Shown piece by piece: positions 1-53,536 of a DNA stretch of 53,536 nucleotides. Numbering within the stretch: position 1 is the stretch's first letter; every line of letters begins with the position of its first letter. The position numbers were made by a program, and so were the translations under genes. Source of the DNA: Planctomycetota bacterium (GTDB taxonomy: Bacteria; Planctomycetota; SZUA-567; H5-PLA8); assembly GCA_045863855.1 (NCBI GenBank), contig BTVV01000036.1, positions 1 to 53,536 on the forward strand, written 5' to 3'. The notes under the pieces are model-generated. The model worked only from the letters and a program-made list of their open reading frames with translations, was not told the origin of the DNA and did no database searches.

Positions 1-17
1 TCCAGGAGGCCGACGAC

Positions 18-467
18 GTGCAACCTTGGCCCGGCTCGAATCGAACATCTTCCACCGGTGCGGCACTGTTGATCCTCGCCGCCGCACTGGGCGGGATGGG
101 GGTGCTTTACTTCCGCGAGCGCGAGGCGCGGACGCGGGACGCCGAACGTCGCGTACGCGAGGAAGTGCTCACCGCACAGGAACGATTTGCCACAGCGCCG
201 GAGGGCATCCCCGAAATCCCGGCGAAGCACGAATCGACCGCGCTGCCGGCTTCGCTCCTCGAGGCACCCGCCGCCGAAACGACTGCATTCTCGCCCGGAC
301 CCGAAGCCGCGCCCAGGCAGGAAGCGCTCTGGCTGACCGGCGCGGCCGGCGAACTCGAAGCGCTCAATGCGCGCCTGCGCGCCGGATGGCGCACCGTGCA
401 GGTAGTTCCTCTTACCGGCGGAGCCGGATCCGGCGGGCGGATCCTGGTAATCGTCGAGCGTCCGTAG
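18..467 (+). CDS. Hypothetical membrane-anchored protein with a C-terminal DUF4177-like motif
   Basis: AGGAGG at 4-9 before GTG; N-terminal hydrophobic helix; C-terminal 'LNARLRAGWRTVQV...ILVIVERP'. The frame is open from the window edge, so the true start may lie upstream. Confidence 0.6.
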   Translation: MQPWPGSNRTSSTGAALLILAAALGGMGVLYFREREARTRDAERRVREEVLTAQERFATAPEGIPEIPAKHESTALPASLLEAPAAETTAFSPGPEAAPRQEALWLTGAAGELEALNARLRAGWRTVQVVPLTGGAGSGGRILVIVERP

Positions 468-512
468 TTCGGCCTTTCACACTGCTGGCGCCGGCGCTCG
501 CTCACCCATAGC

Positions 513-1550
513 ATGGCCTCTTCGAAACCCAAGAAAGGAATGCTCATGCCCACACCGGTGCGCGTACCCCGCAACCACGGACCCCGAATCCTCACGGGCT
601 ATACGCTCAACGGATACGAACTCGCCTACCTCGAAAACGCCAAGCTCCGCATAGCCGTGAATCTCTCGCGCGGCAGCCATATCCCCGAACTGGTCTACAA
701 GCCGCGCGACCTCGACCTGATGTTCAAGCCGCCGCAAGGGCATCTGCATCACACGGCCTTCATACCCACTGCTCACGACGAGAAACCGTACTTCGATCAC
801 CACGCGGGGGGCTGGTTCGAGTGCTTCCCCAGCGGTGGGCCACCGGTCGAATACCACGGCGGCCGTCTGGGCTTTCACGGCGAACTGTGGGGCACCCCTT
901 TCGCCGTCGAGCGGATTGAAGAGTCCGCGGACGGCTGCGCGCTGACGCTGGTCGCGCGAACCCACCGCACGCCTTTTGAAGTGCGTAAGACCTTCAAGCT
1001 GACCGCGGACGAGGCTGAACTTACCATCACCGAGCGCGTGACCAATCTGGGCGCCGTGGACTTGGATGTGCTGTGGGGCCAGCACCCCACCTTCGGTGCT
1101 CCGTTCGTGGACGAACACGCGTATGTCGAAGCCCCGGCCTCAAAATACCTCGAAGCGCCGGATGCCCAGACGTTCAAACCCTGGCCGCGCGGGCCGCTGG
1201 CCGATGGCGACTTGCGCCGCGTGCGCGGGCAGGAGAGCCGCAGCGGCAAAATGGCCTACCTTACGGGCCTCGACGAGGGCCGAGCGCGCCTCGTTTCACC
1301 CAGCCACGGCCTCGCGTTCGAATTACGCTGGGACGCCACAAGGTTTCCGTATCTTTGGTATTACGAGAACGCCGGGCAGACGGGGTTGCCTTGGTTCGGT
1401 CGCGGCTACGCCGTGGCGCTGGAACCCTTTACCGGCGCGGGCTGGAGCCAGGCCGAAGGCAAGCCAACGCTGACGATTCGCGCCGGCGCAAGCGTCGAGG
1501 CCGCATTCGTCGCGCGCTGCGAGGATTTTCCTGCCGCTCGTATTCCCTAA
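513..1550 (+). CDS. Aldose 1-epimerase/galactose mutarotase-like protein (DUF4432-like)
   Basis: Motifs LENAKLRI, GGWFECFP, FHGELW, WGQHPTFG, FPYLWY, LEP. Confidence 0.8.
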   Translation: MASSKPKKGMLMPTPVRVPRNHGPRILTGYTLNGYELAYLENAKLRIAVNLSRGSHIPELVYKPRDLDLMFKPPQGHLHHTAFIPTAHDEKPYFDHHAGGWFECFPSGGPPVEYHGGRLGFHGELWGTPFAVERIEESADGCALTLVARTHRTPFEVRKTFKLTADEAELTITERVTNLGAVDLDVLWGQHPTFGAPFVDEHAYVEAPASKYLEAPDAQTFKPWPRGPLADGDLRRVRGQESRSGKMAYLTGLDEGRARLVSPSHGLAFELRWDATRFPYLWYYENAGQTGLPWFGRGYAVALEPFTGAGWSQAEGKPTLTIRAGASVEAAFVARCEDFPAARIP

Positions 1551-1553
1551 AGC

Positions 1554-2225
1554 TCAGAACGCTTCTTCGTCAAGGATGATCGCAACTTCGCCCGATGCGA
1601 CGCAGCGCAGCGCGATGGTCACGAAATGCATGTCGTTCTCGTCCAGCGCGTCTTCTCCGTAGTCGAAGCCCACCGCCACTTCGAACGTATGCCCTCCGCA
1701 ACTGCTGCGGTATGGGAAAGTCTGCGGGGCGACGCGTGTATTCCGCGGCATGCCCCAGTAGAGTTGCCGGTCATAAAGCAAAATCATGCGCCCCGTCTTG
1801 CGGCTGAACGCGCGCACGACCCCTTCCTCCTCGTTCAGCTCTACAAGGAACAGTCGCGCTTGCGCGTCGTCCGCCTCCAATTCCGAACGCTTGCGCGGTT
1901 GCGGCGTCAGCCGCTCGGAACTCTGCGGGCTGATCCGTTCGGCGTGATGCGCCTTAAGCGCGGCACGGCGCTTGGAACTGATGCGCTTGCGATTGGGGTC
2001 GTCGGACTTTTCGGCTTCTTCGAGGTATTGGAGGGCCGCATTCGCTTTGTCGGGACAGTGCAGCGCGCGAACGACGGAAACAGGATGCTCGACCGAACTC
2101 TTCACCACTTCGGCCAAATTGCCGCGTATTTCGGTGAGGTAGCCCTGGAGATGCAAAGGCCCATTGAAAGGGGGACCGCGCCCCGGTTCTCCCGCCTGCT
2201 CCGTATCTTCGAGCGGGTCCTGCAC
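1554..2225 (-). CDS. Hypothetical protein
   Basis: 3' part of the 1554..2474 ORF; GTG at 2225 lies just after the upstream gene's stop; protein-like composition. Confidence 0.6.
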   Translation of the reverse strand: MQDPLEDTEQAGEPGRGPPFNGPLHLQGYLTEIRGNLAEVVKSSVEHPVSVVRALHCPDKANAALQYLEEAEKSDDPNRKRISSKRRAALKAHHAERISPQSSERLTPQPRKRSELEADDAQARLFLVELNEEEGVVRAFSRKTGRMILLYDRQLYWGMPRNTRVAPQTFPYRSSCGGHTFEVAVGFDYGEDALDENDMHFVTIALRCVASGEVAIILDEEAF

Positions 2226-2230
2226 GTTCT

Positions 2231-2929
2231 TTACCCCACGGTCAAAATGCGCCCGCAACTGGGACAAAGGACCAGTTCTTTGGCCAGGATGGCCATGTTG
2301 TGTACTTGCGGGGGCAAGCCCATGTAGCAGGCCGAACAGACGGTGCCGGTCACGCGCGAGATGGCGTCGCCGCGGCTGACGACGATGCGGTCGTAAATAC
2401 CCAGTTCTTTCAGCGGTAGATCCTTGGTCATGCCGGCGCGCTGTTGAGCCAGCTTCGATTCTTCGGCCTTCCACTCCGCCACCTGAGCCTCGACGACCTT
2501 TCGCTCGGCCGCCAGCGCCGCGTTCAACTGATCCAGCCGAGCCTGAATCTCGCCCGACTCCTTCTGCAGATTCTCGACCAGTTGCATCAATTCCAGCGTC
2601 TGCGACTCGATCTGCTGGTTGGTCCGCTTCTGTGCGTCTATGCTGCGCCGGACCGATTCGAACTCCTTGGGCGTCCGCAGCACGCTCATCTGGCTGCTGT
2701 AGCGCTTCATGGCCGCGCCGCCGACCTTCAACTCCTCGTCCTTCTCCTCGATCTGCTCCTGGAGTTTGGCGATCTCGGCTTTGCGCCGCTCGATCTGGTC
2801 CACCAACAACTTGGGTTCTTCTTCTTTGACCGCAAGCTCCTTGGGCAGGCGCTCGAGATCCTTGCGCAGCGTGCGCAGCTTCAAGTCTACGTCATTCAGG
2901 ATGCGAAACTGCTCGATGATCGATTTCAT
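2231..2929 (-). CDS. Coiled-coil protein with C-terminal C4 zinc ribbon (DUF164/CdsZ/HP0958-like)
   Basis: Long coiled coil, then YDRI...CSACYMGLPPQ...CPSCGRIL. Confidence 0.9.
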   Translation of the reverse strand: MKSIIEQFRILNDVDLKLRTLRKDLERLPKELAVKEEEPKLLVDQIERRKAEIAKLQEQIEEKDEELKVGGAAMKRYSSQMSVLRTPKEFESVRRSIDAQKRTNQQIESQTLELMQLVENLQKESGEIQARLDQLNAALAAERKVVEAQVAEWKAEESKLAQQRAGMTKDLPLKELGIYDRIVVSRGDAISRVTGTVCSACYMGLPPQVHNMAILAKELVLCPSCGRILTVG

Positions 2930-3088
2930 GGACGCCCATCTGTGGTTGCCGCAGGCCGGGGGCGCGCCACGGGGAACCGGGACCAACCCGGCCCCGCGCC
3001 CGATTCCGGGCGAGGCGCGACCGCTCACCGAATAAGTCTACTAGCCCCGCCCCGCGTTAGCATCAAACGAAAATGCAGCCCGCGACCC

Positions 3089-4729
3089 TCATTCGGACGG
3101 CTTTCCAGCGCTCTTGCGAGCCTGGTTCAGCTTGTACTCCACGCTGTCGACCAGCGCGTGCCAACTCGCCTCGATGATATTCTCGCTTACCCCCACCGTC
3201 GTCCAGCGCTGCCGATGATCGGAACTGACGATGCTGACCAGCACCTTCGCGGCGGTCGCCGCCCGGGGATTCACCACACGCACCTTATAGTCCATCAGGT
3301 GCATATCCTTCAGGTCGGGGTAGAAGCCGTAAAGAGCTTTACGCAGCGCGCCGTCCAGCGCGTTCACCGGGCCGTTCCCGTCGCACGCGGTATGCTCGGT
3401 CTGGCCGTTCACTTCCAGCTTCACCGTAGCTACGGTGGTGGCCCGGGCCTGCTCATCGACATCGACGCTGACGCGGAAATCGTGGAGCTTGAAATACGGT
3501 TTCTGCCTGCCGAGCGTCCGCTCGACGAGCAGTTCGAAGCTCGCGTCCGCGGCCTCGAAGACATAGCCCTCATTCTCCAGTTCCATCAGCCGCTGGATCA
3601 CCTTGCGCTGCGCTTCGGGATCGTCTTTCAAGCCAAAGCGGTCGCCCTTCGTCGCGACGAGGTTGCTCCGACCGGAGAGTTCGCTGATTAGGACGCGCCG
3701 CGTGTTCCCGACGCTTTCGGGATCGACATGCTCGTACGTCGCCGGCGCACGATTCACGGCGCTGACGTGGATGCCGCCCTTATGTGCGAACGCGCTCTTG
3801 CCGACGAACGGCTGGTTGTCGCGCAACGGGAGGTTGCCGACTTCGTAAACGAAGCGGCTGGCCTCGGTGAGCTTCCTCAGCGATTCGGCTCCACGCAGGC
3901 AGTCGTATCCCAGCTTGAGTTGCAGGTTCGCGATCACCGGAGTCAGGTCCACGTTTCCGCAGCGCTCGCCGAATCCGTTGATCGTGCCCTGGACATGCGT
4001 GCAGCCGGCCTCAACCGCCGCGAGCGCGTTGGCCACCGCCACTCCGCTGTCGTTGTGCGGATGAATACCCAAGCGCACGCCGTCGAATCGTTTGCGCACT
4101 TCGCCTACGATCCGCGCGACTTCCGCGGAAAGCGTTCCGCCGTTGGTGTCGCAAAGCACCAGGCACTGCGCGCCGCCCTTTAGCGCCGCTTCCAGCGAGC
4201 GCAGCGCGTAATCGGGGTTGCGCAAGTACCCGTCGAAGAAATGCTCCGCGTCGTACAACATCTCCGAGCAATGCGCTTTCAGATACTCCACCGAGGTGCG
4301 GATCATCGCCAGATTGTCGTCTAGCGAAACCCTCAGCGCGTCGGTGACGTGAAAGTCCCAGCTTTTGCCGAAGATGATCAGCACGGGTGCGCGGCTTTCC
4401 ACGAGGGCGCGCAGATTGGGGTCGTCCGCGGGCTTGTTCTTGGCATGGCGCGTGGAGCCGAAAGCGGTGATCTTCGCGTGCTTCCAGGTCTCGTTAACCG
4501 AACGGTCGAAGAAGCCCATATCTTTAGGGTTGCTGCCCGGCCAGCCGCCTTCGATATAATCCACACCCAGTTCATCCAGTTCGTGGGCGATGTCCAGCTT
4601 GTCTTCCAGGGAGTACGCGACGTGCTCCGACTGCGTACCGTCGCGCAGGGTGGTGTCGAAAATCTGGACTCGAACGCCTTTGGACGGCGGACGCACGTAA
4701 TGCGGGGACGGAGCTTCGGGGCTGGACAT
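3089..4729 (-). CDS. cimA: Citramalate synthase
   Basis: DTTLRDGTQ, IEGGWPGSNPKD, HPHND, AFAHKGGIH, GPVNALD, TVGVSENIIEASW. Confidence 0.92.
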   Translation of the reverse strand: MSSPEAPSPHYVRPPSKGVRVQIFDTTLRDGTQSEHVAYSLEDKLDIAHELDELGVDYIEGGWPGSNPKDMGFFDRSVNETWKHAKITAFGSTRHAKNKPADDPNLRALVESRAPVLIIFGKSWDFHVTDALRVSLDDNLAMIRTSVEYLKAHCSEMLYDAEHFFDGYLRNPDYALRSLEAALKGGAQCLVLCDTNGGTLSAEVARIVGEVRKRFDGVRLGIHPHNDSGVAVANALAAVEAGCTHVQGTINGFGERCGNVDLTPVIANLQLKLGYDCLRGAESLRKLTEASRFVYEVGNLPLRDNQPFVGKSAFAHKGGIHVSAVNRAPATYEHVDPESVGNTRRVLISELSGRSNLVATKGDRFGLKDDPEAQRKVIQRLMELENEGYVFEAADASFELLVERTLGRQKPYFKLHDFRVSVDVDEQARATTVATVKLEVNGQTEHTACDGNGPVNALDGALRKALYGFYPDLKDMHLMDYKVRVVNPRAATAAKVLVSIVSSDHRQRWTTVGVSENIIEASWHALVDSVEYKLNQARKSAGKPSE

Positions 4730-5077
4730 GGAACCATCCTTACCAATCGGTTTCGTACAGCTTCATGTTAGGAACGTGCAAGTGCGCTACGAGTGCGCGT
4801 ACGATGTGAGGAAATGGGGCGCGTGCGAGCGCCGTCCCACGGGCGTGGGTCAGCGGATAATGGCGGCCCTGCCGCGTAACGTCTTCGCGGGCAGGGCGTT
4901 CGCTCCTCGAACGAATAGGTGGACCATCGGGCCGGTACTCCCAGCTTCCGTTACGCAGCCCCAACGGGGCGCGAAGGTTGGAACTGTAGGCCCAGGCGGC
5001 TTAAAGTCAAGTCCTTGCATGCGGATGCGGAGAATGGCAGGATCAATGCCGTACGCATGGAGATCGCGCCGAACGGT

Positions 5078-5995
5078 ATGTCCACCGCCACGCAGCCGCC
5101 GACCCCGGGCTTCAGCTTTCAGCAAGCCATTCTCGATCTCGAACGCCTGACCGGCTTCGGAGTGTCGTTTCATAACCACGGGCAGATGCCGCGGATCAGT
5201 TGGCAGGAGCAACCCGCGAAGCGCGGACAGCATGAAGGCAGCCGGAACCATCTTTCGGATTACTGCGAAACGATGAAGAGCACCCCGGCCGGTACGGCGG
5301 CGTGCCTGGCGTGCGACAGCACGCGCGCGCACGAAAAAGCAGGAAACGCCGGACGCCCCTGCATCTGGCGCTGCCACGCCGGGCTGACCGAGGTGCTCAT
5401 CCCGGTCTCGGCCGACGGGCGCCACTACGGCACGCTCTTCGCCGGTCAAGCGCGCACGCCGGACCTATCGGAGCGCGAACTCGAACGGCTGCGCAAGCGC
5501 TGGGCAAAGCTGGGGCACGATCCGCGGCGTATCGAACGCTTGATGAATGCCCTCCCGCTGGCAGAACCCGAACGAATGCAGGCACTGGCGCGGACCGCCG
5601 GCATGCTGGCCGAGTACGCGGCTTCCCGCGCCCGCGCGCAGACCATCGCCCGCGCACAAGCCGCCGAGAAGCGCACGCCCGTCGACCGCGCGCTCAGCCT
5701 GATGCTCGAACATCTCGCCGAACCGCTCTCTTTGGAGGAGATCGCCGAACGCGTACATCTCAGCCCCAGCCGTCTGAGCCACCTTTTTACGCAACAGGAA
5801 GGCGAGAGTTTTCGCGACCGGCTGCTGCAGATGCGTATCGAACTTGCCAAGGAGCTTCTCAGCACGACGCCTTTGCCGGTAGGGGAGGTTGCGCGCCGCG
5901 TGGGCTACGCCGACCCCAATTTCTTCAGCCGCATCTTCCACGAGAAGACCGGCTTGGCGCCGCGCGAGCACCGGCGCCGCTACGCCCAAGCTTGA
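5078..5995 (+). CDS. AraC-family regulator with N-terminal PocR ligand-binding domain
   Basis: PocR-type Cys pattern (YC...CLACD...CHAGL...GQ); C-terminal AraC HTH (VGYADPNFFSRIF). Start uncertain. Confidence 0.9.
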   Translation: MSTATQPPTPGFSFQQAILDLERLTGFGVSFHNHGQMPRISWQEQPAKRGQHEGSRNHLSDYCETMKSTPAGTAACLACDSTRAHEKAGNAGRPCIWRCHAGLTEVLIPVSADGRHYGTLFAGQARTPDLSERELERLRKRWAKLGHDPRRIERLMNALPLAEPERMQALARTAGMLAEYAASRARAQTIARAQAAEKRTPVDRALSLMLEHLAEPLSLEEIAERVHLSPSRLSHLFTQQEGESFRDRLLQMRIELAKELLSTTPLPVGEVARRVGYADPNFFSRIFHEKTGLAPREHRRRYAQA

Positions 5996-6060
5996 GCGTT
6001 TCGACTCGCCTTCATCCGTGCTTTTTATGGAAATTCCGTGCCTGGAATTTATTTTTGGGA

Positions 6061-6091
6061 TTATCCAATCTTTACACGAATTAACTACCAT
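6061..6091 (+). promoter_or_regulatory. Pho-box-like direct repeats overlapping a -10 element
   Basis: TTATCC (6061), TTTACA (6071), TTAACT (6081) at 10-bp period; TACCAT at 6086-6091; AT-rich intergenic region. Confidence 0.35.
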
Positions 6092-6180
6092 CCCGCCGAG
6101 ACCTAAAGCAAGCAGGCGGGCGAATTGCGAGGCCGCCAGGCCCCTCCCCGCTTGCGCTTCCGACGAGAGGCCCGCGCACG

Positions 6181-7041
6181 GTGCCCAAAACCCGTTACCG
6201 CAGCATCTTCATCTCCGACACGCATCTTTGCTCCAGGGACGCGCAGGCCGACGTGCTCCTGCATTTCTTGAAGCATACGAAAAGCGAATATCTGTACCTC
6301 GTCGGCGACTTCATCGATGTCTGGCAGCTCCGGCGGCGATGGCATTGGCCGCAGGTGTACAGCAACGTGATTCACCGCATCCTCAGCCGCGTAAAAAAAG
6401 GCACGAAGGTCGTCTATATACCGGGCAATCACGATGAGTTTTTCAGAGATTTCCTGGGCACGCAGTTCGGGGGCGTGCAGATCTTGCCGCGCACTTTCCA
6501 CCGCACCGCGGACGGGCGCCGGATGCTGGTCATGCACGGCGACGAATTCGACGTGGTGGTGCAGTGCAACAAGTGGCTGGCCGTGCTGGGCAGTGCGGCC
6601 TACGAGTACCTGGTCACAGCCAACCGGGTGCTGAATATCGCGCGCCGGCGCGCGCGGCTGCCGTACTGGTCGCTGGCCGCTTACTGCAAACGCCGGGTTA
6701 AGAACGCGGCCAAGTACATCAACCGCTTCGAATCGGCGCTGATCCACGAAGGCCGCCACCTCGGTGTCGACGGCGTCATCTGCGGCCACATCCACACGCC
6801 GGTCATCAAGTCGATGCAGGATCTGCTCTACTGCAACACCGGCGATTGGGTCGAAAACTGTACCGCGCTGGTGGAACGCGAAGACGGCACGTTGGAGATC
6901 GTGCACTGGATTCCGCACTATCAGCAGGCCATGAGCCAAGCGCACGAGGCGGAGCCGGAACCTGAAGAAGACGACGTACCGGCCGAACCGATGACGCCCG
7001 CCGCCGAACGCTTGATCCGTCAACTGGCTTCCGTCGAATGA
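6181..7041 (+). CDS. plcP: PlcP/LpxH2-type metallophosphoesterase (probable phospholipase C)
   Basis: FISDTHL, LVGDFIDVW, WHWPQ, GNHDE, HGDEFD, YWSL, CGHIH, NTGDWVENC. Confidence 0.8.
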   Translation: MPKTRYRSIFISDTHLCSRDAQADVLLHFLKHTKSEYLYLVGDFIDVWQLRRRWHWPQVYSNVIHRILSRVKKGTKVVYIPGNHDEFFRDFLGTQFGGVQILPRTFHRTADGRRMLVMHGDEFDVVVQCNKWLAVLGSAAYEYLVTANRVLNIARRRARLPYWSLAAYCKRRVKNAAKYINRFESALIHEGRHLGVDGVICGHIHTPVIKSMQDLLYCNTGDWVENCTALVEREDGTLEIVHWIPHYQQAMSQAHEAEPEPEEDDVPAEPMTPAAERLIRQLASVE

Positions 7042-8228
7042 ACCGTCCACCGCGCATCGCACTGCTTTCCGTACGCATCGGCGCCGGGCATTTCCGGGCG
7101 GCGGAAGCCGTCGCCGAAGGCCTGCGCCGGCTCGAACCGGAAGCGCAGATCGACCACCTCGACGCGTTCCGCTTCTTCAATCCGGTCTTCAGGGCATCCT
7201 TCATGGGTTTCTATACCGGCATGCTGCGCGCCGCTCCGGGGGCATGGCGCAGCATGTACGAAGCCATGGAGCTGCGGCCGGCCGGCCATTGGACGCACCG
7301 CTTCAACGCCTGGTTCGACCGCCAGCATGCCGGACGCCTGCGCGCTCATTTGCAACGTGCCGATTACGACGCCGTGGTCTGCACGCACTACCTGCCCGTC
7401 GAAGTCTGCGCGCACCTGCGCCGCGCGGGAAAGCTGCGCGCGCCGCTCCATGTGGTCCTCACCGACTTTCAGATTCACACGATGTGGATCCAGCCGGGCG
7501 TGGACCGCTATCACGTGGCGACTCCGGAAATGGCCGACGCCCTGCGCACCAAAGCCGGTCCGAAGCCGCAGATCGACGCGACCGGCATTCCCATCCTGGC
7601 AGCCTTTGGAGACGAGTCCGAGCCGCGCGAAGCGTTGCGCCTGCGGCTGGGGCTCGAGCCGGGCCGGCCCGTGGCGCTCGTCGCCGGGGGCGGCTTCGGA
7701 CTTGGCGCGGGCGCTCGACTCGTCGAAACGCTCGCCGAAGCGATCCCATGCACGCAGTGGCTCTGCATCGCCGGCACCAACCGCGCGCTACTGGAAGACC
7801 TCAACCGCGCCGCCATCCGCTTTCCGGGGCGGATTCGCACCTTCGGTTATGTCGAGAACATGCACGAACTCACACGCGCCGCGGACCTGGCCGTGACCAA
7901 GTGCGGCGGGCTTACGAGCAGCGAATGCCTGGCGCGCGGACTGCCGATGGTCGTCGTCCATCCGATACCGGGACAGGAAGAACGCAATGCCGACTTCCTG
8001 CTGGAGTGCGGCGTGGCCGTCCGCCCGCACGGTACGGCCCAACTGATCTTCAAAGTGCGCGAACTGTTCCAGGAACCCGAGCGGCTGGAACGCATGCGCT
8101 TTGCGGCGAGACACGCCGCGCGCCCCCAAGCTCAGGATTCGATCGCGCGAGCCATCCTCGGCCCCACGGCGGCGGCCGCGCCCGTTCCCACGGCGCCGGC
8201 ACGGCTGGCCGCGACGATGGCGGTCTAA
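7038..8228 (+). CDS. GT28 monoglycosyldiacylglycerol synthase (MGDG synthase/UgtP-like)
   Basis: GAGH..AA, TDF..H..W, TGIPI, TKCGGLTSSE, IPGQEERNA; ATGA overlap with the upstream gene. Confidence 0.88.
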   Translation: MNRPPRIALLSVRIGAGHFRAAEAVAEGLRRLEPEAQIDHLDAFRFFNPVFRASFMGFYTGMLRAAPGAWRSMYEAMELRPAGHWTHRFNAWFDRQHAGRLRAHLQRADYDAVVCTHYLPVEVCAHLRRAGKLRAPLHVVLTDFQIHTMWIQPGVDRYHVATPEMADALRTKAGPKPQIDATGIPILAAFGDESEPREALRLRLGLEPGRPVALVAGGGFGLGAGARLVETLAEAIPCTQWLCIAGTNRALLEDLNRAAIRFPGRIRTFGYVENMHELTRAADLAVTKCGGLTSSECLARGLPMVVVHPIPGQEERNADFLLECGVAVRPHGTAQLIFKVRELFQEPERLERMRFAARHAARPQAQDSIARAILGPTAAAAPVPTAPARLAATMAV

Positions 8229-8249
8229 TCGCCGCTCTTCGAGGATGCG

Positions 8250-9146
8250 CTACAGTCCATGGACGCGCGCCAACGCCAAACCGTGCTCGCCGGCCACGGA
8301 ATAGAAAATCCAGGTCGCATCGCCTTCGCGGTACAGCCCCGGATCGCGTAATTGCCAGACCCGTTCCGGCGCCCAGCCATACTTCGAAGGTTCATGCGGG
8401 CAGTCCACGCCTTCCCAATCGAACTCGGGCCGAATCAGCGAGATCGTTTCGCCTTCGGCCGACCAGACGTTCCAGTCCGGGCCAAGGCGGATGCGGGTGG
8501 CCAGAATATGTTCGGGGCTTTGGAACACTTGCGACCAGCAAACCGTCAGCGTATCGCCGTCGCGCAGCACCGCCGTGTGCCGCATGTACTCCAGCGGCGC
8601 GCGCGGGCCCTCCTCGTCGAAGACGATGCCGTCGCGGCTGCGGTACCAGCGCCCGCCGCGGGGATCGGCGTCCGCACGGCTGTCGCGGCACATGGCCAGC
8701 CCGTACCACGTCTCGCGGTAGCGGAATACGCGTAGGTACGGCTTGGCGTAGGCAACCGGTTCGGCCGTAAAATTCAACCCGTCCGCCGAAAATGCGACCC
8801 CGGATTTCTGCCCGCCGCTGGCGTGCGGACCGTGGTAGTACATGCGAATGCGCCGCTCGGCCGCGTCGATATGAATATCCGGCGACGCGATGTGCCCGTG
8901 CATCGGCGTCTGTTCGAGGTGCAGCGTACCGGGTTCGTGCATGCGCCACGGTCCACCCAGATCGTCGGCGTACGCGAGGCGGATGTACGTGCCTTGGTGG
9001 TGCGCGAAATAGAGGTAATAGCGCCCCAGCGGTCGGGGCAGCCAATCGGGAACTTTAAGCAGCGACGGCCCGTTGATGTTGGCGCCCATCCGCGCATCCA
9101 TATGCGGTACGATCAACGGATTGTTCGGATGGCGATCGATACGCAT
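8250..9146 (-). CDS. Five-bladed beta-propeller glycoside hydrolase-like protein (GH43/GH32/GH130-like)
   Basis: NINGPSL, YYLYFAHHQG, HIASPD, QLRDP motifs. Confidence 0.7.
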   Translation of the reverse strand: MRIDRHPNNPLIVPHMDARMGANINGPSLLKVPDWLPRPLGRYYLYFAHHQGTYIRLAYADDLGGPWRMHEPGTLHLEQTPMHGHIASPDIHIDAAERRIRMYYHGPHASGGQKSGVAFSADGLNFTAEPVAYAKPYLRVFRYRETWYGLAMCRDSRADADPRGGRWYRSRDGIVFDEEGPRAPLEYMRHTAVLRDGDTLTVCWSQVFQSPEHILATRIRLGPDWNVWSAEGETISLIRPEFDWEGVDCPHEPSKYGWAPERVWQLRDPGLYREGDATWIFYSVAGEHGLALARVHGL

Positions 9147-9155
9147 GACCCCTCC

Positions 9156-10358
9156 TTAGCGGTCGCAAGCAGCGGGCGCCGCGCGCCCGGGCAGCTTATG
9201 TGCAATCAACTTCGCGTAGCAGGCGGCGACGGATTCGAAAACCCGCCGCTGATCGAACTCTCGTTCGGCCTTCGCGCGCGCCGCCGCGCCCATGCGCGCA
9301 CGCAGCGTGTCGTCCGCAAGCAACGCATTCAACTTATCGGCCAAGGCCCCGGCGTCACGCACGGGTACCAAAAAACCCGTTACACCGTCTTCGATCGTCT
9401 GGCGGCAGCCTCGGATATCGGTGGCTACCTGCGCCAGTCCTGCCGCCGCGCCTTCCATCAACACGCGCGGAAATCCTTCGCGGTGCGACGGCAGCACGTG
9501 AAGGTCCATACACGCATAGAGCTGAGCCATGTCGTCGCGATCGTGCAGCACGGTGAGCCGTTCCGCGGGCAGGCCCATCGAGCGTGGATCGCAGACATCG
9601 CCAACGCGTTCGCTGGCCAGCTTATGGCCCACCACCAGCAGATGCATGCGTGGATGGCGCGCCAGCAGCGCGCGGCCGGCTTCCAAAAACTCGGGAAAGC
9701 CCTTCTCGACGACGAAACGCCCGCACATCCCCACGACTCGCGCATCCGGCGCTATGCCCAAGGCCTTGCGATAGGCCGAGCGCGCCGCATCGTCCGCGAA
9801 CACACGCTCGAACTTCACCAATTCGATCCCGTTGCCCAAGGCGGTAATCCGGTCTTCGCCCGCAATGCCCTCGCGCAGAGCAGTGGCCACGTCCTCGGGA
9901 TTCTGGCACAGCGTATGGTCGGCGCGACGAGCGTTGAGCCGCTCGATCTCGATCCAGAGTCTCCGCTTCCAGTAAGGCATCAGGTCGTGGAAATAGAATC
10001 CGTGCAGCGTTTGCAGGACGATCGGTACTCGCGCACTGCGCGCGCCCCAAAGCCCGATCAGGTTGCCCTTGGGAGTATGCGTATGGACGATTCCGAAGCC
10101 CTCACGCCGGCACAAGTCCGCGACGAAACGCACGGCTTTCCAGTCGCTCCACGGCGCGATCGAGCGCGTCAGCGGCAGCGCCGTCCACGGAAAACCGTCC
10201 TCATCCCGCAGCCTGCGCGCCAACGGCCCGTCGATGCTGGCGGTATGGACTTCGTATCCCAGCCCGCGCAGGTAAACGAGCTGGTCCCGCAGAATGGGAA
10301 AGAGCATGCTGTCGGCGGCGGCGAGGTGAAGCACTTTAATGGGCGACGCTACGGGCAT
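9156..10358 (-). CDS. GT4 glycosyltransferase
   Basis: HTHTPK, TLHGF, GRFVVEKG, PSHREGFPRVLME, TDIRGC. Confidence 0.92.
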   Translation of the reverse strand: MPVASPIKVLHLAAADSMLFPILRDQLVYLRGLGYEVHTASIDGPLARRLRDEDGFPWTALPLTRSIAPWSDWKAVRFVADLCRREGFGIVHTHTPKGNLIGLWGARSARVPIVLQTLHGFYFHDLMPYWKRRLWIEIERLNARRADHTLCQNPEDVATALREGIAGEDRITALGNGIELVKFERVFADDAARSAYRKALGIAPDARVVGMCGRFVVEKGFPEFLEAGRALLARHPRMHLLVVGHKLASERVGDVCDPRSMGLPAERLTVLHDRDDMAQLYACMDLHVLPSHREGFPRVLMEGAAAGLAQVATDIRGCRQTIEDGVTGFLVPVRDAGALADKLNALLADDTLRARMGAAARAKAEREFDQRRVFESVAACYAKLIAHKLPGRAAPAACDR

Positions 10359-10494
10359 GCCGAAAGTCTAGCGCGAGTTCGGATTTTCGATTTTCGCTTT
10401 TCGGTATGGGAGGGTAACGCGGCCTAAATCCGAGGTGCCATACCTGACGGCCGCGATTAGAATGAGCCTCGTAATGGAGCCGCGAAGAATCGCC

Positions 10495-10695
10495 ATGACG
10501 CTGCAGGTGAATGGGAAGCCGCTGGAGTTGCCCGCAGGCAGTTCGGTCGCCGCGCTGGTGGAGCATCTGGCCTTGGGCGCCAAGCGCGTGGCGGTGGAAG
10601 TCAACCGCGAGCTGGTGGTCAAGAAAGAGTGGTCCGGCCACGTACTGAAAGACGGCGACCGGGTCGAAGTGGTGTCGTTCGTCGGGGGCGGTTAA
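10495..10695 (+). CDS. thiS: Thiamine biosynthesis sulfur carrier ThiS
   Basis: VAVEVN, GDRVEVVSFVGGG C-terminus; precedes thiG. Confidence 0.95.
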   Translation: MTLQVNGKPLELPAGSSVAALVEHLALGAKRVAVEVNRELVVKKEWSGHVLKDGDRVEVVSFVGGG

Positions 10696-10728
10696 CGCGC
10701 CCGCCACACAGAACAGAAAGAGCAGGCC

Positions 10729-11550
10729 ATGTCCGATTCGTACACGTCCTTTAAGGTGGGCCCGTACACGCTGCGCTCGCGCCTGATCCTCGGCACAGGC
10801 AAGTATCCGACGCTCGATTCGATGCGCGAATCCCTGGAAGCGAGCGGCTGCCATGCGGTCACGGTGGCGGTCCGGCGCGTCGAAATGGGCCAGAAGAATG
10901 CCGAAGCGCTGCTCGACCACATCGACCTCAAAAAGTACATCTTGCTGCCCAACACGGCCGGCTGCTTCACGCCCGACGACGCCGTGCGCAGCGCGCGCCT
11001 CGCACGGGAAGCGCTGGATGTCGAATGGGTAAAACTGGAAGTTCTGGCCGACAAGAAGACGCTGCTCCCCGATCCGCTCGGCACGTTGCAGGCCTGCGAG
11101 ACGCTCGTCAAGGATGGCTTCGCGGTGCTCTGCTACACCAGCGACGACCCGGTGATGGCGCGGCGCATCGAAGCGGCCGGCGCGGCGAGCGTGATGCCGG
11201 CGGGTAGCCCCATCGGCTCGGGGCAGGGCGTCCTGAATCCCAACAACATCCGGATCATTCTGGAGACGATCAAGGTACCCGTGATCGTGGACGCCGGCGT
11301 CGGCACGCCCAGCGACGTGACGCTGGCGATGGAACTCGGCGCCGAAGGCGTGCTGTTGAATACGGGGGTCGCGCTGGCGAAAGAGCCCGTGAAGATGGCC
11401 CGCGCGATGGGTCTGGCCTGCGAGAGCGGATTCCTCGCCGCACGCGCCGGACGCATCCCGAAGAAGCTTTACGCGACGGCTTCCAGCCCCTGGGAAGGCC
11501 TGATTGAACCCAGCAAGCGTCCCGCAGCGGAGGGGATTCCGGGCGAGTAG
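10729..11550 (+). CDS. thiG: Thiazole synthase
   Basis: [37 protein letters not shown]. Confidence 0.97.
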
Positions 11551-11703
11551 CCGCTCTTGTAGGAACTCGAAGTAGAAAGCGGCCGATACCTGCTGCGTGC
11601 GACAGCCCCTCATCTTTCCGTAACGCTCTTGACGCCACCCGCTCCTTCAGCAAAGTAAGGCGCGGAAGATGGCCCTCGCCTCACTCGCCATGTGGAGTCC
11701 GTC

Positions 11704-13014
11704 ATGAAGGTTCTGGTCGTCGGCGGCGGAGGCCGCGAGCACGCGTTGTGCTGGAAGCTCGCGCAATCCGACCGCGTCACGAAAATTTACTGCGCGCCAG
11801 GGAATGCCGGCATCGCGCTCACCCGCGGCCGCAAATGCGGCACGGTGGAATGCGTGGACATCGGCGCCGAGAACCTCGACGGATTGCTACGTTTCGCGCG
11901 GCGCGAGCGCATCGACCTGACGGTGGTTGGCCCCGAAGCGCCGCTCTGCGCCGGGCTCGTCGACCGCTGGGAAGTGGAAGGGCTGGCCGCATTCGGACCA
12001 CAGCAGCGCGGCGCCGAACTGGAAGGCAGCAAGGTATTCACCAAGACGCTGCTGCGCAAGAACGGGATCCCCACCGCCGACTTCAATTCCTTCCGCGACG
12101 CCGAGAAAGCGATCGGGTACTGCCTCGAACACGGCGGGCCGCTGGTCGTGAAGGCCGATGGGCTGGCCTCCGGCAAAGGGGTCGTGATGGCTCAGACCGG
12201 CGAGGAAGCCGCGGCCGCAGTGCGCACAATGCTGATCGACGGCGCATTCGGGCAGGCTGGGACGACGGTGGTCATCGAAGAAACCCTTCGCGGCGAGGAA
12301 GCCTCGATCCTGGCGCTCACCGACGGCCGCACGATCGCGGTGCTGCCCAGCGCCCAGGACCATAAGCGCGCCTTTGACGGCGACCAGGGGCCCAACACCG
12401 GCGGAATGGGCGCCTACTCCCCCGCCCCGGTGGTGACGCCGGAAGTCGAAGACCGCATCGTTCGCGAGATCCTGGTGCCCACGCTGCATGCGCTAAACCG
12501 CGAGGAACGCCCTTATAAGGGGGTGCTGTACGCGGGCCTGATGATCACCGAGCAAGGCCCAAAGGTGCTGGAATACAACGTGCGCTTCGGCGATCCCGAA
12601 TGCCAGTGCGTGCTGCCGCGAATGACCAACGACCTCGTCGATGTGATCGAGAAGATCATGCAGGGCAAGCTCGACGAGAACGGCGTGGACGTGTCGCCCG
12701 ATCCGGCCGTCTGTGTGGTCATGGCCAGCGGCGGGTATCCGGGCTCCTACAAGAAAGGCGTGCCGATCCAAGGGCTCGATCTGGACGGGCAACTGGGCCT
12801 GGAAGGCGTGACCGTTTTCCATTCGGGCACGTCGCGCGGCTCGGACGGGAAGCTGGTCACCACCGGCGGCCGTGTCTTCGGCATCACGGCGACCGGGCGC
12901 GATCTGCCCGAGGCGCTGGGCCGCGTGTACGACGCCGCGCCGCGGATCGTTTTCGAAGGCGGCTTTTACCGCAAGGACATCGCGCATCGAGCCCTGAATC
13001 GCGGACACTCCTGA
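11704..13014 (+). CDS. purD: Phosphoribosylamine-glycine ligase
   Basis: GGGGREHAL, APGNAG, KADGLASGKGV, GPNTGGMGAYSP, EYNVRFGDPE. Confidence 0.97.
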   Translation: MKVLVVGGGGREHALCWKLAQSDRVTKIYCAPGNAGIALTRGRKCGTVECVDIGAENLDGLLRFARRERIDLTVVGPEAPLCAGLVDRWEVEGLAAFGPQQRGAELEGSKVFTKTLLRKNGIPTADFNSFRDAEKAIGYCLEHGGPLVVKADGLASGKGVVMAQTGEEAAAAVRTMLIDGAFGQAGTTVVIEETLRGEEASILALTDGRTIAVLPSAQDHKRAFDGDQGPNTGGMGAYSPAPVVTPEVEDRIVREILVPTLHALNREERPYKGVLYAGLMITEQGPKVLEYNVRFGDPECQCVLPRMTNDLVDVIEKIMQGKLDENGVDVSPDPAVCVVMASGGYPGSYKKGVPIQGLDLDGQLGLEGVTVFHSGTSRGSDGKLVTTGGRVFGITATGRDLPEALGRVYDAAPRIVFEGGFYRKDIAHRALNRGHS

Positions 13015-13087
13015 ACAGCGTGGAAGACTTCTTGAACATCCGCGGCCGATGCATCGTTCGAGGCGGCCCTTTACCGGCGAGGCGCAC

Positions 13088-14152
13088 ATGAAGACCGAAG
13101 TGCTGCGCTTGGACGGTTCGGACCGCGATCTTTCCAAATTGCGCTACGCTTCGCGCCTGCTGCAGGCCGGCGCCTTGGTCGCCTTCCCCACCGAGACGGT
13201 GTACGGGTTGGGGGCCGATTCCCGCAACCCCGATGCGCTGGCGGAACTCAACAAGGTTAAACAGCGCCCCGAAGGCAAGCCGTACGCCCTGCTGGTGCCC
13301 TCGATTCGCGCCGCCGAAGGCGCCTGCGGCGGACTTAACCGGATCGCACACAAGCTTGCTCGCGTCTACTGGCCGGGGGCGCTTACGCTGGTGGTACGCC
13401 ATAACCTCGGCGGCACGATAGGGATGCGATTGCCCGAGCATCCGGTCACGCGCGCGCTGCTGGTCCAATGCGGCTTTCCCTTGGCGACGCCCAGCGCGAA
13501 TCTGTCCGGTTCGCCCGAGCCACGGTCGGCCGAACAGGTGCTCGAACAGCTCGACGGCAAGATTCCCTTAATTCTGGACGGGGGCCCCGCTTGGGAAGGC
13601 CGCGCTTCGACGGTGGTGCGGCTGGACTCCGAAGGCCCGCCGCAGATTCAGCGCGAAGGTTCGCTGACCGCGGCCGAGGTGCTGCGCACGGCGCTCCCGA
13701 CGCTGCTGTTTGTTTGCACCGGGAACACCTGCCGCAGTCCCATGGCTTCGGCGATGGCGGCCAAGTCGCTGGAAGGCCGGACGGATGCACAGGGGCAGCC
13801 CTTTCGGGTGATTTCGGCCGGCACGGCGGCACATGTAGGCAGCCCAGCCGACCCGGCCGCCGTGCGTGCGATGGTGGAAATCGAGTTGGATATACGGTCC
13901 CATATCACCCAGGGGGTGCAGCCGCATCTGCTCGACGAGGCGGATTGGATATTCACCATGACACGGGCGCACCGGGAGAGTATCCTAATGATCATGCCGG
14001 AATGTGAGTCGCGCATTCGGCTTATCTCGGAGCGGGGCCAGGAGATACCCGATCCGGCTTCGGGTTCGGTGGCACGCTACCGGTTGGTGCGCGATCAACT
14101 CGCTCAAGCCTTGCGCGAGGTTATTCCGACGGTGCTGGCACAGGCCGTCTAA
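13088..14152 (+). CDS. tsaC: TsaC/Sua5 threonylcarbamoyl-AMP synthase fused to a LMW phosphatase (YwlE-type arginine phosphatase)
   Basis: PTETVYGL, KQRP, PSANLSG; then VCTGNTCRS, SAG, IPDP. Confidence 0.9.
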   Translation: MKTEVLRLDGSDRDLSKLRYASRLLQAGALVAFPTETVYGLGADSRNPDALAELNKVKQRPEGKPYALLVPSIRAAEGACGGLNRIAHKLARVYWPGALTLVVRHNLGGTIGMRLPEHPVTRALLVQCGFPLATPSANLSGSPEPRSAEQVLEQLDGKIPLILDGGPAWEGRASTVVRLDSEGPPQIQREGSLTAAEVLRTALPTLLFVCTGNTCRSPMASAMAAKSLEGRTDAQGQPFRVISAGTAAHVGSPADPAAVRAMVEIELDIRSHITQGVQPHLLDEADWIFTMTRAHRESILMIMPECESRIRLISERGQEIPDPASGSVARYRLVRDQLAQALREVIPTVLAQAV

Positions 14153-14199
14153 TCCAATCCGGGCGAACGGGCCGGCCAACGGGGTGCAACCGCAACGCC

Positions 14200-14676
14200 A
14201 TGGGCTCCCAGCTTATCCTGATCGGTTCGGATCATGTCGGCTTCGCGCTCAAAGAGCATCTCAAAACGATGCTGCAGGCTTCCGGCCATACCGTGGAAGA
14301 TGCGGGAACGCACGATACGGAGCGCTGCGATTATCCGGATATCGCCCAGACGTTGTCGCGTCGGCTGCTGGCAGGCGCTGCGGCGTGCGGTATCCTGGTG
14401 TGCGGCAGCGGAGTGGGTATGAGCATCGCGGCAAATCGGATTCCGGGCATTCGGGCGGCGTTGTGCGCGCACGAATACGTGGCGCAGATGGCGCGTCGGC
14501 ATAACGACGCCAACGTGCTGTGTCTGGGCACGCGGGTGGTGGGCGCCGATTTGGCCGAGCGCATCGTGACGAGCTTCTTGACGGCGGCGTTCGAAGGCGG
14601 GCGGCATGCGCAGCGCGTGGCCCGGCTGGAGACTCCGTACTCCTGCACCGGTTCGCCGGCTCAGAGTCCAAACTAG
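14200..14676 (+). CDS. rpiB: Ribose 5-phosphate isomerase B
   Basis: GSDHVG, DYPD, CGSGVGMSIAAN, HNDANVLCLG, FEGGRH. Confidence 0.95.
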   Translation: MGSQLILIGSDHVGFALKEHLKTMLQASGHTVEDAGTHDTERCDYPDIAQTLSRRLLAGAAACGILVCGSGVGMSIAANRIPGIRAALCAHEYVAQMARRHNDANVLCLGTRVVGADLAERIVTSFLTAAFEGGRHAQRVARLETPYSCTGSPAQSPN

Positions 14677-14698
14677 GCGGGGGCGCGCGGCAGGCAAC

Positions 14699-17600
14699 AT
14701 GTCCGAAAAGCTCCTCGGTAAAACCCTCGGCGGCTGCGAGATCATCGAGATCATCGGCCACGGCGGCATGGGCGTGATTTTCAAGGCCCGTCAGAAGTCG
14801 CTCGACCGCATCGTGGCCATGAAGGTCCTCGCCGCCAAGCTCGCGATGGACATGAACTTCGTCGCCCGCTTCCAGCGCGAAGCGCGCGCCATCGCCCGCG
14901 TCAATCATCCCAACATCCTCGCGGTGTACGACGTCGGCAGCGAGGAAGACACGCATTACATGATCATGGAGTTGATCGAGGGCGAAAGCCTCGCGGAACT
15001 GCAGCAGCGCCAAGGCGGCGGGCCGCTCAAGGTCGAGGACGGCATCAAGTACATCAAGGCCGCGGCGATGGGGCTGGAAGCCGCGCACGCCACGGGCATC
15101 ACGCACCGCGATATCAAGCCCGAGAACCTGATGGTGACCAACAAGGGCGTGGTCAAGGTCTCCGACTTCGGGCTTGCCAAAGAGACCGACGCGACGGGCG
15201 CGACCTCGACCGATGCGGTGATGGGCACGCCGGCGTTCATGAGTCCCGAGCAGTGCGACGGCAAGAAGGTCGACGGCCGCAGCGACATCTACAGCCTGGG
15301 CGGCACGTTCTACAAGCTGCTCACCGGCCGGTTGCCCTTCGAAGCCGAGACGGCGATGTCGATGATGTACCGCCACAAGCATGAAGCGCTGATTCCGCCA
15401 AAGGAGATCGTGCCGAGCATCCCGCAGCCGATCAGCGCGATCGTTTGCAAGATGATGGCTAAAAAGCCGGCGCAGCGGCAACAGTCGATGACCGAGGTGG
15501 TCGAAACGATCGAGAAGGCCGCCCGTGGCGAACAGGCCGTCACGCCGGCCGCGCCGGCGGAATCGGCGGAATCGGTGGCCGACGGACCGCGTATTGTCCT
15601 GCCGCGCAGCCCCACCAGCGCGATTCCGCCTCCGGGCCTGCGCGGCGGCGGCGGTTCGGCGCGCGCCATGCCGTCGGCCGCGCCAGCGGACGCGCCTCCG
15701 CCGGGCCAGAGCGGCCGGCTGGGCGTGCGGCCGCGCCGCGGTACCGAACGGGTCAGCCGTGAAGACGGCGGTCCGGCCTCCAGCTCGGCGCAGTTGCCCG
15801 GTCCTTCGCTGATGGGCGGCGGCGGCGGGGACGACGCGTTCTCGCTGGTCTCGCGCGGAGACGAACTGATCGCTCGCGGCGACCGTCTGGGCGGGCTTAA
15901 GCTGTACCGGCAGGCGCTCCAGGCAGGCGGGCTCGATGCCGCCAGCGTGAATCGCCTGGAGCAGGAGCTGAAACAGGAAATTTCGGTGCGCCGCCAGGCT
16001 GGCGAAAGCCTCCTCAAGCGCGGCTCCATGGTCGAGGCCTCGCGCGAGTACCGCGTCCTCATCGACCTGGATCCGAAGGACGAACTCTCCAAGGCCACGC
16101 TGAAGGATATCGAGACCAAGCTCGCCGCGAAACGCACCGTCATCAACGACGTGCGGACGGCCATTGCCGCGGCCCAGTTCGAGAAGGCCATCGAACTGTG
16201 GGACCGCACGCCTCCCGACCTGCGCGACGAACAGATCGGCAAACAGATCGACCACCTCCGCAGCGTGGTGGTGCCCTCCCTGAAGCTGTGCGAACAGGCC
16301 GAACGCTACAACGAGCAGGGGCGTCTGGACGAAGCCGTGGCGACTTTCGAGGACGCCCTGCGCATCGACGAGCATTGCGACCGCGCGCGGCAGGGCTTGG
16401 GCGAGGCCGAGGGTAAACGCCAGCGCATCGAGATCATGCTGAAGGAAGGCTACGATTACTCGATGCAGCAAGACTTCGAGAAAGCGATCGAGATCTGGCT
16501 GCCGATCCTGCACATCCAACCCGGGCACGGCCGCGCCGTGAAGAGCGTCCTCGACGCCTTCCAGCACATCGCCCGCGATAAGCGCGGGAAGGGCGATTTC
16601 CGCGGCGCGCTGATGGCGCTGAAGGAAGCCAAAGAAGTCGATCCGCAAAACCGCGGCCTGCTGCGCGAGTTGGATCAAATGACCGAGCTGCACGACAAGG
16701 AACTGGCGCTGATTGACCGGGCCAGCGACGCGGCGGCACGCGGACGCACCGGCGAAGCCATTCGCTACTGGGAGGAAGTGCGCAAGGTCAATCCGGCGAA
16801 CAAACAGTGCCGGGAAGCGGTGGATGGATTGAAGAAGCGCCGCGGCAAGAGTACCGCCAAGCTGACCGCGATCCTGGCCGCGATCCTGATCGTCCTCCTT
16901 GCGGCGTTCCAGTACTTCAACGAGTACTCGGCGCGCGGACAGGTCCTGCAAGCCATCGACGAGGGCCGCTTCAACGATGCGCGGGAGCATCTGGCCGGAA
17001 CGCTCTGGATTTTCCTGGGCGACACGCAGAAGCTGGGACACGAAGCCGACGTGACCGAGGCGTATCTAAAGGCGATGGAGTTCGAAAAGACCGGCAACCG
17101 GTTGGAGGCCGCGTTGGGCTTCCGGCGCGTCGCGGACCTGCTGCGCCAGGAAGGAAAAGAAGTCGGGCCCTTGCTGGTCCGTGCGGTCACCAACGAAGCG
17201 AATCACTTCTACGACTTGGGCGAATCGAACATCACGGCGCAAGATTGGCCTAACGCCAAGCAGAACTTCAAGGAGGCCTTCGACCGCTCGCGCCTCCCCG
17301 AGGGCCAAAGCAATTCGGGGCTGGTTGAGTTGAGCGGCAAAGCCCAGAAGTCGACCGTATTCATCGAACATGTGGAACAGGCACTGAAGTTCATCGCGGA
17401 CTCGCGCCGCGCGGACGCCATCCAGGAGCTGAAGCTGGCGCTGAAGCTACGCGAAGACAACGCCTTCGTGCGCGAGCAGCTCGACAAGCTGGGCGTCAAG
17501 AAGGACGTATACGAAGACAAACTGAAGGAAGCGCTCGCGCACCTCAAAACCGCCTGGCAGGCCGACGCGCCCGTAGCCGCGGAAGCGGCGCTCAGCGCAG

Positions 17601-18205
17601 CAAACCAAGCCAATCCGGGACAGGCCTACGTCCAGAACCTGCTTGCGTACGCCAAAGCCTGGAAGGAATGCTCCGGGCACGGCATGGTGTTGTGGAACTC
17701 GGCGGACCCGGACGATCCGGCCAGCATGGGCCGTGCGTGGCGCAGCGACGCGTTCTGCGTGGACCGCTACGAATTTCCCAATCGCGCCGGCGAACTGCCG
17801 CAGACCGGCGTGACCTGGATGGAAGCGCGCGAGCATTGCGCCAAGAAGAGCAAGGTGCTGTGCAACCGGCCCAACTGGGAAAAAGCCTGCTACGGCAAAG
17901 CGTTCGGAATTTTCCCATGGGGCTCGGAGGCGGGCGATCAGACCTGCCACTGGAACGGCGATGCGCCTAAGCCCAGCGGGACGTTCGAAAAGTGCCATAG
18001 CAACATCGGGACCTACGACATGAGCGGGAATGTGGCGGAATGGGTGGACGACACCGTGACCGACGATGAGCGCTACGTGACGGGCGGTTCGTTCAAGAGC
18101 GATGCCGCGGGCAGCCGGTGTCAAAGCCGGTCCACGCTGCCCAAGGACCGCAAACAGGCCGATATCGGATTCCGCTGCTGCAAGCAGCTCACCGCCAAGC
18201 CCTGA
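14699..18205 (+). CDS. Membrane Ser/Thr protein kinase with TPR repeats and C-terminal FGE-sulfatase (SUMF1-like) domain
   Basis: GHGGMG, HRDIKPEN, DFG, SPEQ; TM helix LTAILAAILIVLLAAF; YDMSGNVAEW, IGFRCC. Confidence 0.92.
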   Translation: MSEKLLGKTLGGCEIIEIIGHGGMGVIFKARQKSLDRIVAMKVLAAKLAMDMNFVARFQREARAIARVNHPNILAVYDVGSEEDTHYMIMELIEGESLAELQQRQGGGPLKVEDGIKYIKAAAMGLEAAHATGITHRDIKPENLMVTNKGVVKVSDFGLAKETDATGATSTDAVMGTPAFMSPEQCDGKKVDGRSDIYSLGGTFYKLLTGRLPFEAETAMSMMYRHKHEALIPPKEIVPSIPQPISAIVCKMMAKKPAQRQQSMTEVVETIEKAARGEQAVTPAAPAESAESVADGPRIVLPRSPTSAIPPPGLRGGGGSARAMPSAAPADAPPPGQSGRLGVRPRRGTERVSREDGGPASSSAQLPGPSLMGGGGGDDAFSLVSRGDELIARGDRLGGLKLYRQALQAGGLDAASVNRLEQELKQEISVRRQAGESLLKRGSMVEASREYRVLIDLDPKDELSKATLKDIETKLAAKRTVINDVRTAIAAAQFEKAIELWDRTPPDLRDEQIGKQIDHLRSVVVPSLKLCEQAERYNEQGRLDEAVATFEDALRIDEHCDRARQGLGEAEGKRQRIEIMLKEGYDYSMQQDFEKAIEIWLPILHIQPGHGRAVKSVLDAFQHIARDKRGKGDFRGALMALKEAKEVDPQNRGLLRELDQMTELHDKELALIDRASDAAARGRTGEAIRYWEEVRKVNPANKQCREAVDGLKKRRGKSTAKLTAILAAILIVLLAAFQYFNEYSARGQVLQAIDEGRFNDAREHLAGTLWIFLGDTQKLGHEADVTEAYLKAMEFEKTGNRLEAALGFRRVADLLRQEGKEVGPLLVRAVTNEANHFYDLGESNITAQDWPNAKQNFKEAFDRSRLPEGQSNSGLVELSGKAQKSTVFIEHVEQALKFIADSRRADAIQELKLALKLREDNAFVREQLDKLGVKKDVYEDKLKEALAHLKTAWQADAPVAAEAALSAANQANPGQAYVQNLLAYAKAWKECSGHGMVLWNSADPDDPASMGRAWRSDAFCVDRYEFPNRAGELPQTGVTWMEAREHCAKKSKVLCNRPNWEKACYGKAFGIFPWGSEAGDQTCHWNGDAPKPSGTFEKCHSNIGTYDMSGNVAEWVDDTVTDDERYVTGGSFKSDAAGSRCQSRSTLPKDRKQADIGFRCCKQLTAKP

Positions 18206-18215
18206 GACGGCACCC

Positions 18216-18911
18216 ATGGCTTCCCAAACCAAGACGCTCGGCATGTTGTTGATGTTGCTGCTGCTCAGTCCGCTGGCCTACCTCGCGATTTCACTCTGGA
18301 AACACGATTACAGGGTCGATTCTTCGACTCACCCGGATGACGCCAGCGACGTCACATTGCGGCCCGTTCCCGGAGGCGAAGCCAACGTAACTGCATCGTT
18401 GCGGCCGAAGGCTGCGGTCTGGCCGAGAGCCAGCCTTAACGATCCTAAAAATCCCCAGATGATCTTTTTGGAACTGACCAACACCGGGCGAACGCCGGCG
18501 CGCATCCTGGACGCGCAGCTACCTTCCCCGCTGGTGCAGATGGAAGTCGAATACCTCGGCCCCGACGGCAACGCCAAGCCCGTTCCGGTGCGCCCTGCAG
18601 TCGCCCGGCCCGGCCTGGGCGTGCCGCCCATGAATCCGCTCAGCAACTTCGTGGATTTGCTGCCCGGTCACGCGCTGATCCTGCCCGTGCCGGCATCGGA
18701 GATGTTCGACTTCAAGCGCGAAGGCCGGTATCGAATCAAAGCGTTCTACGATTCACAGGCGTTTGCCACGAGCTTCAGCGTGAATCTGATTCAGATGGGC
18801 CTTATGGGCATGCGCCGCGAGGCCCAGGCAACCGAAATCACCGTCGTCGCCACCCTGGAACCTTCGCCGCCGCCCGAAGCGACGGCCGTCCCGCCCGTTC
18901 CAAGCCCGTGA
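18216..18911 (+). CDS. Hypothetical membrane-anchored protein (Ig-like extracellular part)
   Basis: N-terminal TM helix; 'LELTNTG', 'FDFKREGRYRIKAFY'. Confidence 0.7.
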   Translation: MASQTKTLGMLLMLLLLSPLAYLAISLWKHDYRVDSSTHPDDASDVTLRPVPGGEANVTASLRPKAAVWPRASLNDPKNPQMIFLELTNTGRTPARILDAQLPSPLVQMEVEYLGPDGNAKPVPVRPAVARPGLGVPPMNPLSNFVDLLPGHALILPVPASEMFDFKREGRYRIKAFYDSQAFATSFSVNLIQMGLMGMRREAQATEITVVATLEPSPPPEATAVPPVPSP

Positions 18912-18983
18912 GGAGCTTGACGGAACGCGACGATCCAGTATGGATAGGACTCCCGCAAAGCGGGATGAGCGCATGGACCTTTC

Positions 18984-19059
18984 GCCAAGGTAGCTCAGTT
19001 GGTAGAGCACCGCACTGAAAATGCGGGTGTCGCCAGTTCAACTCTGGCCCTTGGCACCA
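18984..19059 (+). tRNA. tRNA-Phe (GAA)
   Basis: 76-nt cloverleaf: acceptor GCCAAGG/CCTTGGC, anticodon arm CCGCA-CTGAAAA-TGCGG, T-loop TTCAACT, encoded CCA. Confidence 0.98.
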
Positions 19060-19071
19060 TTCACCGGCGAA

Positions 19072-19110
19072 CCCCTCAGCGTCCTGGCGGCGCTGGGGGG
19101 TTTGTCGTTT
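19072..19110 (+). terminator. Intrinsic terminator after tRNA-Phe
   Basis: CCCCTCAGCG...CGCTGGGGGG stem followed by TTTGTCGTTT. Confidence 0.7.
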
Positions 19111-19996
19111 CAGAGCGCTCCTGCATTACGCGCGCCTTCAGGAAAGCGCCAGGCCGCTCCCAGCCTTCGCGAGCCGCGTCGCGGTCCAACGGCAGGTATC
19201 CGGTAATCCAGTTGGGGTAAAGCCCGCCTCCAGTATGCGGCACGAGAAAGCGCTCCCAATAGCGCTTGATCGGTAAGGCCTCGCGCCGCCCGGCCAGATC
19301 GACGATCGCTTCGTTGCGCGTCAGGTCCAATACACGCGCCTCGACCTCCACGCCGTTCAGCTTCACCGGCAGCGTCGTCGGAGGCGTCATGTAGGCGCCG
19401 CGGCGAATTCCGAAATGAAGGTGCGGCACGTACCAGCCGTTGTCCGCGCTGGGTCCGGCGCCGATGACCCCTAGCACGTCCCCGGTGGCGATATCCTGCC
19501 CCACCTTCACCCGCGGCGTCCGATCGAGATGCCCGTACAGACTGCAATATATCTGCTCCGGCTGTCCGCGAGCGCCCGCGACCTGGTGTTCGACGATTAC
19601 CAACCCGCCCCAGCCCCACTTTCTGACCGCACTGGGCGGCGGCGGTTCGTCCACGCCCGCAGGATCCACCTCCGCGGGACGCACCGAAGCCGGCAGTTCG
19701 ACCAGCAAGGTCGGAACATGCGCGGCAAACCGGACGCGCCCGGCGGCTACCGCTTTCACTTCGCGCCCCGCGCCCAGATACGCCCAATCCACGCCCACAT
19801 GGCGAACGGGTTCGGCGCTGAACTTGTTCCGCTCGGGGAGTTCCGCATTGAAATTATCGTCCGCAGCGTCCGACTCGGCCAAAGGCCAGCCCCATTGACG
19901 CACGGGCGGCAACGGCGCTTCGGCGGCTTGCAGCGAAGCTTGCAGCAGCGCGGCCAGGCACGCATTGATCCAGAGGCTGCTAGCGACAGGTGGCAT
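19076..19996 (-). CDS. Secreted M23-family metallopeptidase
   Basis: Signal peptide; HVGVD (HxxxD), SLYGHL, HLHF (HxH). Confidence 0.85.
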   Translation of the reverse strand: MPPVASSLWINACLAALLQASLQAAEAPLPPVRQWGWPLAESDAADDNFNAELPERNKFSAEPVRHVGVDWAYLGAGREVKAVAAGRVRFAAHVPTLLVELPASVRPAEVDPAGVDEPPPPSAVRKWGWGGLVIVEHQVAGARGQPEQIYCSLYGHLDRTPRVKVGQDIATGDVLGVIGAGPSADNGWYVPHLHFGIRRGAYMTPPTTLPVKLNGVEVEARVLDLTRNEAIVDLAGRREALPIKRYWERFLVPHTGGGLYPNWITGYLPLDRDAAREGWERPGAFLKARVMQERSETTNPPAPPGR

Positions 19997-20064
19997 ACGG
20001 CTTAAGACGCTAGAAGCGTTGGAACCGGGACCGTTTTTGCATCCCTTGAGGCGTGCCGCGGAAA

Positions 20065-21234
20065 TTAATCTTTAAACTTGAAGCTTCCGCGGGCCTTCAG
20101 CCACCACTCTTTCCAATTCTTGTAGTCGAGTTCGCCGGCGTCGAATCCCGTGCCGGTCACTTCTTTCACGGCCGAGAGCGCCGGATACAGGATGGTCATG
20201 TCCCGCGTCGGCAAGCTGGGCGCCTGGGTGGGCATGCCCAACGGATCGTCGCTGCCGAGGCCTTTGGGACCTTCGCGCAGTTTGTTCTGCGAATCGTTGG
20301 CGTTTCCGGCCGCCAGTTCGAACGACAACGCGCCGAGCAGCCGGTCAACGGCTTCCTTGTCGCCGTAGCGCCGCAGGGCCGCGCAGGCCAGCCGGCGCGT
20401 GACCCACGGAAGTTTGCCGTCCAGCGCAACATCGGTGAGCTTGCGCAGCGCGACGGGTTCTTCAAGTTTCGCGAGCGCCCTCGCGGCGGCCAGGCGCACG
20501 CGGTCTTCTTCCTGGAATTCGAGCGCCGCCTCCAGCAGCGTGCCCATCGCCCGGCGATCGCCGGACCAGCCCAGCACTTCGGCGGCGCGCGCGCGTATAG
20601 CCGGATCGTCGACGTTCGCGCTCTCACGCTTGCCCGGCAGGCGCACGATCCGTTCGAAGACCTTCGGCTCTTCGCGCGCCTGCGCGATCAGCTCGGCCGC
20701 GGCCGGATCGTCTGCGCCGTAGTCGGCGTCGAGCTTCCCAATGCGCTGGATCGTGCGTTTAAGTGCGTCGCGGTCTTCCGGCTGCGGCGGCGCCCCGGTG
20801 GATCCGATGATCAATCCCTGCTCTTGCGGCGGCTGCCAGCGCCCGTCGCGCTGGACGTAGCCCAGCGCCTTTCCCGCACCTTCGTGAAACGGATCGGCCA
20901 GCAAGGCCAGCCGAAACTGGGCCGTGGCTTCCTCGGCGAGCTTGTTTTCCTTTGCCCACAGCGCCAGATCGTAGTGCCCCGCCGCGTCATCGGCTTTCAG
21001 GGCTTTAGCGCGCGCGTAATACTTGTTCTTCTCTTCTTCCTTGCGCATGCCGACTAAATCGGCCTTGAGCACCCGAACGACTTCGCCCGACCAGGTCGTG
21101 ATCTCCCAAGCGTCGCCGCGATCCACGGCGGTGCCTTCGAGTTTGCGGCCGTCCTTCAGGAAAAAGATATCCGCGGCGGCCGGTCCGGCCGCGCCGAGAA
21201 GGACCCACAGCATCAGAACCGCTCGCCCACGCAT
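20065..21234 (-). CDS. Secreted HEAT-repeat protein
   Basis: Signal peptide; DIFFLKDGRKLEG; HEAT-like IRARAAEVLG, VRLAAARALAKL; WKEWW. Confidence 0.8.
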   Translation of the reverse strand: MRGRAVLMLWVLLGAAGPAAADIFFLKDGRKLEGTAVDRGDAWEITTWSGEVVRVLKADLVGMRKEEEKNKYYARAKALKADDAAGHYDLALWAKENKLAEEATAQFRLALLADPFHEGAGKALGYVQRDGRWQPPQEQGLIIGSTGAPPQPEDRDALKRTIQRIGKLDADYGADDPAAAELIAQAREEPKVFERIVRLPGKRESANVDDPAIRARAAEVLGWSGDRRAMGTLLEAALEFQEEDRVRLAAARALAKLEEPVALRKLTDVALDGKLPWVTRRLACAALRRYGDKEAVDRLLGALSFELAAGNANDSQNKLREGPKGLGSDDPLGMPTQAPSLPTRDMTILYPALSAVKEVTGTGFDAGELDYKNWKEWWLKARGSFKFKD

Positions 21235-21482
21235 GGAGGTTTCCCATCGGCCCGCGTTCGTTCGCTGCTCATTGGACGTTTCGCGTCCGCGCCCGTCAGG
21301 CGCAATTCTCGCACTTCCCTGATACGGCGCAACCGCTTGATGTGTCTTAGGTTACAGCCTTCATGAGCGATTCACGGCGGCTTCCGCGCAGCGCACTGGC
21401 CATAGTTTTATGTTTGGCGTATGGGCGGCCACCTTCGATACTCCACTCGGCGCAGGAACCCTTCAGGAGCAAGCCCCTCAAT

Positions 21483-22265
21483 ATGATGCGCAGCGTAGGG
21501 GCCGGCTGCGGGCTTTTCGTGCTCGTAGCGCTGGCCTGGACCTTCTACGACCCGCTGGCTTCGCTGAACGACGTGGCGCGGCTGGGCGCGGCGGACGCCG
21601 ACGCGGAAGCGCTGGAGCGGACGCTCGAGGCCCGCGGACGCGGCGCCTTATGGGCGCTGCGCGAGGGTATGAGCGCGCCGAATCCCGCCGTCCGACTGCG
21701 GTGCGCGGGGCTGCTGGCCAGACTCAACGCGCCCGAAGCGGCCCATGCCGAGCGGCTGCTGCTAGAAACTCTGGCGCGGGGCGAACGCGATCCGCAGGGC
21801 GCTTTGGCCGAACGACTCTTGCTGGACGTTTGGGACCGCCGCGGCGCGCCCGATGACGATGCCCGCCTGCGTGAATTGCGACGCGGCGCGCAGACCGATA
21901 CGCCGGATGCCGAAACCCGCCGCGAACTGGATTTGCTCATCGGCGTGCATCCTTTCTGGCTAGGCGGATACACGGCCCGTTCGCGCTACCACTTCACTCG
22001 TGGCGCTTGGCTGCTCGCAGCGCAGGATGCCCTGCAAGCGCTGGTGCTGGAGCCCAATCACTTCGAAGCGCTGGCGACAAGAGGGCGCTGCCTGCTCCGC
22101 CTGGGCTACCCCGAACAGGCGCTGCAATGTCTGGAGCAAGCGACGCGCGTCCATCCGCGGCTGATGAGCGAACTGGAAGCGGACCTGGAGCGTTCGCGCA
22201 AGGAGGCCGCCGTCGAACGCGAAGAGCGGCTGCGCCAGCGCCGCATGGAACGTCCGTTGAGCTAG
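21483..22265 (+). CDS. HEAT/TPR-repeat membrane-anchored protein
   Basis: N-terminal TM; VRLRCAGLL; TPR LEPNHFEALATRGRCL. Start uncertain. Confidence 0.7.
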   Translation: MMRSVGAGCGLFVLVALAWTFYDPLASLNDVARLGAADADAEALERTLEARGRGALWALREGMSAPNPAVRLRCAGLLARLNAPEAAHAERLLLETLARGERDPQGALAERLLLDVWDRRGAPDDDARLRELRRGAQTDTPDAETRRELDLLIGVHPFWLGGYTARSRYHFTRGAWLLAAQDALQALVLEPNHFEALATRGRCLLRLGYPEQALQCLEQATRVHPRLMSELEADLERSRKEAAVEREERLRQRRMERPLS

Positions 22266-22422
22266 CGCCTTTATGGAAAACGGAGTCGCCCCGGTCAAGC
22301 GGGACAAAGAAGGCGAAAAAGGCGGATCGGGACGAACATTCGGCGACTGAGCCGGATGAAGTCCCGCGATGCGCCGCCGCAAGCAGACGACCGGCGATGG
22401 TCTTGTGAGTGGCTCTAAGCGC

Positions 22423-25400
22423 CTATTTCTTCACGAGCACCTTTTCGTCGTTCAACGCATCCACCTTGCGGCAGAAAGCCGCGAAGGCGGCATACTCTTC
22501 TTTCTTGATGCGGTACGTATCGAGGCGGAAATCGATCTTCAGGGTCAGGCGCTGCCCTTCCTGGCGCACCTCGCGGACGAAGCGGCCGAACGACTCTTTG
22601 AGTTCCACGCTTTCGGGCAAAGCCACCACTTTGTAGCCCTCGTCTAACTGGTACACCGTTTCGACCTGCCGGCTGCGGGCGAACCAAAGCATCAGATCGT
22701 GGGTGCGTTCGGCGCCGCTGACGTACAGGCGCGAAAGATCCATGCTTTCCGGGGCGGAAGGCAGGCTGTAACGGTCGCCGCTGGGCGTGGCCAGACGTGG
22801 AACGCGCAACTCGGTCTCGAACCACATCGGCCCCTGTTCGCCGGGCTGCGCTTGCGTGAGGCGCGATAGTTCGGCTCCAGGGAACTGCTGAGCGATCTGT
22901 TCCTTGATGAAGCGCTCGAACTGCCCCGGGGTGCCCGCGCGCTGGCGCCAGTACGGCGCATACTCGCCGGTCGCGACGGTACGCACGAACACTTGCGCGG
23001 CGCCTTGCGCATTCAGCGTGGCGGTCACGCGCGTTTCGTGGCGGTTGTCCGCGGCGGCGGTGCGCGGAATCTGGACAAACTGGCCGCCTTCGGGGCCGAC
23101 CACCAGGACCTGCGCGCCTTGATCCATGGCCGGAACTTCGCCCAGCTGGTGGTAGTCGGTCGTGCCGTCGATCCAGTACTCCTTCCCATCCACATCGGGA
23201 ATGTAGGCGATGCAGTGGTTGAATAGATTGGGCGCGGGCAGCGAGTGCTCGTCCACGGCGCCGGCGTCCACGGTGCGAATCAGCACGACGCGCGCGTCGA
23301 TCCCGGCGGCCTTGCACATTGTGGCGATCAGAAGCGAGGTATCCTTACAGTCGCCGTACAGCGCGCGGAAGGTTTCGGTGCTGCGGTGCGGCTTATAGCC
23401 GTTGCGCCCGAACTCGATGCCCAAGTAGCGAATCTTTTCGATCGCCCAGTCGTGAATCGCGCGCAGCTTTTCGGTCGGCGTCTCCAAGTTCGCGGTCAGC
23501 TCTTTGACTTGCGCCTCGATCGCTTCGTCAACGACCATCTGTTCCTTGGCCAGATTCCAATACCACGTGCCGACTTCCTGCCAAGTCCGCATGGTGGTGG
23601 TTTGGACGAACGGAAGCTGGTCCAGAGCCGGAGGCATGCGGCGCTCTTGAACGATGCCTGGCAGATTTTCGGCCTGCCAGCGCAGCACCTCGCGTTCGGG
23701 GTCGTTGGACTCGACGCGTTCCGGCGCGGCCCCGTGCCGGAAGGTCTGGTGCCGAAACTCGCGGGACTTGGGCAGGCTGAGGACATACTGGCTCTTCTGC
23801 ACCGGCGAATCGTCGCCCAGGTAATACGCGTCGGCGAAATAATCGCCATAGATGTTCTCGCCGCTGTCGCGCACAACGTATTGCAGATCTATCAGGGCGC
23901 CGACTTCGATATCGCGAAAGACGATTTCCTTAAGGTGGTATTCGTCGTAGATGCGCGTCTGAACGCCCATCGCGGCGCTGACCGAACGGTCGCCGACATC
24001 GGCCCGCGCCAGTTCCCGCCCGTCGGGCATGATCACCGCCGCGCGCAGCACATCCACGACCTGCCGCTGCGGGTCGTAGAACACGGTGTGGCGCTGGAGG
24101 TCGCCCTTGCCGCCCGCACGCAACAGCTTGGAGATCTGGTGGACCATCCGGCTGGAGGTTCCATTGGGATTGACGTGAACGACCTCCTGCTTGAGCAGGT
24201 GCACGGCATTATCGCGCGGGTAATCGTCCGCCGCGGGCACGGGTAGATCCTTAAGCGCAATCTCGTACGGCGCGAAGAAGCCGCGGTCGAGTCCGCGCCC
24301 GGTATTGATCTCCGCCAGTGCGTCTTTAATACCCGGCGCGTTGGGCTTGATGCGCAGCGCCTCCTGCCACAGCGCCGCGGCCTCGTCCGGCTTCCCGCCA
24401 CGCAGGCGCAATCCGGCCAACGCCGAAAGCAATTCCGTATTCTCCGGCGCGATCCGGCGTGCCTGTTCGAGGTACTGCGCGGCCTTATCCGGTTGCCCCG
24501 CACGGCGCCACGCTTCCGCAATGTCCAGGTGCTCTTCGATGGCGAACGGCAGCAGCATTAAACTCCGCTCGCGGAAAGCCGCGGCCTCGGCCTCGCGGTC
24601 GAGTTCCATCAGTTCCTCGGCCCAAAGCTGCCGCAACCCGGGGTCGCCGCCCGCGAATTCGAGCCCTTGCTCGAAGGCCTTGCGCCGCGCGGCATGACCC
24701 GCCGCGGTGGAACCCAGAATTTGCCAGCCCTCGGGATCGAAGGGCGACTGCTTGACGTACTGAGCGGCCCAGCCGTTCGCTTCGGGCTGCAAATCGCGCG
24801 CGCGCAATATTTCCGCCAGCACCTTGGCCGCTCCGCCTGCGCGTTCGGTGCCAAACTTGGAAAGCACCTCGCGTGCGTGCGGTTCGGCTTCCAATTCCAG
24901 ACCCGCGGCGTGGTGCAGCAGCGCCAAGCGTTCCTGCGCCGCGGGCGCTTCGGGATGTTCCTTCAAGCACGCTTCGGCAGATTGGCGCGCTTGGTTCGGA
25001 TCGCCCGGATAGCCGGCCAGGAGCAATTGGAATACCGCGCAGCGGGGAGCCAGCTTCAGGGCCTTTGCGTAGGCCTGCGCGGGATGGTGGTCCTCCTTGT
25101 TTCCAAAACGATGCAAATACGCATGGTAGCCGAACCAAGCCTGCAGCCAGGCGGAATCGGGCTCGGCCTTCAAGGCCGTCTCCAGGCGCGGAAGCAAGCC
25201 CAGCTCGGGATTCTCCGGTTCCAAGAGCGGGGTGGCGCGGCCGGCCGCGGTGGCTTTGTACCCCTCCAGCGCCTCGGCCGAAGGATCCACCGTCACGCCG
25301 GGCACCGGACCGCCTTCGGGCTTGGAGAGCCGCACGCTGAAGGACCACTCGGTGTCCTCCACCGCACCTGCTTTGATCAATATCTGGTTCCAGCCTGCGT

Positions 25401-26346
25401 GCAGGTAAACCGGCACGGCGCTTTTTTCGGGCGCGTAATCGTGGCGCGTCGGCACTTCGACGACCTGGCGCTGATTGACCCACACCTTGGCCGCCCCGCC
25501 GCAGCCCAGCCACAGCACCGCCCACTGCGCCTGCTCCAGCTTGAGCTGCGTGGCCGCGTAGGCGAGCGAGTGCGTGTTGGGCTCGAAGAGCGTGTCGAGT
25601 TCGACGATCCCGTCGAGTGGTTCGACGGGCGGATGGATCCAGGCCACGTTGCGGTTGCGCCCCCGCATGGGCCGTTCGAATTGAACTTCGTCTTCCGGTG
25701 CGTACTTATCCGGCATGCCCGCGCCATCGCGGTTATCGAACGGACCGCTCAGCGCCCAGCGCTTGATGAACTGGAGCGGCGCGTAGGCCTCGGCCGCTTC
25801 GGTAAACCGCCCGCGCGCCTGCAACCACGCCGCGCGCGCGTAGCGCGCATGCCCGCGCAAGTAAGGCCGCACCTTGGCATCGCCTTCCACGACCGCCGCG
25901 GCTTCCAGGAAGGCCGCATCGTCCGGCGCTTCTTGAAGCACTTCGAGCAACACATGCAGGTACAACTCAGCCCAAGGCTCCTGCCGACCGCTGGAAAAGG
26001 CTCGAGCCAGGTGCTCGACCGATTCCCGTGAGCGTCCGTTCAGGCGTTCCAGCAGACCCAATCCGAACCGCGCGGCCGCATCGTCCGGCGTCTGAGCCAG
26101 TCGCGCACGAAACGTGGCCTCGGACTCCGCGTTCTTGCCTTCCAGCAATAAGCCGAACGCTAGCAGCGTTCCCGCATCCGGCGTGGCGCCGCCCAGCGCG
26201 TGGAACCCCTGCGGCGCCGCGGCCTCGCCCGCGCCAAGTCCCGCCGCCAGCCCAAGCGCCAAAGCGACCAGAAGTCCACGAACACAGCCAAAGGACCGGC
26301 GGGAAGCAAGCGAGAGCATCGACGCGGCACTCCGTGGGCCAAGCAT
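22423..26346 (-). CDS. Large exported protein: TPR, beta-sandwich, DUF3857 and transglutaminase-like domains
   Basis: Signal peptide; TPRs; catalytic triad motifs GDCKD, FNHCI, WIDGT. Start 26346 or 26319. Confidence 0.85.
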   Translation of the reverse strand: MLGPRSAASMLSLASRRSFGCVRGLLVALALGLAAGLGAGEAAAPQGFHALGGATPDAGTLLAFGLLLEGKNAESEATFRARLAQTPDDAAARFGLGLLERLNGRSRESVEHLARAFSSGRQEPWAELYLHVLLEVLQEAPDDAAFLEAAAVVEGDAKVRPYLRGHARYARAAWLQARGRFTEAAEAYAPLQFIKRWALSGPFDNRDGAGMPDKYAPEDEVQFERPMRGRNRNVAWIHPPVEPLDGIVELDTLFEPNTHSLAYAATQLKLEQAQWAVLWLGCGGAAKVWVNQRQVVEVPTRHDYAPEKSAVPVYLHAGWNQILIKAGAVEDTEWSFSVRLSKPEGGPVPGVTVDPSAEALEGYKATAAGRATPLLEPENPELGLLPRLETALKAEPDSAWLQAWFGYHAYLHRFGNKEDHHPAQAYAKALKLAPRCAVFQLLLAGYPGDPNQARQSAEACLKEHPEAPAAQERLALLHHAAGLELEAEPHAREVLSKFGTERAGGAAKVLAEILRARDLQPEANGWAAQYVKQSPFDPEGWQILGSTAAGHAARRKAFEQGLEFAGGDPGLRQLWAEELMELDREAEAAAFRERSLMLLPFAIEEHLDIAEAWRRAGQPDKAAQYLEQARRIAPENTELLSALAGLRLRGGKPDEAAALWQEALRIKPNAPGIKDALAEINTGRGLDRGFFAPYEIALKDLPVPAADDYPRDNAVHLLKQEVVHVNPNGTSSRMVHQISKLLRAGGKGDLQRHTVFYDPQRQVVDVLRAAVIMPDGRELARADVGDRSVSAAMGVQTRIYDEYHLKEIVFRDIEVGALIDLQYVVRDSGENIYGDYFADAYYLGDDSPVQKSQYVLSLPKSREFRHQTFRHGAAPERVESNDPEREVLRWQAENLPGIVQERRMPPALDQLPFVQTTTMRTWQEVGTWYWNLAKEQMVVDEAIEAQVKELTANLETPTEKLRAIHDWAIEKIRYLGIEFGRNGYKPHRSTETFRALYGDCKDTSLLIATMCKAAGIDARVVLIRTVDAGAVDEHSLPAPNLFNHCIAYIPDVDGKEYWIDGTTDYHQLGEVPAMDQGAQVLVVGPEGGQFVQIPRTAAADNRHETRVTATLNAQGAAQVFVRTVATGEYAPYWRQRAGTPGQFERFIKEQIAQQFPGAELSRLTQAQPGEQGPMWFETELRVPRLATPSGDRYSLPSAPESMDLSRLYVSGAERTHDLMLWFARSRQVETVYQLDEGYKVVALPESVELKESFGRFVREVRQEGQRLTLKIDFRLDTYRIKKEEYAAFAAFCRKVDALNDEKVLVKK

Positions 26347-26463
26347 AGGGGATCCTACGCCGAAGGGCTGCCTTGACCAAATGACGAATAAACCGCGGAA
26401 GCCCACAAACAAAAGCGCCCCCTGCACGAGGGGGCGCCATTCGAAACAGGTACGGCTCGAGCG

Positions 26464-27060
26464 CTAGTTGCCCGCGCCGGGGGAAGCTCCGGAGGCCGCT
26501 TCGCGCGCTTCCATGGCCTTCTGCCGCGCAACCTGCTGCTCCGCCACACGCCGGTCGATGAAGTCCTTGAGCAACTTGCGGTCGGAGACCGAAGCGTTGA
26601 TGAACTTCACGCCCAGTTCGGGCTCGTTGGCCTCAACCGAGTCGGAAATACGCACGACTTGGCATTCGCCCACCAAGTTGGCCAATTCGGGAAGCTCGCG
26701 GAAGCGCATACGGATCGAGAACTGGCGCAAGGGCAAGGCATTGCGGGACAAGCGGATGTTGGTGAGCAGCGAACCGCCGACGCCGATGTTGCGCGCCACG
26801 GCCTCGCCACGATCAAAGACTTCGCCGTTATCGAGAATCACCTCAAGGGTGCACGGTGCGTTCACTTCGGTGCGTCCGTACTCGCGCTTGAACGGACGGC
26901 GGATGGTGGTGAAGTCGTACCCCATCTTCTCGGCCGTTCGGAAAACCAGATCACGCGTTGCTTCGCTGGCCGAATACTTGGGATCGCGGTTCAGAATCTT
27001 CGTGACCGTCGTCCGTGACAATCCAAGCGCATCGGCGATGGCCTGTTGACTGACCGCCAT
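26464..27060 (-). CDS. LacI-type HTH fused to a PilZ domain (candidate c-di-GMP-responsive regulator)
   Basis: QQAIADALGLSRTTVTKILN...SEATRDLVFRTAEKMGY; PilZ REYGR (RxxxR), NIGVGG, VVR, LGVKF; GGAGGGGG RBS before ATG. Confidence 0.82.
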   Translation of the reverse strand: MAVSQQAIADALGLSRTTVTKILNRDPKYSASEATRDLVFRTAEKMGYDFTTIRRPFKREYGRTEVNAPCTLEVILDNGEVFDRGEAVARNIGVGGSLLTNIRLSRNALPLRQFSIRMRFRELPELANLVGECQVVRISDSVEANEPELGVKFINASVSDRKLLKDFIDRRVAEQQVARQKAMEAREAASGASPGAGN

Positions 27061-27125
27061 GGTCGCTTCCCCCTCAACCCCACCCGTTTGCAGGAACCGG
27101 TCATGCACTCGCATAAGGCTGCCGG

Positions 27126-27146
27126 TGTGCATTTTCAGAATGCACA
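27126..27146. promoter_or_regulatory. Palindromic operator candidate
   Basis: TGTGCATT-TTCAG-AATGCACA, perfect 8-bp arms, immediately downstream of the -10. Confidence 0.7.
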
Positions 27147-27147
27147 G

Positions 27148-27175
27148 AGTGTAACCTAAAGCCATACCTTGTCAA
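27148..27175 (-). promoter_or_regulatory. Sigma70-type promoter of the LacI-PilZ gene
   Basis: TTGACA (27175-27170), 16 nt, TACACT (27153-27148) on the minus strand. Confidence 0.7.
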
Positions 27176-27333
27176 TGCGCCAAGTGCTTTCCCACGTGCA
27201 CCAATCTCCCTCAAAGGACTTAAGAATAGAATGACAAAAAATGCACCGTGCAGCTGCCTAAAAACCATACCCGGCAGTATATCGAATGCACTCATTCATT
27301 CGTAAACTTCAATCATGCCTAGCCTTATAACGA

Positions 27334-27365
27334 CACCGCCCGACGGTTAATCCCGTCGGGCGGTG
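27334..27365 (-). terminator. Hairpin, probable terminator of the LysM gene
   Basis: Perfect 13-bp stem CACCGCCCGACGG/CCGTCGGGCGGTG with 6-nt loop; weak U tract. Confidence 0.6.
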
Positions 27366-27418
27366 CGGCAAGTATAACTGCGTACGAGGCTTACTCGACT
27401 TCGACGCCACGTTCCCAA

Positions 27419-28621
27419 TTAAAGCCCAGGATTCACGGGTGCCGGCTGCACGTTTTCTTGCTTACTGCTCGAAGCCGGTGTGCGAATTCCACTCGTCGTC
27501 GCGGCATTGGATTCCGTTTCCGACGCTTTCCGGAGCACCACCGTCGACTTCTCTACTTTAGGCGTTGTCGGTTCGGTCTGCAACGCGGGCTGCGAGCTTT
27601 GCGTTTCGGTGACGCCTCGCACGCGTAGCTTCTGCCCTACGCGCAACATGCCCGGATCGCTGAGCCGGTCGCGGTTCCATTCGTAAAGATCGCGCCAGCG
27701 CCGGCCGTCATTAAAGAGCTTGCGAGAGATGCGTTCGAGGGTATCGCCGGTCTCGACCACGTACTCCGAGCCCCCTTGCGCTTCGAGCGTAGCGTCCGAG
27801 GCCGGCGCCATGGACACGGGTGCTGCGGCGGCCGGCGCAGCTTGAGCGGGTGCGCTGGCGCTACCGGCGAGTCCTGGAACCGTCAGGCTCATGCCCACCA
27901 GTATCCGCCGGGGGTCGGTAAAGAGCTGTTTGTTGGCTTCGCTGAGCAGCTTAACGCCTTCACGCATCCGGCCGGGATAATGCTTCTGCGCAATGCCGCT
28001 CAAGGTATCTCCGGCTTGAACCACATACTTCCGCTCTCCAGTCGCGGGTACCGGTTCCACCGCCGCTTCTGGCAAGGCGTAGCCTGGAACGGTCATGCGA
28101 GAGGGGTCCACCGCGACCTGGGTGGCCGGAGCAGCTTCCGGCTGCAAAACGGGCGGCCCGGACGGCAACGCAGGCGTGCCGCCGTATGGCGCGGTATTGG
28201 GAATGGCGGTGACGCGCGCTGCGCGCGGGTTCGCCGGCCCCCGACGCGTCTGCTCCCATTGCTGCACGATTCGTTCGGGCGGCTGGCTCACGGGAGGCAC
28301 GGGCGCTGCCGGCGTCGGAGCGACCAAGTACGGCGCGGCTGCCGGCCCGGTGGGCGGAGCCGCTTCCGCCGGCGGGATCTCCGGCGCTTGCGCCTGGTTC
28401 TTATTCTTCTTACCGCCGTCGTAGACGAGGCTGATGACCACAACCATCAGCAAGAACAGCGTCAGCAAACCCCATTTGAACTCGCGAAAGACCTTAGCGG
28501 CGCCACTGGCGGCAGAGGACGTCTTGTTGACCCACGATTGGCCGGCGGCCGGGGATGCGGAAGCCGATGTCGGGTTCTCTTCGTGCACGGAAGAATCCTC
28601 GAGTTCCTGGCGCTCACGCAC
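27419..28621 (-). CDS. Membrane-anchored protein with two LysM domains
   Basis: TM GLLTLFLLMVVVISLV; Pro/Ala linker; YVVQAGDTLSGIA and YVVETGDTLERIS. Confidence 0.88.
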   Translation of the reverse strand: MRERQELEDSSVHEENPTSASASPAAGQSWVNKTSSAASGAAKVFREFKWGLLTLFLLMVVVISLVYDGGKKNKNQAQAPEIPPAEAAPPTGPAAAPYLVAPTPAAPVPPVSQPPERIVQQWEQTRRGPANPRAARVTAIPNTAPYGGTPALPSGPPVLQPEAAPATQVAVDPSRMTVPGYALPEAAVEPVPATGERKYVVQAGDTLSGIAQKHYPGRMREGVKLLSEANKQLFTDPRRILVGMSLTVPGLAGSASAPAQAAPAAAAPVSMAPASDATLEAQGGSEYVVETGDTLERISRKLFNDGRRWRDLYEWNRDRLSDPGMLRVGQKLRVRGVTETQSSQPALQTEPTTPKVEKSTVVLRKASETESNAATTSGIRTPASSSKQENVQPAPVNPGL

Positions 28622-28704
28622 GGACGGCCTGCGGCCTGCCCGGCTGCGGGAGCAGAGTCTCTCTCGTTATCGTGAAAGCGCGGGCGGGGCTTAAGCGGAA
28701 ACGA

Positions 28705-28733
28705 CGCGTCCCCGGCGAAGTTCCGGGGACGCG
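28705..28733 (-). terminator. Hairpin terminator after the antiporter gene
   Basis: 11-bp stem CGCGTCCCCGG/CCGGGGACGCG followed on the minus strand by TCGTTT. Confidence 0.6.
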
Positions 28734-28759
28734 GAGATTCTCTTCGTTCAACGCCTGAA

Positions 28760-30391
28760 CTAGCGCGCGAAGAGCAGCCAGATCAGGACCAGGACCGGGA
28801 TCAGGATCGGGATGGCGAAGCGCAGGATGTACCCGAAGAAGCTGGGCATCTGCACTCCGCTCGATTCGCTGATCGCCTTGACCATGAAGTTCGGCGCGTT
28901 GCCGATGTAGGTGTTGGCTCCGAAGAAGACCGCGCCGAGGGAGATCGCGAGAAGGAAATCGCCCGCCGCGTGCCCGGAGCCAGCGACATTTTCGAGGTGC
29001 AGCCATTGCGGGGTGCCGGCGGCCTTCCCCATTTCCAGCCCCGCCAGACCGTGCCCGGCGGAAAGGAAATTGAGGTAGGTCGGCGCATTATCCAGGAAGG
29101 AGGAGAGCGCTCCGGTGGCCCAATAAAATGCGGTGGGCGAAGATACGCCCAAGGAACTGGCGTTGTTGCCCAGGTAATCGAGCGCCGGAACCATCGTGGC
29201 GAAGAGCCCCACGAACAGGAATCCCACCTCTTTAATCGGGCCGAAGGTGAACTCGTTGGCTTTCAAGTTCTCTTTGCTGGAGAGCTTGTAGGCGGCTATG
29301 GCGGCGACGATCTGGAGCACCGCGCCCCAACCGTGCGCATGGATGCCCATGCCTTCCAGGATCCCATCTAGGAACACGCCAAAGAGGACCACTGCCAAGA
29401 AGACCACGTTCAGGTATCCGCTGACGCTGACGGAATTCGGCTCGGTGTCGGGTGTCGCATCTTCCGACTTCTCGTACTGATGCAGCGCCTTGGTGTCGAG
29501 CACGTAGAAAATACACAGGAGCAGCGCCAGACAGGTCGCCCATGCCGGCGCGCAGTGAATCATCGTCCAGGTAAATGGAACGCCCTGCAGGTAGCCCAAA
29601 AAAAGCGGTGGATCGCCAATGGGTGTCAAGCAGCCGCCGCAGTTGGCGACGATGAAGATAAATAGGACGATGTGGAACGCCTTGACGCGATGCTTGTTGA
29701 TGCGGATGAACGCGCGAATCAAGAGCGCCGCGGCGCCGGTGGTGCCGATCACGTTCGCGATGACACCGCCGATGGCAAGGATTAGGGTATTCAGCCACGG
29801 CTTACCGCGGCCTTTGATGTCGATCAGGATGCCGCCGGTGACGACGTATAGGGCTCCGACGAGTGCAATAAACTGGAAGTATTCCATGCCGACGTGCACC
29901 ATTTTGTGCCCGCCGTAACCCGGAACGCCCTTCAGCGTCGTAAAATCGCCTAGCGCCACGAAATAGTAACTGATCATGATGCCGCCGAGGAAGAACGCGA
30001 AGTCGGGAAAATGGTGTTCCCAGAAATGCAGATTGATGAAAGGCATCAGGGCGATGGCCAACAAGAGCAGCGTGAACGGAATGGCATGCCAAGGCCGGAT
30101 GTCCGGAGCCTTGATGGTCATGGGATCGACGAGCGCTTCGGCGTGTCCATGATCTTCGTGCTCGCCGTGCGCATGGTCGTCATGCCCCTTCTTGGACGCC
30201 TCGTACTCCTCTTTCATCTTCTCGACGGTGGTGCCGCGGGTCTCGGCGATCTTCTCCAGTGGAATCGCATCGGGCGCGGGCAGCACCTTCGCCAGAATCG
30301 CGCCCAGCACCAACCCGGCGATGGCGGTGAGAATCCAGCATTTAGGTCCTTGAAAGGCAGGTTTCGCGTGGCCGTGTGCAGAGTCGCTCAA
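28760..30391 (-). CDS. Putative sodium:proton antiporter (IT superfamily) with His-rich N-terminal loop
   Basis: IGTTGAA, NCGGCLTPIGDPPLFLG, LSSFLDNAPTYL, TYIGNAPNFMVK. Confidence 0.88.
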   Translation of the reverse strand: MSDSAHGHAKPAFQGPKCWILTAIAGLVLGAILAKVLPAPDAIPLEKIAETRGTTVEKMKEEYEASKKGHDDHAHGEHEDHGHAEALVDPMTIKAPDIRPWHAIPFTLLLLAIALMPFINLHFWEHHFPDFAFFLGGIMISYYFVALGDFTTLKGVPGYGGHKMVHVGMEYFQFIALVGALYVVTGGILIDIKGRGKPWLNTLILAIGGVIANVIGTTGAAALLIRAFIRINKHRVKAFHIVLFIFIVANCGGCLTPIGDPPLFLGYLQGVPFTWTMIHCAPAWATCLALLLCIFYVLDTKALHQYEKSEDATPDTEPNSVSVSGYLNVVFLAVVLFGVFLDGILEGMGIHAHGWGAVLQIVAAIAAYKLSSKENLKANEFTFGPIKEVGFLFVGLFATMVPALDYLGNNASSLGVSSPTAFYWATGALSSFLDNAPTYLNFLSAGHGLAGLEMGKAAGTPQWLHLENVAGSGHAAGDFLLAISLGAVFFGANTYIGNAPNFMVKAISESSGVQMPSFFGYILRFAIPILIPVLVLIWLLFAR

Positions 30392-30588
30392 TGGAAAAGT
30401 TCCTTCAAAGAGATGGCGTGACGCCCATCACCCGGCTGCTTGAAGAGCGGGTTTATGCGTCGTTAACGAACGGCATAAGCGAAACTTTCGTACTCGAATC
30501 GCGGGTCCGTGACTAGTGTATTCCGAATCTGCATGCCTTGGCCGTGCAAGACCTTGACTCGGCACGCGGCTCGGCGACAAAGGACCAA

Positions 30589-31380
30589 ATGAAAGCCGAA
30601 GAACTCAAGAAACTGCTGCGCGATGTGAAAAGCGGCCGCCTTTCGACCGACGATGCGGCGAAGCAACTGGCGCAGTTGCCTTACGCCGAATTGGGCTTCG
30701 CGAAATTCGACCATCACCGCACCTTGCGTTGCGGCATGGGGGAAGTGGTCTTCGCGGCGGGCAAGCGCACCGACGATTTGCTGGCGATCGTAGCGCACGC
30801 GCGCAAGCATCACTCCATGGTGTTGTGCACGCGCGCGAACGCGCGGCAAGCAAGCGCGTTGCTGGAGGCTTGGCCCGGCGCGCACCACCATCCTCGCGCG
30901 CGGACCGTACGCGTAGGACCAGCGCCCAAGCCCGACCCGAAGCAACGGCCCGTCTTCGTGGTCAGCGCCGGAACGAGCGACGCGGGACCGGCCGAGGAAG
31001 CGCGCGAGACGCTGGCAGCCTTCGGCGTGCGCGCCGAAGGGATTCACGACGTGGGCGTCGCGGGCCTGCATCGGCTGCTGGATCAAATGGATCGCCTACG
31101 CGGCGCGGCGGCGCTGATCGTCGTGGCGGGCATGGAAGGCGCGCTGCCCAGCGTCGTCGGCGGGCTGGTGGCATGCCCAGTCGTCGCGGTGCCGACGAGC
31201 GTGGGTTATGGTGCGAGCTTCGGCGGGGTGGCGGCGTTGCTCGCGATGCTGAACAGTTGCGCCGCCGGCATCACGGTGGTGAACATCGACAACGGTTTCG
31301 GGGCGGCGGCGGCGGTCTTGCGCATGCTGAACGGTTCGGCCGCACATTCCGCCAAACGAGCTGCTCGGCGCAAACGGTAG
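30589..31380 (+). CDS. larB: Nickel pincer cofactor biosynthesis protein LarB
   Basis: DHHR..R.G..EV, SAGTSD, DVGVAGLHRL, AGMEGALPSVVGGL, PTSVGYG, NIDNGFGA. Confidence 0.95.
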   Translation: MKAEELKKLLRDVKSGRLSTDDAAKQLAQLPYAELGFAKFDHHRTLRCGMGEVVFAAGKRTDDLLAIVAHARKHHSMVLCTRANARQASALLEAWPGAHHHPRARTVRVGPAPKPDPKQRPVFVVSAGTSDAGPAEEARETLAAFGVRAEGIHDVGVAGLHRLLDQMDRLRGAAALIVVAGMEGALPSVVGGLVACPVVAVPTSVGYGASFGGVAALLAMLNSCAAGITVVNIDNGFGAAAAVLRMLNGSAAHSAKRAARRKR

Positions 31381-31413
31381 ACTCACTTCTATAGAAGGAG
31401 GCGCGGTCGAAAC

Positions 31414-32064
31414 ATGGGCGCTCCAGAAACGGTCCGGCAACTGGGTGAACTCGGCGTGATCCTGGTGATCCGCTGCGACAGCACCGACGAAGCGCTGCAC
31501 GGTATCGCGGCGGTCATGGAAGGCGGCATCCGCGCGATGGAAGTCACCTTCACGGTGCCCGGTGCGCCGGACGTGATTCGCGCCGTCGGCAAAGAGTACG
31601 GAGACTGCGTGCTGCTGGGCGCGGGCACCGTGACGAACACCGAGCAGGCCAAGCAGGCTTTCGACGCCGGCGCGAAGTACCTCGTCGCGCCGAACACCAA
31701 CGTGCAGGTGATCGAATCGGCGCAACGGCTGGGGCTCCCGATGTTTCCCGGCGCCTTCACCCCGACGGAAGTGCAGCGCGCTTGGGAACTGGGCGCCAGC
31801 GCCGTGAAAATCTTCCCCGCCAGCGTCGGCGGCCCCGATTACATCAAAGCGCTGAAGGGCCCGTACCCCGATATACCGATGGTCCCAACCGGCGGCGTGA
31901 ACGACGAAACGGTGGGCGCCTTCTTTAAGGCCGGCGCGTTTGCGGTTGGCGCAGGCGGATCGCTCTTCGATAAGAAACTCCTGAAAGCCAAGGAGTTCGC
32001 GAAGATGACGCAGATCGCACAGCGCTTCATGCAGGCCGTGGCGGCGGCGCGCGGAAAGGTCTAG
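31414..32064 (+). CDS. eda: KDPG/KHG aldolase
   Basis: EVTFT, GAGTV, FTPTE, KIFPA, PTGGV. Confidence 0.9.
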   Translation: MGAPETVRQLGELGVILVIRCDSTDEALHGIAAVMEGGIRAMEVTFTVPGAPDVIRAVGKEYGDCVLLGAGTVTNTEQAKQAFDAGAKYLVAPNTNVQVIESAQRLGLPMFPGAFTPTEVQRAWELGASAVKIFPASVGGPDYIKALKGPYPDIPMVPTGGVNDETVGAFFKAGAFAVGAGGSLFDKKLLKAKEFAKMTQIAQRFMQAVAAARGKV

Positions 32065-32069
32065 CGCCC

Positions 32070-32534
32070 GTGAGCACGCCCGTACCCCCGCCCCCACCCG
32101 GCTGGAACAAAACCCTCGCCGACCTCTTCGCCGAAGCGAAGCGAGGCGAACGCAAGAGCATTGGGAATCCGGAAGCCGCATGGGCGCGCGCCTACGAACG
32201 AAGCCTGCTTCCCGCGCAAACCCGCTTTCCGAGAAAGGGCGACCTCTACGAAGCGCTCGAAGACCTGACCGTGAACTATCTCACGGCATGGCAAGCTCCC
32301 TTCACCGGCGGAGCCGAGTGCCTGTTGCTGAAAGGCGACCGAGTACTGGTGGACGACGAACCCGGACAGCCCGAACCGATCACCGTGTACGCGCGGGCCG
32401 TGGATTACGAACGCCTGGAACGGCGCATCGTCCCCGAGTCCGACCGGACGCATCCGAAATACGGTGGCTTCTATTTTGCGCTGAATACGGCGGATCTGAA
32501 TGCGAAGTTCAGGTTAGTGAGCGAAGCTCTCTAA
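32070..32534 (+). CDS. Hypothetical protein
   Basis: Fills the gap 5 nt after eda; globular composition. Confidence 0.7.
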   Translation: MSTPVPPPPPGWNKTLADLFAEAKRGERKSIGNPEAAWARAYERSLLPAQTRFPRKGDLYEALEDLTVNYLTAWQAPFTGGAECLLLKGDRVLVDDEPGQPEPITVYARAVDYERLERRIVPESDRTHPKYGGFYFALNTADLNAKFRLVSEAL

Positions 32535-33643
32535 GCAGTGGGCGGCGGCGTTTGTTTCAAAAAGCGCTGCACTGCGAAGGCGTATGCCGCGCAGAAGATC
32601 AGCCCCGCGATAACCGCAGCGCGACCTGCGGCCGTCGGACCGCCGGCCGCTTCGGCGCCGGCCGCCACCGAGACCAAGCCGAAATTGTGCGCGAGCGCCC
32701 CGCCCAAAGCCAAGCCGCTGACACCCACGAACGCATCGCCGTTGCCTTCTCCCGCCATTACGAGTTGCCGGACCGGACAGCCTCCGGCCAGCGCTCCGGT
32801 GAGACCCAGCAGCGCCAACGCCAGCCCGTTCCAGAGCGCCTCGCCGTGCGCGACCGGCTGCGGCTGCCAAGCCCATTGCGCGCGGCCCATGACCAAGACC
32901 GTCACGCCGTATCCGGCGACGAGCGCCAGCGCGGCCCACGTCATCGCTCGATGCGCGGTAAAGGCCTGGCGCACCGACGAAACGGCGCAGAAGCCCGTCA
33001 TCGAAAGAGCCGCCCCGCAGATCAGCGCGACACTTAACGCCCAACCCCACGGCGCGTGCGGGGGCTTAGGTGTGGCGTCGTTCGCGCCTGGTCCGGCGAG
33101 CACGCCACCCACCAGGAAGAGGACGAGAAGCCCCAACATCGCGGCAGGACCAAGCAGGCCTAAAGCAGCAGGTGCGGGTGCGGTTTTCCCCGCGCTGTAG
33201 CCGCGAGCTTCGAACCAGCGGCCCACGGCCACCCCCAAGACGAACCCTGGAAGTCCCAGCCACGCGTGCAAGTCCCCGCCGCCCAAGCGTTGCAGCATCC
33301 GAAAGGGACAGCCGAGAAACACCAGCGCCGCGACAGCCATCCAAAGACAGAGCACGAAGCGCCCGGCCGTGAATCCGCCCGAACGCGCGGCGAATCGTTT
33401 GCCCAACAGCGCCGCCAGAAATGCGCCAAGCACAAGCCCCGCGATTTCCGGACGGAGGTAGGCCGGACCCGAGGTAAACAGTTTCAGCGCGCCCGCGGCA
33501 TCGCGCAGAAAGCACGCGCCACAGAGGCCCATATTTCCGGGGTTGCCGAGCGCTACGAGCGCCGCGGCGGCGACGCCTACTCCGGCGGCCAAGGCCACTC
33601 CCAGCGCTTGGCGCCCCTTCGATGCGTCTGCTTGCCGCAGCAT
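32531..33643 (-). CDS. yedE: YedE-family putative selenium/sulfur transporter
   Basis: GNPGNMGLCGACFLRD, YLRPEI, FLGCPFR, GGCPVRQL. Confidence 0.88.
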   Translation of the reverse strand: MLRQADASKGRQALGVALAAGVGVAAAALVALGNPGNMGLCGACFLRDAAGALKLFTSGPAYLRPEIAGLVLGAFLAALLGKRFAARSGGFTAGRFVLCLWMAVAALVFLGCPFRMLQRLGGGDLHAWLGLPGFVLGVAVGRWFEARGYSAGKTAPAPAALGLLGPAAMLGLLVLFLVGGVLAGPGANDATPKPPHAPWGWALSVALICGAALSMTGFCAVSSVRQAFTAHRAMTWAALALVAGYGVTVLVMGRAQWAWQPQPVAHGEALWNGLALALLGLTGALAGGCPVRQLVMAGEGNGDAFVGVSGLALGGALAHNFGLVSVAAGAEAAGGPTAAGRAAVIAGLIFCAAYAFAVQRFLKQTPPPTA

Positions 33644-33770
33644 AGAATAGAATCCCAGCGTTTCGAAAGCCGCACGAAGCCGGAAAAGTCTACCTCAGGC
33701 GGGGCGACGCGCGGGGGCAAAAGCAATGTGAGCTTTTCGGCGCGGCGGTTCTTGCGTAGCGTGGAGCTAT

Positions 33771-34751
33771 ATGAAACAGATTCCCAACAGAGGAAAACCT
33801 CGGCACGTGCGGCGCATCCCGGAACTGCCGCGGCGCCCGCGGACCGGTCACAAAGGCACGTTTGGGCGCGTGCTGATCGTAGGCGGATGCCGTGGGATGG
33901 CCGGCGCGCCGTGCCTGGCCGCGCGCGCGGCGCTGCGATCGGGCGCGGGGCTCGTGAAGGTCATAGTCCCCGAGCCGATCTGGGACCTCGTCGCCGCGAA
34001 GCTCGACGAGTGCACCACAGGCGGGCGGCCCGCGACACGGCACGGCACTTTCGCGCGCGCCGGGCTCGTTCAAATCTGGAAGGAAGAACAAGCCAAGCAC
34101 GACGTCACGGTGCTGGGCATGGGGTTGGGCGCCAACGCCGATCCCGTTACGGCCGCCGAAACGCGCGTCGCCGTCGCCGCTTACCGCACTCCGCTGGTGC
34201 TCGATGCCGACGGGCTCAACGCCTTTTCGAAACGGCGACTGCAGGAGGTCGGACGCGAACGCGTGAAAGCCTGGGGGCGGGAAGTTTATAAGCCTTCTAC
34301 CGGCCACGAGGCCTCGGGATTCGTGCCCCCGCCCCTGGTGCTAACTCCGCACCCCGGTGAAGCCGCGCGAATGCTAGAGCGATCCGTTTCGCAGGTGGAA
34401 GCGAACCGCGAAGCCACGGCGCGCGAATTGGCGGCGCTGGCCGGACCCGGTGCGGTGGTTGTCCTTAAAGGTGCGGGCACCGTCGTCACGGACGGCACGC
34501 GCGTCTATGTCAACACCACCGGCAATCCGGGCATGGGCACCGGCGGTTCGGGCGACGTGCTGGCTGGGATCGTCGGCGCGCTATTGGGGCAGCGCATGAG
34601 CGGCTTCGACGCGGCCGTGCTGGGCGTGTACCTGCATGGTCTCGCCGGCGACCTGGCCGCCGCGCGTTTGGGCGAACACAGTTTGATCGCCGGCGACCTG
34701 ATCGAGGCGCTGCCCGAGGCTTTTGTGAAGCACGGGAAGCGCCGTCGCTGA
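33771..34751 (+). CDS. nnrD: ADP-dependent NAD(P)H-hydrate dehydratase (stand-alone)
   Basis: HKGTFG, ALRSGAGLV, DADGLN, LTPHPGE, LKG, GGSGDVLAG. Confidence 0.92.
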   Translation: MKQIPNRGKPRHVRRIPELPRRPRTGHKGTFGRVLIVGGCRGMAGAPCLAARAALRSGAGLVKVIVPEPIWDLVAAKLDECTTGGRPATRHGTFARAGLVQIWKEEQAKHDVTVLGMGLGANADPVTAAETRVAVAAYRTPLVLDADGLNAFSKRRLQEVGRERVKAWGREVYKPSTGHEASGFVPPPLVLTPHPGEAARMLERSVSQVEANREATARELAALAGPGAVVVLKGAGTVVTDGTRVYVNTTGNPGMGTGGSGDVLAGIVGALLGQRMSGFDAAVLGVYLHGLAGDLAAARLGEHSLIAGDLIEALPEAFVKHGKRRR

Positions 34752-34768
34752 GTGGAAAGGAATCCGTC

Positions 34769-35464
34769 GTGTCGCTCGCGCGGTGGAAAGTCTTGTACTG
34801 GGCGATGCTGGCGGCCAGCTTGGGTGGAATCACTCTGTTTTCGATCCTGGTGGCCGAGAAGGGCCCTCCAACCGGTCGCGAAGTCTGGATCTGGCTTTGG
34901 CCTATCCTCTCCGTCCCGGTGGCGCTTTTTGCGCTGCGCAGGTTAATGCGAAGTTACAAAATCGAACCGCTTAGCGGTCCGGAACTATGGCAGCTTCAGA
35001 TCCTCGACCTGATCGGTGCGACCGTGGGAGCAGGACTTGGATTGACGCTTTGGCAGAGCCTTTGGTCCGAATCGCTCGTTCCACAAGGTCTGTGCGTGGT
35101 GTTGGTATCGCTGGCACTTTACGTGATTGGACTGCTTGCGGGCCGACGAATCGGTCTGACCCAACCATTCGGGCGGCTCCTGTATGCAACCGGTCTGATG
35201 CTCTGCATCTACGGCTTCTTGGCCTTGGGTGCTACCGTGACCATGTTGATCGTGGCGGGAATGTACGGAGAAAGTCCGTTTCGCATGATCAAAGAAATCG
35301 CCAAGGGACAAGAAAGTTGGGAATTCGGACTTCTTTGTGCCCTGTTGTGCTTGCCGCCGGGCTTGGCGCTCTGCTTTTTCAGTCGAAAAGGCTTGCCTCG
35401 CGAAATATCCACGCCTGATCCGGTGCTGCCCGCCTCATACCCACCTGCGCAATCTGAAGACTAA
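34769..35464 (+). CDS. Hypothetical multi-pass membrane protein
   Basis: About six hydrophobic segments; lower GC than flanks. Confidence 0.65.
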   Translation: MSLARWKVLYWAMLAASLGGITLFSILVAEKGPPTGREVWIWLWPILSVPVALFALRRLMRSYKIEPLSGPELWQLQILDLIGATVGAGLGLTLWQSLWSESLVPQGLCVVLVSLALYVIGLLAGRRIGLTQPFGRLLYATGLMLCIYGFLALGATVTMLIVAGMYGESPFRMIKEIAKGQESWEFGLLCALLCLPPGLALCFFSRKGLPREISTPDPVLPASYPPAQSED

Positions 35465-35565
35465 CCTTTCATTGGAAGTCGACTCTGTGGGGTAGGAAGA
35501 TAGGGTTTGGCCGGTGACTCGACCGGCCTTCCGGCGGTAGATGCCCCATAGGAGAGACTCTGCCC

Positions 35566-36780
35566 ATGCGTAATCCACACGTGCACCTCCTTTATATGGG
35601 GCTTTGCGGATTGCTATGGGCCGCAGCCGCCGAGGCGGGGACGATTCCCGCAAACGAAGCGGCGACCGAGCCCGGGATGGAAGTCGGCTCCTGGATCCGC
35701 GAATCCTGGGGCAATACGGGCTCCGCCGAACGCCAGAGACAACGCAAACGGCATGTCCTGAAGATTAGCTTCGACGGCGGCGAACAGCCCAAGGCGTCGT
35801 TCAAACACCTCACCGGATTCAGCGCCGATGCCGCCGGAAAGGTGACGGTTCACGTCTACGCGCCAGACGAGCAGGCGCCGGAATTCGCGCTCGCCTTGAG
35901 CACCACGCAAGCGTACGTCTGGCACGAATCGAAAACGCGGAAGCTCAAACAGGGATGGAACAAACTCGAGTTCCCGCTTGCCAAGGGTGAGTGGAAGACC
36001 GAAGCGAGCAAGTGGCAATACGATGCGGGGATCGACCATCTGAACGATATCCGCGCGGTGAACTTGATCGCATTGAACGGCAAGACTTCGGGATGGCTGC
36101 TGGTCGAAGGACTGCATTACGACGGCGACGAGACGGCCAAGCGGGTGGCGGCGCTGATCGCGGAGATGAGCGGCACCGACTTCGAGAAGCAAGCCGCGGC
36201 GGAGCAGGAGTTGATCAAGATCGGACGCCCGGCGATGGAAGCGCTGTACCAGCTTAGCCGCAGCGACCGCACCGCCGTGATGCTCCGCGCCTCCTTCGCT
36301 CTGCGCACCATCGAAGAAGCGCAGGAAGAACTGCCCGAGAATCCCGAACTGCGCGAGAAGCTGATGGCGCAGCGCGAGGAGAACAAGTTCCAGGAAATGA
36401 GCGTGCGCTCCAGCTACATCCTGCGCTCGATGAAGAACGAACAGGAGAAGCTGGCTCAGTTGGTGAAAGACGGCGCGGAGGAAGTGGCGCGTGCGCGGTT
36501 GGAAGTCGGAAACCTCAAGTCCACCAAGCCCGAAGACCTGGAAGCGTACAAGAAGAACCTCGACGAACTGGACCGCCTGACCAAGCTGATTACGGCGGTG
36601 CTCGAACAGTCGCTCACGACGCCAGAACCGGTACCGGCCGAACCGGCCAAGCCCGAAGCGCCAAAACCCGAAGCGCCGAAGCCCGACGCGCCGGCCAAAA
36701 CCGCCGCCGAACCGATGCTGGAAAGTAAATCCATGGAAGGTAAGACCATGGAAGCCATGGATATGAAGCCGAAGGAATGA
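35566..36780 (+). CDS. Secreted protein: carbohydrate-binding-like domain, HEAT repeat, coiled coil, PKPEA repeats
   Basis: Signal peptide; LKQGWNKLEF; AEQELIKIGRPA; KPEAP repeats near 36640-36695. Confidence 0.72.
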   Translation: MRNPHVHLLYMGLCGLLWAAAAEAGTIPANEAATEPGMEVGSWIRESWGNTGSAERQRQRKRHVLKISFDGGEQPKASFKHLTGFSADAAGKVTVHVYAPDEQAPEFALALSTTQAYVWHESKTRKLKQGWNKLEFPLAKGEWKTEASKWQYDAGIDHLNDIRAVNLIALNGKTSGWLLVEGLHYDGDETAKRVAALIAEMSGTDFEKQAAAEQELIKIGRPAMEALYQLSRSDRTAVMLRASFALRTIEEAQEELPENPELREKLMAQREENKFQEMSVRSSYILRSMKNEQEKLAQLVKDGAEEVARARLEVGNLKSTKPEDLEAYKKNLDELDRLTKLITAVLEQSLTTPEPVPAEPAKPEAPKPEAPKPDAPAKTAAEPMLESKSMEGKTMEAMDMKPKE

Positions 36781-36930
36781 TTCGCCACGCCGTGCATTGT
36801 AATTAGCTGCAAATTATGCGTTCAAATTCTCGCTCTGGCGATCGGATGCCATACCCAGACGCCGCGGGTTCGAGTACGATTCCGGAGCGCCGCGCGCTGC
36901 GGCGCCCCGCGTAAACTCGAAAGGCAGCTC

Positions 36931-37878
36931 ATGCGTGCGTCCCTGAAGTTGGCCTGCGTGCTCCTTGGCTTACCCTTCATCGCGCCCGCAGGCGCGCTCG
37001 AACAGATCTGGGAAGACCCGGCCGCGGCGGCGACGGGGCAGCTTACGGTCGAACAGATCGAGCAGGCGCTGCGCGAATTGTCCAGCGACGAATACGCGCG
37101 CCGTGCGCAGGCGTCCGACCGGCTGCGCACGCATGCCGATCCCCGGGTGCTGGCCCGGCTGTACGATGCGCTCGAAAGCGATTTGCCCCCCGAAACGCGT
37201 ATGGCCGTATCGAGTCTGCTGCCGACGGTGCGCAGCACCGTCGGCGAGAAGGTGATGGTCAAGGATTTCCTGATCCTGGGCCCCTACCCCTTCCCCGACG
37301 GCATGCAACCGCGCGATCATCAGGAAACGCGCGACTGGCTCGATCTTGCCACGGGCGTACCCTCCGAAGGAACGCTCGATCCGGAAGCGAAGCTGCCGCT
37401 CGATCCGGCCAAGCCGAAGGGCAAGCAGCTCGAATGGCAGCGCCCATACGCCGGCTTGCAGGGTTCGATCGATTTCACCACGCTCTTCAAGCAGCGCCCC
37501 GAGTTCGCGAACGCGTTCGCGCTTACGTACATCTACAGCGAACGCGCGCAGTCCGTGCGCCTCTGGATGGGCAGCGACGACGGCATCGCCGTTTGGGTGA
37601 ATGGGACGAATGTGATCTGGAAGGACGTTCAGCGCGGCATGTCCCTGGACCAGGACCGCGCCGAGGCACAGCTACAGGCGGGCTGGAATCCGGTGTTGAT
37701 CCGGATCTCGCAAGGCTGGGGCGGCTGGGCTTTGGCTTTGCGCATCACGGACCGCCGCGGGCGGCCGTGGCCGGCGAAGCTGATCGATCCGCTTTGCGGA
37801 GGCCAGCCTCGGCCGGCCGTTCCCGCGCCGAAGAAACCGCCCGTCGCAGCCGCGGAGCCCGCTTCCGCGGACAAGTAG
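36931..37878 (+). CDS. Secreted protein: HEAT repeat plus PA14/galactose-binding-like domain
   Basis: Signal peptide; LILGP, LWMGSDDGIAVWVNG, LQAGWNPVLIR. Confidence 0.75.
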   Translation: MRASLKLACVLLGLPFIAPAGALEQIWEDPAAAATGQLTVEQIEQALRELSSDEYARRAQASDRLRTHADPRVLARLYDALESDLPPETRMAVSSLLPTVRSTVGEKVMVKDFLILGPYPFPDGMQPRDHQETRDWLDLATGVPSEGTLDPEAKLPLDPAKPKGKQLEWQRPYAGLQGSIDFTTLFKQRPEFANAFALTYIYSERAQSVRLWMGSDDGIAVWVNGTNVIWKDVQRGMSLDQDRAEAQLQAGWNPVLIRISQGWGGWALALRITDRRGRPWPAKLIDPLCGGQPRPAVPAPKKPPVAAAEPASADK

Positions 37879-37898
37879 TGCACCTGCCCGTATAGGGA

Positions 37899-37926
37899 TT
37901 GCGGCGCGGGGCGTGCATGCTATTCT
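37899..37926 (+). promoter_or_regulatory. Sigma70-type promoter of ettA
   Basis: TTGCGG, 16 nt, TATTCT with extended TGn. Confidence 0.45.
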
Positions 37927-37998
37927 CCTTCCCGCCCGGTCGTGCCCAATCGATGGCGAGTCGCCTTCTCCACACCCGGCAAGTTCGGAGTTTTCGGC

Positions 37999-39669
37999 AT
38001 GCCTCCCCAGTACGTCTACACCATGGAGCGCGTTTCCAAGACCTACGAGAAGCGCGAGATCCTTAAAGATATCACGCTCTCGTTCTACCCCGGCGCGAAG
38101 ATCGGCGTGCTGGGCGGGAACGGCGCGGGCAAATCGACTCTGCTGCGCATTATGGCCGGGGAAGACAAAGACTTCATCGGCGACGCCAAGCCCGCCCGCG
38201 GCATGCGCATCGGCCACGTGCCGCAGGAACCGATCCTCGATCCCTCCAAGAACGTGCTGGAAAACGTCGAAGTCGCCGTCGAACACGTGAAGCAGATGCT
38301 CAAGCGCTTCGACGAAGTGAACGAAGCTCTGGGCTCCGAAGCCGATACGGACAAGATGGAGAAGCTCCTGGCCGAACAGGCCGAGATTCAGGAAAAGATC
38401 GACGCGTGTAACGGCTGGGAACTGGACCGCCAGCTTGAGATCGCAATGGATGCGCTGCGCCTGCCGCCGCCCGATGCGGACGTGACTAAGCTCTCCGGAG
38501 GCGAACGCCGCCGCGTCAAACTCTGCCAGGTGCTGATGCAGGTTCCCGACATCCTGCTGCTCGACGAACCGACTAACCACCTTGATGCCGAATCGGTGGC
38601 GTGGCTGGAGCGGCACCTGCACGAGTTCAAGGGCATGGTGGTGGCCGTCACGCACGACCGCTACTTCCTGGACAACGTGGCCGAATGGATCCTCGAACTG
38701 GACCGCGGCCGCGGCATCCCGTGGAAGGGCAACTACTCGTCCTGGCTGGAACAGAAGCAGAAACGTCTCGCCTCGGAAGAGAAACAGCGCAACGCGTTCC
38801 AGAAAAAGCTGGAGCACGAATTGGAGTGGATTCGCATGTCGCCCAAGGGGCGCCTGGCGAAAAACAAGGCGCGCATCGCCGCGTACGAAGAGATGGCCGC
38901 GCGCGAGTTCGAGATGCGCGACGAAGACATCGACTTGCAGATCCCTCCGGGGCCGCACTTGGGCCACCGCGTCCTGGAAGTCAAGAACCTCAGCAAGGCC
39001 TTCGGCGATACGGTCCTGATCGAGAACCTCACCTTCGAGTTGCCGCGCGGCGGAATCGTCGGCGTGATCGGTCCCAACGGCGCGGGCAAGACGACGCTCT
39101 TCCGCATGATCCTCGGCCACGAGCAACCCGACTCGGGCGAATTGAAGCTCGGCGAAAGCGTCGTACCCAGCTACGTCGACCAGAACCGCGAGACGCTGAA
39201 CGCGGACAAGACCGTTTTCGAGGAAGTCGGCGGCGGGCTGGACTTCCTGGAATTCGGCAAGTTCCGGCTCCATACGCGCGCGTACCTGAACCGCTTCAAC
39301 TTCAAAGGCGGCGACCAGCAAAAGCGCGTGGGCGATCTCTCCGGCGGCGAACGCAACCGATTGCAGCTCGCGAAGCTCCTGCGCAAAGGCGGAAACCTGC
39401 TGCTGCTGGACGAACCGACCAACGACCTGGACGTCGATACGCTGCGCGTGCTGGAAGACGCGCTCGAGAATTTCCCCGGCTGCGTGGTGGTGATCAGCCA
39501 CGACCGCTGGTTCCTGGACCGCCTGGCGACGCACATTCTTTCTTTCGAAGGCGAAGGTAAGGTACGCTGGTTCGAAGGTAACTTCCAGGCTTACGAAGAA
39601 CGCCGGCGCGAGGAGTTGGGCGACGCTTACCAGCCGCATCGGATCAAGTATAAGAAGCTGACGACCTGA
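37999..39669 (+). CDS. ettA: ABC-F translational throttle EttA
   Basis: [17 protein letters not shown], two Walker A/LSGGE/DEPTN sets, [10 protein letters not shown]-terminus. Confidence 0.96.
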
Positions 39670-39705
39670 TCTATCCGATTCGCTGGCCCCGGAGCTTCGC
39701 GACCC

Positions 39706-40611
39706 ATGCAACGCGTCCCCTATGCCACCTGGAAGAATTGCATCCGGCTTTCGAACCCCGAGATGGAACTGCTGATCACCGCAGACGTCGGTCCGCGCGT
39801 GATCCGTTGCGGGTTCATCGACGGCCCCAACGAATTCTGGGAGTGCAAACCGCAGTTGGGCAAGACCGGCGGCCCGGAATGGCGTATCTACGGCGGGCAC
39901 CGGCTCTGGCACGCGCCCGAACATATGCCGCGTTCGTATGCGCCCGATAACGAACCCGTGCAGATCGAAACGCTCCCCGACGGCGCGGTACGCTTCACAC
40001 CCGCGGTGGAGCCCGACACCAAGATCGCCAAGTCGCTGGAGCTGCGCCTGGACCCGCGCTCCAACCGCGTGACCGCCACGCACCGCCTGCGCAACGAAGG
40101 GCTTTGGCCCATCGAGCTCGCACCGTGGGCGTTGAGCGTCATGGCGCCGGGCGGCACGTGCATCTTGCCGCTTCCACCGCGCGGACCGCACCCCGATTTC
40201 CTGCTGCCCGCCAGCACGTTAACGCTCTGGAAGTACACCGATTTGGCCGACCCGCGCTACACCTTCGGCACCAAGTACGTCCTGCTGCGCCAGGATCCCG
40301 AGCGCGCGGCGCCGCAGAAGATCGGCGCGTACAACCCGGTGGGCTGGATCGCGTACGCCAACCACGGAAACCTGTTCGTGAAGCGCTTCGAGTTCGTCGA
40401 AGGCGCCGCATACCCGGATCTGGGCGCTAACGTCGAAGCCTTCGCTTGCGACGCAATGCTGGAAGTGGAGACGCTCGGACCACTCGTGAAACTCGAACAC
40501 GGCCAGACGGTGGAGTACGTCGAGCGCTGGGAATTGCATCGCGGCGTAGACACGCCGAAGAACGACGCCGAAGTCGATGCGCGGGTGCTGCCGCGGCTGC
40601 AAGGCGTTTAG
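39706..40611 (+). CDS. DUF4380-like galactose mutarotase-fold protein
   Basis: DVGPRVI, YGGHRLWHAPE, YPDLG, LEVETLGP. Confidence 0.75.
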   Translation: MQRVPYATWKNCIRLSNPEMELLITADVGPRVIRCGFIDGPNEFWECKPQLGKTGGPEWRIYGGHRLWHAPEHMPRSYAPDNEPVQIETLPDGAVRFTPAVEPDTKIAKSLELRLDPRSNRVTATHRLRNEGLWPIELAPWALSVMAPGGTCILPLPPRGPHPDFLLPASTLTLWKYTDLADPRYTFGTKYVLLRQDPERAAPQKIGAYNPVGWIAYANHGNLFVKRFEFVEGAAYPDLGANVEAFACDAMLEVETLGPLVKLEHGQTVEYVERWELHRGVDTPKNDAEVDARVLPRLQGV

Positions 40612-40623
40612 CACCGCTCGGGA

Positions 40624-41700
40624 TTACTCTTCTTCTTCAATCGCGGGCGATTTGGCTTCGGCGACAGCAGGCTTCTTGGTTTTCCCCGCATCCAACGGAC
40701 CGGCCACCGGTTTCGGCGCGGCCGCTGCGGCTTCCGCGACCACCAATTCCAGAGTACCCGAACCGGTTTGCCGCGCCGCATCGGCGATCGAAAGCTGAAT
40801 CGTGTAACGCCCCGTCTTGGCGGGCGTGCCTTTCAGCTCGCCGTTCTCGGCGAGTTCCATACCTTCCGGCAACGGGTTGCGCGCCTTGAAGGTGTAGGGC
40901 GCCATGCCGCCCTTCGCGCGGATATCGGCCTTGTACGGCTGGCCGATACGCGCCTGGTTCAGGGCCGGCGTGTTTAACTCGACCCGCATGCGTACCGGTT
41001 GACCAAACGGCTTGAGCGCGCCGGGCTTGAGAGCGTTCGGATCGCCTTGCGGCGGCTGAGCCCAATGCAGCACCAGCTTGGGGCGCGCGCCGTCGGTATC
41101 GGCTTCGCGGCTGTGCGGGCGAAACGTCGTCGCGCTATCGTTGTCCACGTTCATCACGATCAGCCCGCAATTGGGTACGCGGTCGGTCTGCCAGAGTTGC
41201 ACCAGCGGCGTGACATCGATTTCTAGTGTCAAGGCGCCGCTCTCGCCGGTGTGCGAATCGAGCACATACGAACCGCCTATGGCCTGCGGATCGAAATCGC
41301 CGCCCGGGTTGGACCATCCGTCGCCGGGCATGGAGTCCGTCCAGCTCGCGCTGACTTCTTCCCAAGGCCGCAGCATGCGATGCACGCGCAGGATATCGGC
41401 GCGTACTTTTCGGGCGGCGTAGCACTTGTAGATGGTGAACTTAAGCAGCGCCGCGCGCACCGGAACCTTGGGCACGCCCGTCAGATCGAACTTCAGCAGC
41501 GCGCGATAGTCGGGATTCCCGTGCTTGGGACCGTAGATCATCAGGTCCTTCGCTTTACCCGTCCAAGCGGCAGGCGCACCCTTTTGGCCGGGGTTGATCA
41601 CGGTGTCCGCCACGGCCGTAAGCGGCAGGGGATCCTCGCCGGCATGCGCGCACGCCCAGGCGGTAAGAGCCCATACGACTGCGACACGTAAAGAGTTCAT
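40624..41700 (-). CDS. Secreted DNRLRE-domain protein with C-terminal Ig-like domain
   Basis: ADT, RALLKFDL, IDVTPLVQLW, RPKLVL; GGMAPYTF...LPEGMEL...GTP. Confidence 0.8.
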   Translation of the reverse strand: MNSLRVAVVWALTAWACAHAGEDPLPLTAVADTVINPGQKGAPAAWTGKAKDLMIYGPKHGNPDYRALLKFDLTGVPKVPVRAALLKFTIYKCYAARKVRADILRVHRMLRPWEEVSASWTDSMPGDGWSNPGGDFDPQAIGGSYVLDSHTGESGALTLEIDVTPLVQLWQTDRVPNCGLIVMNVDNDSATTFRPHSREADTDGARPKLVLHWAQPPQGDPNALKPGALKPFGQPVRMRVELNTPALNQARIGQPYKADIRAKGGMAPYTFKARNPLPEGMELAENGELKGTPAKTGRYTIQLSIADAARQTGSGTLELVVAEAAAAAPKPVAGPLDAGKTKKPAVAEAKSPAIEEEE

Positions 41701-41872
41701 CGGCCGACCTCCCGATCAAGCGCGCCGCGCATGATACCTTGAGGAGACCCGGTGACACGAATTTCCTTCGAAAAAGGTGCTTTCAATAGACCTTCATTCG
41801 GCATTCGAAACGAAGCTTTGGAACCGGAGATTCGCTATACGCGCAGGTATCCTGTCTATACCTGTCCGGCGT

Positions 41873-42763
41873 CTAGACGCCGAAGTATTCCTTGCGCTTG
41901 CGCTTAAGAAATTCAACGCTTGCGCGCATCTCGTCCATCCCGTTCATACCGTCTTCGATGCTGATCCATCCGGCAAAGCGAACTTCCTTCAGGCGTTGGA
42001 AAATTGCGTCGTAGTCGTTCATGCCCTGTCCGGTGACGCCGTGCTTCAAGAGCGGGCTGTAGCCTTGCTTGCCGAGATCTTTCATCAGATCTTCGACGCT
42101 GGCGCCGGCCTCCAGGTAGCGGTCGGACGCGTGCATGCTCACCACGCGGTCTTTGACTCGGTCGAGCAGCTTTACCGGATCCTCGCCGGCCACGACGCTG
42201 TTGCTGGGGTCGAATTGAACGCCAAAATTCGGATGATGAAGCTTGCCCACGATCTCGCAAAAGACTTCGGTGAGCTGCGCGAATTCGGGATACTGCCAGT
42301 ACCCATCCTTATAGTGATTCTCCATGCATAGCGTCACGCCGCGCTTCTCGGCGTGCGGCAGACACGCTTCGATGCACGCGACGACCCAGTTCACACCGTC
42401 CGCGTGCTTCAGTTCGGGCCGGCGCTGGCCGCTCAGCGTGCGGCAGAACTTCCCGCCCAGTTCGGCGGTCAAGTCAATGGCGGTCTTCTGCTTCTCGATC
42501 TGCGCGGCGCGCTGCGCGGGATCGGGGATGGTGAAGTCAGGGCTGAAGCACATCAAGCTCACCGCTTGGCCCGTGCGCTCAACGGCTTTCCGGACGCGCG
42601 CGAGGTAATCGGATGCGTGGCTTTCCAGAAACCTATCGTACAGTTCGCATCCTTCCGCGCCCAAGGTGGCCGACTCTTCGATCCACTCGAAGAGATCCTT
42701 CTCGCGAGAGACGATCTTTTCGAGCCAGCATTTGGGAAAGGTGCTGATCTTCGGGCCGGTCAT
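41873..42763 (-). CDS. Sugar phosphate isomerase/epimerase (xylose isomerase-like TIM barrel)
   Basis: MENH, FDPSN, MHASD, ISIEDG. Confidence 0.85.
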   Translation of the reverse strand: MTGPKISTFPKCWLEKIVSREKDLFEWIEESATLGAEGCELYDRFLESHASDYLARVRKAVERTGQAVSLMCFSPDFTIPDPAQRAAQIEKQKTAIDLTAELGGKFCRTLSGQRRPELKHADGVNWVVACIEACLPHAEKRGVTLCMENHYKDGYWQYPEFAQLTEVFCEIVGKLHHPNFGVQFDPSNSVVAGEDPVKLLDRVKDRVVSMHASDRYLEAGASVEDLMKDLGKQGYSPLLKHGVTGQGMNDYDAIFQRLKEVRFAGWISIEDGMNGMDEMRASVEFLKRKRKEYFGV

Positions 42764-42964
42764 TTCCATGCTCCAGATAAATTTCCTGTACTCCGCTTTC
42801 GCCGAGTGCACCAGGATCTCCGGTCACGCCATCAGACCCGAGCCTGCCAGCCGGTCAAGTCAACACAAGTCCTGGTAGCTTCGCAATGCTCGCTTATCCT
42901 TACGTCTCTGCCGCAGTTACTTTATGGGTCGAGCAAGGAAGTTCCCAAGGTGCATGAAGCGAGA

Positions 42965-42986
42965 TCGATCACGCACAGGTGATCGA
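42965..42986. promoter_or_regulatory. Palindromic operator candidate
   Basis: TCGATCAC-N6-GTGATCGA, ending 5 nt upstream of the -35. Confidence 0.5.
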
Positions 42987-42991
42987 AATGC

Positions 42992-43020
42992 TTGACACTG
43001 CCTAGGCTTGGCCCTATAAG
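42992..43020 (+). promoter_or_regulatory. Sigma70-type promoter of the rpmF-fab operon
   Basis: TTGACA, 17 nt, TATAAG. Confidence 0.72.
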
Positions 43021-43041
43021 CGGTTGCTTCGTGAATTAGGC

Positions 43042-43072
43042 GGCGGCCCAAAGCGGGCCGCCCTTTTGTTTT
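43042..43072 (+). terminator. Terminator-like hairpin in the rpmF leader
   Basis: GGCGGCCC-AAAGC-GGGCCGCC followed by CTTTTGTTTT. Confidence 0.55.
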
Positions 43073-43120
43073 AGCCGAATACGAGCCGCTGTACCGGGCT
43101 CGGCCGGATGGAAGTGGAAC

Positions 43121-43321
43121 ATGGCCAATCCAAAACGCAAACACTCGCACGCACGGTCGCACATTCGCCGGGCACACGATTTCTTGAGCTCTCCGCATCC
43201 GGGGACGTGCCCGAAGTGCGGCTCGTCCAAGCAGGCGCACACGATCTGCGGATATTGCGGCTACTACCGTGGCGTGACGGTGGTCCAGATGGAACCCGAG
43301 CAGGAACCGGAAAAAGCGTAG
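43121..43321 (+). CDS. rpmF: 50S ribosomal protein L32 (four-Cys form)
   Basis: MANPKRKHS, RRAH, CPKC, CGYCGYYRG. Confidence 0.96.
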   Translation: MANPKRKHSHARSHIRRAHDFLSSPHPGTCPKCGSSKQAHTICGYCGYYRGVTVVQMEPEQEPEKA

Positions 43322-43394
43322 CTCGGCACTCATCGGAGGAGCGGTTGTCGAATCGATGGCCGCCCTTGCCAACGGTTGAAGGAGCACCCGAGGC

Positions 43395-44402
43395 ATGGCC
43401 CACGACGTCACAGCCGCGATTCTGGGTTTGGGCAGTTTTGTCCCCGCCAAGATTCTCAGCAATTCCGATTTCGAAAAGTCGCTGGATACGTCCGACGAGT
43501 GGATCACCTCGCGGACCGGGATCAAGCGCCGCCACATCGCCACGGCCGAACAATCCACCAGCGATCTGTGCCTGCCGGCGGCTCAAGCGGCGCTGGCGGA
43601 CGCGGGCATGCACGCCGAGACGATCGACCTGATCCTCGTCTGCACGCTCACCCCCGATTACCAGATGCCCTCCACGGCTTGCGTCCTGCAGCACAAACTG
43701 GGATTGTCCGGACGCGGCGTGGCGGCGGTGGATCTGAATGCCGCGTGCTCGGGATTCCTGTACGGGCTGGCTTCGGCCAAGGCGTACGTCGAATCGTGCA
43801 TGGCTCAGAATGTTTTGGTCATCGGCGTCGAGATCCTCAGCCGCGTGCTCGATTACACCGACCGCAGCACCTGCATCCTGTTCGGCGACGGCGCGGGGGC
43901 CGCGGTGGTCGGGAGGCACCGTCCGAACGACCCCAAGAGCCACGCGCTGCGCGAGGTCAAAATCTTCGCCGATGGCACGGACCACCAGCACATCATCATC
44001 AAGGCCGGCGGAACGGTCCATCCGACCACGGCGCGGACGATCGACGAGAAGATGCATTACGTCCAAGTGGCCGGGCGCGAAGTTTTCCGCTTCGCGGTCA
44101 CGAAGATGGTCGAGATGATCCAGGGCACCGTCGAACGCCACGGTTTGACGATCGATCAGGTCGGGCGCATCGTCCCACACCAAGCCAACTACCGGATTCT
44201 CGAGTCGGCCTGCGAGCGGCTTTCGATTCCGCCCGAGAAGTTCGTCGTTAACCTCGAGGAATACGGCAACACCTCGGCTGCGTCGGTGCCCTTGGCGCTC
44301 GACGAGGCCTACCGTGGCGGGCAGCTGGAGCCCGGCAAGAAGGTGATCCTGGCCGCGTTCGGCGCGGGCTTGACGTGGGCGAGCGCGCTGATCGACTGGT
44401 AG
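43395..44402 (+). CDS. fabH: 3-oxoacyl-ACP synthase III
   Basis: DTSDEWI, AACSGF, FGDGAGA, PHQAN, GNTSAAS. Confidence 0.96.
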   Translation: MAHDVTAAILGLGSFVPAKILSNSDFEKSLDTSDEWITSRTGIKRRHIATAEQSTSDLCLPAAQAALADAGMHAETIDLILVCTLTPDYQMPSTACVLQHKLGLSGRGVAAVDLNAACSGFLYGLASAKAYVESCMAQNVLVIGVEILSRVLDYTDRSTCILFGDGAGAAVVGRHRPNDPKSHALREVKIFADGTDHQHIIIKAGGTVHPTTARTIDEKMHYVQVAGREVFRFAVTKMVEMIQGTVERHGLTIDQVGRIVPHQANYRILESACERLSIPPEKFVVNLEEYGNTSAASVPLALDEAYRGGQLEPGKKVILAAFGAGLTWASALIDW

Positions 44403-44521
44403 TAATTATTTGGTTTGAACGCCGCGGCAAACTGAGGTGAGTGCGGCGCACGAAGTTCCGGCGCGCCCAAGTGCTCAGACTCCCGGCCACCTTTACTGTG
44501 CACGACCACGAAAGGCTTCCG

Positions 44522-45460
44522 ATGTCCGCATCCCCCGTACTCGTGTTTCCCGGCCAAGGCGCCCAGGCGGTGGGCATGGGTAAGGATCTGGCCGATCGCT
44601 ACGCCGAAGTCCGGGCGCTATTCGTGCGGGCAGATGAAGTGCTCGGTATTCCGCTGACGAAGATCGTCTTCGAAGGCCCCGAAGAAGCGCTGGTCGATAC
44701 GGCGGTGCAGCAGCCGGCGCTGGTGCTGGTAAGCCTCGCGGCGCTGAAGGCGCTGGAACTTAAAGCGGGCCGGCCCGTGACGGCCGCGGCCGCGGCGGGC
44801 CTTTCGCTGGGCGAGTACAGCGCACTGGCGGCGGTCGGAGCGCTGCCCTTCGACGACGCGCTGAAGCTGGTGCGGCGGCGCGGCGAGCTGATGAAAGAAG
44901 CCAGCGCCCGTACGCCCAGCAGCATGGCGGTGATTCTGAAGCTCGACGAAGCCGCCGTGCGCGTGGCGTGCGAGCAGGCCGCGCGGGAAACGAATCAGAT
45001 CGTGAGCCCCTGCAACTTCAACGGCGGCGGCCAGATCGTAATCGGCGGCCAACTCGAAGCGCTCCAGCGCGCCGGCGAACTGTGCAAAGAAGCCAAGGGG
45101 CGCGCGATGCCGCTGAAGGTGGCCGGCGCGTTCCACACGGCGCTGATGCAGCCGGCCGCCGACGGCCTCAAGGCGGCGCTCGACGCCGCGCCGATCCGGC
45201 GCGCGCAGGCGCCCGTGTACGCCAACGCGCTGGCTCGGCCTGTTCAGGAACCTGGCGAGATTCGTGCCGCGCTGCAGAAGCAGCTCACGAGTCCGGTGCT
45301 ATGGGAGCAGAGCGTGCTCGCCATGGGCGCCGCGGGGCTGACGACTTTCCTGGAACTCGGCGCGGGTAAGACCGTCGGGAATATGATCCGTAAGATCGCA
45401 CCTGACGCTCAGGTCGCGAACCTCGGTACGGCCGCCGAATTGGACGCGTATCCCACATAA
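44522..45460 (+). CDS. fabD: Malonyl-CoA:ACP transacylase
   Basis: FPGQGAQ, GLSLGEY, GAFHT. Confidence 0.95.
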   Translation: MSASPVLVFPGQGAQAVGMGKDLADRYAEVRALFVRADEVLGIPLTKIVFEGPEEALVDTAVQQPALVLVSLAALKALELKAGRPVTAAAAAGLSLGEYSALAAVGALPFDDALKLVRRRGELMKEASARTPSSMAVILKLDEAAVRVACEQAARETNQIVSPCNFNGGGQIVIGGQLEALQRAGELCKEAKGRAMPLKVAGAFHTALMQPAADGLKAALDAAPIRRAQAPVYANALARPVQEPGEIRAALQKQLTSPVLWEQSVLAMGAAGLTTFLELGAGKTVGNMIRKIAPDAQVANLGTAAELDAYPT

Positions 45461-45471
45461 GGAAGGCTCGC

Positions 45472-45705
45472 ATGGGCATCACGAAGATTCTGGGCGTAGC
45501 GCTGCTGGTTGGCTCGGGCGTTTTGGGCTACATCGCGTACGACAAGTACCAGGAACACAACCGTGGCGCGGAGGCGGTGAACAAGTCCGTCCTGGGCGAT
45601 ATGGGCCTGCAGGTCAAGAAGGAGGTCCCCAAGGAGACTTGGTACTTCGGGGCGGGCGGGGCCGTCTGCCTGGTCTTGGGATTGGGGGCGATGCTGAAGA
45701 AGTAG
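45472..45705 (+). CDS. Small two-TM protein (DUF3185-like)
   Basis: AAGGAAGG RBS; two hydrophobic helices. Confidence 0.75.
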   Translation: MGITKILGVALLVGSGVLGYIAYDKYQEHNRGAEAVNKSVLGDMGLQVKKEVPKETWYFGAGGAVCLVLGLGAMLKK

Positions 45706-45756
45706 GCCTCAGCGCACCTCGTGCCTACCTTATAAAACCTTCCCGTCCGTCCTCGC

Positions 45757-45784
45757 TTGCCTCTGCTCATGTGCTCGTTATCAT
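45757..45784 (+). promoter_or_regulatory. Possible internal promoter for fabG-acpP-fabF
   Basis: TTGCCT, 16 nt, TATCAT. Confidence 0.4.
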
Positions 45785-45820
45785 GTTTCGGCTACGCTGA
45801 GGTCAAGGAACGGGACGCGC

Positions 45821-46561
45821 ATGAAGCTCGACGGGAAAGTTGCCCTCGTGACGGGCGGTGCTCGAGGGATTGGGAAAGCCATTGCCCAAAGCCTGCACGC
45901 GTCCGGCGCAAAGGTGGCGCTGTGGGGCCGTAACGTCGAAGCGCTGCAAAGCTTTGCGCGTGAACTGGATCCGTCGGGCGCGACGGCCAAAGGCTACGCG
46001 GTCGATGTGGGCGATTCGGAGCGGGTCGAGGCGGCGGTCGAGGAGGTCGTGAAGGACTTCGGCCAACTTGACGTCTTGGTCAACAACGCCGGGATCACCG
46101 AAGACGGACTGCTCATCCGGATGAAGGACGAGCAGTGGCGCAAGGTGCTGGATACGAACCTGACCGGCGCGTTTTTTCTTTTGCGCGCGGCGGGGAAGCG
46201 CATGCTCAAGGCGCGCGCGGGCAGCATCATCAATATCTCCAGCGTGGTCGGGTTGGTGGGCAATCCGGGGCAGGCGAACTACTGCGCCGCGAAGGCGGGG
46301 CTGCTGGGGCTGACGAAATCGGCGGCGAAGGAATTCGGTAGCCGGGGCGTGCGCGTCAACGCTGTGGCGCCCGGGCTGATCGAGACGGACATGACGGCGA
46401 AGCTGACCGAAGAACAAAAGCAGGCCTTGGTGGGCGGTTTGCCGCTGGGGCGGATCGGGCGTCCCGAGGATGTGGCGGGTGCGGTCTGTTTCTTGGCCGG
46501 CGACGAGTCGGCGTACGTGACGGGGCAGGTGCTGAGCGTGGACGGCGGGATGACGATGTAG
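45821..46561 (+). CDS. fabG: 3-oxoacyl-ACP reductase
   Basis: TGGARGIG, NNAG, YCAAK, VAPG. Confidence 0.96.
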   Translation: MKLDGKVALVTGGARGIGKAIAQSLHASGAKVALWGRNVEALQSFARELDPSGATAKGYAVDVGDSERVEAAVEEVVKDFGQLDVLVNNAGITEDGLLIRMKDEQWRKVLDTNLTGAFFLLRAAGKRMLKARAGSIINISSVVGLVGNPGQANYCAAKAGLLGLTKSAAKEFGSRGVRVNAVAPGLIETDMTAKLTEEQKQALVGGLPLGRIGRPEDVAGAVCFLAGDESAYVTGQVLSVDGGMTM

Positions 46562-46702
46562 TCCGTCCGACGGTTTTTAGACGTACCAGTCAAGCGCCGG
46601 CCCGAGCGGGCCGATGCGAAGAGACCGGTCTCCGCCGCACGAGGGGTCGTGGGGCGCGGGAACGGGCCGGTGAACCGAGAGCGTGGAGGACGGACAGAGG
46701 CC

Positions 46703-46951
46703 ATGGCCAGCGAAGAAATTCAGAAAAAGGTGTGCGACATCGTCTGCAAGCAGCTTGAAGTGGATGCTGCCAAGGTGTCGCTGGAGACCAAGTTCGCCGA
46801 GGACTTGGGCGCGGACAGCCTGGACCAGGCCGAACTGGTCATGGAAATCGAGGACGAGTTCGACATCAACATCGCCGAGGACGCCGAAGGCAAGATCAAG
46901 ACGGTGGGCGACTTGGTGACGTACATCGACGCACAGTTGAAGAGCAAGTAA
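46703..46951 (+). CDS. acpP: Acyl carrier protein
   Basis: DLGADSLD..ELVM.IEDEF. Confidence 0.96.
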   Translation: MASEEIQKKVCDIVCKQLEVDAAKVSLETKFAEDLGADSLDQAELVMEIEDEFDINIAEDAEGKIKTVGDLVTYIDAQLKSK

Positions 46952-47042
46952 GCGGGCCGAGTGCAAGGCCCAGCCGGCACCGGTCCGAGAATCCGGCGCC
47001 GCTTCGTCTTCGGACGGCTGGCACGATGAGGACGGCAGAAGC

Positions 47043-48293
47043 ATGGCAGGCAACCGCAGACGGGTCGTGGTGACCGGGATCGGCGCCGTTACGCCTTTGG
47101 GCGTGGGCGTCAAGGCGACGTGGGAGGCGCTGCTTCAAGGCCGAAGCGGTGTGGGCGAGATCACGCTCTACGACCACAGCAAACATTCCGTTCATATCGC
47201 CGGTGAAGTGAAGAACTGGGACGCCTCCCAGCACATGGACAAGCGCGAAGCGAAGCACTACGACCGCTTCACGCAGTTCGCCGTCTGCGCCGCGGCCGAA
47301 GCGATCGCCGACAGCAAGCTCGACCTGTCCAAAGAAGACGCGCGCCGCATCGGCGTGGTCATCGGCACCGGCATCGGCGGAATCACGACGATCGAAGAGC
47401 AGAAAGAACGGCTGATGGAGCGCGGCCCCGACCGCGTGACGCCGTTCCTGATCCCGATGCTGATGGGCAACGCGGCGAGCGCGCACGTTTCGATCCAGCA
47501 CAAGCTCAAGGGTCCGAATTTCTGCGTGGTCACGGCCTGCGCGGCCGGCGCGCAGTCGGTTGGCGAAGCGCTGCGCGTGATCCAGCGCGGCGAGGCCGAC
47601 GCGATGATCTGCGGCGGCAGCGAAGCGGCGATCACGCCCTTGGGCATGGCCGGCTTCGCGAACATGAAGGCGCTCTCCAAGCACAACGAAGAACCGCAGA
47701 AGGCAAGCCGCCCGTTCGACCTGAACCGCGACGGCTTCGTAATGGGCGAAGGCGCCGGCGTGATCGTGATCGAAGAACTCGACCGTGCCCTGAAGCGCGA
47801 CGCCAAGATCTACTGCGAACTGGTGGGCTACGGGCAGAGCGGCGACGGCCACCACATCACCGCGCCGTGCGCCGACGGCGACGGCGGCATCCGCGCGATG
47901 ACCGCGGCCCTGCACGACGCCGGCCTGCGCCCCGAAGACGTGGACTACATTAACGCGCACGGCACCTCGACGCCGTACAACGACAAGATCGAGACGCTGG
48001 CGATCAAGCAGGTCTTTGGCGGGCACGCACGCAAGCTGGCGGTGAACAGCACCAAGTCGATGACCGGGCATACGCTGGGCGCGGCGGGCGGCGTGGAAGC
48101 GGTCGTTTCGGTGCTCGCGGTGACCGAAGACAAGATTCACCCGACGATCAACCTCGAACATCCCGATCCCGAGTGCGACCTGGACTACGTGAAGGAAGGT
48201 TCGCGCGACCTGCGGGTGCGCGCGGCGCTCTCCAACTCGCTGGGCTTCGGCGGGCACAACGCGACGCTGGCCTTCGCCAAGCTGAAGCTGTAA
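47043..48293 (+). CDS. fabF: 3-oxoacyl-ACP synthase II
   Basis: RRVVVTG, TACA, SRPFD, NAHGTST, GH.LGAAG, GFGGHN. Confidence 0.97.
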   Translation: MAGNRRRVVVTGIGAVTPLGVGVKATWEALLQGRSGVGEITLYDHSKHSVHIAGEVKNWDASQHMDKREAKHYDRFTQFAVCAAAEAIADSKLDLSKEDARRIGVVIGTGIGGITTIEEQKERLMERGPDRVTPFLIPMLMGNAASAHVSIQHKLKGPNFCVVTACAAGAQSVGEALRVIQRGEADAMICGGSEAAITPLGMAGFANMKALSKHNEEPQKASRPFDLNRDGFVMGEGAGVIVIEELDRALKRDAKIYCELVGYGQSGDGHHITAPCADGDGGIRAMTAALHDAGLRPEDVDYINAHGTSTPYNDKIETLAIKQVFGGHARKLAVNSTKSMTGHTLGAAGGVEAVVSVLAVTEDKIHPTINLEHPDPECDLDYVKEGSRDLRVRAALSNSLGFGGHNATLAFAKLKL

Positions 48294-48325
48294 CGCCGCG
48301 CCCTGGCAGCCCGAACGGAGCGCCC

Positions 48326-48817
48326 ATGCGCCACGCCGTATGCGTCCTGTTGCTCCTGAGTTGCGCGGCTCTTCACGCCGAAGCCCCGGCTCCCGGCGGC
48401 GCCGAACGGATCCACGCGCAGTTCCTGGAACTGATTCAGAAACGCGTCGAAGCCGAGATGAAGGGGCTGCCGCCGGAGCAGATCGATGCGGCCGCGAAGC
48501 AGATGGGCGCGACGAAGGAAGAGTTGCCCGCGAAGATGGCCGCCAAGATGCTCGAAGAGCACGGTCCTTTCTTTCGCGTGACCGAAGCGCAGGCTCAGGC
48601 GATGCTCGCGGGCGCCTTCGACGACGAAGGCAATACGAAGACCGTGCGCGCGGACCTTAAGATTTTCAAGGATCTCGAAGTACCGCTGCCGCGCCTGCTG
48701 GTGGTGCAGATCGAGTCGTTCAGCACCGGGAAGCTGAAGGGGCTGGAACTGGAGTTTTTCGCGCGGCACTGCGCGGCCTTGCGCGAACGCGCGAAGCAGG
48801 CGCTCGAAAAGAAGTAG
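48326..48817 (+). CDS. Hypothetical secreted helical protein
   Basis: GGAG RBS; signal peptide MRHAVCVLLLLSCAALHA. Confidence 0.7.
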   Translation: MRHAVCVLLLLSCAALHAEAPAPGGAERIHAQFLELIQKRVEAEMKGLPPEQIDAAAKQMGATKEELPAKMAAKMLEEHGPFFRVTEAQAQAMLAGAFDDEGNTKTVRADLKIFKDLEVPLPRLLVVQIESFSTGKLKGLELEFFARHCAALRERAKQALEKK

Positions 48818-48838
48818 CCGACGCACCGGGAGGTTTTC

Positions 48839-49858
48839 ATGTCCGAGATCGCCGCACGATTGGGCCAGCAGGTTCTGGAGCATGGGTACAAGCTGACGCG
48901 CGAGGAGGCCACGGCCCTCGCCGCGCCGGACGTTGACGTGTACGACCTGATGTACTGGGCGCACAAGATCCGCCGGAAGTACAAGGGCGAGGAAGTCCAC
49001 GCGTGCAGCATCGTCAGCGTCAAGACGGGTGCATGCAGCGAGGACTGTTCGTTTTGCGCGCAGTCTTCGAAGTACAAGACCAATTCTCCCGTGCACGACT
49101 ATCTCGACAAGGACCGCATCAAAGCCGCCACCGCCGCGGCGAAGAAGCAGGGCAGCTACGCGCTGGGACTCGTCGCCGCCGGATACGGCCCGAAGGAAGA
49201 GGACATCGACAAGTACGTCGAGTACATGCAGGCGATGGACGAGGTGGGCGGCGTCGAGAAGCACATCAATATCGGGATCATGAACGAGCGCCAGATCGAA
49301 CGGCTCAAGGGCGCCGGCATGGTCTGCTGCGGGCACAACCTCGAGACCAGCCGCAACCACTTCCCCAAGATCTGTTCGACGCACACCTACGACGAGCGCG
49401 TGGAGACGCTTAAGGCGCTGGGCCGCCAGGGCGTGAAGATCTGCAGCGGCGGGCTTTTCGGCATGGGCGAGACGTGGGCGGACCGCGTGGACCTGGCGCT
49501 GGATCTGCGCGACTTAGGTGCGGCGAATATTCCGATGAACTTCCTGAACCGCATCGAAGGCACGCCGCTGGAAGATTCCAAACCGCTGGCGCCGATGGAG
49601 ATCCTGCGCACAGTGGCCCTGTACCGTTACGTGCTCTTTGACCGCGATCTGGGCGTGTACGGCGGGCGCGAAGTGAACCTGCGCGACCTGCAGAGCATGA
49701 TCTTCTTCGCCGGCGCCAGCGCCGTGATGGTGGGGAACTACCTGACCACCGCGGGCCGCCCGGCCGAGGTGGACCGCCAGATGGTCCGCGACCTGGAGTT
49801 GCAGTTCGCGCCCGCGCGGCAGTTGGAGCCGTTGCCGGCGGCCACGAAGGACGCGTAA
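48839..49858 (+). CDS. bioB: Biotin synthase-like radical SAM enzyme with atypical auxiliary-cluster ligands
   Basis: CSEDCSFCAQS, HNLET, CSGG, GMGE, P.NFL, GGRE, GNYLTT; near bioF. Confidence 0.85.
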   Translation: MSEIAARLGQQVLEHGYKLTREEATALAAPDVDVYDLMYWAHKIRRKYKGEEVHACSIVSVKTGACSEDCSFCAQSSKYKTNSPVHDYLDKDRIKAATAAAKKQGSYALGLVAAGYGPKEEDIDKYVEYMQAMDEVGGVEKHINIGIMNERQIERLKGAGMVCCGHNLETSRNHFPKICSTHTYDERVETLKALGRQGVKICSGGLFGMGETWADRVDLALDLRDLGAANIPMNFLNRIEGTPLEDSKPLAPMEILRTVALYRYVLFDRDLGVYGGREVNLRDLQSMIFFAGASAVMVGNYLTTAGRPAEVDRQMVRDLELQFAPARQLEPLPAATKDA

Positions 49859-49913
49859 TCGAGCGCCGCCGACCGGCGTACACTCAGGGCACTAGGAGGC
49901 GCGAAGTCCATAC

Positions 49914-50642
49914 ATGAGCGCTTCTGTCCCGCCTCCCGCCGCCCTGATTCTCGGCGCGTCCGGCACGCTCGGCGGCGCCGTGGCGCGCACGCTGGCAGCA
50001 CGCGGGTACGCGCTGGGCCTGCACGCGCACCAACATCCCGAACGCGTCCCCGAAGCACCGCCGGGTTCCAAGGCATATCGGGCCGATTTCCGCGAGACCG
50101 GCGCGGCGGAGGAACTCGCCAAGGCCTTCCTCGCCGATTTCGGGAAGCTCGACGCGCTGGTCTGGGCCGCGGGGATCTCGCACGATGCACCCGTCGCGGC
50201 GCAGGACGAAGCCGATTTGCGCGAAGTCCTCGCGGTGAACCTCACCGCGCCTTTCCTGCTTTCGAAGGCGCTTGCGCGGACGTTCCTGAAGCAGAAGCGC
50301 GGGCGCGTGGTCTGGATCGGTTCGCACGCGGGGCTTTCGGGTCGCGCCGGAGGCGCGGCCTACGCGATGGCGCAATCGGGACTTCTGGCGCTGGCCAAGT
50401 CGTTGGCGCGCGAATGGGGGCCGACGGGCGTACAGGTCCATGCGGTGATTCCCCCGTTCGTACGCGATTCGGGGATGGGGCGGACGGCCAGCGCCGAGTT
50501 CGTCGAGGCGGTCCAGAAGCGCAACGTATTCCGGCCGGATACCGATCCCGCGGAAGCCGTGGCCGCGTTCGTGGCGAATCTGCTGGAACAGGCCACCTCC
50601 TCGGGGCAGGTCTTCGTGCTGGACGCGCGGATCGTACCGTAA
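49914..50642 (+). CDS. FabG-like SDR oxidoreductase with YxxxQ instead of YxxxK
   Basis: GASGTLG, VNL, IGS, YAMAQ, LARE. Confidence 0.85.
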   Translation: MSASVPPPAALILGASGTLGGAVARTLAARGYALGLHAHQHPERVPEAPPGSKAYRADFRETGAAEELAKAFLADFGKLDALVWAAGISHDAPVAAQDEADLREVLAVNLTAPFLLSKALARTFLKQKRGRVVWIGSHAGLSGRAGGAAYAMAQSGLLALAKSLAREWGPTGVQVHAVIPPFVRDSGMGRTASAEFVEAVQKRNVFRPDTDPAEAVAAFVANLLEQATSSGQVFVLDARIVP

Positions 50643-50728
50643 TCGGTCTTGCTTTACCGCCCGCACAGGTGCTCGAATTCCCGATCGAGCACGTATCCAA
50701 GCTCGATTTTTGCGTGTAAAATTCGTGT

Positions 50729-51532
50729 ATGGAAGGCTCCGCATCCCCGTCGGTTCAACCCCATCGTCCGCCGCACAGCGCTTGGATGCTCCCGGCCGCC
50801 GTCTGGCTAATCCTGTTCGTGGCGTTGAATGTGGGGTATTCGCAGCAGGCGTACGTCAAGACATTCGAGAGCGGATATCGCGGCGGGCTGAGTTTGGGCT
50901 TTCCGTTCACGCTGTGGGACGAGGGGCATTTCTTTCTCGCCGATAAGGAAAAGGGCCTGCTGATCGAAGCGTACGGCGGCTGGGTGGCTCAGGGGCTGGC
51001 GCTGAACGCTTTGGTCTTTGGACTGGTGGCGTGGGGCGCGGGCTTGGCGGGAACGAAATACTCGCGTTTTGCAGCCGCGCGCGCGGAGGCGGCGGGCGCG
51101 GCGCCGGCCGTTCCGGTGGCCTTCGCGGGCTGGACTACGGTGAGCGCCATGGGGTTCGCGACGGTACTGCTGATGGTCTTCAACTTTCAGATCCGCACCG
51201 AGCAGGTTTCGGGCGCGCCGTACCTGACCTCCTTCGAGCACGAATGCGGCTGGCCGGCGGTGATGTGGGAGGGCCGGGATCGCTTTCAGCGCGGAAGCGG
51301 CGACGCGCCGATGCCGGAGACGGTGGTGGAGGTGGAACGCGACGTCTTCGAAGCGCAGTACGCGCCGCGCCGGCACATGGGGATGCGCGTAAGCAGTTGG
51401 AAGCATCGAGGCATGGTGGTGAACCTGCTCTTCGGCGCGTTCCTGGTCATGGCCGCGGGCGGGGCGAGCGAGTGGTGGCGCAAGCGGAGGCAGGCGCGTG
51501 CGGAGTCCGCTTCGGGTAACCCCGCCGCCTAG
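50729..51532 (+). CDS. Hypothetical membrane protein with internal duplication
   Basis: Two units of TM, G(F/W)P...W(D/E), W...G...N.L, TM. Confidence 0.7.
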   Translation: MEGSASPSVQPHRPPHSAWMLPAAVWLILFVALNVGYSQQAYVKTFESGYRGGLSLGFPFTLWDEGHFFLADKEKGLLIEAYGGWVAQGLALNALVFGLVAWGAGLAGTKYSRFAAARAEAAGAAPAVPVAFAGWTTVSAMGFATVLLMVFNFQIRTEQVSGAPYLTSFEHECGWPAVMWEGRDRFQRGSGDAPMPETVVEVERDVFEAQYAPRRHMGMRVSSWKHRGMVVNLLFGAFLVMAAGGASEWWRKRRQARAESASGNPAA

Positions 51533-51565
51533 CGTAACCGCCATCGCGCCGTACACTTTTCAATC

Positions 51566-52729
51566 ATGTCCTGGCCCCAACGCCTTCAACGCCGCCTCGA
51601 TGCGTGGCGCGACGCCGGCCTGCAGCGCCGATTGCGCGTGGCCGAGGGCTCAGGCACGCGCGTGCGCGTCGACGGGCGGGAACTCGTCAGCTTCGCGAGC
51701 AACGATTACCTGGGCCTCAGTACGCATCCGGAGGTGCTCGCGGCGGCGCATGCGGCGTTGGACCGTTCGGGCGCGGGCGCGACGGCCAGCCGGCTGATCT
51801 GCGGCACCAAGTCGGAGCATGCCGAACTGGAAGCCGATCTCGCGCGCTTCAAGCGCAGCGAAGGCGCGCTCGTCTTCGCCAGCGGATACCAGGCGGCGCT
51901 GGCCGCGTTGGTGGCGCTGGGCTCCGGCGAAGACGATCCGCCGCCGGTGCTGCTGCTCGATCGGCTCTGCCACGCAAGTCTGCTCGACGGCGCGAAACTC
52001 AGCGGCGCGCGGGTGCGCACCTTCAAGCACAACGACGCGGCCGACCTGGAACGCCTGCTGCGCGCCGAAGCCGGTCCGCCGGCGCTGGCGGTCGTCGAAT
52101 CGCTGTACTCGATGGACGGCGATGTGGCACCGCTGCGGGAACTGTATGCCGCGGTGCAACGCCACGGCGCTTGGCTGCTGGTCGATGAAGCGCACGCGAC
52201 CGGCGTTCTGGGTCCGCTGGGGCGCGGGGCGCTGGCTGAGGTCTTTGAAGGAGATTTGCCGGGCGACGTCCTGAGCCTCGGCACCCTTTCGAAGGCACTG
52301 GGCAGTCAGGGCGGCTTTCTCTGTGGCCCTAAGATTGCCCTGGAGAGCATCGTGCACGCCGGGCGGGCGTTTGTATTCAGCACCGGATTGGCGCCGGCTC
52401 CTGCGGCGGCGGCTCGTGCGGCGTTAGGCTTGCTTAAGGATGATGCGCGACGCCTGGGGCTGCTGGAAGCGAGCGCAAGCCTGCGCCGGCGGCTGCGCGA
52501 CGGCGGCTGGGAGATTCTGGGCGGTCCGGGGCCGATTTTGCCGATACGGATAGGCGACGAAGGCGGCGCCGTGGCCTTGGCCGAACGCCTTTGGAGCCAA
52601 GGGTTTTGGGTGCCGGCGGTACGCTATCCGACGGTAAAGCGGGGGCAGGCGCGGTTGCGCTTGAGTCTTTCCGCGGCGCACACGCCGAAAGAAATCCAGG
52701 CGCTGCTTACGGCGCTGGGGAAGCGCTAA
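51566..52729 (+). CDS. bioF: 8-amino-7-oxononanoate synthase
   Basis: FASNDYLGL, HASL.DG, SMDGD, DEAHATG, GTLSKALG, PTV...ARLR. Confidence 0.9.
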   Translation: MSWPQRLQRRLDAWRDAGLQRRLRVAEGSGTRVRVDGRELVSFASNDYLGLSTHPEVLAAAHAALDRSGAGATASRLICGTKSEHAELEADLARFKRSEGALVFASGYQAALAALVALGSGEDDPPPVLLLDRLCHASLLDGAKLSGARVRTFKHNDAADLERLLRAEAGPPALAVVESLYSMDGDVAPLRELYAAVQRHGAWLLVDEAHATGVLGPLGRGALAEVFEGDLPGDVLSLGTLSKALGSQGGFLCGPKIALESIVHAGRAFVFSTGLAPAPAAAARAALGLLKDDARRLGLLEASASLRRRLRDGGWEILGGPGPILPIRIGDEGGAVALAERLWSQGFWVPAVRYPTVKRGQARLRLSLSAAHTPKEIQALLTALGKR

Positions 52730-52773
52730 CTCGGCTTGTGGAAGCACGTACCGGAGACTAGACTGGTCTGGCC

Positions 52774-53536
52774 ATGCGGATTCCCGAACGCTCTTTAAGG
52801 CTGGCCCTTGCGGTGCCGGCGGTGCTGCTCTTGGCTGGCTGCGGCAAGATCCGCAATCCGTTGCGCGCGGAAGCACCCCCGCCGCCGCCCGAATACGTGA
52901 AGCTGGACGCCAAAGACGCGCCCGAGCTTTCGGAGCAGGATTACCTTAAGCGCAAAGCCACGGTCGGATCGCGCTTCGAACGGATCGAGGCGCTGGACGT
53001 GATCGACCGCGCCGGCGACCCGGAAATGATCCCGTTCCTGGTCGAACGCATCGAGAAGGAAGACGATCCGTTCCTGCAGATGCGCATCATGCACGCGCTT
53101 TCGAAGGCCCAGGACGTGCGCGCGGTTCCTCCGTTGCGCCGGCTGGCGCAGTGGAACGAAGACCGTGTCGGCGTCGAAGCCGTGGTGACTCTCTTCGAAC
53201 TTGGCGACGACAACTACGTGCCCCGCTTGATCCGGCTGATGCGCAAGAAGGAGGAGGATCCGGAGATGGCGACGCTGGGTTACCGCACGCTGCGCCGCAT
53301 TTACCGGGTCGAACTTCCCTTCAACGACCGCGCCTGGAACAATTATTACCGCTGCCACCGCCTGGAGCCCTACCAGGACATGGGCTGGTACGCGACCTTC
53401 CGTCCGCCGCCGCCGCCGACCGTGGCCGGCACGACCAAGGTGGAGCCGCGGCCCGAGTCGGGCACGCGTCTGCCCACCGAAAGTACGAAGAGCCGCCGTC
53501 ACGTGCTAAGCGCGCACGAATTCTGGAAGCCCGACG
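52774..53536 (+). CDS. HEAT-repeat lipoprotein (3' end beyond the window)
   Basis: Not in the ORF track because it has no stop here; MRIPERSLRLALAVPAVLLLAGC (lipobox LAGC), then HEAT-like helices. Confidence 0.75.
   Translation, partial: MRIPERSLRLALAVPAVLLLAGCGKIRNPLRAEAPPPPPEYVKLDAKDAPELSEQDYLKRKATVGSRFERIEALDVIDRAGDPEMIPFLVERIEKEDDPFLQMRIMHALSKAQDVRAVPPLRRLAQWNEDRVGVEAVVTLFELGDDNYVPRLIRLMRKKEEDPEMATLGYRTLRRIYRVELPFNDRAWNNYYRCHRLEPYQDMGWYATFRPPPPPTVAGTTKVEPRPESGTRLPTESTKSRRHVLSAHEFWKPD

Follow-up and report, generated by a model that had tools for sequence, protein, structure and literature searches.

A LacI-type headpiece fused to a PilZ barrel: a candidate transcription factor of Planctomycetota that would respond to c-di-GMP

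The gene, its product and its promoter

The window, a stretch of 53,536 nucleotides from a Planctomycetota bacterium, carries on its reverse strand a stop-free open reading frame for a 198-residue, ~20-kDa protein (P0001), in which a LacI-type headpiece is directly fused to a PilZ barrel (Table 1). An earlier note, made from the sequence alone, had described this direct fusion without a sugar-binding domain and had pointed to the motifs REYGR and NIGVGG; the reading frame and both motifs are found in the same positions (residues 59–63 and 91–96), and Pfam, an AlphaFold2 model and fold comparisons agree on the architecture. The Pfam search proposed in that note matched PilZ (PF07238) over residues 58–169 with 33.1 bits, above the cut-off of 22.5, and LacI (PF00356) over residues 8–48 with 24.2 bits, just below the cut-off of 27. 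The structure prediction, which it had also proposed, returned a PilZ fold for the C-terminal domain.

Table 1. Features of the P0001 locus; positions refer to the window.
Feature	Position	Strand	Basis or remark
LacI-headpiece::PilZ gene (P0001)	26464–27060	-	ORF translation, Pfam, homologue search
LacI-type three-helix headpiece, residues 2–53	26902–27057	-	PF00356 and structural matches; recognition helix from Arg16
PilZ beta-barrel, residues 58–169	26554–26889	-	PF07238, Foldseek, structural alignment
RxxxR motif (Arg59, Arg63; REYGR, residues 59–63)	26872–26886	-	Lys58 before; abuts hinge-equivalent segment
Second PilZ motif NIGVGG, residues 91–96	26773–26790	-	Gly93 where Ser is canonical
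RBS-like purine-rich stretch before start codon	27066–27075	-	read from sequence; putative function
Sigma-70-type promoter TTGACA-16 nt-TACACT	27148–27175	-	predicted
Candidate autoregulatory operator across -10 and predicted +1	27120–27153		inverted repeat and two imperfect sites; putative binding
Further TGCAC-containing candidate sites upstream of -35	27189–27298		27189–27201, 27242–27252, 27287–27298
Intrinsic-terminator-like hairpin, T-rich tail	26414–26438	-	predicted

The AlphaFold2 model, built from 51 homologues (mean pLDDT 76.9, pTM 0.54), begins with three helices, which a linker (pLDDT below 50 at residues 60–62) connects to a six-stranded barrel followed by a long C-terminal helix. 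The top 10 Foldseek matches are all PilZ-domain structures or complexes thereof, the best being YcgR, MotI, MapZ, Alg44 and MrkH. In an independent structural search, YcgR matched residues 58–183 of the model (111 residues aligned, rmsd 2.9, Z 11.1), and the headpieces of CelR (Z 7.8, rmsd 1.5), CcpA (Z 7.7) and LacI (Z 7.4) matched residues 2–52, at rmsd values of 1.5–1.8 Å; a sequence search against solved structures returned LacI-like headpieces only (best E 0.0019). The periplasmic-binding-protein-like sugar-binding core is absent from the 198 residues by Pfam, model and structural search, and PilZ stands in its place. The model and the structural search likewise show no N-terminal PilZ-like barrel of the MrkH/YcgR two-barrel type, the N-terminal domain being helical. 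In the alignment with PurR, Phe57 occupies the position of the hinge leucine. P0001 may be viewed as a variant of the one-component c-di-GMP transcription factor that falls outside the strict LacI family.

The start at 27060, rather than the in-frame upstream ATG at 27165, agrees with the N-termini of homologues, and the predicted promoter falls within the longer frame; a similar -35 hexamer is situated ~60–130 nt upstream in most orthologue loci. The candidate operator comprises an 8-bp inverted repeat (27126–27146) over the predicted +1 and imperfect palindromic sites at 27120–27131 and 27141–27153. An RNA contig of a close relative covers 26385–27141 (20 differences in 758 nt), and another contig 26441–27119. 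The RNA evidence consists of contigs, four of 21 being placed, which inform on neither level nor start and leave 27159–27341 uncovered; one contig end, 27141, near the predicted transcript start, is a weak hint. Together with the promoter and the hairpin, the contigs, which cannot prove the start, fit a single-gene transcript.

Upstream of the gene lies one for a two-LysM membrane protein (27419–28621, reverse strand), which is found there in 12 of 20 orthologue loci, and downstream a large TPR-DUF3857-transglutaminase gene (22423–26427, reverse strand), which follows in 8 of 20. Both neighbours were considered as a regulon and set aside, as a terminator-like hairpin stands after the gene and a functional link was not found.

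Conservation of the fusion and of the c-di-GMP motifs

A protein search returned 176 homologues of P0001 at E ≤ 0.001 among 700 candidates, and the 120 matches listed share 54–100% identity with it; across these 120 aligned orthologues, residues 1–63 show a mean identity of 91% versus 63% for the barrel. Twenty orthologue loci were recovered, all from Planctomycetota MAGs except one titled uncultured bacterium. Within the class, 25 of 25 genomes from families f1–f5 carry the orthologue, two of them represented by partial matches; a search of the 37 genomes in f6 and f7 did not reveal it, six of these giving only weak partial matches. The wider family comprises 248 representatives at 50% identity, mostly of 160–180 residues, and in a phylum sample of 401 genomes, 73 match the family profile, 36 of them with a full two-domain match. 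Among 107 selected full-length members of this broad family, 74 match PilZ and 67 match LacI in Pfam (E ≤ 0.001), the best LacI match having an E value of 5.4e-12. The protein atlas labels the nearest clusters "PilZ domain-containing", Planctomycetota, and nothing further. The fusion is strongly conserved across the clade.

The family also has members of other kinds. The host genome (G000) encodes a 141-residue paralogue (G000:C27:7750-8175, L090) with the same-family PilZ barrel and canonical motifs and without the headpiece, which could be a partner or an antagonist of P0001; headpiece-less second matches occur in most gene-bearing genomes. A subfamily with a DQG-type recognition helix (L047 and L186–L190, from G365, G428, G182, G295, G379 and G416) has its genes directly behind apparently one conserved upstream gene, and the short gap suggests that they are probably operon-embedded.

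Galperin and Chou (bioRxiv 814665) give the second PilZ motif, in the passage concerned, as [D/N]hSxxG; P0001 has the N, the hydrophobic residue and the G, and the serine is replaced by glycine. Of the 120 listed orthologues, 119 have Arg59 and all have Arg63, Asn91, Gly96 and Arg137; at position 93, Gly is found in 102 and Ser in 18. In a distant set limited to members of 140–240 residues (127 of 151 representatives), Arg59 is found in 121, Arg63 in 123 and Ser93 in 104 of the 127. RxxxR is present in 104 of the 107 broad-family members, and both PilZ motifs are canonical in 73 of these. Since most of these distant relatives (104 of 127) retain the serine, Gly93 appears to be a derived variant by sequence comparison; in a quick tree of 69 rows, the Gly93 form is a derived clade (support 90) with one reversion to Ser inside. 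The variant second motif flagged in the earlier note is thus real in P0001 (Gly93) and yet not typical of the family, most of which carries D/NxSxxG. Gly93 is a real caveat to c-di-GMP binding by P0001 itself, and the Arg59/Arg63 stretch could be conserved for DNA contact instead.

An Arg or Lys before RxxxR goes with dimeric c-di-GMP, and Lys58 holds this position in P0001. Passages of Cheang et al. (bioRxiv 2020.02.11.943704) state that the residue preceding RxxxR (R/K or L) sets dimeric versus monomeric ligand, that PA2989 binds c-di-GMP despite an altered second motif, and that the motifs are lost in many PilZ proteins. A YcgR S147A variant is mentioned in PMC12713396, the passage giving no affinity for it.

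The host genome has four GGDEF matches, with GGEEF seen in three, five HD_5 matches, four of them with the HD-GYP signature, nine PilZ matches and 11 MshEN matches; no EAL domain was found in a domain search of this 94% complete genome. GGDEF is present in 62 of 62 genomes of the class. Judged from its motifs, c-di-GMP binding by P0001 is plausible. We also note three reading frames of the host genome (G000:C4:32431-34059, C62:6046-7359 and C112:7520-8368) that each match both PilZ and MshEN and so unite two types of c-di-GMP receptor domain, as well as a GGDEF-PilZ fusion with intact motifs (G000:C17:73392-74612) and an HD_5 protein whose C-terminal part matches PilZ (C30:22719-24164).

A candidate operator and its genomic distribution

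TGCAC is the top enriched 5-mer upstream of the orthologues: the 250-nt upstream stretches of 19 orthologue loci contain 66 copies versus 13.8 ± 3.4 in 500 shuffles, and 18 of the 19 have it. The upstream site is absent in three of four intermediate orthologues. In the host genome, for which gene calls were made in this analysis (5174 genes, 84% coding), a second half-site peaks at a 2-bp spacer, with 40 perfect and 123 one-mismatch counts on both strands; spacers of 4–7 bp give only ~4 perfect and ~30 one-mismatch counts. TGCAC-NN-GTGCA ranks first of all 2-bp-spaced 5-mer inverted repeats, with 22 intergenic occurrences versus 1.3 expected and none within genes versus 3.8 expected. As CGCAC ranks second and AGCAC sixth, the core would be GCAC-NN-GTGC, and we consider (T)GCAC-NN-GTGC(A) quite probably the operator of P0001. 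The flanks of the 22 perfect sites are unrelated except in one pair, and the central dinucleotide is mixed among 20 intergenic sites, with no fixed central CG. Divergent intergenic regions contain 2.30 sites per kb, convergent ones 1.38. The 250 nt adjoining the P0001 start contain seven TGCAC sites, one of only two such 7-site clusters in the 6.9 Mb genome; this promoter contains no perfect 12-bp palindrome, only imperfect sites or sites spaced by 1 and 3 bp.

The enrichment of sites near ECF genes described below gave rise to the idea that TGCAC is a sigma-factor -35 element. This idea was rejected: strand counts of 396 and 369 show no bias, no partner occurs at -10 distance, and words associated with TGCAC are found only at +5 to +9, which is the palindromic partner. 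An ECF promoter with a TGCAC motif was not found in a literature search at the level of listings. A dispersed ~95 bp element of the host genome was found in 13 intergenic copies (on C3, C11, C23, C35, C38, C40, C51, C61, C74, C82, C154, C194 and C235). Its core has a direct repeat of TATAGCA, and its inverted ends contain GCAC; it could represent the end of a mobile element or a composite operator, and it probably adds to the 3-bp-spacer peak.

Across the class, the 25 gene-bearing genomes contain 518 palindromes versus 156 for the flipped and 164 for the reversed control, and 20 of them exceed the flipped control, three tie and two fall below; the 37 genomes without the gene contain 51 versus 106 flipped and 30 reversed. 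This contrast of presence and absence is effectively one phylogenetic split, with different base composition on its two sides, and the count of one genome, G005 (121), is inflated by repeats with common flanks. In G005 (L164–L179), repeated elements with common flanks and short tandem repeats harbour the palindrome.

Upstream of 18 distant members, TGCAC is not enriched (3 versus 7.1) and ACATGT is (12 versus 0.8). Of the 11 members with Arg16, nine have ACATGT or CACNNGTG no more than 80 nt from the start, as against none of the seven without Arg16; this motif was picked after inspecting those same 18 loci. In 20 further loci, for which the Arg16 rule was predicted beforehand, a site within 120 nt was found in two of nine versus none of 11, which points weakly in the same direction; of these two sites, one follows the -10 element directly and forms a perfect 16-bp palindrome. 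Arg16-type members from unrelated Planctomycetota families with different neighbours carry a CAC-AT-GTG palindrome at their own promoters, as do both paralogues of one genome, G077. In the five Arg16 genomes counted, CACATGTG is rare (6–38 per genome) and is located at the promoter of the family gene in four. A genome-wide excess of CACATGTG in such distant genomes was considered and dismissed: it is slightly above the reversed control in two of the five and below it in three, and below control in five of five non-Arg16 genomes. The slight or absent excess suggests that a global role does not extend to the whole family; the distant proteins look like local autoregulators, and the regulon looks to have expanded in the clade of the window.

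Among 2778 upstream regions of at least 120 nt in the host genome, 209 contain a perfect-core or one-mismatch palindrome and 49 its flipped control; some 150 promoters have the palindrome in excess of background. A Pfam scan covered 84 of the 130 genes near the strongest sites. It identified PilZ genes, ECF sigma factors and Ser/Thr kinases, two motor operons of type IV pili, PrkA, one regulator of the NtrC type and housekeeping genes, dnaG and nuoA among them. Seven gene families were tested post hoc, four of which were retested with matching for length and GC. A site is present at 17 of 44 ECF genes versus 4.8 expected after matching (12 versus 3.8 for palindromes alone); enrichment is weaker for kinases (12 of 60 versus 6.1) and pilus ATPases (3 of 5 versus 0.6), and absent for FHA (1 of 10), NtrC (3 of 14) and ordinary LacI genes (0 of 8).

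Across genomes, the pilB and pilT loci have 20 and 27 half-sites versus 9.0 in shuffles, and palindromes precede each in three of 20 loci; pilT loci in genomes without the gene have seven half-sites versus 2.8. The pilus link is only suggestive, because the pilB and pilT counts include the host genome and the intergenic background of the clade is raised. A standalone PilZ gene (C43:8842-9237) was rejected as a conserved target, with seven sites in the host genome and only six in 11 other loci. In this clade the regulon is likely global, with ~150 predicted promoters that are rich in ECF genes, and Ser/Thr kinase and pilus motor genes as weaker members. A transcription-factor reading of P0001 would thereby gain a candidate operator and a candidate regulon.

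Proposed mechanism, alternatives and related systems

We give about an even chance to the reading in which P0001 is a dimeric transcription factor that binds the GCAC-NN-GTGC palindrome, represses its own promoter and is switched, as predicted, by c-di-GMP. The recognition helix with Arg16 would quite probably read the palindrome as the operator of P0001. The ligand would fairly likely be bound by Arg59/Arg63 and Asn91/Gly96, and given Lys58 before RxxxR it would probably be the intercalated dimer. The RxxxR loop begins two residues past Phe57, where the LacI hinge ends, and is the lowest-confidence predicted part within the two domains; from these two features, we propose that c-di-GMP would order the loop against the barrel and thereby fix the headpieces at half-site spacing. 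Ligand-promoted DNA binding is slightly favoured over ligand-induced release.

The palindrome may have its regulator in P0001 and the PilZ domain nonetheless no longer bind c-di-GMP in this clade, serving as a module for dimerisation or protein contact, with the arginines touching DNA or a partner. Gly replaces Ser in 102 of the 120 listed orthologues, the headpiece and linker are conserved at 91% versus 63% for the barrel, an HTH-less paralogue with the same barrel, a possible partner, exists in most gene-bearing genomes, and motif loss is common in PilZ proteins according to passages of bioRxiv 2020.02.11.943704. We nevertheless regard loss of binding as unlikely, since Asn91, Gly96, Arg59, Arg63 and Arg137 are invariant or nearly so, the quick tree has a reversion to Ser inside the Gly clade, and the same passages describe PA2989 as binding c-di-GMP with its altered motif. 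It is somewhat less likely still that P0001 senses c-di-GMP and the palindrome is the site of a different conserved regulator of the clade, which would have the gene as just one target. The perfect site is missing from its own promoter and the co-occurrence depends on a single clade split, as this would have it. Against this stand the rare CAC-AT-GTG palindrome at the promoters of Arg16-type members in unrelated families and of both G077 paralogues, the rank of the P0001 promoter among the two densest TGCAC clusters in 6.9 Mb, and the mostly autoregulated LacI-family factors with palindromes of 10–16 bp, as stated in part of PMC2329647.

The excess of TGCAC could also stem from mobile-element ends or dispersed repeats, P0001 being a local autoregulator with few targets; shared flanks at many sites of G005, the GCAC-like ends of the ~95 bp element of the host genome (13 copies found) and the lack of a clear genome-wide site enrichment in distant families speak for it. 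Related flanks in only one pair among the 22 perfect sites, the ECF-gene enrichment that persists after length and GC matching, and the higher density in divergent than in convergent intergenic regions (2.30 versus 1.38 per kb) render this quite improbable. Beyond the dimeric switch proposed above, a broader picture can be put forward only tentatively: P0001 would be a c-di-GMP master regulator of an uncultured Planctomycetota clade, in which PilZ replaced the sugar sensor, the ligand loop replaced the hinge switch, and ~150 GCAC-NN-GTGC sites serve about a third of the ECF genes together with kinases, pilus motors and other PilZ genes.

BldD has an XRE-type HTH and is not known to contain a PilZ domain. 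This global regulator of Streptomyces is an HTH transcription factor under c-di-GMP control, as P0001 would be, and is dimerised by tetrameric c-di-GMP (PMC4151990). MrkH of Klebsiella pneumoniae (PMC5055493, in part; PDB 5ejl, Z 9.6 versus the P0001 model) shares with P0001 the PilZ-containing regulator type and the RxxxR linker, and binds dimeric c-di-GMP and its own promoter. MrkH is a two-barrel YcgR-like protein that contacts DNA through a basic PilZ surface and is a monomer in solution, as described in the same source, whereas P0001 has a single barrel, a separate LacI-type headpiece and a palindromic candidate site. With the LacI/GalR family, especially the global regulator CcpA (passages of PMC3074128 and PMC2329647), P0001 has in common the headpiece, a palindromic candidate operator, probable autoregulation and many degenerate sites; it differs in the missing periplasmic-binding-protein core, Phe57 at the hinge-leucine position and the lack of a fixed central CG. 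The CcpA hinge helix folds on DNA and inserts leucine at the central CpG, with the effector acting via the core domain (PMC3074128, in part), and this feature is missing from some true LacI members (PMC2329647, in part).

Cheang et al. (bioRxiv 2020.02.11.943704) predict a C-terminal HTH for the 97 PilZ proteins of their cluster 15, which is similar in combining PilZ with HTH and in a role in gene expression proposed from sequence alone; the domain order is opposite, and the passages concerned mention no LacI type, operator or Planctomycetota. HTH or LacI fusions are likewise unmentioned in the accessible part of Galperin and Chou (bioRxiv 814665). The earlier note knew of no characterised LacI-HTH and PilZ protein, and no LacI-PilZ or HTH-PilZ fusion was found in the literature searched, which is mostly non-subscription and leaves aside the supplements of PilZ surveys that could list such proteins; the fusion is apparently undescribed.

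The LacI hinge is the best-studied allosteric hinge in gene regulation. If the proposed mechanism is true, P0001 would represent a one-component c-di-GMP switch of minimal size, in which this hinge has received the ligand loop as a graft, and possibly a compact c-di-GMP reporter. The natural Ser/Gly variants allow a direct test of the importance of the motif serine, and the predicted operator makes binding and switching accessible to assays in vitro or in E. coli, for which the host need not be cultured. Such work would offer a first way into the regulatory network of the deep-branching Planctomycetota.
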